Below, piece after piece: positions 1-64,000 of a stretch of 64,000 bases of DNA. Location: assembly GCF_902713615.1 (NCBI RefSeq), contig NC_052150.1, positions 172,628,100 to 172,692,099 of the forward strand. Reading direction: 5' to 3'. The first letter of the stretch is position 1. Each line of letters opens with the position of its first letter. Under the pieces are notes generated by a model. That model was not told where the DNA came from. It worked only from the letters and a program-made list of their open reading frames with translations, and did no database searches. The stretch is from Scyliorhinus canicula. Lineage: Eukaryota. The position numbers and the translations under genes were made by a program.

Positions 1-811
1 GCATCACTAATTTTGTGTCAACAACAAATGTATTTCTTCTTCGCATCATTTTAAGATGATTATGGATGAGGAACGCTATTCAGCACATATTGGACAATCA
101 TACTAATTAGCAAGTAATTGCTAAAGAAGAAGAACGAAGCATTCATCCAGTGAGCTCTGAGTGTCCTGCCTTTTAGAATTCAATTAATTCCAAGATTTTG
201 CCTCCACTATTCTCTGTGCAAGTTTATCCCACACCTTAATTATTCTTCAGATATCTGTCCCAAAGCTACCCTCTATAAGTTTGAACCTGTGTCCCCAGTT
301 CTGTTGTCCCTATTGAGCTTAAATAATATTCAAGATTAGCTTTTTCTTTTTCTAAATCCTGAACAATTTTATATATCTCTTTGTGATCACCTCTGAGTTG
401 CCTCCTTTCAATTCTGAAAAGCCAAAATCTCTTGACGTCTTTACTCATAACTCAGACTCTTGGCACTGAGATAGAGTACAGGCTCTTCTCTGTATTGCCT
501 CCAACAATTCAATATCTCTTTGTGACCAGAACTGCTATAAAGTTTGAGCAATATTTTCTCTGATTTATATCCCATTGTTTTGGCTAGAAAGTTAATCATC
601 CTCATGACTTTCTGGATTGCTGCTCTGCATTGGTTGGACATATTGAGCATTAAATCTTCCAAGACATTCCTTTCAAACTGAATCCTTAGCTCTTTTAACA
701 ATCTTTGCAGAGTTCCTGTGAATCTATTTTTCCTCCCTATGTGTAAATCATTAAACTTATTGAACTCCCTCTGCCATTGTTCTACTGGCATACACGTTTT
801 GTCCAAATTGC

Positions 812-883
812 GGGCCAGTGGTGCAAATGATAACGCTCCTGACGACGGATCAGGGATTCCAGGTTCGACTTCTGGCGGGCTCA
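812..883 (+). pseudogene. Degenerate tRNA-Arg(ACG) copy
   Basis: gggccagtggtgcaaatgataacgctcctgacgacggatcagggattccaggttcgacttctggcgggctc aligns to vertebrate tRNA-Arg-ACG (GGGCCAGTGGCGCAATGGATAACGCGTCTGACTACGGATCAGAAGATTCCAGGTTCGACTCCTGGCTGGCTCG) with several substitutions. No CCA. A T-run follows at ~890-895. Confidence 0.85.
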
Positions 884-947
884 TGGTAATTTTTTCTACA
901 TTAGTTCACAAGCTCCATGTTCAATTCCGTGAAAAAATACATTTTCA

Positions 948-1153
948 GGGGCGGCACGGTGGCGCAGTGGTTAGCACTGCTGCCTCATGGTGCTGAGAGT
1001 TTGATCCCGGCCCCGGGTCACTGTCAGTGTGGAGTTTACACATTCTCCCTGTGTCTCCGTGGGTTTCACCCCCGTAACCCAAAGATGTACAGGTTAGGTG
1101 GATTGGCCATGCTAAATTGCCCCTAAATTGGAAAAAAATAATTGGGTACTCTA
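948..1153 (+). mobile_element. tRNA-derived shark SINE (HE1-like)
   Basis: ggggcggcacggtggcgcagtggttagcactgctgcctca head, with the same body and tail (aattgggtactcta) as many other copies in the window. Confidence 0.85.
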
Positions 1154-1757
1154 TTTTGTCCAAAGTATCTCATAATTTCCCGACTGATTCATCTGAATGC
1201 CCCTCCTAACTTGGCATTATGGATATCTTGATCCAGTTTCATCCTTGATGGACCTCAGACCAATCGCAAAGAGGTGAAAGACGCCTCCTCGCCATGGGAA
1301 TGCTGAGGGAGAAATGGACTTAAGCAGGGAGGGATGTTATGATGGCCATGAAGGACACCGGGATGGTCAATAGATCTCCCCTTGGGCTTCATAGAATATG
1401 AATTCCTCAATTAAGCGGGCAGTAGCTTGCCCAATAGGAAATGTATGGCGGAAGCTTAAAACCTGCTGTTCCAACCCAGACCAGCATCTCCGTGCGTTCT
1501 TGGGCTTGGATGCTTGTGTTATAAGCCCTGGAACCAGACTTCTCCATTACTGCAATAAAGGGGTTTGTTATTGGAAGACTGGCCTTGAGAAAGTTATTAC
1601 ATTCAGAAAATAAGAAAGTGCTGTAGATGCTGGAAGTATAAAATAAAAACATAAAATGCTGCATTCAATAGGTCATCAGCATTTATAGAGAAAGAAAGAC
1701 AGAGTTAACATTTCAGGTCGGTGACTTGTAGATGAAAGTTTATCAATCTGAAACATT

Positions 1758-2636
1758 GGGCAGGATGTAACTAAAATAGGAACAAAGTCCCATAGTGAGG
1801 GCATTTAGCCACAGGTTTCCTGGTTCTCGCAGCGCTCAGAAACGCAATGCTATAAAATGGCACCCGGGTTAGATACTGGGCCTCAGTGGGGAACACACAG
1901 CCAACGTCGCACACAACCCTATTTTGTGGACTTAGGAGCTCCGCTCGCCAGAACTCCTCAGTGCAGCAAGAGAGCCCTCCAATCTCTGGAGGTTCCGAGG
2001 CGACCCCCAACTCCATCGCACTATAGGACGTTCCCCAGCCCCCCACCCCTGCCTCGTGCCACATGCCCCCAACACCTATGCAGGGCACCCCCAGTCTGAT
2101 CACTACCACACAAAAAAATACCAGTTTGATACCTTGGCAGTGTCAACCTGGTATTGCCCCTGCCAGCTAGCAGTGCCAACCTAGCACCCATGTGGCATTG
2201 CCAGGGTGCCAGTCAGGCAGTGCCAGGGCAGAACCAGCAATGTCATGGTACCACCCTGCACAAAGGGCATGCGCCTGAGACCCTTCAATCCGCTGGGAGA
2301 CCCTCAGAAGTGCTGTTCCATCTGGTCCCCATTTGTGGAAACCCGTACTGAACAGCACTTGCTCAAGGTGTCCATGGCAAAGGGTATAGATCCCAATGCC
2401 TCGTATAACTCAGGAATCTGCATATTAAAGTGAGACTAGCTGTCTTGCTTTAATATGCAGATTTGCCGAAAGGTGATCCCGTTCCACAATGGGTGTGATT
2501 TACATCGCAACATCTCGCATTAGATGTCATGAGGCAATGCGAGCCGGGTAGATCCTGGGAGCAGGGTCTCCTGGCTTCTATCAGCCACTCTGCACCACGC
2601 TGCCTTTCAGGCCCAGTGTGGCCATTTGATTGCTCC
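1758..2636. mobile_element. Probable non-autonomous DNA transposon/MITE inserted in an older palindromic repeat
   Basis: GC-richer block separating two mutually inverted halves (1625-1757 and ~2640-2705, aaaatgctg.../cagcattttc). Boundaries are approximate. Confidence 0.4.
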
Positions 2637-2949
2637 CATTAACTTTGTTTCTCTCCAAGGATGCTGCCTGGCCTGATGAGTATTTCCAGCATTTTCTGAT
2701 TTTAGTGCAACTATTTAATAAGATTAACATTGAGGTTTTAGATAAACCCATTGTGGTAAACACTTGGAGTAGTTAACAGACTGAATGACAGGAAACATGA
2801 GGTACTCATTGGAGAAGTTATGCCAGAATAGTACCATTATGCCATAACACCTTATGGCTTGGTGTTGGTGCACTGCTATTTCTAATTTACATAAATCATT
2901 CTGAATTTCTGGATTCAGAAACTCATTGCAGAGTAGTCAAATGAAACAA

Positions 2950-3852
2950 ATTGAAGACTTAGCTTCTGGAGGAAGTGCTGAAGTGTTACTGACACGGATT
3001 CCTCCTCAGTGTCTGCTAGAGTCAGAACACTAGCTTCCTCTACTTCCATCTCAGAACTTGAGTCCTCATTATTGAGGAATATGGACATTGGGTTCTCTGC
3101 AGTCTGTTTCCCTATACTAGCGGTGGCACCTCTGTTACGGGTTGTATGGGGACAGACTCCCTACTCTCACTTTGTCGGACACTGGTTCCATTTTCTCCAA
3201 TTTGACTCCAGGGACACAGCTGGAGCCATCTCCGAAGTTCCTCACATAGACCACACGACTTATCTTGAATATTCTTTAGGATCTAGCAGAATCTTTTTTT
3301 AAAAATATTTTTAGTCTCCTCATTTTCCACTTTTTCATCAAATTTACACCCAACAAAAGGTAACCAACAATAACAAATACAATAGCAATCCCCCAATCAG
3401 TATCTCCTTCAACATACAAACACAAACCTCCCCCCTACAACCCAAATACAAACCAAGAAAGACGAAAAGAGAATCCATGATTGTCCCATACATGGTAAAC
3501 AATAAACAAGGATCTAGCAGAATCATAATTTCTTTTCTGGTTCTCTTGTTGGGACTCCACCCTCACCACGGAAGAGGAGGCTTAGCCTCATACGATGCCA
3601 CCGTCCCATTAACAGTTCCACTCATGCGATTTCTGTTGTTGTTTTGAGGAGTGGTCCTATAATCAAATAAAAACCCAGCCAATTTGGTCTTTATGGATGC
3701 TGCCAGTTGTTTTCTCATGCTGATTTTAAAGGTCTACACCGCCCGTTCTGCCGGACCATTTGACAATGGCTGATAAGGTGCTGTTCTGATTTGTCTGATG
3801 CCATTGAATTGCATGCAGCTTTGGAACTTCCCACTGGTAAAAGCGCCTTCCC
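2950..3852 (-). mobile_element. Old Ty3/Gypsy integrase remnant
   Basis: Minus-strand translation of ~3640-3850 gives NGIRQIRTAPYQPLSNGPAERAV*TFK...LAGFLFDYRTTP, the integrase core C-terminal motif. Confidence 0.6.
3294..3508 (-). mobile_element. Short 5'-truncated LINE 3' end with 16-bp TSD
   Basis: aggatctagcagaatc is duplicated at 3278-3293 and 3509-3524. A T-run at the left end is the A-tail on the minus strand. Confidence 0.75.
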
Positions 3853-5288
3853 TTACTGCATCTGCCCGATCCCCTTAATTAGCTCCTCCAGCTCAATCGG
3901 CGCCCCCAACCCCTCCACCTTCTCCTCCTGCACCTTCGGGAAAGATAGCCCGTCAAGAAACCTCTCCATTCCCCTCCTCTCCACCGTTGGCTCCGACCGG
4001 TACAGTTCCCCGTAAAAGTCCTTGAAGACCTCATTCACCTCTACCCCCTTCCGCACCACATTCCCACTCTTGTCTCTCACTCCAGCAATTTCCTTAGCCG
4101 TATCCCGTTTGCGGAGCTGATGAGCCAGCATCCTACTCGCCTTTTCACCATGTTCATAAACTGCCCCTTGTGCCTTCCTCCATTGTGCCTCTGCCTTTCT
4201 AGTGGTCAGCAAATCAAATTTAGCCTGTAGGCTGCGCCTCTCCCCCAACAGTCCCTCCTCTGCTGCCTCCGCGTACCTCCTATCTACCTCCAGCATCTTC
4301 CCCACCAGTCTATCCCTCTCACTCCTCTCGCTCCTCTCCCTGTGTGCCCGGATGGATATCAGCTCCCCACGAAGCACTGCCTTCAGGGCTTCCCAGATCA
4401 TCCCCACCTGGACCTCCCCCGTATCATTCACCTCGAGGTACCCCTCAATACTTGCCCGGACCCTCCTACACACCTCCTCCTCCGCCAACAACCCCACATC
4501 CAACCGCCACAATGGGTGCTGGTCCCGCACCTCCCCCATCTCCAACTCCATCCAATGCGGAGCGTGGTTGGAGATTGCAATGGCCGAATATTCGGCCTCC
4601 TCCACTCTCGGAATCAGTCCCCTACTCACCACAAAGAAGTCTATCCAAGAATAAACCCTATGTACGTGGGAGAAGAAAGAGTACTCGCGTGCCCTCGGCC
4701 TCACAAACCTCCATGGATCCACCCCACCCATCTGGTCCATAAACCCTCTCAGTACCTTGGCCGCCGCCGGCCTCCTACCCGTCCTAGAGCTGGACCGATC
4801 TAGTGAAGGATCCAACACCGTATTGAAGCCCCCCCCATAATCAGACCTCCCGCCTCTAGATCCGGGACACGTCCCAGCATACGCCTCATAAAGCCCGCAT
4901 CGTCCCAATTTGGGGCATACACACTAGCCAGTACCACCTTCTCTCCTTGTAGCCTGCCCCTAACCATAACGTACCTACCCCCCTTATCCGCCACCACCTC
5001 CGACGCCTCAAACAACACATTTTTCCCCACCAGAATCGCCACTCCCCGGTTCTTCACATCCAACCCAGAGTGGAAAACCTGCCCCACCCACCCCTTCCTC
5101 AGACGGACCTGGTCCACCACCTTCAGGTGGGTCTCCTGAAGCATTGCCACATCTGCCTTTAGCCCCTCAGATGAGCAAGTACCCTCGACCGCTTCACCGG
5201 CCCATTCAATCCTCTTGCATTCCAGGTGACCAACCGGATCAGAGGGCGTCCCGCCCCCCCCCCCCCCCCCTCCCCGTCGACTAGCCAT
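3853..5288 (-). pseudogene. L1 ORF2p N-terminal part (APE endonuclease + linker), frameshifted
   Basis: ORFs 5159..5353, 4800..5342 and 3853..4908 give consecutive EN motifs. Frameshifts near 5160 and in a G run near 4835. Confidence 0.85.
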
Positions 5289-5955
5289 AGTCCGTCGACT
5301 GCCCGCACCAGGCCAGCACCCCCCGCCCGACCCAGTCCCCACAGCGACAACACCTCACCTCTGTCCGCCCGGCCAACACCAGCTCCTTCCTGACCCTGCC
5401 AGCAGCAACCCGGTATTCCCCTTTCCCCCCCCTCCCTCCCCCCCAGGCTAGGAACCCTCCTAGCCGCGAACCATCCTCCATTGTACTTCCGTGGGTCAGC
5501 TAACTTCTGCTGACCCCGGAAACTCCCGCCAATAACCCGACCCCTCCCAAAGTGGGATCATCCTCCAATCTATCCCTCCTCCAGGCACTGCTCCAGCGCG
5601 GGGAAGAACCAGTTAAGGCCCCCCCCCCCCACCCCCCGTCATCGTCTCCAACCCCCAGCACCGTAACGCGGGAAACCAGAGGAAAGCCCGCGCTTTCGCC
5701 CTGCCCCATCACACCCTTCTGACGCAGCTCCCAAATACCAGCCCCACTCCATACCCCCAACCCGATATAGAATACAACAAACCCCCCCCAACCCTCCCCG
5801 CCAGATACAAAACTCAAACAATGCCCCACAGCAAAAAACAGAACAACAACCCAATAAATAACCATATCAAAATTACAAAAATACAGAAAAAGAGAACACA
5901 GCAACAGCAGAAACCAACAATAAAGCATTACAACCAACCCCACAACCCCCAACCC

Positions 5956-6718
5956 CTAGTTCGAGTCCAGTTTCTCCATCCGCACGAAGGCCCATGCCTC
6001 CTCCGGGGAATCAAAATAATAATGCCGGTCCAAATAAGTTACCCACAGGCGCGCAGGCTGCAACATGCCAAACTTTATCTTCTTCTTGTAGAGCACCTCT
6101 TTCGTCCGATTAAACCCGGACCGCCGCTTAGCCACCTCCACACTCCAATCCTGGTAGATCCGTACTACCCCATTCTCCCAATTGCTGCTCTTCACCTTCT
6201 TGGCCCAGCGCAGCACACACTCCCGATCACTGAACCGGTGGAACCTCACCAGCACCGCACGCGGGGGTTCGTTCTCCTTAGGCCTCCTGGCCAGTACCCT
6301 GTGGGCTCCCTCCAGTTCCAGGGGCAGATGGAAAGATCCTGCCCCCACTAGCGAGTTCAGCATCGTGGCCACGTAGGTTGTCAGATCCGACCCCTCCAGC
6401 AAGGCCCAAGATCCTCAGATTTTTCCGCCTTATGCGGTGATCAAGCTCCTCGAAGCGGTCTTGCCACTTCTTGTGGAGTGCCTTGTGTCCCTCCACCTTA
6501 CTCACGAGGACCACGGCCTCCTCCTCTCGTTCAGTGGCCTGCGCCTGCAACGCCTGGATGGCAGCACCCTGGGTTGTTTGAATCTCCGAGAGCTTTTTAT
6601 TCGTTTCCTGCATAGAGCTCAGCACCTCAGCCTTGAAAACTGCAAAACAGCGCAGGAGAGCAGCTTGCTGCTCCTGGGCCCACTGCTTCCACTCCTCTGG
6701 TGCTCTGCCGGCCGCCAT
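5956..6718 (-). pseudogene. L1 ORF1p, one frameshift near 6400
   Basis: ORFs 6278..6718 and 5956..6402 join at RRKNLRILGL / EGSDL. Confidence 0.85.
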
Positions 6719-7346
6719 CTTGGAATCCTTCCCCCGTTTTTTCTGGGGAGCTGCTGCCGTTTTTTCCCCCTTTCTACTCCGAGTTCGAGTCGTGAAATGC
6801 GGAGAAAGTCGATCAGCACACCTTCTCCCACCGGGAGACGTCGAAAAAATTCCGTTTTGGGCTCTAAAAAGAGCCGAAAAGTCCGTTTGAAAACAATTTG
6901 TTAGTTAACCGTTGAAATGTGGCTGGGATGTTTTTTCATGCCAAATGGCATAACTTTGAATTGGTATATACCATCTGGAGTCACAAAAGCTGAAATCTCC
7001 TTTCCCCTTTCGGATAAAGGTTACATGCCAGTAAACTTTAAGTAAATCCAGTTTGGAAATAAAAGCTGATTGTCCCACTTTCTCAATGCAGTCCTCTAAA
7101 CGTTGGATGAGATGAAAGTCCGTTCTTGTAACTGCATTAACCTTTCTATAGTCCACACACAACCGTTGGGTACCATCTGGTTTAGGTACCATCACCATGG
7201 AGGAGCTCCATTGGCTGCAACGCACTTCAATTATGCCATTTTTAAGCATACTCTCAATCTCTTTGTTAACCTGTGCCAATTTTAAAGGGTTAAGTCTGTA
7301 TGGATGTTGTTTGATCGGAACAGCATTTCCCACATCTACATCATGT

Positions 7347-7538
7347 CACTGGGGCTGTTTAGCACAGGGCTAATTGCTGGCTTTGAAAGCAGACCAAGCA
7401 GGCCAGCAGCACGGTTCGATCCCCATAACAGCCTCCCCGGACAGGCGCCAGAATGTGGCGACTAGGGGCTTCTCACAGTAACTTCATTTGAAGCCTACTC
7501 GTGACAATAAGTGATTTTCATTTCATTCTCATTTCATT
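7347..7538 (+). mobile_element. SINE with (tttca)n tail inserted in Gmr1 pol
   Basis: tRNA-like head (gtttagcacag...ggttcgatcccc). TSD tcatgt at 7341-7346 and 7539-7544. Confidence 0.75.
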
Positions 7539-8131
7539 TCATGTATAGCCATTTTAGTACTTCCCAATTTGTCTCGACAAACTTGTCCATGTGATATCAA
7601 TAACTTTCAGGTCAGTTAATTTTTCCTCTGCAAGGTAACTCAACAATTTATCCCAATTTTTAAGAACATCCTCATTTTCCAATTTAATTTGAGGTATGTC
7701 AAATTCACAGTCATCTGGATTTGGTTTGTCACTTTGAGTTAGAATCATTAAAACCTCCTCCTTTTTATCTCCTTCCCTTTCAAAGTACCATTTAAGGATA
7801 TTCACATGACACACTTGGTGAGTTTTCCTTCTATCTGGTGTTTCTACCACATAATTCACCTCACTGAATTTCCTTTCAATCTGATAAGGTCCACAAAACA
7901 TAGCTTTTAAAGGTCACCTGCCACTGGTAACAATACTCAAACTTCATCTCCACTGGCAAAACTACGAACTTTGGATTTCTTGTCCGCTACCCATTTCATC
8001 ACATGTTGTGCAACTTTTAAATGTGGTCTAGCCAATTCACCTGCTCTATTTAATAGTTCCCTGAAATTGACACGTAATCCAAAAATGTAATTTCTGATTT
8101 CTCACTCACCAATTTTTCCTTAATCAATTTA

Positions 8132-9408
8132 TTTATTTATTTTTAAAATGTGTTTATTCAAAGTTTTTCAAAACGTTTTACAGAACACTCCAAAAAGGAA
8201 AGTAATACAAAGCGAAAAGGGCAACATGCCAACCGAACAGAACAACTTAACCCTCTAAACGATAAACAGTTTAACAAATTAACACCCAACTCAAAACAAA
8301 ATAGGGCAACCCACCCGGGTTGCTGCTGCTGTTGACATCCACCTAACGTTCCGCGGGAAAGTCAAGGAACGGTTGCCACCGCCCGGAGAACCTTTGCAAG
8401 GACCCTCGCAAGGCAAACTTTATCTTCTCCAACCTAAGAAACCCCGCCCTGTCATTGATCCAAGCCTCCACATTTGGGGGCTTCGCGTCCCTCCACAATA
8501 GCAAGAGCCTTCTCCGGGCTACCAAGGAGGCAAAGGCCAGAACTCCGGCCTCTTTCGACTCCTGCACTCCCGGATCCTCCGATACCCCAAATAACGCTAT
8601 CCCCCAACTCGGTTTTACCCGAGTGTCCAGGACCTTGGACATGACCTTTGCAAAGCCCTTCCAGAACTCCGCAAGCGTCGGGCACGCCCAGAACATATGG
8701 CCATGGTTTGCTGGGCTCCCCGAACACCTCACATATCTGTCCTCCACCCCAAAAAACGTACTCATCCTCTCCCCTGTCATATGCGCCCTGTGCACCACTT
8801 TAAACTGGATCAGGCTGAGCCTGGTGCAAGATGAGGAGGAATTGACCCTGCCCAGGGCATCAGCCCACAGGCTCTCATCTAGCTCCTCACCCAGCTCCTC
8901 CTCCCATTTGCCCTTCAACTCCTCCACCGAGGCTTCCTCTGCCTCCTGCAGCTCCTGGTATATCTCCGAGATCTTACCCTCTCCGAGTCCTCCTCCATCT
9001 GGTCCACCAGCCGCGCCAGATTGAGTTTATGCAAGACCCCCCCAACTCTTGGCCACCTGAATACCCAAATACCGAAAACTCCTCTCCATCATCTTGAGCA
9101 GCAGCTCCTCCAACCTCTTTTCCTTGCCCCGCACATGCACCACAAAGAGCTTGTTCTTCCCAACATTAGGCTTATACCCCGAGAAGTCTTCAAACTCCCT
9201 GAGGGTCTGCATAACCTCCCCCATCCCCTCCATCGGGTCCGTAATATATAAAAGCAAATCATCCATAAATAATGAGACGTGGTGCTCCTTCCCCCCCCCC
9301 CCCCCCCCCCGAACCAAACCCCTCAAGCTTCTAGATTCCCTCAGCGCTATGGCCAATGGCTCAATCGCCAAAGCAAACAGCAGGGGAGACAGAGGGCACC
9401 CTGCCTCG
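8132..9408 (-). mobile_element. 5'-truncated L1/Tx1 LINE (RT C-terminus, 3'UTR) inserted in the Gmr1 integrase
   Basis: GCPLSPLLFALAIEPL, FMDDLLL, RYLGI and C-terminal Cys/His region. TSD tccttaatcaattta at 8117-8131 and 9412-9426. Confidence 0.9.
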
Positions 9409-10989
9409 TTCTCCTTAATCAATTTAAGTGGTTCTCTTACCTCATGACCAAAAATTAGGTCAAAAGGACTGAATTTGGTTGAGTCATCAGGTGGATCCCT
9501 AATTGCAAACAGTACGAATGGAATTCCTTTATCCCAATCCTCTGGATAATCCTGACAATAAGCCCTCAACATTGTCTTTAATGTCTGATGCCACCTTTCT
9601 AACGCTCCCTGCAATTCTGGATGGTACGCAGTTGATTTAAATTGTTTTATTCCTAAGCTATCCATCACTTCTTTGAATAACCTCAAGGTAAAATTTGATC
9701 CTTGGTCCAATTGTATTTCTGTGGGTAGTCCATATCGAGTAAAGAATTTAAGTAACTCCTCCACAATCTTTTTAGCTGTAATATTACGTACTGGAATGGC
9801 CTCTGGAAACCTAGTAGACACATCCATTATAGTCAAAAGATATTGATCCCCACTTTTTGTTTTAGGAAGCAGTCCTACGCAATCAATTAGGACTCTTGTA
9901 AAAGGTTCCTCAAATGCTGGAATGGGGATTAAAGGCGCTGGTTTTATCACTGCTTGAGTTTTCCTATCACTTGACATGTGACATGATTGACAAAATTTAA
10001 CTACATCTTTATGTAGTCCAAGCCAATAAAACTGTTTCTGGATTTCAGCTTGAGTTTTCCTTATTCCCAAATGACCTCCCACTGGTATCTCATGTGCAAC
10101 TCGCAACATCTCCTTTCTATACCCTGTCGGCAATACTACTTGATGAACTTCTGCCCTCTTTTCATCCGCCTGCATATGTAAAGGTCTCCATTTTCTCATC
10201 AAGACATCACTTCTACGATAATAACACTCTGGTATACACTCAGATTCCTCTTCCGTGTATGCTTTCTGATACATCCCTTTTATTTCTACATCTTTTTGTT
10301 GTAACTCCGCCAATTTTCCTGAACTAAAAATATCCGCCTCATCCTCCACCTGTTCTTGTTCTTTTTCAACCATCTGATCAAAAGAAAATTCTGATAATTG
10401 CACTTCAACGTCATCTTCACTCTTTGATTTCTCCTCTTGTCTTAACCAGTGATTTTGTGACCTTTTTACTACACTATCCGATAAAACCCCAGGATATTCG
10501 TCCTTCAACATTTCAGTTGTCTGATTTTCTACTGGCTTATCATCCACAGTAGGCATCACTCCCACCTGCAATCCAGCTATATCATTACCCAAGATAAACT
10601 GTATTCCTGGACGAGATAGTTTCTCTATTACTCCTATTACCACTTCACCACTCTTCACTGGACTTTCCAAACTTACCTCTCACCCTGAATTCCACATATT
10701 AACACCTTTCCTGGCAACATTCTTCCCAAACTACATAACGCCTCATCTCTTACCATTAAAGATTGACTAGCTCCCGTATCTCTTAAAATTGTGACTTCTT
10801 TACCTGCTCCACCTGATACACATGAGTAAACTTTACCCACACAAGTAAATTTTTAAAAGACAGCTGGCATCTTCTTACCAATCACCTCTTGATCAGGCTG
10901 TACAATCATTTGCACCTCCTTCGCTTCACTTTGGCTTTCTTTCCTTTACCACTTTAACAAACCCTACTGTCTTATCCTGTTTTACCACA

Positions 10990-11152
10990 ATGTGGAGATG
11001 CCACCGTTGGACTGGGGTGAGCACAGTAAGAAGTCTTACCACACCAGGTTAAAGTCCAACAGGTTTGTTTCAAACACAAGCTTTCGGTGCTCCGAAAGCT
11101 CGCGGTGGAAACAAACCTGTTGGACTTTAACCTGGTGTTGTAAGACTTCTTA
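10990..11152. mobile_element. Penelope-type fold-back fragment with central deletion
   Basis: Same sequence as 38891-39102. Inverted arms ~11024-11155. 13-bp TSD ctgtttta(c/g)caca at 10977-10989 and 11153-11165. Confidence 0.7.
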
Positions 11153-12428
11153 CTGTTTTAGCACATCAGCCTTCCCAGTGCTTTTCTTCAACCACCAACA
11201 CTGTAACTTTACATGGCCTAGTTTATGACAGTGAAAACATTTGAAACTTTTCATTTCTTTTCCACCCTCCTGGATTTCTTTTTTAATCTGAGGTACACTC
11301 TCATTATCTCCCATCAGATCACCTTTGCCTCTATCACTGGAGTATTTCTCATGTCCCCAGTTTCTATCCCTCACAGGCTGAAACTGATGTCGGAAACCAA
11401 GCTTTGATTTATGAACTAATTCATAATCATCTGCCATTTCTGCTGCTAATCTCACAGTTTTAACCCTCTGCTCTTCCACATGAGTTATCACTACATCAGG
11501 AATTGAACTTTTAAACTCCAAAAGTATAATTTCTCTGAGAGCTTCATACGTTTTGTCTATTTTCAAAGCCCTTATCTGCCTATCAATATTACTTTCAAAC
11601 TCCATGTATGTTTGACCAAATTCTTTCCTTAAATTTCTAAACCTTTGTCTGTAGGCTTCAGGCACTGTTCATATGCACCTAAGATGGAATTTTTCACCTC
11701 CTCATACGACTCAGTAACTCCTCCGGTAGTGATGCAAACACTTCACCAGCCCTACCTATCAACTTTGTTTGAATCAGTAATACCCACATGTCCTGTGGCC
11801 ATTTCATTTGTTGAGCCACCTTCTCAAATGAAATGAAAAAGGCTTCTACCTCTTTCTCGTCAAACCTTGGCAATGCTTGGACACATTTAAATAGATTCCC
11901 ACCAAGCCTTCGACTTGGACGCTCTTTCTTACTATCCTCAACACTATCATCCAATTGAACGTTTCCCTTTACGTCTGCCAATTTTAATTGGCTGTCATGT
12001 TCCGTGGCCATTTTCTGAAGTTCAAACTCTCTCTCTTTATCTTTTTCCCTGATCTGTATCTCCCTTTCTCTTGCTTTTTGTTCTGCTCGGGCTATTCTGT
12101 CTGTTTTCCTTTCTTGTCTCTCTTTTTCCTCTCTCTCTCTTTCATATTCAAGCTGCTTTAATTCTTTCTCATGTTCCATTTGTTTAATTTGTAACTGAAT
12201 TTTTGCCATTTCCAATGAGTCAAACTGTATCTCTGGCAACTTTAAATGCTTAGTCACTGCCATAATTACCTCATCTTTTCGCATTTTGTCAGGTAATGTT
12301 AACTGCAATATTTTTGCCAAATCTAACAGTCTGCTTTTAGTCTCTGTCTGTAAGGTACTGTGTGTGACCATCTCCACCCCCAAAAACTTCAAAGCCTCTG
12401 AAAGAGCCATTGACCACAACACACTCAC
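11150..12428 (-). pseudogene. Gmr1-like gag (frameshifted)
   Basis: ORFs 11694..12428 (charged coiled coil, LPRFDEKEVEAFFISFEK) and 11150..11665 (SCAN-like segment + CCHC). Confidence 0.85.
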
Positions 12429-12523
12429 TACTTAAACTAAAATACCACACCTGAAAGGCAACCACAATATGCTCACCCCTACTGTCTTTAAGTTCTTAAA
12501 GACAATCCAATAGATAGACTTTT

Positions 12524-12541
12524 ATCCCCCTCGAGCCCCCA
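12524..12541 (-). promoter_or_regulatory. Primer-binding site, tRNA-Pro
   Basis: Minus strand TGGGGGCTCGAGGGGGAT lies 3 nt inside the LTR end and matches the tRNA-Pro PBS TGGGGGCTCGTCCGGGAT at 15/18. Confidence 0.8.
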
Positions 12542-12544
12542 ATT

Positions 12545-13169
12545 TGTCATGGGCCAGGGTTTAGAGAACCCCAAAATGTATCATGGAGTTCACCTGACCC
12601 ACAACTTTTTCTCGATTATAGTATGGGGAGCACACAGCCCACTCTACAGGTGTGGCACAACAGAAATTTAAAGCAAAACAATGTTTATTCTATGAACTCA
12701 AGTTAACCTTTTTAAAACATACAGTGAACATCTTAGCAACCATTAATTCAAATACAAGCCCAAAGGCTACAACACTAAGTAATCCTTTAAGCTTTCCTTT
12801 TCACATCCATAAGACTTAAAACGCCTTTTACCAGAAGCACATTAGGTTTACATTCACTACTGAATGTAATTTAGAATTTATAATTCTGAATTCACCAAAT
12901 GATCAAACATAGTCTTTTCAAGGCAGAGAGCTCAACAGAACACCTGCTCTGTCTCGCTTCATCTCCAACACTGAAAAGGAAACTAAAACACACCCTGCAG
13001 CAAACAGCCTAAAATGAAAGTTAAAAGCTGACAGACACCCCAGCTCCACCCACTCTCTGACATCAATGCAGTAATAAACACCCATTTCTTAATGGTTACT
13101 CTCACTACAGATATTTATATACACACCCATTAATAAACACCCATTTCTTAAAAGTACTCTCACATGACA
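12545..13169 (-). repeat. 5' LTR of the Gmr1-like element
   Basis: Terminal inverted repeat TGTCATG...CATGACA. Homologous to the solo LTR at 38700-39510. Confidence 0.85.
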
Positions 13170-14895
13170 GTGTACAAAATGTGTTTCGTTGTGAAGAGTT
13201 GAGATGGCAGCAGAACATTTACTCAGTATTTCCTCAGAAAGGTTAGTAAAACCTGTTCGATACATAATAACTGGAGGCTATAATTTGCACACCAGTGAGT
13301 TGGCAATTTTACTTTTGTCTACATATTTCCATAATGGAGATTTGTTTTCTTCTTTTAGATCAATAAAACTAATTTCTCTAGATATTTTCTGTCCATCCTG
13401 CCACTTTGCTTAGTTTGAGAATTCAATCAAGATATAATTTTTACAGATACACAGTGTTCGGTGATATTCTATTGTTTACAATTTGCCATTTACAGATGAG
13501 CAACTCTAGATTGTTCAACTCACTTATTTTTTTTTATCCTATTGAACACATCGAAAATCTATAAAAGGGAGATCAGAAAGATTAAGGTATGTCAAAAAAA
13601 GTTAAGAAAAAAATCACAAAAACATTAATGTTATCCTTTTCATATGCATATTGATCAAGTATAGCCAAGGTAGGGCGGAACCAATGACAGTTGCAGAAGT
13701 CAGGCTTATAATGTAGAGTGGAAATGACAGATAACTAAATGAATATTTTTCTTCAGTTTTCACAGTGAAGGTGGATATTCAGAATATAGGTACGATGTTG
13801 TTAATGGAGTTCATTATTCAAAGATAAATTATACCAGGTAGTTTTACACCCTAAAATGCTGAGGTAAACTAATGATGAAATAACATTCCAATGTTCCGTC
13901 AAAAGGAAAATTGTTATAAGTACAAAGGCTGGGGTGGATATTCCACACCCACCGCTGCTTGTTTCTTGGCTGCAGGAGGTAGCCTCCACTGGCTGTAAGC
14001 AGCATCATCTGGTCTCCCTGCTGTCAATGGGATTTCCCATTGAATCCATCCCGGTCAAAACCACGGGTGAATGAGCCACCACGACCGGTGATAGCATGTT
14101 TTCACAGCTATTGGACCAAGGAGAGCGTCCTGAAGTGAGCCAAGGAGAATCGGTAGGTTTGGTGGGAAGGTAGCAGTATTCAAATATACCGAGGTGTTAT
14201 GGCAGAATTGGCAAGGAAGCAAGCGGCCTTCAACAAGGCAAAGTCAGTGCTTTTCAAGAGCGGCGTGCGGTTTGGTAAGGTGTGCCCGGCAAGGCTGAGG
14301 GTTACGCATAATGCCAAAGACCACTTCTTCAAGATGGCGGATAAGCGCAGGCTTATATTAGGGCGCAAGGACTTGGCCTGAACTGAGTGGGTTTGAAAGA
14401 GACTTTCCTGGCAGTTGGGACTTGTTTGTATGGGGACATTAGTTGTAAAGATGTGTTTTGTCTGATTTTTTTCCCTTGTTTCCCATCTTCCTTTTTCTTT
14501 TATGTACAGAGTTGGAGTTAATTGAAATTGATGTGGTTTGTTTTTCAGCTCCACCCACCAGATGGGACAAAGAACAACCCCCAATCACTGTCAGTACTCT
14601 ACCCCATCCCTCTCCTTCCCTATCCCAGGAATCCCCCAGCAACTTCTGTTGTGTTATGCTGCTTGGGTGTGGTGATTTGGGTTTCTTTGGTTGTTTATTT
14701 ATGTGATTTGGGCTGTGGCGGGGGGAGGGGGGTTTACCTCGCGAACAGGCTGAGGTTGGCTAGTGAACGAGAGTAAGGTGGGGTGAGGGGCTGCAGTTAC
14801 TGGACCTGTTTAGGCACGTTTTGATGAGCCTAGCAGGTGTGAATGATGGGGGGATGGGGAGGATGGATGAGAGAGGTGTAGGTTCAAGAAGAAGT

Positions 14896-15577
14896 TGTCA
14901 TGATATGCAAACATGCTACCAATGAACACTCAGAATAGGACACAACCAATGGGCAGTCAGGACACCCAGAGGTAGCATCACCACAAAGGGACATGACATA
15001 AATACTATAAAAGGGATGAGGCACTCACACGCTGCCTCTTTCTACAGACAGACATCTAGAGAGTTAGACAGGATTGATTAGCAGCACCACACCCCAGCAC
15101 GTGGCTCAGAGCAGTTAGTACAGTTAGACTGAGTTACTACAGTTTGATTAGCAGAGAACTGTGTTAATAGTTCAATAAACATGTTGAACTAATTTCAGAG
15201 TCTGGAGCATCCTTTAGTTAATAGAATTTACAGTGCAGAAGGAGGCCATTCGGCCCATCGAGTCTGCACCGGCTCTTGGTCAACACCTCCACCCATCCCC
15301 ATAACCCAGTAACCCCACCCAACACTAAGGGCAATTTATCATGGCCAATCCACCTAACCTGCACATCTTTGGACTGTGGGAGGAAACCGGAGCACCTGGG
15401 GGAAACCCACACACACACGGGGAGGATGTGCAGACTCCGCACAGACAGTGACCCAAGCCGGGAACCGAACCTGGGACCCTGGAGCTGTGAAGCGATTGTG
15501 CGATTGTGCTATCCACAATGCTACCGTGCTGCCCATCAAGTGGCAGCCTGTGTTATCCGAAGCAGCATAACACAACA
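14896..15577 (+). repeat. Solo LTR (TG...CA, 5-bp TSD GAAGT) containing a SINE
   Basis: Starts tgtcatg at 14896 and ends cacaaca at 15577. gaagt at 14891-14895 and 15578-15582. TATA (tataaaa, ~15007) and aataaa (~15174). Confidence 0.8.
15222..15535 (-). mobile_element. HE1-like SINE
   Basis: Reverse complement of the SINE family seen at 15931-16285. Confidence 0.8.
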
Positions 15578-15930
15578 GAAGTTTCTGGGAGATTCCTGGG
15601 ATAGGGAGGGAGAGAGATGGGGTAGAGTACTGACGGTGATTGGGGGTTGTTCTTTGTTCCATTTGGTGGTTGGGTTGGCTGCCATCTTATGTGAGCTCTG
15701 GTTTTAGAAATATGGGGGGGGGGGGCAGCACGGTGGCACAGTGGTTAGCACTGCTCACAGCAGTTAATTGGAAAATAATAATTGGGTACTCTAAATTTAT
15801 ATTTTTAAAAATATGGGGGATGGAGGGGAGAACACCTCGCGGTGGAAATGGCTGACTTGAAAAGGAGGGGGGTGAGAAACCCCCGATTCAATTGGTCATG
15901 TGGAATGTGCGGGCTTTGGGAGCCTAAGTG

Positions 15931-16285
15931 GGGGCAGCACAGTAGCACAGTGGTTAGCACAGTTGCTTCACAGCTCCAGAGTCTCAGATTTGATTCCATC
16001 ATCTCAGGTTTGATTCCCGGAGGGGTCACTCTCTGTGCGGAGTCTGCACGTTCTTCCCCTGTCTGCGTGGGTTTCCTCTCAGTGCTCCGGTTGTCTCCTA
16101 CCATCCAAAGATGTGAAGGTTAGGTAGATTGGCCATGATACATTGTCCTTAGTGTCCAAAAAGATTAGGTGGGGTTACTGGGTTACAGGGATAGGGTGGA
16201 GGTGTGGGCTTGTGGGGTTCTCTTTCCAAGGGCCGGTGCAGACATAATGGGCCAAATGGCCTCCTTCTGCACTCCTTCTATGAAA
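15931..16285 (+). mobile_element. HE1-like SINE in L1-A ORF2
   Basis: ggggcagcacagtagcacagtggttagcac head and gggccaaatggcctccttctgcact LINE-like tail. Confidence 0.8.
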
Positions 16286-16729
16286 GTGAAGTGAGAGAGA
16301 GTTTTCTCTCATTTGAAATGTTTGAGGGCGATGTTGTGGTTTTTCAGGAGGCCCATCTGAGGGTTGTTGCTCGTTTTGGTGATTGTGCTTTCCACTCAAT
16401 TGGCTCTGTTTTATTCCCTTACTCTAGAGTCGCCAGGTATCTTTATGATACCACCACGAGGTTCAAGTTCAAGTGCTGATCAATGACTCAGCACACCAGT
16501 TAGTAAGGTTCAAATCAAAACACATTTATTATATACACAGTCAATCGCTACTCATGCATAAATACTACAAAACTAAGCCACTTCTCCCACTACAGGCCAA
16601 TATTTATCTTCTGGAAAAGGAACCCACTGGGTCAGGGAACAATGGCCTCTTGTTCAATCCTGGGCTGCAGGCTTCCAACTGGTATAGACTAAGGGTCAGG
16701 AGCGCCTATCTCGTAGCGTGTGTTGACTG

Positions 16730-17661
16730 TGTAGCCATCTAAGATGCACACCAGTAACACAAAATGGAAGACTGCAAAGAATACAGGGAAAAACGGACAT
16801 AGTAAAGAGCAAACAGCTTGCAGAAGCAGTCAGTATTGAGACACTTGCAAAAACCGGTTTCCCGACAGCTGCAGAGTTCAGGCAGCACTGTAAATGGGAA
16901 AACAGTTTACATACTAATGAGGTGATACCGGGACAGTCCCGGGCACAATAGATACACTCAAGGATCAATCGATACTTTCAAAAGCGAAGCAGACACGATG
17001 GAGCCAGCGAAACCAGGACAATGAGTCCTAAGAACCGCCCCAGCCATCAAGGAACGACCCTAGGATAGGGGGGTTCAAATCATATCGATTGGGAAAAGGC
17101 CCAATCGATCCCCAGCAGGTGAGGAAGCCCGCCCCATGGGGCACGGACCTGCTGGGACCTATAAAAGAAGGTCCCGCACATGGTTCGGTCTCCTGTCTCC
17201 GGCCTCCGACTCCAGAATCCTGTCTTTTACACCAGCCGACGAGCAGCAGCCATCAATAAGTAAGTGCCAAACGACGATCGCTACCTTGACCCAGGCATTA
17301 CTTATACCCGTGCCAACCAGTAGTAACAAGAAGTTGCAGACCAGAACGGAACGAAGGCCTTGTTCCCTGACCTTGCCTGTTCCTTCTTAGATAAGTATTA
17401 GTCGTTTAATGGTAGAAGAAAGTTAGTCTTTAGCATTTGCATGAGTATTTATTATAATTGTTATAATAAACTCTAACTGTTTGGACTTACTAATTGGTGT
17501 ATAGCTTTATTGCTTTGAACTTGACCTTGATACTTGTGACGGTGTCTCTTACGGCACCTGGCGACTCCAGAGCATAGAAACGAGAAACAGAGCCAAGCGA
17601 GTGTTAAGCACACTTCCTCTGCTGGAGGAGTGTTAAACACACTTACTCAGAACGAGCAACA
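16730..17661 (+). repeat. 5' LTR (932 bp)
   Basis: tgtagcca...gagcaaca, TATAAAA at 17160-17166, AATAAA at 17465-17470. The last 170 bp recur at 25370-25539. Confidence 0.9.
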
Positions 17662-17666
17662 TTTAG

Positions 17667-17684
17667 TGGCGACTCCGCCGGGAC
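17667..17684 (+). promoter_or_regulatory. Primer-binding site, tRNA-Arg(UCU)
   Basis: TGGCGACTCCGCCGGGAC is the complement of the 3' 18 nt of a vertebrate tRNA-Arg-TCT (...GTCCCGGCGGAGTCG-CCA, recalled sequence). It lies 5 nt after the LTR end. Confidence 0.85.
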
Positions 17685-17972
17685 ACGATTAGAAGTGGCA
17701 CCCCCACTCCGAGAGAACCCAGAAATTTGAATTGGAAATCTAATTGGGAAAAAGGAAATATCACAAGTGTTCAAGGAGTTCAAATCAATAACGATAATTC
17801 GGAAGTGTGTTTTGTGCATGCGTAACTAACAGGGTTGTAAGGTTAAACTGAGAGATTTTTGTGTTGCGACAAACTGTCGGTAGTTTTTTAAGCGGAACAT
17901 AGTGAAAGCCTTACCCGTCTTTTAAAACATTACCTGATCATCCCCTGTTCCAAATTAAGACAGAAAGAGGAA

Positions 17973-19718
17973 ATGGCCATGCAGGCAATGGAACGCCTCA
18001 TGAATCCAGAGCAGTTCGTGGTCGCAGCGACCAGCAGTAGCAGAGTAGGCCAGTGTCCCGTGTGGGAGCTGGAACTCCGCAAGTATCTAAAAGGGAAAGG
18101 ATGGCCCTTTTGGAATGAGTTTAGTATGAATGAGGAGACAGGTCCCGGGAGTATAGGACATACTTGGTGGGAGAACCTCTCTCAAATTCATAAGAAAAAT
18201 CTTAGTAAAGCACGCAAGCCGATGGCAATCGTGTCCTGTTTGGCACAATTGCGAGGCACTGAGGAGGTCGTTCGGACGCTCCGAGCAGAGTTAGAGGAAC
18301 AAAACAGAATGAGCAAAGTGGATGTCAGGGACATTGAAAGGGAAAACCTCGAGCTAAGAGGGAAGCTGGCAGAGAAGGGTAGAGAGGCAGATGATGCAAA
18401 GAGGGCACATCAGTCGTGTCTAGCCCATCTGAGCAGTTCCCAGACCCAATATGAAAAAGCCTATCAGGATGTGCAACGTGCAGTCCTGATACGAGAGGAA
18501 TCAGAAAAGCAGGTAGAGGCAATGCAGAGGCAATGCTCGGACCTAAAGGCAGCTTTAAGAGCACTCCACGCTGCCACCACTGAGCAAAGACAGAGCACAG
18601 TGGACCACGCAAAGTGTAGGAAGCAGATTGCGGAGCTGCAATCGTTGCTTTCAGTGCAGAATGGGTTCCAAAGCACCTTTGGAACACAGTTAGATGAGGA
18701 GAATGCCCCAGATTGGCAGGAATTAAGTGAGACAGCGCAGCGCTATGTTCAGGGAACATGTGCGCCAGTAGCGCAGCAGAAAAGGAAAGCACCCCAAACC
18801 CCCAAGATCAGATAGCACCCGCACCTATGAACCCAGTCACCACCCAAAGAAAGGCAACCACAGACGGCGCACCCGACATCACCTACACCACCCCCTTAAC
18901 TGTAACGCAACTCAGGGACGCGTGTGAGAAAATCACTCCGTTTCTCCCCACCGCAGACCCCCACCAATTTTTCGCTAAAGTAAAACAGCAGGCTACCATG
19001 TACGGCCTGGACGAAAGACAGCAGGTTAAGCTCACTGTTTTGAGCTTAGACCAGTCTGTAGTAGCAGCCCTCCCCGACCCACAGAATGTTGGAGGAGGCA
19101 CACTAGAAGAGATGCATACATCCATTTTGGATGAGATAGGATATAGTAGAGGAGACCCAGTCGAAGGCCTAAATAGATGTAGGCAAAAGAGGACAGAGCA
19201 CCCCACAGCATTCGCAGGAAGGCTAGTGGATCCATTTCACTGCCGTTTTTGGCGAATTAGACCGAGCGCATTTAAACCGAGACAACATGGTTAAATGGAC
19301 CCGCACCATAATCTCCCATGCCACAGATGCAGGACAGAATGCTTGCAATAGTTATGACCCCTCAGAGGAGGCCCATAATGAGAAATGGGTTCTGAAAAGA
19401 TTGTCCCGCGCTTGGGAACAATCTGTCCAGGGCAAAGTTAAAGTAAAGACCCCAGAGGAAGCTCAGGCTGCAACGGATATTCAGGCAGTGAGAGCGCACC
19501 AAAACCCCACATGGGTAAACGAAGGGAAGAACAGCCCTCCACAGAAGTCGCAGGAATGCTACAACTGTGGTCAATTAGGCCATTTTGCAAAAGAATGCAA
19601 TGCCCCACAGAGATCACAGAGAGGCCAGCAGACAGGCACTCTGAACAAGAATAGAGCGAAGCCCATCCATAGTATAGGGTTACAGTCAGGACAGACCAAT
19701 GTGGACGGAACGGACTGA
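17973..19718 (+). pseudogene. gag: gag (N-terminal domain, long coiled coil, capsid-like region, single CCHC knuckle); two frameshifts
   Basis: ORFs 17973..18815, 18758..19294 and 19287..19718, with CYNCGQLGHFAKEC. Ends in TGA at 19716-19718. Confidence 0.85.
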
Positions 19719-22700
19719 CGGTGTTCGGGCTCCCCCACTTGGGTCTGTGACACCCTCTGGGACCAATCCGGAAGGCCGGTAGTCACAGCAAAGTTTAGTG
19801 GGAAGCCCATAGAATTACTTTGGGACACAGGAGGGTCCCGCACCACAATTAATTCCACCACCACGGCACAGGCAGACACGTGGCCGACCACATCCACAAT
19901 TACACTCAGCGGATTTACAGGTCACTCGCAGCAGGGACACATTACAGCCCCCATAGCAATTCAGCTAGGGAACATCTCCACCAGACACCCCATTGTTTTA
20001 GTTAATCTACCCCGCACAGCAGAACACATACTGGGTATTGATTTCATGAATGCCCATAGCCTGTTGTTCGATCCAGTAAACCAGTGTGTCTGGCGAATGG
20101 CAAAATCAGACAGAGTACCCGCTACTCTCACAGTAGGAGAGTATGCAAATCGGATTAGCGCAGTAGGCTACTATTGTTTTGACCTGACCACGCTTAGTAC
20201 AGACAGACAAGTTAGGGCAGTTCTAAACCGACACAGGACAGCATTTGCCAGTCACCGGCACGACTGCGGCAGAATGACTGGACATGTTCAAGTTACCGGA
20301 CCTGACCCCAGACCACAGAAACAGTACCGATTTCCTCTAGAAGCAGAGGGAGAAATTGGAAAAGTAATAGACAGCTTATTGGAGAAAGGGGTACTTAGGA
20401 CAGTAGCCTCGACCAATAATGCACCTATTTGGCCAGTGAGAAAGCCCGACGGATCATGGCGTCTGACCATAGATTATTGGGAGCTCAACAAAGTAACCCC
20501 AGCAGTAGCCCCCCCGGTAGCAACAAGTCCCGAGACCATGCTCAAACAGGGACTCCACTCAAAATTCTTCACAGTTTTGGACATTAGCAATGGCTTCTGG
20601 TCAATCCCATTGGCAAAGGCGTGCCAGTACAAATTTGCCTTCACATTTAAAGGACAGCAGTATACGTGGACATGCCTCCCACAAGGATTCCACAATTCAC
20701 CCTCCATTTTCCACCGACAGCTGGCAAATGGTTTAGCAAAATTTTCCCGCCCCGAATGTCTGGTACAGTATGTGGACGACCTATTACTGCAGACAGACAC
20801 CAAGGCAGAGCACATTACACTTCTGGCCGAGCTCCTGGAACTTCTGAACTCAATCGGATGTAAAGTTAACCCCAGAAAGGCCCAAATATTAGAAAACCAA
20901 GTGATGTATTTGGGTAGTCATCACGCACGGCAAACGCGAGATCGAGTTCAAAAGAATTGAATCGATTGTCAAATTGCCCCTTCCCCAGAATGTTTCAGCC
21001 CTCCGGTCGTTTTTAGGACTGGTTGGGTACTGTCGGAACCATATCGATGGTTTCGCGACAAAGGCAGCCCCACTCTCTGACCTCCTTAAGAAAGGAGCCC
21101 CATGGGAATGGCTTCCGCAGCATACAGAGGCTGTGGAAGAGTTAAAAAAAGGCCCTTAGCGCAGCACCCGCGCTACAAGTCCCAGGCCAACTCTCCCCCT
21201 GTGCAATAGAGGTAGCGAGCACAGATCTGACCCTCTCGGCCGTGTTACTCCAGGAACGGCACGAGCAGCTACGACCCGTGGCTTATGCCTCACGACTTTT
21301 AGACCCCGTAGAGCAAGGATTTTCAGCCTGCGAGAGGCACCTCCTAGCAGTTTTTTGGGCAGTACAGTACTTCGCGTACATTACCGGACTCAATCCCATC
21401 ACCATTTTGACCGAGCACACCCCCACACAGTTACTTTTAGACGGTCGACTGAAGGACGGTTCAGTGAGCCAGATAAGAGCAGCTAGATGGACGTTACTGT
21501 TACAAGGACGGGACATCACAGTTAAACGGACCAGGACACACACATTTTTAGCCGACAACCTCCAGTATCCAGGACAGCCCCATGAATGCAAAATTGTAGC
21601 CCCCCTACACAACACAGGACCCTTCATAGCAAAGACACTCCCCAGAAAGATAGGAAATTCAAGCCAGAGCCCCCAGCACACAGACACGTGTGCCCCACTG
21701 AAAATATACATGGACGGTTCATCCACAGTTTTAGATGGAGAACGCATCACTGGATGCGGAATCTATGTTGAGGATGCGCAGGATCGCGCACTAGAGGAAA
21801 TTTCTTTAAAATTACCGGGTCACTTAGGCGCGCAGGCAGCAGAGCTCGCGGCCATCGCATACATAGTGGACCACCCCGATTCTTTCCCCAGCCCGGCAGA
21901 CATATATTCGGACAGTTTGTATGTCTGTAACAGCCTGACCGATTTTCTACCCCTGTGGAGGACACAAGGTTTTGTCTCCGCAGACGGGAAGCCCCTTCCA
22001 TCAGCCCCATTACTCCGCCATATCCTAGAGAAAGCAAAGGATAGGACTTTTGGCATAATTAAAGTTAGGAGTCACCATAGGTCATCCCCCCTGGAAAGGT
22101 AAAAGCCGACGCATTGGCAAAAGCAGGTTCCAGGCGAGGTCACCTTTGGACACCCCCAGCTAGCGCACCAGCTAGCGCCCCTGTGAGTGCAGTAGAGGTC
22201 TCACAGACAGATATTAAAGATTTAGTTGAGGCACAGAAACAGGACGGAAATCTCAGGGAGATTTTTAAAGGAAACTTTGTGGCCCAATATGATAGGTTCA
22301 GACACGCTTTGACCACACTTAAGGGTGTGATCATTAAAGACAAACTGTATGTGGTTCCTGAACAAGATAGGAATCAAATGATTGCCTTATTCCATGACAG
22401 TCGTGGACACCAAGGGATCGACCCGACCACAAGACACCTCAGACAACTCTGTTGGTGGCCAAACTTACGAATAGATGTGACACACTACATCGAGAATTGT
22501 CTAATTTGTGCACAAAATAACCCGGAGAGGTACTCAAAGAAGGCACAACTTAGCCATACTCGCCCCGTTAATGGCCCCTGGACAAACCTCCAGATCGATT
22601 TTATAGGACCATTGCCCCCTTGCAGGAATGGCTATAAGTATGTTCTGGTAGTTATAGACACCTTTACCAAATGGGTAGAGGCATTCCCTTCACGAACCAA

Positions 22701-23472
22701 CACAGCTAAGACAGCTGCAAAGATCCTGACCCACCACATCTTTACGAGATGGGGTCTCCCCAGAAGTATAGAGTCAGATCAGGGATCTCACTTCACAGGA
22801 CGGGTCATGAAGAACGTCCTGACCATATTCGGCATCAAACAAAATTTCCACATTGCGTATCACCCCCAGTCAAGCGGGATAGTAGAACGCATGAATCGGA
22901 CCCTAAAATCGACCCTTAGGAAGATGGTACAGGAGAACAATTCGACTTGGGATTCAGTGCTCCCATTCGCACTAATGTTCATCCGCAACACGGTTTCATC
23001 ACCTACAGGTTTCACCCCACACACACTCATGACCGGACGCCCTATGAAAGGGATAGAATTCCTTTTAGGACTGGAAATGACTAGCCCCGAAGTGACGGCC
23101 CTCACACATGAGAAGGCAGTCAAAGATTTAGTTGAGACTGTGAGGTCTGCACAGTTAGCAGCCGCAGTAACCCTAGGCAAGCGACGAAAACAGAGCACGG
23201 CTTGTTTTAATAAGAATGTACACCCCACGGAATTTCAGGTTGGACAACAGGTTATGTTATCTGTTTATAACCCCAGCACGTTTTTGGCTCCTAAATTTTC
23301 CGGCCCGTATTCAATTTCGGACAAAATCAGCCCCTCTGTTTACAGAATAAAATACCCCAACGGTAAGACTGCGTGGTTTCATATCAACCAGTTAAAGGCT
23401 TATGGAACGCAGTCCAACCACACACACCATGTCCTACTGGATGCTGCACAACATCTCAACTCCGCTCACTGA
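19719..23472 (+). pseudogene. pol: pro-pol: protease, RT, tether RNase H, RNase H, integrase; about three frameshifts
   Basis: LLWDTGGS (DTG at 19824-19832), ILGIDF, LPQGFHNSP, YVDD, RPVAYASR, YMDGSS/AAEL/YSDS, HHCC (HDSRGH...CLIC), IDFIG/SDQGSHF/VERMNR and GPY. Confidence 0.92.
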
Positions 23473-23607
23473 CTCCAGACCACGCCCCGGAACGTCCACA
23501 AGCTTCCACAGCAGAGACAGCAACACTGACTGTGACAATGAGGACAGCCACAGCACCCCACCCTACAGCCCCACTTTAGCGACTACGACCCCGACTCCAG
23601 TGACCCC

Positions 23608-23892
23608 ATGGAAGTCACCTACATTAAATATCCAAACCCACACCCAGACCCACCACCTGACCCCGACGATACCGACTATGCCCCTTCAAATTTAGACACC
23701 ACATTTTGGCACAGGGACAATTCATGGCGACTTGTCCGCAATGACGAGAGTGACCCCCGGTCACATAATGCACAGATTGCATGCCTGATCCATACGAGGG
23801 TATGGGATCCGGGAGAAAAGGAAGACTTGATGTCTGACTCCCAACACGGCAACCCCTTTGTGACCCAGTTCACAGAGAAAGAGGAGAAGTGA
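23608..23892 (+). other. Acidic Pro/Asp-rich ORF downstream of integrase (probable frameshifted Pol C-terminal extension or accessory ORF)
   Basis: 94-aa ORF preceded by a Ser/Thr/Asp-rich frame (23402..23695). No recognisable domain. Confidence 0.4.
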
Positions 23893-24765
23893 GGTGTCCA
23901 GATGATGTAGCAGAGGAACCGCTTGAGGGAAGCAATATCCTTCCTGATGGAACCTGCACGTTTGTTTGTTTTGTTTATATGTTAAGGGTTTGATTGCAGA
24001 TGTCTTTTCAGCTGAAAAGCTTGTGACCGCCTCACATACACGTTAGTTTGTCCGCAGATATCTCTGAGAACTTCAGTTAGATATCCTCTGGTGAACCGAC
24101 AAAGTTCACGACTTGTCCTATGTTTTCAGATGTTGGAGCATCTTGGCTCCTCCCTTGGTTTTCTTTTTAGGTGCCCCTCTATTCTGTGAATAGAGGCTGC
24201 AATTCCACGATGAATACATTCTTGCCCGTTCATTTCAGGTTGCTCAGGCAGTGGAGAAATGGCATTGAGGACCCGCCCTGTCTGAGAACCCCCTTTTGGA
24301 CAGCCAAGCTCGGGTACGGCACAGCACGCCTTACCCGGGGATCCCATACAAATCTTACCCGTAGCGGCCCATATGCAACTCATTCGACCTTTTCGTTCAA
24401 AATTTGGTTTCATTTTTCTTTAGGTAGCCCTTCGGCAGCCATCCCATATGCTATTTACATCCAGGAACATTCAGATGGTAAATCGCAACGCCTGCGAGAC
24501 GGCTCACAGTGGTAAAATTGTTAGGTGTATGTCTGGTCCTAAATTCGCATTTGAAAAAAAAATGAGGGGAGTCACAGGGTGTGACTTGGCCATTCATTTA
24601 AGGGACAATTGGAAGGAGAGGACAGATACACTAGCATAACAGATATTAAACTATGTATTGACAGATACTGTGCTTGATCCCATAGCTTTCGAACAGTCGA
24701 AGGAGGGATCACAGCAAGATCAGCTATACAAAAGGAAGAGAAGGAAGAGAAGAAAGAAGACCACG

Positions 24766-25110
24766 ATGGAAGCCTACCTATTTCTATTTTACGTTGTTGT
24801 ATTTTTGCACGTAGACGCAAACCATGTTTCCCCCATGACCCCCGCCGTTAATATTTCCCACACACTGACTTCTCGAAGCCCAGTGATGAACAGCGAGGTT
24901 CAGACCTGGTGCACAAAATTCATGACCTGGTACTCGCTTTCATACATAATTGAATCACTGTTGGTGATTGCAATTCTCTGCATCATAGTGCAGACCCTCA
25001 GGTTGAGGAAATGGAAAAGGAGAGCCTCCCGCTCTTGCCCCTCAACCATTTACCGAGTCCAATCCCCTATTTTCGGTTTTCACCAATCCCCCCAACCCCT
25101 TGATGTATAA
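24766..25110 (+). CDS. 114-aa putative type-I membrane accessory protein of the provirus
   Basis: Strong Kozak context accacgATGG. Signal-peptide-like MEAYLFLFYVVVFLHVDA, N-glycosylation sequon NIS, TM helix YIIESLLVIAILCIIVQTL and polybasic RLRKWKRR. Confidence 0.6.
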   Translation: MEAYLFLFYVVVFLHVDANHVSPMTPAVNISHTLTSRSPVMNSEVQTWCTKFMTWYSLSYIIESLLVIAILCIIVQTLRLRKWKRRASRSCPSTIYRVQSPIFGFHQSPQPLDV

Positions 25111-25369
25111 GAGATTTATTTAATGCGATCTGTAAATAAAAGGATTACGGATGTATTATATTGTTCTGAACTCGACTGCCGAGTCAGAAAGCAAGATGTA
25201 CTGTGGTATGAATGAGTAAGATTTTAAGATATGATAGAATGTTTTTAAAATAAGACGAGAGTAGTTATTGTGATAGGTAGAGGTTCCCGTGTATTGGTAG
25301 TGCATGCCCCCTTTGACATAGCGCCAATTAGAGAAATGTTATCTAAACATTTTTGCCATAGTTAAGGAC

Positions 25370-25539
25370 AATTGCTGTATAGCTTTATTGCTTTGAACTT
25401 GACCTTGATACTTGTGACGGTGTCTCTTACGGCACCTGGCGACTCCAGAGCATAGAAACGAGAAACAGAGCCAAGCGAGTGTTAAGCACACTTCCTCTGC
25501 TGGAGGAGTGTTAAACACACTTACTCAGAATGAGCAACA
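25370..25539 (+). repeat. Truncated 3' LTR (terminal 170 bp only)
   Basis: Matches 17492-17661 with two mismatches and is followed by the TSD ACTG. Confidence 0.92.
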
Positions 25540-26167
25540 ACTGGACACTTACTTGGTGGTGCAGCTGCAAGGCAGTTCAAGGTCAAGTGTTGTTTCGGTC
25601 TGCTGCGTGACCCTGCCGAGAAGTCTATCGAGAGAAACTGCCAAGAGAGTGAATTGAACTTGGGACCTGTCTTTTATAGGCCCCAGGGGCTTCGCGCCCT
25701 TTTGGGTGGACCCTGTACCTGACTCCAATCGATTGGATCACGTACCAATCGATCGGTTTGAATTCCCCAATACTGGGGCTGTTTCCTGATCGCTGGGTGG
25801 TCCTTGGGTGCTTGTTAGCCTCTTTTGTCTTGGACTCCTGCTGGCGCCGAGAAGTCTGGTTTTACCTCGATTATCCTAACTGTTGCTGTTGTGTCTGGGC
25901 ATCGCTCATTAATATGTAGATTACTGCTGGTTTCAATGCTGTCTGCTTTCTGCAACTCGAATATACAGAAGAACTCTGCAAACTGCTTGCTTTCTCATAC
26001 TATCCAATTTTCCCTGCGTTCTTTGCGAATCTCCATTTTAAGTCGGGAAGTGGCCAACCCAGGTGGCTACAGGGTGAAGGATCAGATTCGGCTCCATAAG
26101 GGTTGGCTGAGCCAGGTGTTTCACTTGGGCTTTGCCAACAGGGCCTGGGGTGGCAATACTAATTAAT

Positions 26168-26480
26168 GTGAGCGGCACGGTAACACAGTGGTTAGCATTG
26201 TTGCTTCACCGCGCCAGTATCCCAGGTTCGATTCCCGGCTTAGGTCACTGTCTGTGTGGAGTCTGCAGGTTCTCCTCGTGTCTGCGTTTGTTTCATCCGG
26301 GTGATCAAGGTTTGCTCCCACAAGTCCCGAAAGACATGCTGTTAGGTAATTTGGACATTCTGAATTCTCCCTCTGTGCACCCGAACAGGTGCCGGAGTGC
26401 GGCAACTATGGGTTTTTCACAGTAACTTCATTGCTGTGTTAATGAAAGTCTACTTGTGACAATAAAGATTATTATTATAA
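26168..26480 (+). mobile_element. SINE with (att)n tail
   Basis: gcggcacggtaacacagtggttagc head and cttgtgacaataaagattattatt tail. Confidence 0.8.
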
Positions 26481-26670
26481 TAAAAGAGTTTGGTTTTGGA
26501 ACTTCTGGTGGTGGCCATGGTGTGAATGGTAACACACGGGCAGCACCTGCGTGAAGGCACAGAAAAGAGCTATTTTTACCCGATACTAGGTGGAATTTTG
26601 ATGAAAAGGCGTAGGTGAAGGTTGGAGGAGTAGTTTCTCCCAGGAGTGATATGTCTGCTGGTTACCAAAC

Positions 26671-26935
26671 CGATGCGTGATCAATAACTACTGAAACGAA
26701 GGAGTAGTCCGAATTGAAGGCTTTAATCTACAAGATGTTTCCCCAGCAGCTCGAGTACAGAAAGAAGGTTGGCTACTGGGAAACACGGGTTCTTATACCC
26801 TGCCTCATTAGGCGGAGCTACCTTACGTCTTGACCAATGAAAAGGCAAACACTTGGGCCATTGAGCAGCGAGCCTTCTCCACCAATGGTAGCTCACATTC
26901 CCAGGTACCATAGTACCTCTAGTCATACTACCACA
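26671..26935 (-). repeat. Probable short solo LTR inside L1-B ORF1
   Basis: Minus strand starts TGTGGTAGTATG, with CCAAT/TATA-like motifs. Imperfect 5-bp TSD caaac/caacc. Confidence 0.5.
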
Positions 26936-29004
26936 CAACCCCAACAGAAGACAGTGAGAAACCAGGCCAAAGTGTTGGAGGGGGCCTGTGGTGCAGCAGC
27001 AGCAAGTGCAAGGATGGCTGCGGGAGAAGGGCTGATGAAAGGTGGAAAGTCCCAGATAGAGCAGTTGATGGCTTTTATTAAAGGGGAATTCTGGTAGCAG
27101 AGGAAGGAAATGTAGGAGGATCGCTCGAAGGCCATCGAAGGAGCTGTGGCACCCCTGAAGAGTTTGATGGAACGGTTGGAGAAGTGCTTGGAGGTGCAGG
27201 GATCGCAGATTCGGAGATTGAAGGAGTGATCTCAGACCACAGCGATCGTGTGGTGGCTCTGGAGATGGAGATGGGGCTCCGAGGAAACCTGTGTAAAACG
27301 CTAAGGACAAAGGTTGAGGAGCAGGAGGATACCTCGAGAAGGTAGAACCTAGGAATAGTGGGCCTGCCTGAAGGAGTGGAAGGTGTTAGTGCCACGAGGT
27401 ACGTCTCAAAGATACTGGCGAGGCTGGTGACGGAAAGAGTGCTAGATAAGGCCCCTAAAGTGGACCGAGCGCATAGGTACCTGAGGCAGAAGCCTAGAGC
27501 CAGGGAGCCGCCACGGGTGGTGATCGTGAGACTCCACAAATTTGTGGAGAAAGAGATGATACTGTATTGCGTTGGGCCAGGGAGAAGCGTATTGCAAGTG
27601 GCAAAGGAACAAGGTCCAAAATGACCAGAACATCAGAGCCGAGTTGGCAAAGCGACAGGCAGGGTTCAGCAGGGCCAAAGCAGTGCTGTACCAGCAGCAG
27701 ATCAGGTTTGGGGTGCTATACTAGGCGTAATTATGGGTGACAGAGGCCAGGAGTATCATTTTGAGACCCCAGAAGTGGCCAAAGACTTCTTAAGGAGCAT
27801 AAACTGGGGGAGAACTGAGTGGACAATGCTTGGGAACTGGACTGCTGACACTTCATAATGGTTGGGAACATGTTCGAAGTGGGGGAAGGATTGGGGGAAT
27901 TTTGTGTCCCCTCCGTTTTGGAGGGGGTCCTTTTTTGGGTTTGCTGTTTACTGTTGAGGTTGTAAGGGGTTGTAGGGGCAAAATGTTTATGTGGCGATGA
28001 CGGTGTGGCCAGTGGTGTTGGTAAATGTTTATGCACCAAATTGGGATGATGTGGATTTTATGAGGGGGTTGCTGGCAGCAATCCTGGATTTGGCCACACA
28101 CCAGTTGATCATGGGAGGAGATTTTAACTGTGTCCTGGAGCCGAGGGTGGATGGATTCGAGCTCCAGGTCGATGGGTAGGGTACGAATGGCAATAGAGCT
28201 GGGGGGGGTTTATGGAGAGGATGGGTATGATGGATTCATGGCGCTTTCAGAACCCAGGGGGAAGGGAGTATTTCTTCTTTTCACACGTCTATAAGGTGTA
28301 TTCGAGAATTGATTACTTTGTAGTGAGTCGGGAGATTTCGGTTGAGATGGAGGGGGACAGTGTATGCGGGAATAGTTATCTCGGACCATTAGCCCCACTG
28401 GCTGGAGATTCGGTTGAGATCAGGACGAGAGCAGAGGCCAGGGTGGAGGTTTGATTCGGGGTTGTTGGCGGATGGATGTTTTTGTGATTAAGGAGCATGT
28501 GGAGATGTATCAAAATGTGGAGGCATCAGCGGCCATTTCTTGGAAAGCACTGAAGGCAGTGGTCCGGGGGGAAGTTATTTTTTTTCAGGCTCATGCGGAT
28601 AAGGAAAGGAGGGAGGAACATAACCATCTCGTGAGCAAGATAGTGGAGGTGGACAGGGAGTAAGTATTCGAGGGCGCCCATTGCGGAGCGGGTGGCAAGA
28701 AGGAAAAGTTTGCAGGGGCAGTTTGCCAGGCTAACAACGGGAAGGGAGGCAGGGCAACTGCGTAGGGCAAGGGAGGTGTTACATGAGTATGGGGAGAATT
28801 CGAACTGCATGCTCGTGCACCAGCTGCGGAGGCAGGCTGCGTCCAGGAAAATATTGAAGGTATGGACTGAGCTGGGGATGTGGTGTTGGAGCCGGGGAAG
28901 ATAAACAAGGTGACTGGGAGTATTACCAGGGACTGTACGAGGCTGACCCGGGGGGGAGAAGATGGGGACATGGGGCGTGGTCTGGACAAGGCTGGAGAAC
29001 CCCA

Positions 29005-29636
29005 GGTGCTTGCCTTCATTGGCCAGAGCATTGAGTATAAAAATTGGCAAGTCATGTTGCAGCTGTATAGAACCTTAGTTACGCCACACTTGGGAGTATA
29101 CTGTTCAATTCTGGTCGCTACACTATCAGAAGGATGTGGAGGCTTCAGAGAGGGTGCAGAAGAGATTTACCAGGGTGTTGCCAGGTATGGAGGGCATTAG
29201 TTATGAGGAGCGGTTGAATAAACTCGGTTTGTTCTCACTGGAACGAAGGAGGTTGAGGGGCGACCTGATAGATGTCTACAAAATTATGAGGGGCATAAAC
29301 AGAGTGGATAGTCAGAGACTTTTTCCCAGGGTAGAGGAGTCAATTACTAGGGGGCATAGGTTTAATGTGCGAGGGACAAGGTTTAGAGGAGATGTATGAG
29401 GCAAGTTTTTTACACAGAGGGTAGCGGGTGTCTAGAACTCGCTGCCGGAGGAGGTGATGGAAGCAGGGACGATAGTGACGTTTAAGGGGCATCTTGACAA
29501 ATACATGAATAGGATGGGAATAGAGGGATACGGACCCCGGATGTGTAGAAGATTTTAGTTTAGACGGGCAGCATGGTCGGCGCAGGCTTGGAGGGTCAAC
29601 GGGTCTGTTCCTGTGCTGTACTTTTCTTTGTTCTTT
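29005..29636 (+). mobile_element. CR1-type LINE 3' fragment
   Basis: VMLQLYRTLV.PHL and LFSLERRRLRGDLIDVYKIM motifs, with a (ttctttg) tail. Confidence 0.85.
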
Positions 29637-29897
29637 GGAGGAAGCAAAGAGGCAGGCATTGAAGGAGCCCATGGGTCTGAGGGAGGTGTTGGATAGTATC
29701 AGGGATATGAAGTCAGGAAAGGCCCAGGGCCGGATGGGTACCCGGCGGAATTTGCAACGGGCCTGGCAGCACATCTACTGGGGGCGTTTAATGAAGTGCT
29801 GGAGAAGGTGGGGCTGCCGGAGACGATGGCAGAGAATAATCACGTAAATCCCAAAAAAGGGGAAGGGCCCAGTGGAATGTGGGTCTCAGCCCATATC

Positions 29898-30022
29898 TTT
29901 TTTTAATATAAATTTTGTGCACCCAATTACCTTTTTCCAATTAAGGGACAATTTAGCGTGGCCGATCCACCAACCCTGCACATCTTTGGATTGTGCAGGC
30001 GAAACCCACGCAAACACAGGAC
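29898..30022 (-). mobile_element. SINE 3' fragment
   Basis: Reverse complement of the HE1-like body and tail. Confidence 0.7.
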
Positions 30023-32799
30023 ATAGGTCCTTTTCACTACTGAACACAGATGTGAAAGTATAAGCTAAGTTGTTGGCGTGAGGATGCAGGATTGTGTCCC
30101 CGGGATAGTTGCAGAAGATCAAACAGGGTTCGTGAAGGGCAGGCAGCTCACGAGTAATATAAAACGGCTGTTGATGAATCTGTCGGGGGCTCTGGTATAG
30201 GAGGTGGTGGTATCCATGGACGCAGAGACAGCACTTGATCGAGTGGAGCGAGGGTACTTGTTCAAAGTTTTGGGAAGGTTTAGGTTTGGGCCGATATTTG
30301 TGGCATGGGTGTAGTTGCTGTATATGGCACCAAAGGCGAGTGAGAGGACTAATAATTTGTATTTGCAGAGCTTTGACTTACACAGGGGTATGAGGCAGGG
30401 ATGCCCGCTGTCGCTGTTGCTGTTTGCGTTGGCCATAGAGCTGTTTGCGACAGCTCTCAGGGGGTTGGCAGAGTGGCAGGGGATTTTGAGGGGACAGAGG
30501 GAGTATTGGGTGTCGTTTTATGCTGATGACCTGTTGCTGTATGTTTCGGATCCGCTGGCGAGTATGGGAAGGATTATGGGCCTGCTGGGGAGGTTTGGAG
30601 GGTTCTCAGGGTATAGACTGAATGCCAGGAAAAGCAAGGTTTTGCCAGTGAATGAGCTGGGACGGCGGTCAAATTTAGGGGGGATGCCATTTACGGTAGT
30701 GAGGGATAGGTTTAGGTATTTGGGATTCTGGTTGCGAGGCTCCATAAGTGGAACTTAATGAAGCTGCTGGAGGAGGCCAGGAAGGATCTTAAGAGGTGGG
30801 ATGACGTTGGCGGGAGGGTCCAAGTGGTGAAAATTAATATTCCGCCGAGATTCTTGTTTATCTTTCAGGCTCTCCCGATCTTTATACCAAAGGCCTTCTT
30901 TCCGAAATTGGACATGATCATTTCGGACTTTGTTTGGGCGGGAAAGGTACTGAGGGTGGGGAGGACACTGCTACAGAGGCAGAGGTGGCAATTGTGGATA
31001 AGGTGTGGCGATGGTGGAAAGGGGAAGGGGTGAAGTGGGTTAGGGTGGAGGAGGAATGTTGTAAGGGGTCTAGTTTGAGGGTTATGGTGACGGCAGAGCT
31101 TCCAATGGCTCCTGGTAGGTATTCAGGGAGCCTGGTGGTGCAGTCCACGATGAAGATATGGAATCAGCTGAGGAGGCATTTTAGAGTAGAAGGGATGTCG
31201 GTGCTAACGCCACTGTGCAAGAATCCTGGTTTTGAGTCTGGGGTGGATGGATAGTGTATACAGGAGGTGGATGGATGTGGGACTAGCCAAGGTGAGCAAT
31301 TTATATTTGGAGCATGGGTTCACCAGTCTGGAGGAGCTAAGGGAGAGATAGAGCTGCCGGGGGGGAATGAGTTCAGGTATCTGCTGGTTAGGGACTTTGT
31401 GCAAACGGTCTGGAGGGGGTTCCCTAGGTTGCCAGGATACACCCTACTGGAGCAGCTGCTGCGTCCGGATGTGGAAGGGGAGGGAAGAATTGGGAATATA
31501 TACAAGTGGCTGGGGGAGCAGGGTGGCGAGCATGTGGTGAAGATCAAGGAGAAATGGGAAGGGGAGTTGGGAGGGGAGATCAATTGGGGAGTATGGAGTG
31601 AGGCACTGTGTGGGGTAAACGGGACCTCCTCCTGTGCAAGTATGAGCCTCATACAGTTTAAGATGGTGCGCAGGTCATATGACTTGGCAAAAATGAATGT
31701 GTTATTTTAAGGGGTAGCAGATGAGTGTGAGAGGTATGGGCGGGGGCCAGCGAATCACGCTCACATGTTTTGGGGTTGCAAAAAATTGGGAAGATTCTAG
31801 GCGGGAGTGTTCGCGGTCTTAGCCAGGCTAGTGGAGGAGGAGGTGGAGCCGGACCCTTTGGTGGCGATATTTGGAGTTTCAGAGAAGCTGGAGCTCATGG
31901 AGAGGAGGAAGGCCGATGTCATGGCCTTCGTCTCTCTGATTGCATGGCAGCGAATTCTACTAGAGTGGCGGTCGGTATCGCTACCGGGGATAGCAACATG
32001 GTTGGGTGACCTGTACGTCTTCCTGCGGTTGAAGAAGATAAAGTATGTGTTCAGGGGCTCTTCGGGGGAGTTTGAGAAAAGGTAGGGGATGTTTGTGACC
32101 GAGTTTGAGGAGCTGTTCGTCACATAGGAGGGGGGGGGAAGGGTGAAAAAGAGGAAAAAATTTGTACAGACTGTATATTTGATTGCTGGGAAGTATATTT
32201 CCCGGGGTATTTATGGGTTCTAACCTGTTTTGATACCTGTCTGTAATAAAAAGAATTTGGTTTCAGATGGGGAAGGTGGTAGTGGACCAGAGTGGTAAAT
32301 ATGTCATACTAATGGGGACGCTGGAAGATAAGTTGGTGGTTTTAGCGAGCTTGTACGCTCCAAACTGGGAAGATGTAGCATTCATGAAGAGAATGCTGGC
32401 TGCCATACCAGAAATGGATATGCATCAGATGATTTTGGGGGGAGATTTGAATTATGTTTTGAACCTTAAGTTGGATCAGTCTAAGCCAAAGTTGTTGGCC
32501 CCTTCAGGGGTAGCGAAGGTACTGGCAGCGTTCATGAAGGATAAGGATGGAGCAGGCCCATGGTGGTATTTGCACCCTGGGGGCCGGAGAACTCGCCTTT
32601 TCCCTCCGGTACATAACATGCACTCACTTATCGACTTTTTTGTGATGAGATCTCTGCTCCAGGGGTAACGAAAATCGGAAATTTTGTGATAGTGATTTCA
32701 GATCACGCTCTGGACCTGTTGGATGTGGTTTTGGAGGTGGGGTGTTTGGATGTGGGGCTGTTAGTGAATTTGGGATTTTGTGTGAAGATGGCTGGGGTG

Positions 32800-33185
32800 A
32801 GTGGTTGGCACTGCCAACTCACAGCCCCAAGGACCCGGGTTCAGTCCCGGTCCCAAGTCGCTTACTGTGTGGAGTTTGCACATTCTTCCCATGTTTGCGT
32901 GGGTACCACCCCACAACCCAATGATGTGCAGGGTAGGTGGATTGGCCACACTAAATTTTTCCTTTTTTTAATTTAGAGTACAAAATTATTTTTTTTCCAA
33001 TTTAGGTGCAACTTAGCGTGGCCAATCCACCTACCCTGCACATCTTTGGGTTGAGGGGGTGACACCCACACAGACACTGGGAGAATGTACAAACACCACA
33101 TGGACAGTGACCCAGGGCCAGGATTGAACCCAGGTCTTTGGCACCATGAGGCAGCAGTGCTAACCACTGCGCCGCCTTGCCTCCC
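32800..33185. mobile_element. Two HE1-like SINEs tail-to-tail (+ 32800-32960, - 32965-33185)
   Basis: Same family sequence in opposite orientations. Confidence 0.75.
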
Positions 33186-33199
33186 TTCTAAATTGCACC

Positions 33200-34088
33200 A
33201 TAATGATACAGGAGGACTGTCAGAGAATACAACAAAATATAGACAGATTGGAGAGTTGGGCAGAGAAATGGCAGATGGAGTTCAATCCAGGCAAATGTGA
33301 GGTGATGCATTTTGGAAGATCAAATTCAAGAGCGGACTATATGGTCAATGGAAGGGTCCTGGGGAAAATTGATGTACAGAGAGATCTGGGAGTTCAGGTC
33401 CATTGTACCCTGAAGGTGGCAACGCAGGTTGATAGAGTGGTCAAGAAGGCATACAACATGCTTGCCTTCATCGGACGGGGTATTGAGTACAAGAGTAGGC
33501 AGGTCATGTTACAGTTGTATAGGACTTTGGTTAGGCTACATTTGGAATACTGCGTGCAGTTCTGGTCGCCACATTACCAGAAGGATGTGGATACTTTGGA
33601 GAGGGTGCAGAGGAGGTTCACCAGGATGTTGTCTGGTATGGAGGGTGCTAGCTATGAAGAAAGGTTGAGTAGATTAGGATTGTTTTCGTTGGAAGACGGT
33701 GGTTGAGGGGGGACCTGATTGAGGTCTACAAAATTATGAGAGGTATGGACAGGGTGGATAGCAACAAGCTTTTCCCAAGAGTGGGGGTGTCAGTTACAAG
33801 GGGTCACGATTTCAAAGTGAGAGGGGGAAAGTTTAAGGGAGATGTGCGTGGAACGTTTTTTACGCAGAGGGTGGTGGGTGCCTGGAACACTTTACCAGCG
33901 GAGGTGGTAGAGGCGGGCACGATAGCATAATTTAAGAGGCATCTAGACAGGTATATGAACGGGCGGCAACAGAGGGAAGTAGACCTTGGAGAATAGGAGA
34001 CAGGTTTAGATAAAGGATCTGGATCGGCGCAGGCTGGGAGGGCCGAAGGGCCTGTTCCTGTGCTGGAATTTTCTTTGGTATTCTTTGT
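33200..34088 (+). mobile_element. CR1-type LINE 3' fragment
   Basis: ORF 33203..33706 (WQMEFNPGKCEVMHFG, LEYCVQFWSP) and ORF 33703..33930. Confidence 0.9.
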
Positions 34089-34849
34089 TTTATATTTGGA
34101 AAAAAAATAATTGGGTACCCTAAATTTTAAAACAAGATGGCTAGGATGATTGATGAGTATATGGAGTTTAACAAGAATGGGGAGGTGATGCCCTCGGTGC
34201 TGTGGAAGACCTGAAGGTGGTGGTGAGAGGGGAGATAATCTTGCATAAGGCGCAGGTGGATAGGGAGACAAGGAAAGAGCTCTAATGGCTGGAGAACGAG
34301 ATCTTGGAGATGGATGGAAGGTACTGGAGTGACCTCACTCCTGAGTTCTGGCTAGTAGAAAGAACTTGCAGATGAAATTTGATCTATTATCTGCTGATAA
34401 GGCAGTACGCCAGTGCAGTACTCAAAGGGGGTAATGTACGAATATGGGGAGAAGGCCAGTCGTCTCTTGGCTGGTCAGTTGAGGATGGCAAGCAGCCTCC
34501 AGAGAGATTTCCAGATTCGGGTTGTGGACTTGTGACTGTGCCGGATAAAGTTAACGGGGCTTTTGAGGCGTTTTACAAGAACCTGTACAGGTTAGAGCCA
34601 TTGGGTGAGGAGTCAGATATGCAGAAAATCTGGAGGGGCTGGAGAGTCTTCAGGGAGAGGCAGAGGACAGGGAAGAGTTGGAGGAGCCATTGGGGTGGAG
34701 CAGATCTGGACAGCGATTGGGCGAATGCAGACCTGGAAGGCGCCGGGGCAGATGGGATTTATAAAACGTTTGCTGATCGACTGATGCCATTAATGGTGGA
34801 GATGTTTGAGGATTCGGTAGCACGGTTTCTCTTCCAGAGACAATGATAT

Positions 34850-35022
34850 TAATAATAGCCGCTTATTGTCACAAGTAGGCTTCAATGAAGTTACTGAGAA
34901 AAGCCCCTAGTCCCACATCCCGGCGCCTGTTCACGGAGGCAGGTACCGGAATTGAAGGCGCGCTGCTGGCATTGTTCTGCATTACAAGCCAGCTCTTTAG
35001 CCCACTGTGCTAAACCAGACCC
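34850..35022 (-). mobile_element. SINE related to the 7347-7538 copy
   Basis: cttattgtcacaagtaggcttcaatgaagttactg is the reverse complement of the 7470-7510 tail. Confidence 0.75.
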
Positions 35023-36267
35023 AGATACAAACATCCATATCGCTTCTGATAAAGATGGATAAGGACCCAGTGGAGTGCGGTGTCGTACTGCCTGATTTCT
35101 TTATTAAATGTGGATGCCAAGAATTTGGCTACGTTTTTAGTGCTGAGGTTGAATGAGTGTCTCCCTCAGGTTATTGGGGAGGATCAGACAGGGATTGTGA
35201 ACGGGCAATGGTTGCAGTCGATGGTGAGTGGATTTTTAACGTGGTACTATCTCCAGCAGAAGGGAGAGAGCAGGAGGTTATTGTGGCATTGGATGCTGAG
35301 ACTTTTGATAGGGTAGAATGGGGATATCTGTTTGCGGTGTTGGAACGGTTTGGGATGGGGCCTAAATCCGTATTGTGGGTTTGGTTGTTATAGAACGCTC
35401 TAAAGCCACTGTCCATTCAATTATTGTTAGTTCGGGATAATTTCAGCTCCACAAAGGAACAAGGCAGAGGTGCCCTATGTCTCCCCTCTTGCTTGCATTG
35501 GCAATTGAGCTTTTGGCCATTTCCCTGAAGGCCTTGGATAAGTGGAAAGGGATAATGAGGAGGGGAGTGGAACACAGGGTGTCCTTGCATGCTGATGATC
35601 TTCTTTTGTATGTGATGGATCCGATCCCCAAAATGGATGATATCATGATGCTGCTGAGGGGTTTTGGGACTTTTTCAGGGTATAAATTGAATTGACAGAA
35701 AAGTGAGTGTTTTCCAGTCACTCCGCCGAGGAGGGGAGCCAATCTTGGGGTGATGCAATTCCACTTAACAGGTTCCCATTTCAGGTATCTGCGGGTGCAG
35801 GGAGCTCAGATTGGGCCTGGCTTTACGAGTTTAGTGAGCAGGATTAAGGATGATTTACAGAGGTGGTGCAGTCTCCCTCTGTCATTGGCGGGCAGAATTC
35901 AATTGGTGAAGATTAATGTTTTGCCATGGTTCCTCTTTCTGTTCAAGTGTTTGCCGGTTTTTCTGCCAAAATCCTTTTTTGGGGAGTGGAGAAGTTGATT
36001 TTGTCTTTCATTTGGGTGGTAAAATAGGTAGGATTCGGAAGACGGTCCTTCAGAGGGACCAGCAATCAGGGGACTTGGCGTTGCTGAGCTTTATATATTA
36101 TTACTGGCTGGTGAATGCTGGGAGGATCTTGGGGTGGTGTGGGGATCTTGAGGTATGGGTGCAGGTGGAGTCGGGGTCGTGTAGGGGTTCGGGGTTAAGG
36201 GAATTAGTGGCAGTCTTGTTGCCGTTTTCTCCAGGAGATATTGGTGGTGGTCTCCACACTAAAGATC

Positions 36268-36952
36268 AGGGGCGGGATTCTCCCCTACCCGGTGGGGCGG
36301 GGGTCCCGGTGCCGAGGAATGGCGTGAACCACTCCGGTTTGGGCCACCCCAAAGGGGCGGAATCCTCCACACCTTCAGGGGCTAGGCCTGCCCCAGAGTG
36401 GTTTGCACCCCGACGGCCGGTGGGGAAGGGGCTTAGCGCCACGCCAACCGGCGCCGAAGGGCCTCCGCTGGCTGGCACGAGTTGACGCATGCGCAGGAGC
36501 GCCAGCATGTGCTGGCGTCATCCCAACGCCAGCGCGGGAGGGTTCATCTCTGCAGCGGCCATCGCGGAAGACCACAGCAGCCAATGCAGAGGAATAGAGT
36601 GCCCCCACGGCAAAGGCCCGCCCGCGGATCTGTGGGCCCTGATCACGGGCCAGGCCATCGTGGGGGCACCCCCGGGGCCAGATCGCCCTGCACCCACCCT
36701 GAGGGCCCAGGAGGCCACCCACGGAGCTGGGTCCCGCTGGTAGGGACCAACCTTGACTTCGTTAAACGGGCGGGACTTCAGCCCATCGAGGCCTGAAGAA
36801 TTCGGGTGACCCCGGGGCCCATTGCGTCGCACCGGTCCCCACCATTCTCCGAGGCGGGCAGCGCAATTCATGCCAGGGCGATTTTGGGGGGGGCCGGAAA
36901 AATCGGAGGACAGCGGGGACGGGATTCATGCTGACCCCCGACGATTCTCCGA
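36268..36952. mobile_element. GC/CpG-rich non-autonomous element (MITE-like), right end lost
   Basis: Abrupt GC-rich block starting ggggcgggattctcc within L1-A. Recurrent attctcc/ggagaat motifs. No coding homology. Confidence 0.55.
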
Positions 36953-38976
36953 CATAACACTTTGCATAACCCTTCATAATCCTAAAATGTTTTAACTTCT
37001 TCCCAAGTACTACTTAGAATCATAGAATCATAGAATTCCTATACTGGCCACACAAAATTGCCCCTGAATTGGGTACTCTAAATTTCTAAAAACAAAATTC
37101 ATGTATGTTGCATGTATGTATGTTCCGTACCAGTTGTTTGAGTCGGTGAGGTTGGATGCTGTGTTTAGAAGGTGGGAGGAGAAGGGGGTGGAAGGCATGA
37201 GTGCCTTGCTTTTGATGGGGCAATGTGCAAGCTTGGAGGAGTTGTCGGAGGAATTTGGGCTTCACAGGTGAATGTTTTGGGGTATCTACAGGTTTGCAAC
37301 TTCACTAAAAAAGTCTTCCCGAGATTCCCTGTGATGCCTCTTTACTTGTGTTGGAGAGGGATTTGTCATGGCAGGGATAGAAGAGGGGAGTACGTCAGGG
37401 ATGTATGGTAGGATTATGGTGGAAGAGGCAATGTCTGTGGTGGGGGAGAAGGTTAAATGAATGAGTGGTTGGGGTTGGAGATGGAGGGTGGGGTACGGTG
37501 CGAGGCTCTGCGCTGGGTGAATACAATGTGACCATGTGTGAAGTTAGAGTTGATACAGTTGAACGCAGTTCAGAGAGCATATCCAGGATGAGCAGCCTAT
37601 TTACTTGTGTAGGGGCGGGCAGGGGGGTCGGGGGGTGGGGGGAGGGGGGGGGGGTGGCTAATCATGTGCACATATTCTGGTCGTGTCCTGCGTCTCCTTC
37701 TTTAGCACCATGTTGGTGATTCTACAAACTGAACTGAAATCCTGTGGCGGGAGCTGATGTCCTGGCCTTTACCTCGCTGATTGTTCGAAGATGGGTGGTG
37801 CTTGGGTGGAGGTCAGCTTCTCCACCCAGTACGTCAGCATGGGTGGGGAGATCTCATGGATTTCTTAATCTTGAGAAAGTTATGTACACTGGGAGGGGGC
37901 AATTGAGGTGTTCTACCGGAGATGGCTGCAGTTCATTCTGTAATTTAAAGAGCTGATCGCTGGTAGTTGTCAGGTAAGGGGGGTGGGCAAGGGAGAGGGG
38001 GGAGTTAATGGCGGAGGGGGGGGGGGGTGGTTCTGTGGGGTTTGTTTCACACAGGGCGGGAGGGCTCCGGGACTTTTCTTATTGTTTCATTGTTTTACTG
38101 TTTATCTGTAAAGTTTAAAAATGTGAATAAAAATACTCTTTGAAAAAATAAGTCAGGTGGTTATAGGCCAGTTAGTTTCATTTTAATGCTGGATAATTGT
38201 TTGTGCTTATAACACAGAATAATATTGCTAAGCACTTGGAAAAACATGACTTAATCAGGGATGAATTCATAGCATGGATTTCAAAAGTGAAGGTCAACAT
38301 TTACAAACCTTTTTGAATTCTTAAAAAAAAATAGACAGCAGAGATATGGAATTGAGGCACATGTAATGTATATGAATTTTCAGAGGTATTTGGTAACGTA
38401 CAAACGGAGGGTAATTAAGAGGAATATGGTCATATGGAGAGATTGTTGAGTAGGAAGAAAAGTGTAGGTGTAAAGAAGCTTATCATGGACTGGAAAGATG
38501 CGATGAGTGATGTTGCACAGATGGTTTTGTTTGCCCCATTGTTATTTGCAACATACATGAATTTTGTTTTTAGAAATTTAGAGTACCCAATTCAGGGGAA
38601 ATTTGGCGTGGCCAATATAGGAATTCTACGATTTTATGATTCTAAGTAGTACATGGGAAAATGTTAAAAACTTTTAGGATTATGAAGGGTTATGCAAAGT
38701 GTTATGGGCCAGGGTTTAGAGAACCCCAAAATTGTATCATGGAGTTCACCTGCCCCACAACTTTTAATAGATTGTGGTATGGGGAGCACACGGCTCACTC
38801 TACAGGTGTGGTACAGCAGAAATGGAAAAGTATTTTTTTAAGCAAAACAATGTTTATTCTATGAAGTCAAGTTAATCTTTTTTAAAACATGATGTGGAGA
38901 TGCCGGCGTTGGACTGGGGTGAGCACAGTAAGAAGTCTTACAACACCAGGTTAAAGTCCAACAGGTTTGTTTCAAA

Positions 38977-39011
38977 CACTAGCTTTCGGAGCACTGCACC
39001 TTCCTCAGGTG
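38977..39011 (-). ncRNA. Minimal type-I hammerhead ribozyme motif (mirror copy)
   Basis: Minus strand cacCTGAGGAaggtgcagtgctccGAAAgcTAgtg. Confidence 0.7.
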
Positions 39012-39023
39012 AATCATGGTATT

Positions 39024-39058
39024 CACCTGAGGAAAGAGCAGTGCTCCGAAAGCTAGTG
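39024..39058 (+). ncRNA. Minimal type-I hammerhead ribozyme motif
   Basis: cac-CTGAGGA-a-agagc agt gctcc-GAAA-gc-TA-gtg: catalytic boxes, stem II, palindromic AGCT stem III, CUA cleavage triplet and stem I cac/gtg. Confidence 0.7.
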
Positions 39059-39647
39059 TTTGAAACAAACCTGTTGGACTTTAACCTGGTGTTGTAAGAC
39101 TTTTTAAAAACATACAGTGAACATCTTAGCAAACATCAATTAAATACAACCCCCAAAGAATACAACCCTCTGTAATCCTTAATAACTTCCCAAACAACAT
39201 CCAGAAGACAAAAGAAACACCTTTTAACAGGCGCACATCAGGTTTACATTCACTACTGAAAACATTTATAATTCTGAATTCACCAAATGATCAAGAGATC
39301 GTCTTTTCATGGCAGAGAGATCAACAGTACATTTGCTTTGTCTGGCTTCAGCTCCAACACTGAAAATGAAACCAAAAAAACCCAGACACACCCAAGCTTT
39401 TCTCAAAGTGAAATTAAAAAGCAGAGCCAGAGCTCAGCTCCACCCACACTCTGACATCACTGTAGTAACATGAACAGACAGACATTTCTTAAAGTGACAT
39501 TCTAATGACAGAAGATCAATAATGATTTGTTTCTACTGGTTGTTGAAATAGAAACATGGGTGCACAAACTTAATATCATCATCAAAATTAAAGGTTCAAA
39601 AGTTAACTTAATTACACAAAGAGTGTTCAGAATGTAAAACTCTCGGT

Positions 39648-39860
39648 TGGCACGGTGGCATGGCTGCCTCACGCCGATGTGGACCGGGGTTCAATCCCAG
39701 CCCCGGGTCACTGTCCTTGTGGAGTTTACACATTCTCCCCATGTCTGCGTGTGTCTCACCCCCACAACCCAAAGATGTGCAGGATAGGTGGATTGGTCAC
39801 ACTAAATTGCCCCTTAATTGGAAAAAAGAATTGGGTACTCTGAATTTATTAAAGAAAAGA
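39648..39860 (+). mobile_element. HE1-like SINE
   Basis: Family head, body and aattgggtactct tail. Confidence 0.75.
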
Positions 39861-42800
39861 CTAAAATTCTCTGCTAGAAACTATCATTGAAGCAGAATCC
39901 AAAAATGATTTGAAGTGGAAAAAAGGAGGGCTATCAACAGTTATGAGGAGTGAACAGGAGAGTGGGATTATACCAAGTTACTTGTGTAAAAAAACTTTTC
40001 TATGAGTTTGACTTGATGAGTTGTATTCCTGTCCGTATGATTTGGCATTCAAAGATTCTATGATTGTACCTTGAGGAGCTCGTCTGTGAGCTTCATCTAA
40101 CTGGCTGAAAGGCACATTTATTTGCTGTAATTGGAAAACATGAAGGGGAGAAAGCGCAAACAAACTATTCAGCTGTGTACTGCGCGCGTTACTCTAAGGA
40201 TTCCTACATCAGCATATTGACAAACATTTGCAAATGTTGAGGAAAGATTCCCCCCCCCCCCCCCCCCCCCCCCGTCGTAAGCCCTGGGTCATTAAATAGG
40301 AACTGCCACAGCGGTAATCAAAGTGTGAAAAGTTAGCATTCGGAACGTTGGAACAAGAGCAGGCCATTTAGGTCCTCAAACTTATTCCACCATCCAATTA
40401 GATCATGGCTGATTTGTGACCAAACTCCATATATCCACCTTTTCCCCCAAATCTTGATACCTTTGGCTAACAAAAGCCTATCCACCTCAGTTTTAAAATA
40501 AGCAATTGACTGCATAATTTTCCTGATTATATTTCTGTTTTGAATTAGAGTAGAGCTTGGGGAGTCTATATTTCCCCATTGTTTTCTCCATGACAATGCC
40601 TTGGCCAATAATCTGTAGTATAAATTGTTGTGATAGTTTGAAATTTGGCATTCTTGAATGTTTCCTGATGAGTGTGAGTCAAAAAGAATTGGCAACGTGT
40701 CTCCCTTTTCAGTAAAAATCTTATAATTATTATGTTTTAGTTTTAAGTTGAGGAAGATCAAAGGGCCCACGATGCAAAGTGGTTGGCTGCTAGTTCTTCA
40801 CTGCTGCTAATAGAAAAAGGATGGTCGATGTGCAGAACAGCAGATCAGTCAGCACCAGTAATGTCAAAGGGCAGTTTATTTCATTTCAGACCCAAGAAGT
40901 CCGAACCTTCCTTTTCTGGTTACAGATGCTGACTGATCCCTTGTGCATCGACTGAACTTTGTCCTTTTTGCCCAACATCTGTGTTTATTGATCTTCATAA
41001 AAACAGATGCCCTGTTGTTTAATGTATATAAAAAGGATTTCGCCTTAGGAAAGGATTTTGTTTTACCAATCACTTGTGTTCGCGCGAAATCATAAAGATG
41101 GCGGGCAGAGTTCCAATGATTGCCATTTGTAAATTGTGTTAGAATCACCAAAGATGAGAGTCTTTCCATTATGTTTCTGATGTGTGCGCACACAGCAAGC
41201 CGGAGAAATGTTACCCCAGCTGCTCTGGGGATATTATTTTTATTCGAGGTATGTTTTGTCATTTAAAATTATGATTGAATTTCTGCACATTCTTTGATTT
41301 TTTTAAATCACCGCGTTAGCACATCTCTGAAAGTTTGCTCCTTTTTTCGGCGTTCGTCATCCTGGCGAGTGTACTCACCGTGGAACTGCAAATAAAATGA
41401 GGAAACATAAACATTGCACTTCCCTTAATTGCCTAGCAAAAACATTCCGAGGTTACAGAAATAAAATGTGATGCGTGGCATTAAATGATAAATGAAACAA
41501 GAGCAGGTCGTGATATGAACGTTAAATGCACTTAACACGGCCGCGGGAAATTCATCTGAATTGCAAATGTAAGAGTGTTTCCTTCCTGTGTGCGTGGTTG
41601 GCCGCGTGGTCACTTGTTTGAATGCAATGCTGCATGTTTCTATGGGCAGTATTGTCGACCACGGGCAACATACTGTTAAATTAATAAATATAGGTGGAGC
41701 GCAGGGCAGGCGCGAGCAGGGTGGCCTCCATCCCTCCCTTTGTGCGCGCGAAGCCTCGATGGTCCCATATACTTTTAAAGACTACACGTGGGCCCTTGTT
41801 TCAGGTTCGGTGTCATTTCGGAGGAAGGATTACGAATTTCAATAGGTTACAATTCAAGATGTCGATTGGCAGCGATCGTCTTTATTGCGCTAAATTAATC
41901 CATCGGCTGGCGCGTTTTACATTCGATCCCTTTCCATCCTGTTTGTAAGATGTTTATTTTCACTTGAGAATATGCATGTGGCAGCTCTAAATTCGGCTCT
42001 GTAGTTGAAACTGGTCGTAAAATTGCATTGATTTAATCAACAAACTTAAGAGTGCACAACCTGTTTCTTTTACCTCCCTCCCCCCAATCTGGTTCATAAT
42101 TGGATTCTAAACTTTTATAAGTATGAACAGTGATTTCATGAGGGTCACACACCGGGAGTGTGGAGGGGATTGCCATGTAGAGCTGTATTGTGCGATGTTA
42201 ACACCAACCCCTTCCAGGTTACCATGCCCACTGATCCTATCGCTCAAGGACTCTGCTCATTTTAACAGCAGCTGGAACAGCTGGGCGGGTGTTCAAAGTC
42301 TCTATTTTTCTATAAAACAGAGATCAATACTTACCACAGAGGAATTAGAAATATTTACGCCTTGGTTACACTTCGCTGCAACTCTCCAATTCGTACAACT
42401 ATAAGTTGTCTAAAATTATCAACAGATGCCCCAGCTCCTCATTTTGATGACAGATATGTATGTATTCGTTATATTAAAGATTCTTGGTGAGATGCAATAA
42501 GCCTGTAAACTGCACGAGGCTTCTTCCTGAAACGGAATGCGCCTCTGAATCGCAACCTGCCCACCCCTGATTATCCGTCAGACACGTTTTGGGTCATTTC
42601 TCTTTCGATTTCATTCACGGTTAATGTTTTATTTCAATCTTTAAAAATGGACTCACCGTTTTTGAATGGGAGCTTAGAAAACGTTATGTTGCGAGCTGTC
42701 AATGTTTTTCTGAAGACTTTTGGAAACATGATTTCCTGCTGTAATAAGCTAATAATTATGAATATATCAAATGAGCATCTGTAAAGATCGCGAGGCTCTG

Positions 42801-45800
42801 TTTTCATTTATGCACCAGACCAAAACAAGTACTATTCGTCTAATTTTGATTTTGTGGTTTTAAAGTTAGGTATCTGCTGGTCAACAGAAGACGGTCAAAT
42901 AGTGGATGGCTCGGCCAGTGTGCGAGGGTGCAAAGGGTTAATTTGTGGGCAGTGTTCCTGCAGGCGCCTCCCTGCAGTTCCTTGCCTCTCCGGACTGGGG
43001 CGCTGCAGGTTTGCGCTCCTCAAAAGATATGCATGCTTATTTAACCGGCAATATATAATCCTGCAAAACAATGAGGGGCGGGGGATTTGGTGGTAATTCC
43101 CGGTGAGGGAGGGGGGGGGGGGTGGAGGTGATCCACAAGTAATGATAAACGAGAACCACCCAACAAAAGCTCTTTTATTTTTAGAAACCGTTTCGAAAAG
43201 CCAAGTTAGATCGGTGTCCAAACGTCTTTTACATGCCAACCAGATACAGGTCATGCGGAGATTTCTGACCTCAAAGCGATTTAACACTAAAACAGTTCGT
43301 GAGAGTTTCCCGGTACCTTCCAAATGCAGTTGGAATGGGAATGTCTCCCCCCCCCCCCCCCCCCCCCCTTCCCCCGAGTTCACGATGCCGGCTCTGCGAT
43401 TCGTGAAGCTTTTTAACAGGAGCACAGGAACTTCCTTCATTTCCAGCTCATAAACCCCCAGCCAAATCACAGCGATCACTGCTAAAAGTCAGGGATTGCA
43501 GCATTGTTGTTGCTCTGCCCTCAACTATCCACTATTTGGGAGGAAAATCTTTGAAGCAAAAAGGGTTGCCGGAGTTGGAGGGGTGGGGGGGCACAGAAAT
43601 TGGCGCTTTGCAGAATTGTCTGTCACTTTTCTTTTACATTTTCAGATGACTCAGAGTTGCTGACTCTGTGATTTCTTGTTGAACAGCGAATCTCACTGAC
43701 TCCCACCGATCCAGGTGATCGAGGCGACTGGAACTTTGGAAAACGCGCATTCCCAAAATGTCTTTATTTCCAAATAATTTGGAAAATCTGATCGCCTCTT
43801 TCGCCTCCGAAGCCTGTTTTATTGAAGCGGTGTAAAATACTCAGGACCTTGTTGACTGTCTCCTCTCGCTGCCAATTCATTCGGATGGCACCAGGAACAG
43901 TTTTAGAAATATATATATTTTTAAATCACGTCTTATTTTCCCGTTGGAAGGCGGGCAGCTGCAAGCGTTTGGCCGGGGCGCGTGTTCAAATCGGTGTGCA
44001 TTTCATCATGTGGCTGATTTCCTCTCTCTGACTCCGCAACCCGCCAGATTTTGAGTTTTTCGATATGTGTGATTTTGAAATAAAATGAAGGGCTGCGAAG
44101 CTGGCCTAAAATAATAAATCCTCCCTAATGTTCGCGTGCTTCTCCATAATGAAACCTATTCCCCGAGGTCGGGCAGCCTAAACGTCAATCAAAGGAGCTG
44201 ATTCAGAATGCCATTGTTTGTGTCCAACGTCACTGCTTTTCCTCTTATATTAACTTACAATGAAATGGCCGTATGATCACTCATTCGTAATGTAGGTCAT
44301 TATTTTGTTAAATCCAAGAGAGAGAGAGGGAGAGAGAGAAAAGTGCCAATCTTTCAGCCAGAGATGTTGCCTGGCGCTTTACAAACACGACCGTGTTTAC
44401 TCAGCACGTTTTTTTTAAGACCACTCTTGGGTTTATTTAATTCCAGCCACTGGAAAGGACAATGAATGCAGTCGGGAAACCCAATAGAAGCAGTGTGGTA
44501 CATCTCATTAAAGCAATGCGAGCCACTGCCTTAGAGCAGATATTTAATTCCGTTTTGTTGAAAGGTTACAAATATAAAGAGAACGGCGCTTGTAAGTTCC
44601 CATATCGTTGGAAAGATGTGTGATTTCACTATTTGCCGGCCGTGTGGATCTGGGGCGGGGGGGGGGGGGGCTGCTGACATTTTCTGGGCGACATCGGTAA
44701 TTAGGGATTTACAAGCGGGTGAATGCACAAAAGTTTCTCCAAATAAATATCTGTGGTCCAGTCTTTCGGACTAATACGTGACATTTTTAAAAGGCCGTCC
44801 TCTATGCGGGTGTAGCACAAAGATTTGAACATCCAAACGGAGTTTTGCTCTGGTATAGCAGTTCCGTCCACTCTTTTGTTTATGCTTATCATTCTTATCT
44901 TTGATTATCTGGGGTAGAATCCTTGTCATGTGCTTTCCAGCTCCTCGGGAGGTTTATTAGATTTCCAAAGTAATTCACTCAAAGAAGATGAACCTACAAG
45001 TCCAAACATACTGGCCTTCTTTGGATTCTGTCCTTTAAATAAGTTGTTTAAGGTGCCTGGTAACAATGGTGAATTCTGAAGTAAGCTGCACGCCCTGCGA
45101 GGTGCCTGCTTCTGCATTTTTGTCAAGATTGCTGGCAAGTCAACATAAATGCTGTTCACAATTCAGCCGCGTTGACTGGAGACTATTTTAAAATATACTC
45201 CTTAGAAAGGTCTGTCTTAAAATAACGGGGGAATCCGAAGTTTTCCAACCATCACAACTTAAGTGAGGGACTATCTACCACATGAATTAGTGCACGTAGG
45301 GCAGCGTGGAACTCTTTAGGGATACACGATGTGTGCACATTCTTCTATATTAGGATAACAGGTTCACCTTCTTATTTGTTAAGTACAATCCGACCATCAG
45401 AACATGCAGATGCCAGATGTGTTTATCTTTCCGGTGGATAGATCAAGGTGCAATAGACAAAACAGTTTATAGGAATCCTCCCCGTTTAATCACGATTGTG
45501 AGCGCCGATACAGAAGTTGAAGGAATAAATTGGCTCTGGTCAACGCGACAGCACATTTGGCGTATCTCACTTCGGGTTTATTTCCAGTTTACAAAAGTTC
45601 ACCATAAAAGCCACTGAACCTTAAGTGCCTTTTTCTTTCATTCATTATGGAGTTCTGCCATTCACCCTCGATTGTGACTATGATTACAGGTATTGCTGCT
45701 CCCCCCCCCCCCCCCCCCTCATATTTGCACTGCCCATTGCTAAAATAGGTACCCGCATTGTTGGTTAGGAACATTTATACTGCGAGAGGGCTACATCAAT

Positions 45801-46186
45801 TTTAATGCTGAGATACTGAACTTGAATTATGAATATATGGAAGATATGTAAAAATAGGCAAAAAGTTACACGCCTTGCTCTGCAATTATATTAATTGATA
45901 TTGACTTCAGCAGGTTGCAGAGGAAGGTCATTCCAATTTAATTTTCGGCTTTAACCTCCAATTTGAATATGCCTCTTTGTGACAAATCGCTATGCATGCA
46001 AAACAGGAAATCTTATTGCTATTTTCCTAATCCCATTTGTTGGGGTTGCCTCCAAAAATAAACGTTAACCTTTCCTTTTCACCAAGCTCCAGAGGGAATC
46101 TGCAAAAGATAGGCTGAGAGGCTTTGGTTTAATACCATTGCCTTGCATCTGATAAAGGAAAGTGGATTCGCGTTAAATAATCGTTC

Positions 46187-46414
46187 GTGAGGGCAGCACA
46201 GTGGCGCAGTGGGTTAGCACCACAACCTCACGGCACCGAGGTCCCAGGTTCGATCCAGCTCTGGGTCACTGTCCGTATGGAGTTTACACATTCTCCCCGT
46301 GTTTGCGTGGGTTTCGCCCCCACAACCCAAAGATGTGCAGGGTAGGTGGATTGGCTACGCTAAATTGCACCTTAATTGGAAAAAATGAATTGGGTACTCT
46401 AAATTTATTTTTTA
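46187..46414 (+). mobile_element. HE1-like SINE with 12-bp TSD
   Basis: aaataatcgttc at 46175-46186 and 46415-46426. This is the only clear TE seen between ~41 kb and 64 kb. Confidence 0.9.
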
Positions 46415-59600: not shown

Positions 59601-62600
59601 AATATTTGACAGAAAATGACAGGTCGCTCTTGCACATCACTAAACGTCGTACATCCCAGGCTGTTTAGGAACACGGGGTTGAATCTGAAGAGAAGCTTTT
59701 CGAGGCCCTTCCATAAGTACACGAAAGACAGGTTGCCTCCGGATGGAGTTGCTTGGCGAGCTGGTTTTTTTTGGTTACTAGCCACCGACATACATCATTG
59801 GAGTATAGGTGCAAAATCCTTGATTAAAATATAAGGGAAAATACACCAATGCAGTTATACAACCACACAGAGGGATTTTATATGTATATTTATCCAACGT
59901 CTAGATGTCTGAATTGATAACAGCAAGATAGCACAGCAAGGTGGCTGCCTGTCATTTTAATCAAATATAAGACCATTGTGAATGATTTGATCTCAGCGAC
60001 AGCAACATCCTTCATAGGACAACAATGATTGTTCTAATTACAATAGCAGGTGATTCCCGCAGATACACACGATTCCTCATTTGATACATTAAACTTATAG
60101 TGTGGATAAATAGAATTTGGAGCAGTAACATAAAATAATCTATTTTCTGAATTTGAACATTCCGCAAACACGACATAATCCACTCGTACTACAGGATATT
60201 TTATATTCGCCGGGATAAATAGGAAACACAAATTAGCTGCAGAAATAAACTGTCGAACGAGATGGATACTCTAGCAGTAGGGTAAATAATCAAATATGAT
60301 TTCCCTCACACAAAATATCATACTGCAGGTTTTAGAAATATATTCATATAAATACTTTTGCTTTATTTAAATTAAATTATGAGCAATTTTTAAATCACAA
60401 AGGACAGTAGAACTTAATGTGCTTGTTTTAAACACCAACTGCCATCCATGTTTGGATGGAATTGTATATCAACAGCTTTGATCTCAATTGTCAACAAATC
60501 TTATTTATCAATTTTACCCCTAAATAAATAAAAGCCTCGTGGCCTGTTTAACTTCATGTTGTGCGATGGTTCATGATTTTTAGTCAGAGGCCCCAGTTTA
60601 TTTTTATTCACAGCCATCAGAAAGAGACGTGACTCACACATTTGCAGAATGGTTTCTTGCTTCTCTCCTTGGCCAAAAAGCGTTTGATTCGACAAAATAA
60701 GCTTTTACAACCATGCAATTAGCTGCACTGTTAAAATGTGTACTTTAGAAACTACGATAGTTAGCATATTAAACAGCTTTCGAGATGATGCAGTCACAAT
60801 ATATAACATATCGATAAGATGGAAAAGCAGACGTTTTAATGACACACTTTATCGAATTAATTAGACCTTTATATCTCTAGTCAAAAATCCCGACTTGTAT
60901 CAAATTTATAATCACATCAGAACGATCTGTTAATCCACAATTTAATAGTAAGGTACATTTTAATATAGGATAGGTACAAAGGACAGTTGAGGGTTACTAC
61001 AGGAAAACTATTGGAACTGAATGACACCAAGATGCGGGTTAATATTGTATATTTGTTCAAGCGACATCTAAGTTTAACCAATCCTGTTTACTTATAAAGT
61101 ATTGTAATTGTGTTCGCCCGAATGGCATACTGTTACAAAAACAACGAGTCTTACTGCGTGTGGTGAAGTATCACTTCTGTGATCAATTTTAAGCACCGCA
61201 AAAGTGACACTTTATAAATATACCAGCTGCGTAGAATATTTACATATTGTTTGGTTTTTCTGCAAATTCATCACGTACTTAATAGTTGTTTTCCCCTTTT
61301 AGATGAATGCATGGCAAAAAGGAAAAAAATAGTTTGTCGAAGAATAAATGTTAACTGCGACTTGAACCGTCCAGGATGGATTTCCACCAGGAATTTGTTC
61401 TATTTTACTTGCATATAGACTGTATGCCAATTGTCTACTGACCCATAATCAAAACGTGTTGACCTTTCTACCCCTCTCCTGCCCCCTGACCTATCCCGAA
61501 CTCAATGCAGCCTTTCTAAATTTGCAAAGCATTGAACATGCAAAAGGGGGGCTGGGGAGGCTTTGTTCTCGACAGACCATAAGAGTGTGCATTCTGCTAA
61601 AAAGAAAGGACTCCCTTTCTTATTGATAATGGTTAAGCAAGAAAAAGCAGCTAAGGGGACTATACTCCTCTCTCACAAGTATCAATATTCAAGTAATAGG
61701 TACCAAGAGAAATAAAGCAGGAATTCAGAATGTTCTGGTCAACCAAGTAATCATGATGAAAAAAAAGATCCACCCACACAAGTTCTGCAATTTTAGCTTG
61801 CATCAATCCTGAAAGTAGTATAAATCGGTTAAATTACGTAAGAAATTGTTAACTCCAGTCAGATGGCAAGAAGAGGTAGTGTCCCAAATAGTTTTATAAT
61901 TTGTTGAGGGATGAACTTCCCTGTGTTGTCTATTTAAAGACAGAAATATTTATTCATAACCCTGCATTTTCCAATCAAGTTAGGAGAGACAATAAGTACC
62001 TTAATAGATTCAGATAGCTGTTAGCTGACAATACCATGTGAACCTTAATGTATGAGCTGAAAATTTTAAAAAAGTACTTTCAAGACACTGGGTTATGCAA
62101 TTTTGTTAGGTTAACCGACAAAAATAAAGGTTGAAATGAAACTACTATTAGTTGCATCACAACACTTAGCTTGTGATGATACGTATCGTTTAAAATCCCC
62201 GTCAGGTTATAAAATTCACATGTTATTGGATTTTTAGATTGCTTAATTTAAAGTGTAATTACTTTGTGGCTGGGCAATAACTAACGATTAGCAACAGATA
62301 AAAACAAAGACCGTTGCCTATGACTAACCCAATTTCAACCTTCTTTCTAAACCTGTCATGTGCTTATACAGACAGTACACATTTATGATGAAAATATGGA
62401 ATGTTTTCCAGCTTTAGTACATTGTGGCAGGGCGAACCATTGCCACAGTTTCGCTGAATATTTACTCGGGACTGGAATTTACATTTTCCTGGTTGAATTC
62501 ACAATTCCGCGGAGAATGTAAACTTTGCCCAGGTTTTTGAATGCACTCTGTTGATTGTGCCTCACGAGGAACATGAACAAGACGATTTATTTCAAAATAA

Positions 62601-64000
62601 GGAAAACATTTTTGTAAGAATATTATTGGGACTTGGGGGGCAGTGTCTCTGCCATTGATTTTTCCTTATGCTTAAAACGCATTGACTTAAACCAAATTTA
62701 AACAATTGCAGTGCTCAAAGATACATAAGCAAAAGTACACTTCGAGGAAAATATTTATTTTTTCTGGGCTGTTACTGGAGTTGTATACCACTTCCTTTGA
62801 AAGTTCGGCATTCAATTCGACTGGCAGCAGCAGAATTAGGATGGACTAGAGGGTCGTAACGTAACCGATTCAGAAGGCGGGGGTCTACTTACTGCAACAA
62901 CGTGCTCGGCAAGGCAGTCCTTAAAGAAACAACAAGATTAGGAAAATATATTGTGCTTTAAAGACCGAATGCTATATTTGTAGCGACCGCTGAAGAGCTC
63001 CTGAGATCTAGTATGCACGGAAACACTTTTGTCGATTTTAAAGCACAGAAGGTAAGCCATTTCCAAGCATGCCGTTGTTGGGTTCGTGGGCAGCAAGGCA
63101 GAAACAAAGGGAATTCATTCTCGATCTCGAAAATCACTTGGTCATTTCTAATCTACAGCGCAGTAAGGTGTTTTAAGTAGCAAATATCTCGATTGAAGAT
63201 AAATTTCACTTTGGATGTTTTCAATCAGAATAAAGTTGGAAGGACAAAATGTCCAAGCGCGGAGAAAGCACGTCTGAGGTTTCCCGCAGAAATGTGAATT
63301 CAGCGTCTTAAAGCGACGCGGTATTCCCTTTTAATCTCGAACTGTACATATCATAAGTAATATTTTCAGCAGTCCAAAAGATTTTATGGCGAAAAACCGA
63401 ACATATATAAAGGATTACCAGGTTTGCAAATACCGATGTGCATGGACTTTTCTGACTTTATACATATTATTTTTAAAAAAGGAATTCGCAACATTGCGTC
63501 CCACGTAAAGCTCAACATTTTTAACGCTGGTGACATGGAAGGATTAACGCAACACAGTTGATTGAACCTTTTTAATGCAAAGATTTCCGGAAAAAATACA
63601 GGGGGAAAAGGTAGATTTTTCAGTGAAGAATTTTTAATAACAAGATGTTTACAAATCAGCAGTGTCTAACGCATGCATTGAGAAATTCCAGTGCCAGCGG
63701 TTCTTTCCATGTCTAGTATCATCGTCCCTTTATCGACAGCGTTTTGAATCTAAAGTAAAATCGAACTTAAAAGAAAGCTAATCAGTTTGATAGCTCTGTA
63801 TTTTGACTCTTTAACAAGCTGGTCAAAAAGGTTATATTTTAACTCGAGCTTGCAGCGCGCTTTTTGCAGATTTGATGAACCTACCGTGAATAGAGTGATA
63901 ACCTCAAAATGAATAGGTGTTTTAAAAACTATAAATTCTTTGTGCTGTATTCCCGGGGATATTTAAAGTTCAAAAACTGCAGCAGATTCTTTATATATCT

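Follow-up and report, generated by a model that had tools for sequence, protein, structure and literature searches.

An apparently undescribed, conserved small membrane-protein gene in a snakehead-retrovirus-like endogenous retrovirus family of catsharks

In a broken catshark provirus, a 114-codon open reading frame follows pol and precedes the 3' LTR. Does it encode a viral protein, and if so, what might that protein do? The frame lies in a 64,000-nucleotide stretch of the Scyliorhinus canicula genome (the window; all coordinates are positions in it on the forward strand), where a first-pass annotation had read it as an orphan accessory membrane protein of the provirus. Accessory genes in retroviruses of basal vertebrates are almost uncharacterised, and a conserved protein centred on its transmembrane (TM) segment would suggest that shark antiviral immunity offers a target within the membrane. 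The frame is very probably a selected gene, and it apparently represents a conserved small membrane-protein gene of a catshark endogenous retrovirus (ERV) family resembling snakehead retrovirus (SnRV). The gene is undescribed in the literature searched, a search with Repbase, subscription papers and preprint supplements outside its scope; beyond the papers discussed below, the available parts of PMC9040795, PMC4422223, PMC12440569, PMC5512871, PMC4299795, PMC12193657, PMC2717909, PMC13517186, PMC1224870, PMC10435555 and bioRxiv 2021.11.23.469661 were covered.

The element that carries the frame occupies 16730–25539, and its features, with those of its immediate surroundings, are as follows.

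16726..16729, plus strand: target-site duplication ACTG, left copy (exact 4 bp)
16730..17661, plus strand: 5' LTR, 932 nt, TG...CA, with a TATA-like sequence at 17160, a candidate splice donor at 17260 and AATAAA at 17465
17667..17684, plus strand: primer-binding site, from sequence
17973..19718, plus strand: gag in three reading-frame pieces, without Gly2, with one CCHC knuckle and a TGA stop in frame with pro
19719..23892, plus strand: pro-pol (PR, RT, tether, RNase H, IN and an acidic/Pro-rich tail), interrupted by three or more frameshifts and by further breaks in the tail
24670..24765, plus strand: leader of the small frame, with candidate 3' splice sites (AG ending at 24685, 24696 and 24714) and a purine run
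24766..25110, plus strand: 114-aa frame, predicted type I membrane glycoprotein, from sequence, hydropathy, AlphaFold and conservation
25135..25140, plus strand: AATAAA, candidate poly(A) signal, 24 nt past the stop codon of the small frame
25370..25539, plus strand: 3' LTR remnant, the last 170 nt, 98.8% identical to 17492–17661
25540..25543, plus strand: target-site duplication ACTG, right copy (exact 4 bp)
25540..26071, minus strand: opening half of an older, related LTR that runs in the opposite orientation, 62% and 69% identical to the 5' LTR, its other half lying at about 16384–16729

The provirus inserted into the older inverted LTR and split it. A delimitation with 163-nt LTRs and a 5-bp duplication was dropped, since the exact 4-bp duplication and the split inverted LTR together show that the LTR is 932 nt long and that the 3' end has suffered a deletion. 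This copy has lost the rest of its 3' LTR and a preceding stretch of undefined length. No env is found before 25370, the longest stop-free stretch in a six-frame check from the IN stop to the LTR remnant being at most 156 codons; as the DNA beyond is deleted, a separate env may have lain downstream of the small frame. The primer-binding site matches what we take to be tRNA-Arg. The older split LTR and the 5' LTR have a TATA region and a GTAAGT donor-like motif in common, and the donor-like site at 17260 lies 5' of the LTR poly(A) signal at 17465; in foamy viruses, a donor upstream of this signal suppresses polyadenylation in the 5' LTR.

The first-pass annotation had linked the element to lokiretroviruses, whose Env is reported to resemble fusion proteins of Mononegavirales, a link that the polymerase does not bear out. 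In a hand count over 139 RT positions, made on the alignment that the supplement of PMC7947760 prints, the element agrees with SnRV at 79, with equine foamy virus at 59 and with Loki-Lch at 58, that is, 57% identity to SnRV against 42% to a Loki, and its RNase H motifs agree by eye with those of SnRV. The same source records lokiretroviruses in none of six chondrichthyan genomes. The element is best placed as an ERV of the SnRV clade and not a Loki, an assignment by identity rather than phylogeny. The catshark element has a Gag without Gly2, a single zinc finger and an in-frame gag-pol stop, in agreement with descriptions of SnRV, whose Gag is not myristoylated and whose stop is suppressed. 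They differ in that SnRV has a full env and a UAG gag stop where the catshark element has UGA. At the end of the catshark gag (19716–19721), CGG comes directly after the TGA stop, which lies in the frame of pro; readthrough of the UGA type is reported for other fish retroviruses. SnRV is also reported to express several small reading frames from subgenomic RNAs; compared by description only, none is presented in the available text as a signal-peptide membrane protein.

With lokiretroviruses the element has in common a tether followed by RNase H (PMC7947760, in part), and with Loki-Xtr a tether motif seen by eye; this dual arrangement, visible here as an RNase H after a tether-length region, is general to retroviruses. 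Unlike the Lokis in that source, the element has no CPFGY-type motif and no F-like env, and neither a reading frame like the fusion glycoprotein PF00523 nor a Pfam match to it was found in this copy, whose 3' end is deleted. The best integrase match is to S. torazame (84%), the integrase relatives carry NYNRIN-like names, and a tree made by a quick method from 92 rows kept of 102 matches, with no named retrovirus references and hence no separation of Loki from SnRV, puts the element among vertebrate NYNRIN-like integrases, those of S. torazame included. A class III-like ERV of S. canicula, ERV-Spuma.0-Sca (PMC10699275, in part), is of similar size and has an 'env' listed as a CDS without a reading-frame row, but it differs in its LTR start and its gag and pol lengths and is grouped with fish foamy-like ERVs; on a comparison over the first 400 of its 9220 letters, it is unlikely to be the catshark element.

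As the first-pass annotation had said, the small frame is intact, with a strong start context (A at -3, G at +4), one sequon (N29), a polybasic stretch and two hydrophobic segments, at about residues 1–18 and 58–78. The A-x-A-type end of the first segment suggests a signal peptide of about residues 1–18 cleaved after A18. The ectodomain of about 40 Ser/Thr/Pro-rich residues proposed earlier holds for residues 19–47, to which this composition is confined; residues 48–60 instead form an aromatic segment that is among the best-conserved parts of the protein. The TM segment (about 60–78) carries Glu63 and is followed by the polybasic stretch (79–89) and a tail with conserved Tyr96 and Pro101. In an AlphaFold model (pLDDT 62), residues 2–19 and 48–89 are helical and the stalk and tail are disordered. 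Shuffling of 23900–25369 (1470 nt, n = 2000) produced an ATG frame of at least 114 aa in 2% of cases. By itself the intact frame in this copy is weak evidence, because about five frame breaks per 6 kb of gag-pol would spare most stretches of 345 nt.

Relatives provide the stronger test, and they remove the orphan status once given to the protein. A HMMER scan with the 114-aa protein against 1.84 billion representatives returned four matches, the best from S. canicula at 78% identity, and a profile search of longer proteins returned 11 matches from 10 loci, all Scyliorhinus. In total, relatives are found at 10 other Scyliorhinus loci, in two species and three subfamilies, at 33–78% identity to the protein. 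Seven of these loci are host genes (SUGCT, KIAA1958, a galectin-domain gene, B3GAT1-like, CFAP36, HEPACAM2-like and PTGER3) and the remaining three are uncharacterised models whose N-termini are unrelated. The possibility that the frame is an N-terminally extended protein was rejected, as the extensions of about 100 aa in P0001–P0003 bear no relation to one another. Five of the 10 loci are open throughout, one overruns the stop and four are partial, in a sample of annotation models retrieved by homology that is biased towards open frames and represents few independent branches (the three subfamilies).

Full-length pairs across the three subfamilies are about 42–56% identical, and this identity is unevenly distributed: between subfamilies it is highest in the polybasic stretch (72%) and the aromatic segment (70%), intermediate in the TM segment (55%) and the tail (45%), and lowest in the stalk (33%) and the signal peptide (24%), with conservation clustering in residues 47–89 (permutation p = 0.0006). 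W48 and C49 are kept in 11 of 11 sequences, W55–L58, Y60, L66, A69, K82 and W83 in 10 of 10, the intramembrane Glu63 in 9 of 10, and the sequon in all 10 sequences that cover it. Under neutrality at 44–50% identity, a frame would be expected to stay stop-free in 3–5% of cases per lineage and each Trp or Cys to be retained with a chance of about 40%. Conservation along one face of the helix found no support (p = 0.14, 0.59, 0.26 and 0.024 in four windows). A YRV motif had been pointed out in the tail; its Tyr is indeed kept in all eight sequences covering it, but the fourth residue of the motif, counted from the Tyr, is Q or R in the seven that reach that position (P0004 stops at the third), so the motif is not a canonical YxxPhi signal.

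Outside Scyliorhinus, similarity searches gave little. None of five candidates in a search of proteins of near length was significant, ESM Atlas returned for the frame only generic TM neighbours scoring below 0.9 and for a relative none, and a Foldseek comparison of the low-confidence model with viral models gave 0 of 27 matches at E <= 0.001. Scans of metagenome and viral contigs contained no relatives of the frame or of the RT; 18 distant integrase loci were set aside.

The host-gene chimeras also indicate how the frame is reached. Their entry points into the relatives lie about 16–22 codons above the Met; a single one, at 22 codons, is common to four S. torazame models, and in each of the three host genes checked (PTGER3, SUGCT and B3GAT1) the chimera departs from the normal isoform exactly at the junction. 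These shared junctions imply a working splice acceptor just 5' of the gene, as far as annotation mirrors RNA. There is no ATG between 24654 and 24765, and as the relatives do not share its reading frame, the leader (24670..24765) is taken to be non-coding. For seven host genes of S. torazame (P0004, P0107–P0113), RefSeq lists isoforms that terminate in the element's exon. The new C-terminus of at least seven chimeric host genes includes the TM segment in six, and the chimera of the G-protein-coupled receptor PTGER3 is truncated after a TM segment. That at least seven host genes in catshark models end in this exon represents either a route by which exonisation recurs or a trap in the annotation.

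RNA of the family was also detected. In the oligo-dT run X24, depth over the frame was 43 on one strand against 1 on the other, compared with 1.4–9.7 over pol; it climbs from about 23800 and drops from 43 to 14 in the bin after the AATAAA at 25135. By library convention this RNA is probably sense-strand, with 3' bias a possible contributor to its depth. Reads at least 99% alike to this copy numbered 13 of 1101 (X24) and 25 of 6156 (X23), which means that almost all of the family RNA comes from other copies. Among the best 12 of 141 indels, none fell in the frame and five fell in the 500 nt upstream, a weak pointer in favour of the frame. No splice joints were seen in a mapped stretch that began 3' of the candidate LTR donor at 17260. 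Together with conservation across three subfamilies and the common splice entry, this family RNA supports the earlier reading of an accessory membrane protein of the provirus.

How such a protein might act is suggested by where it is conserved. As the stalk varies in length and sequence while the membrane helix and both its flanks are kept, the protein may act within the membrane or at its face through contact with a second membrane protein, and a short, variable ectodomain argues against receptor binding or fusion. HIV-1 Vpu and the adenovirus E3 proteins reroute or block host membrane proteins. Like the 114-aa protein, Vpu and the E3 glycoproteins are small, single-pass accessory proteins whose function likely resides in TM segment and tail, and by this analogy the catshark protein may well be an accessory glycoprotein of the Vpu/E3 kind acting through its membrane helix, a reading that we favour tentatively. 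A subgenomic RNA spliced to the acceptor just 5' of the ATG would be translated into a small type I glycoprotein with a cleaved signal peptide and a short glycosylated spacer. One long helix (residues 48–89), with a Trp/Tyr/Cys girdle, the intramembrane Glu63 and a basic cytoplasmic face, would span the membrane, bind a host membrane protein and reroute or block it. The analogy has its limits, in that Vpu has neither a signal peptide nor a glycosylated stalk, and the very weak Pfam matches to two E3 families do not amount to significant homology.

The main alternative is that the family has no true env and that the 114-aa protein, a signal peptide attached to a membrane-proximal aromatic segment, TM helix and tail, is a remnant of env or a replacement for it, anchoring the non-myristoylated Gag or aiding budding. 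The frame follows a splice acceptor at the place of env, the sequence from the IN stop to the LTR remnant has no stop-free stretch longer than 156 codons, Gag lacks Gly2, DNA contigs cover 30 of 30 bins of the element, and the Trp/Tyr-rich segment before the TM helix resembles those typical of the membrane-proximal regions of viral glycoproteins. However, the protein has no cleavage (furin) site, fusion peptide or heptad architecture, in line with the earlier observation that Env features are missing. No env appears in the Pfam, PDB-based or BFVD comparisons or among the 11 longer matches, all of which are host-gene chimeras or models with unrelated N-termini. The earlier concern that the frame is a fragment of a longer env thus gains nothing from longer relatives. 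Also against the alternative, a separate env may lie downstream, given the 3' deletion in this copy, and three X15 contigs carry other sequence from 25370 onwards. SnRV-like ERVs of the elephant shark (CmiERV lineage I) were defined by possessing env. We consider this alternative unlikely, and it hinges on whether env is present beyond the deleted 3' end in intact copies. If the family truly lacks env, this would be a new way for a retrovirus to retain a surface protein; that a transcribed, long-lived shark lineage without a conventional env uses the 114-aa glycoprotein as its sole surface protein, for budding or cell-to-cell spread, seems distinctly unlikely.

The protein could also descend from a host gene, TMEM156 for example, that was captured and shortened, an origin compatible with the other readings and, in our judgement, doubtful. 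A weak Pfam match over the TM region in three of five members (best E 0.011) points that way, but its score is 15.5 bits against a gathering cut-off of 27 (PF15106), protein searches retrieved neither TMEM156 nor another host protein, and the ESM Atlas matches are mutually inconsistent. Capture has a precedent in crocodilian ERV4, which is reported to have acquired KIT-ligand and nectin3. That the single TM segment oligomerises into a channel is improbable: the aromatic cluster, polar TM residues and basic tail would suit a viroporin, and influenza M2 is among the weak ESM Atlas neighbours (0.83, below the usable level), yet clear polar-face periodicity is absent, and viroporins do not typically have a cleavable signal peptide and a glycosylated stalk like those predicted here. 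The SH-like role raised earlier founders on topology, that of RSV SH being the opposite. The FAST-like fusogen also proposed, which would spread between cells without virions, is very unlikely indeed, although the protein is small and single-pass, no env is seen in this copy, and the membrane-proximal polybasic motif is present (residues 79–89, 72% conserved between subfamilies). FAST proteins have no cleaved signal peptide and carry either an N-myristoylated Gly2 or an ectodomain cystine loop, whereas this protein has the wrong topology, a predicted signal peptide, a variable glycosylated stalk, a single ectodomain Cys and Gly2 in none of the aligned sequences. Finally, a non-functional frame carried passively in the repeat is very improbable; four of the 10 relatives are partial and the sampling favours open frames, but against it stand the patterned conservation, the sequon and hydrophobic segments kept despite 24–33% identity, and the 2% length null.

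Some further observations concern the DNA around the gene. The region 23900–24600 is rich in indels, and RNA coverage reaches its maximum for the element there (as much as 66 in X24 and 256 in X23); it may be a structured export element or mark where a subgenomic RNA begins, and strong polypyrimidine-AG sites lie at 24057, 24129, 24170, 24238 and 24423. A 12–13-nt motif with only two copies in the window (24599–24611 and 25363–25374) brackets the small-frame cassette; many RNA reads diverge directly after the first copy, and the second lies at the 3' deletion junction. On the minus strand at 9417–10142, a distant second integrase, 33–35% identical to P0005 and P0006, marks another LTR element.
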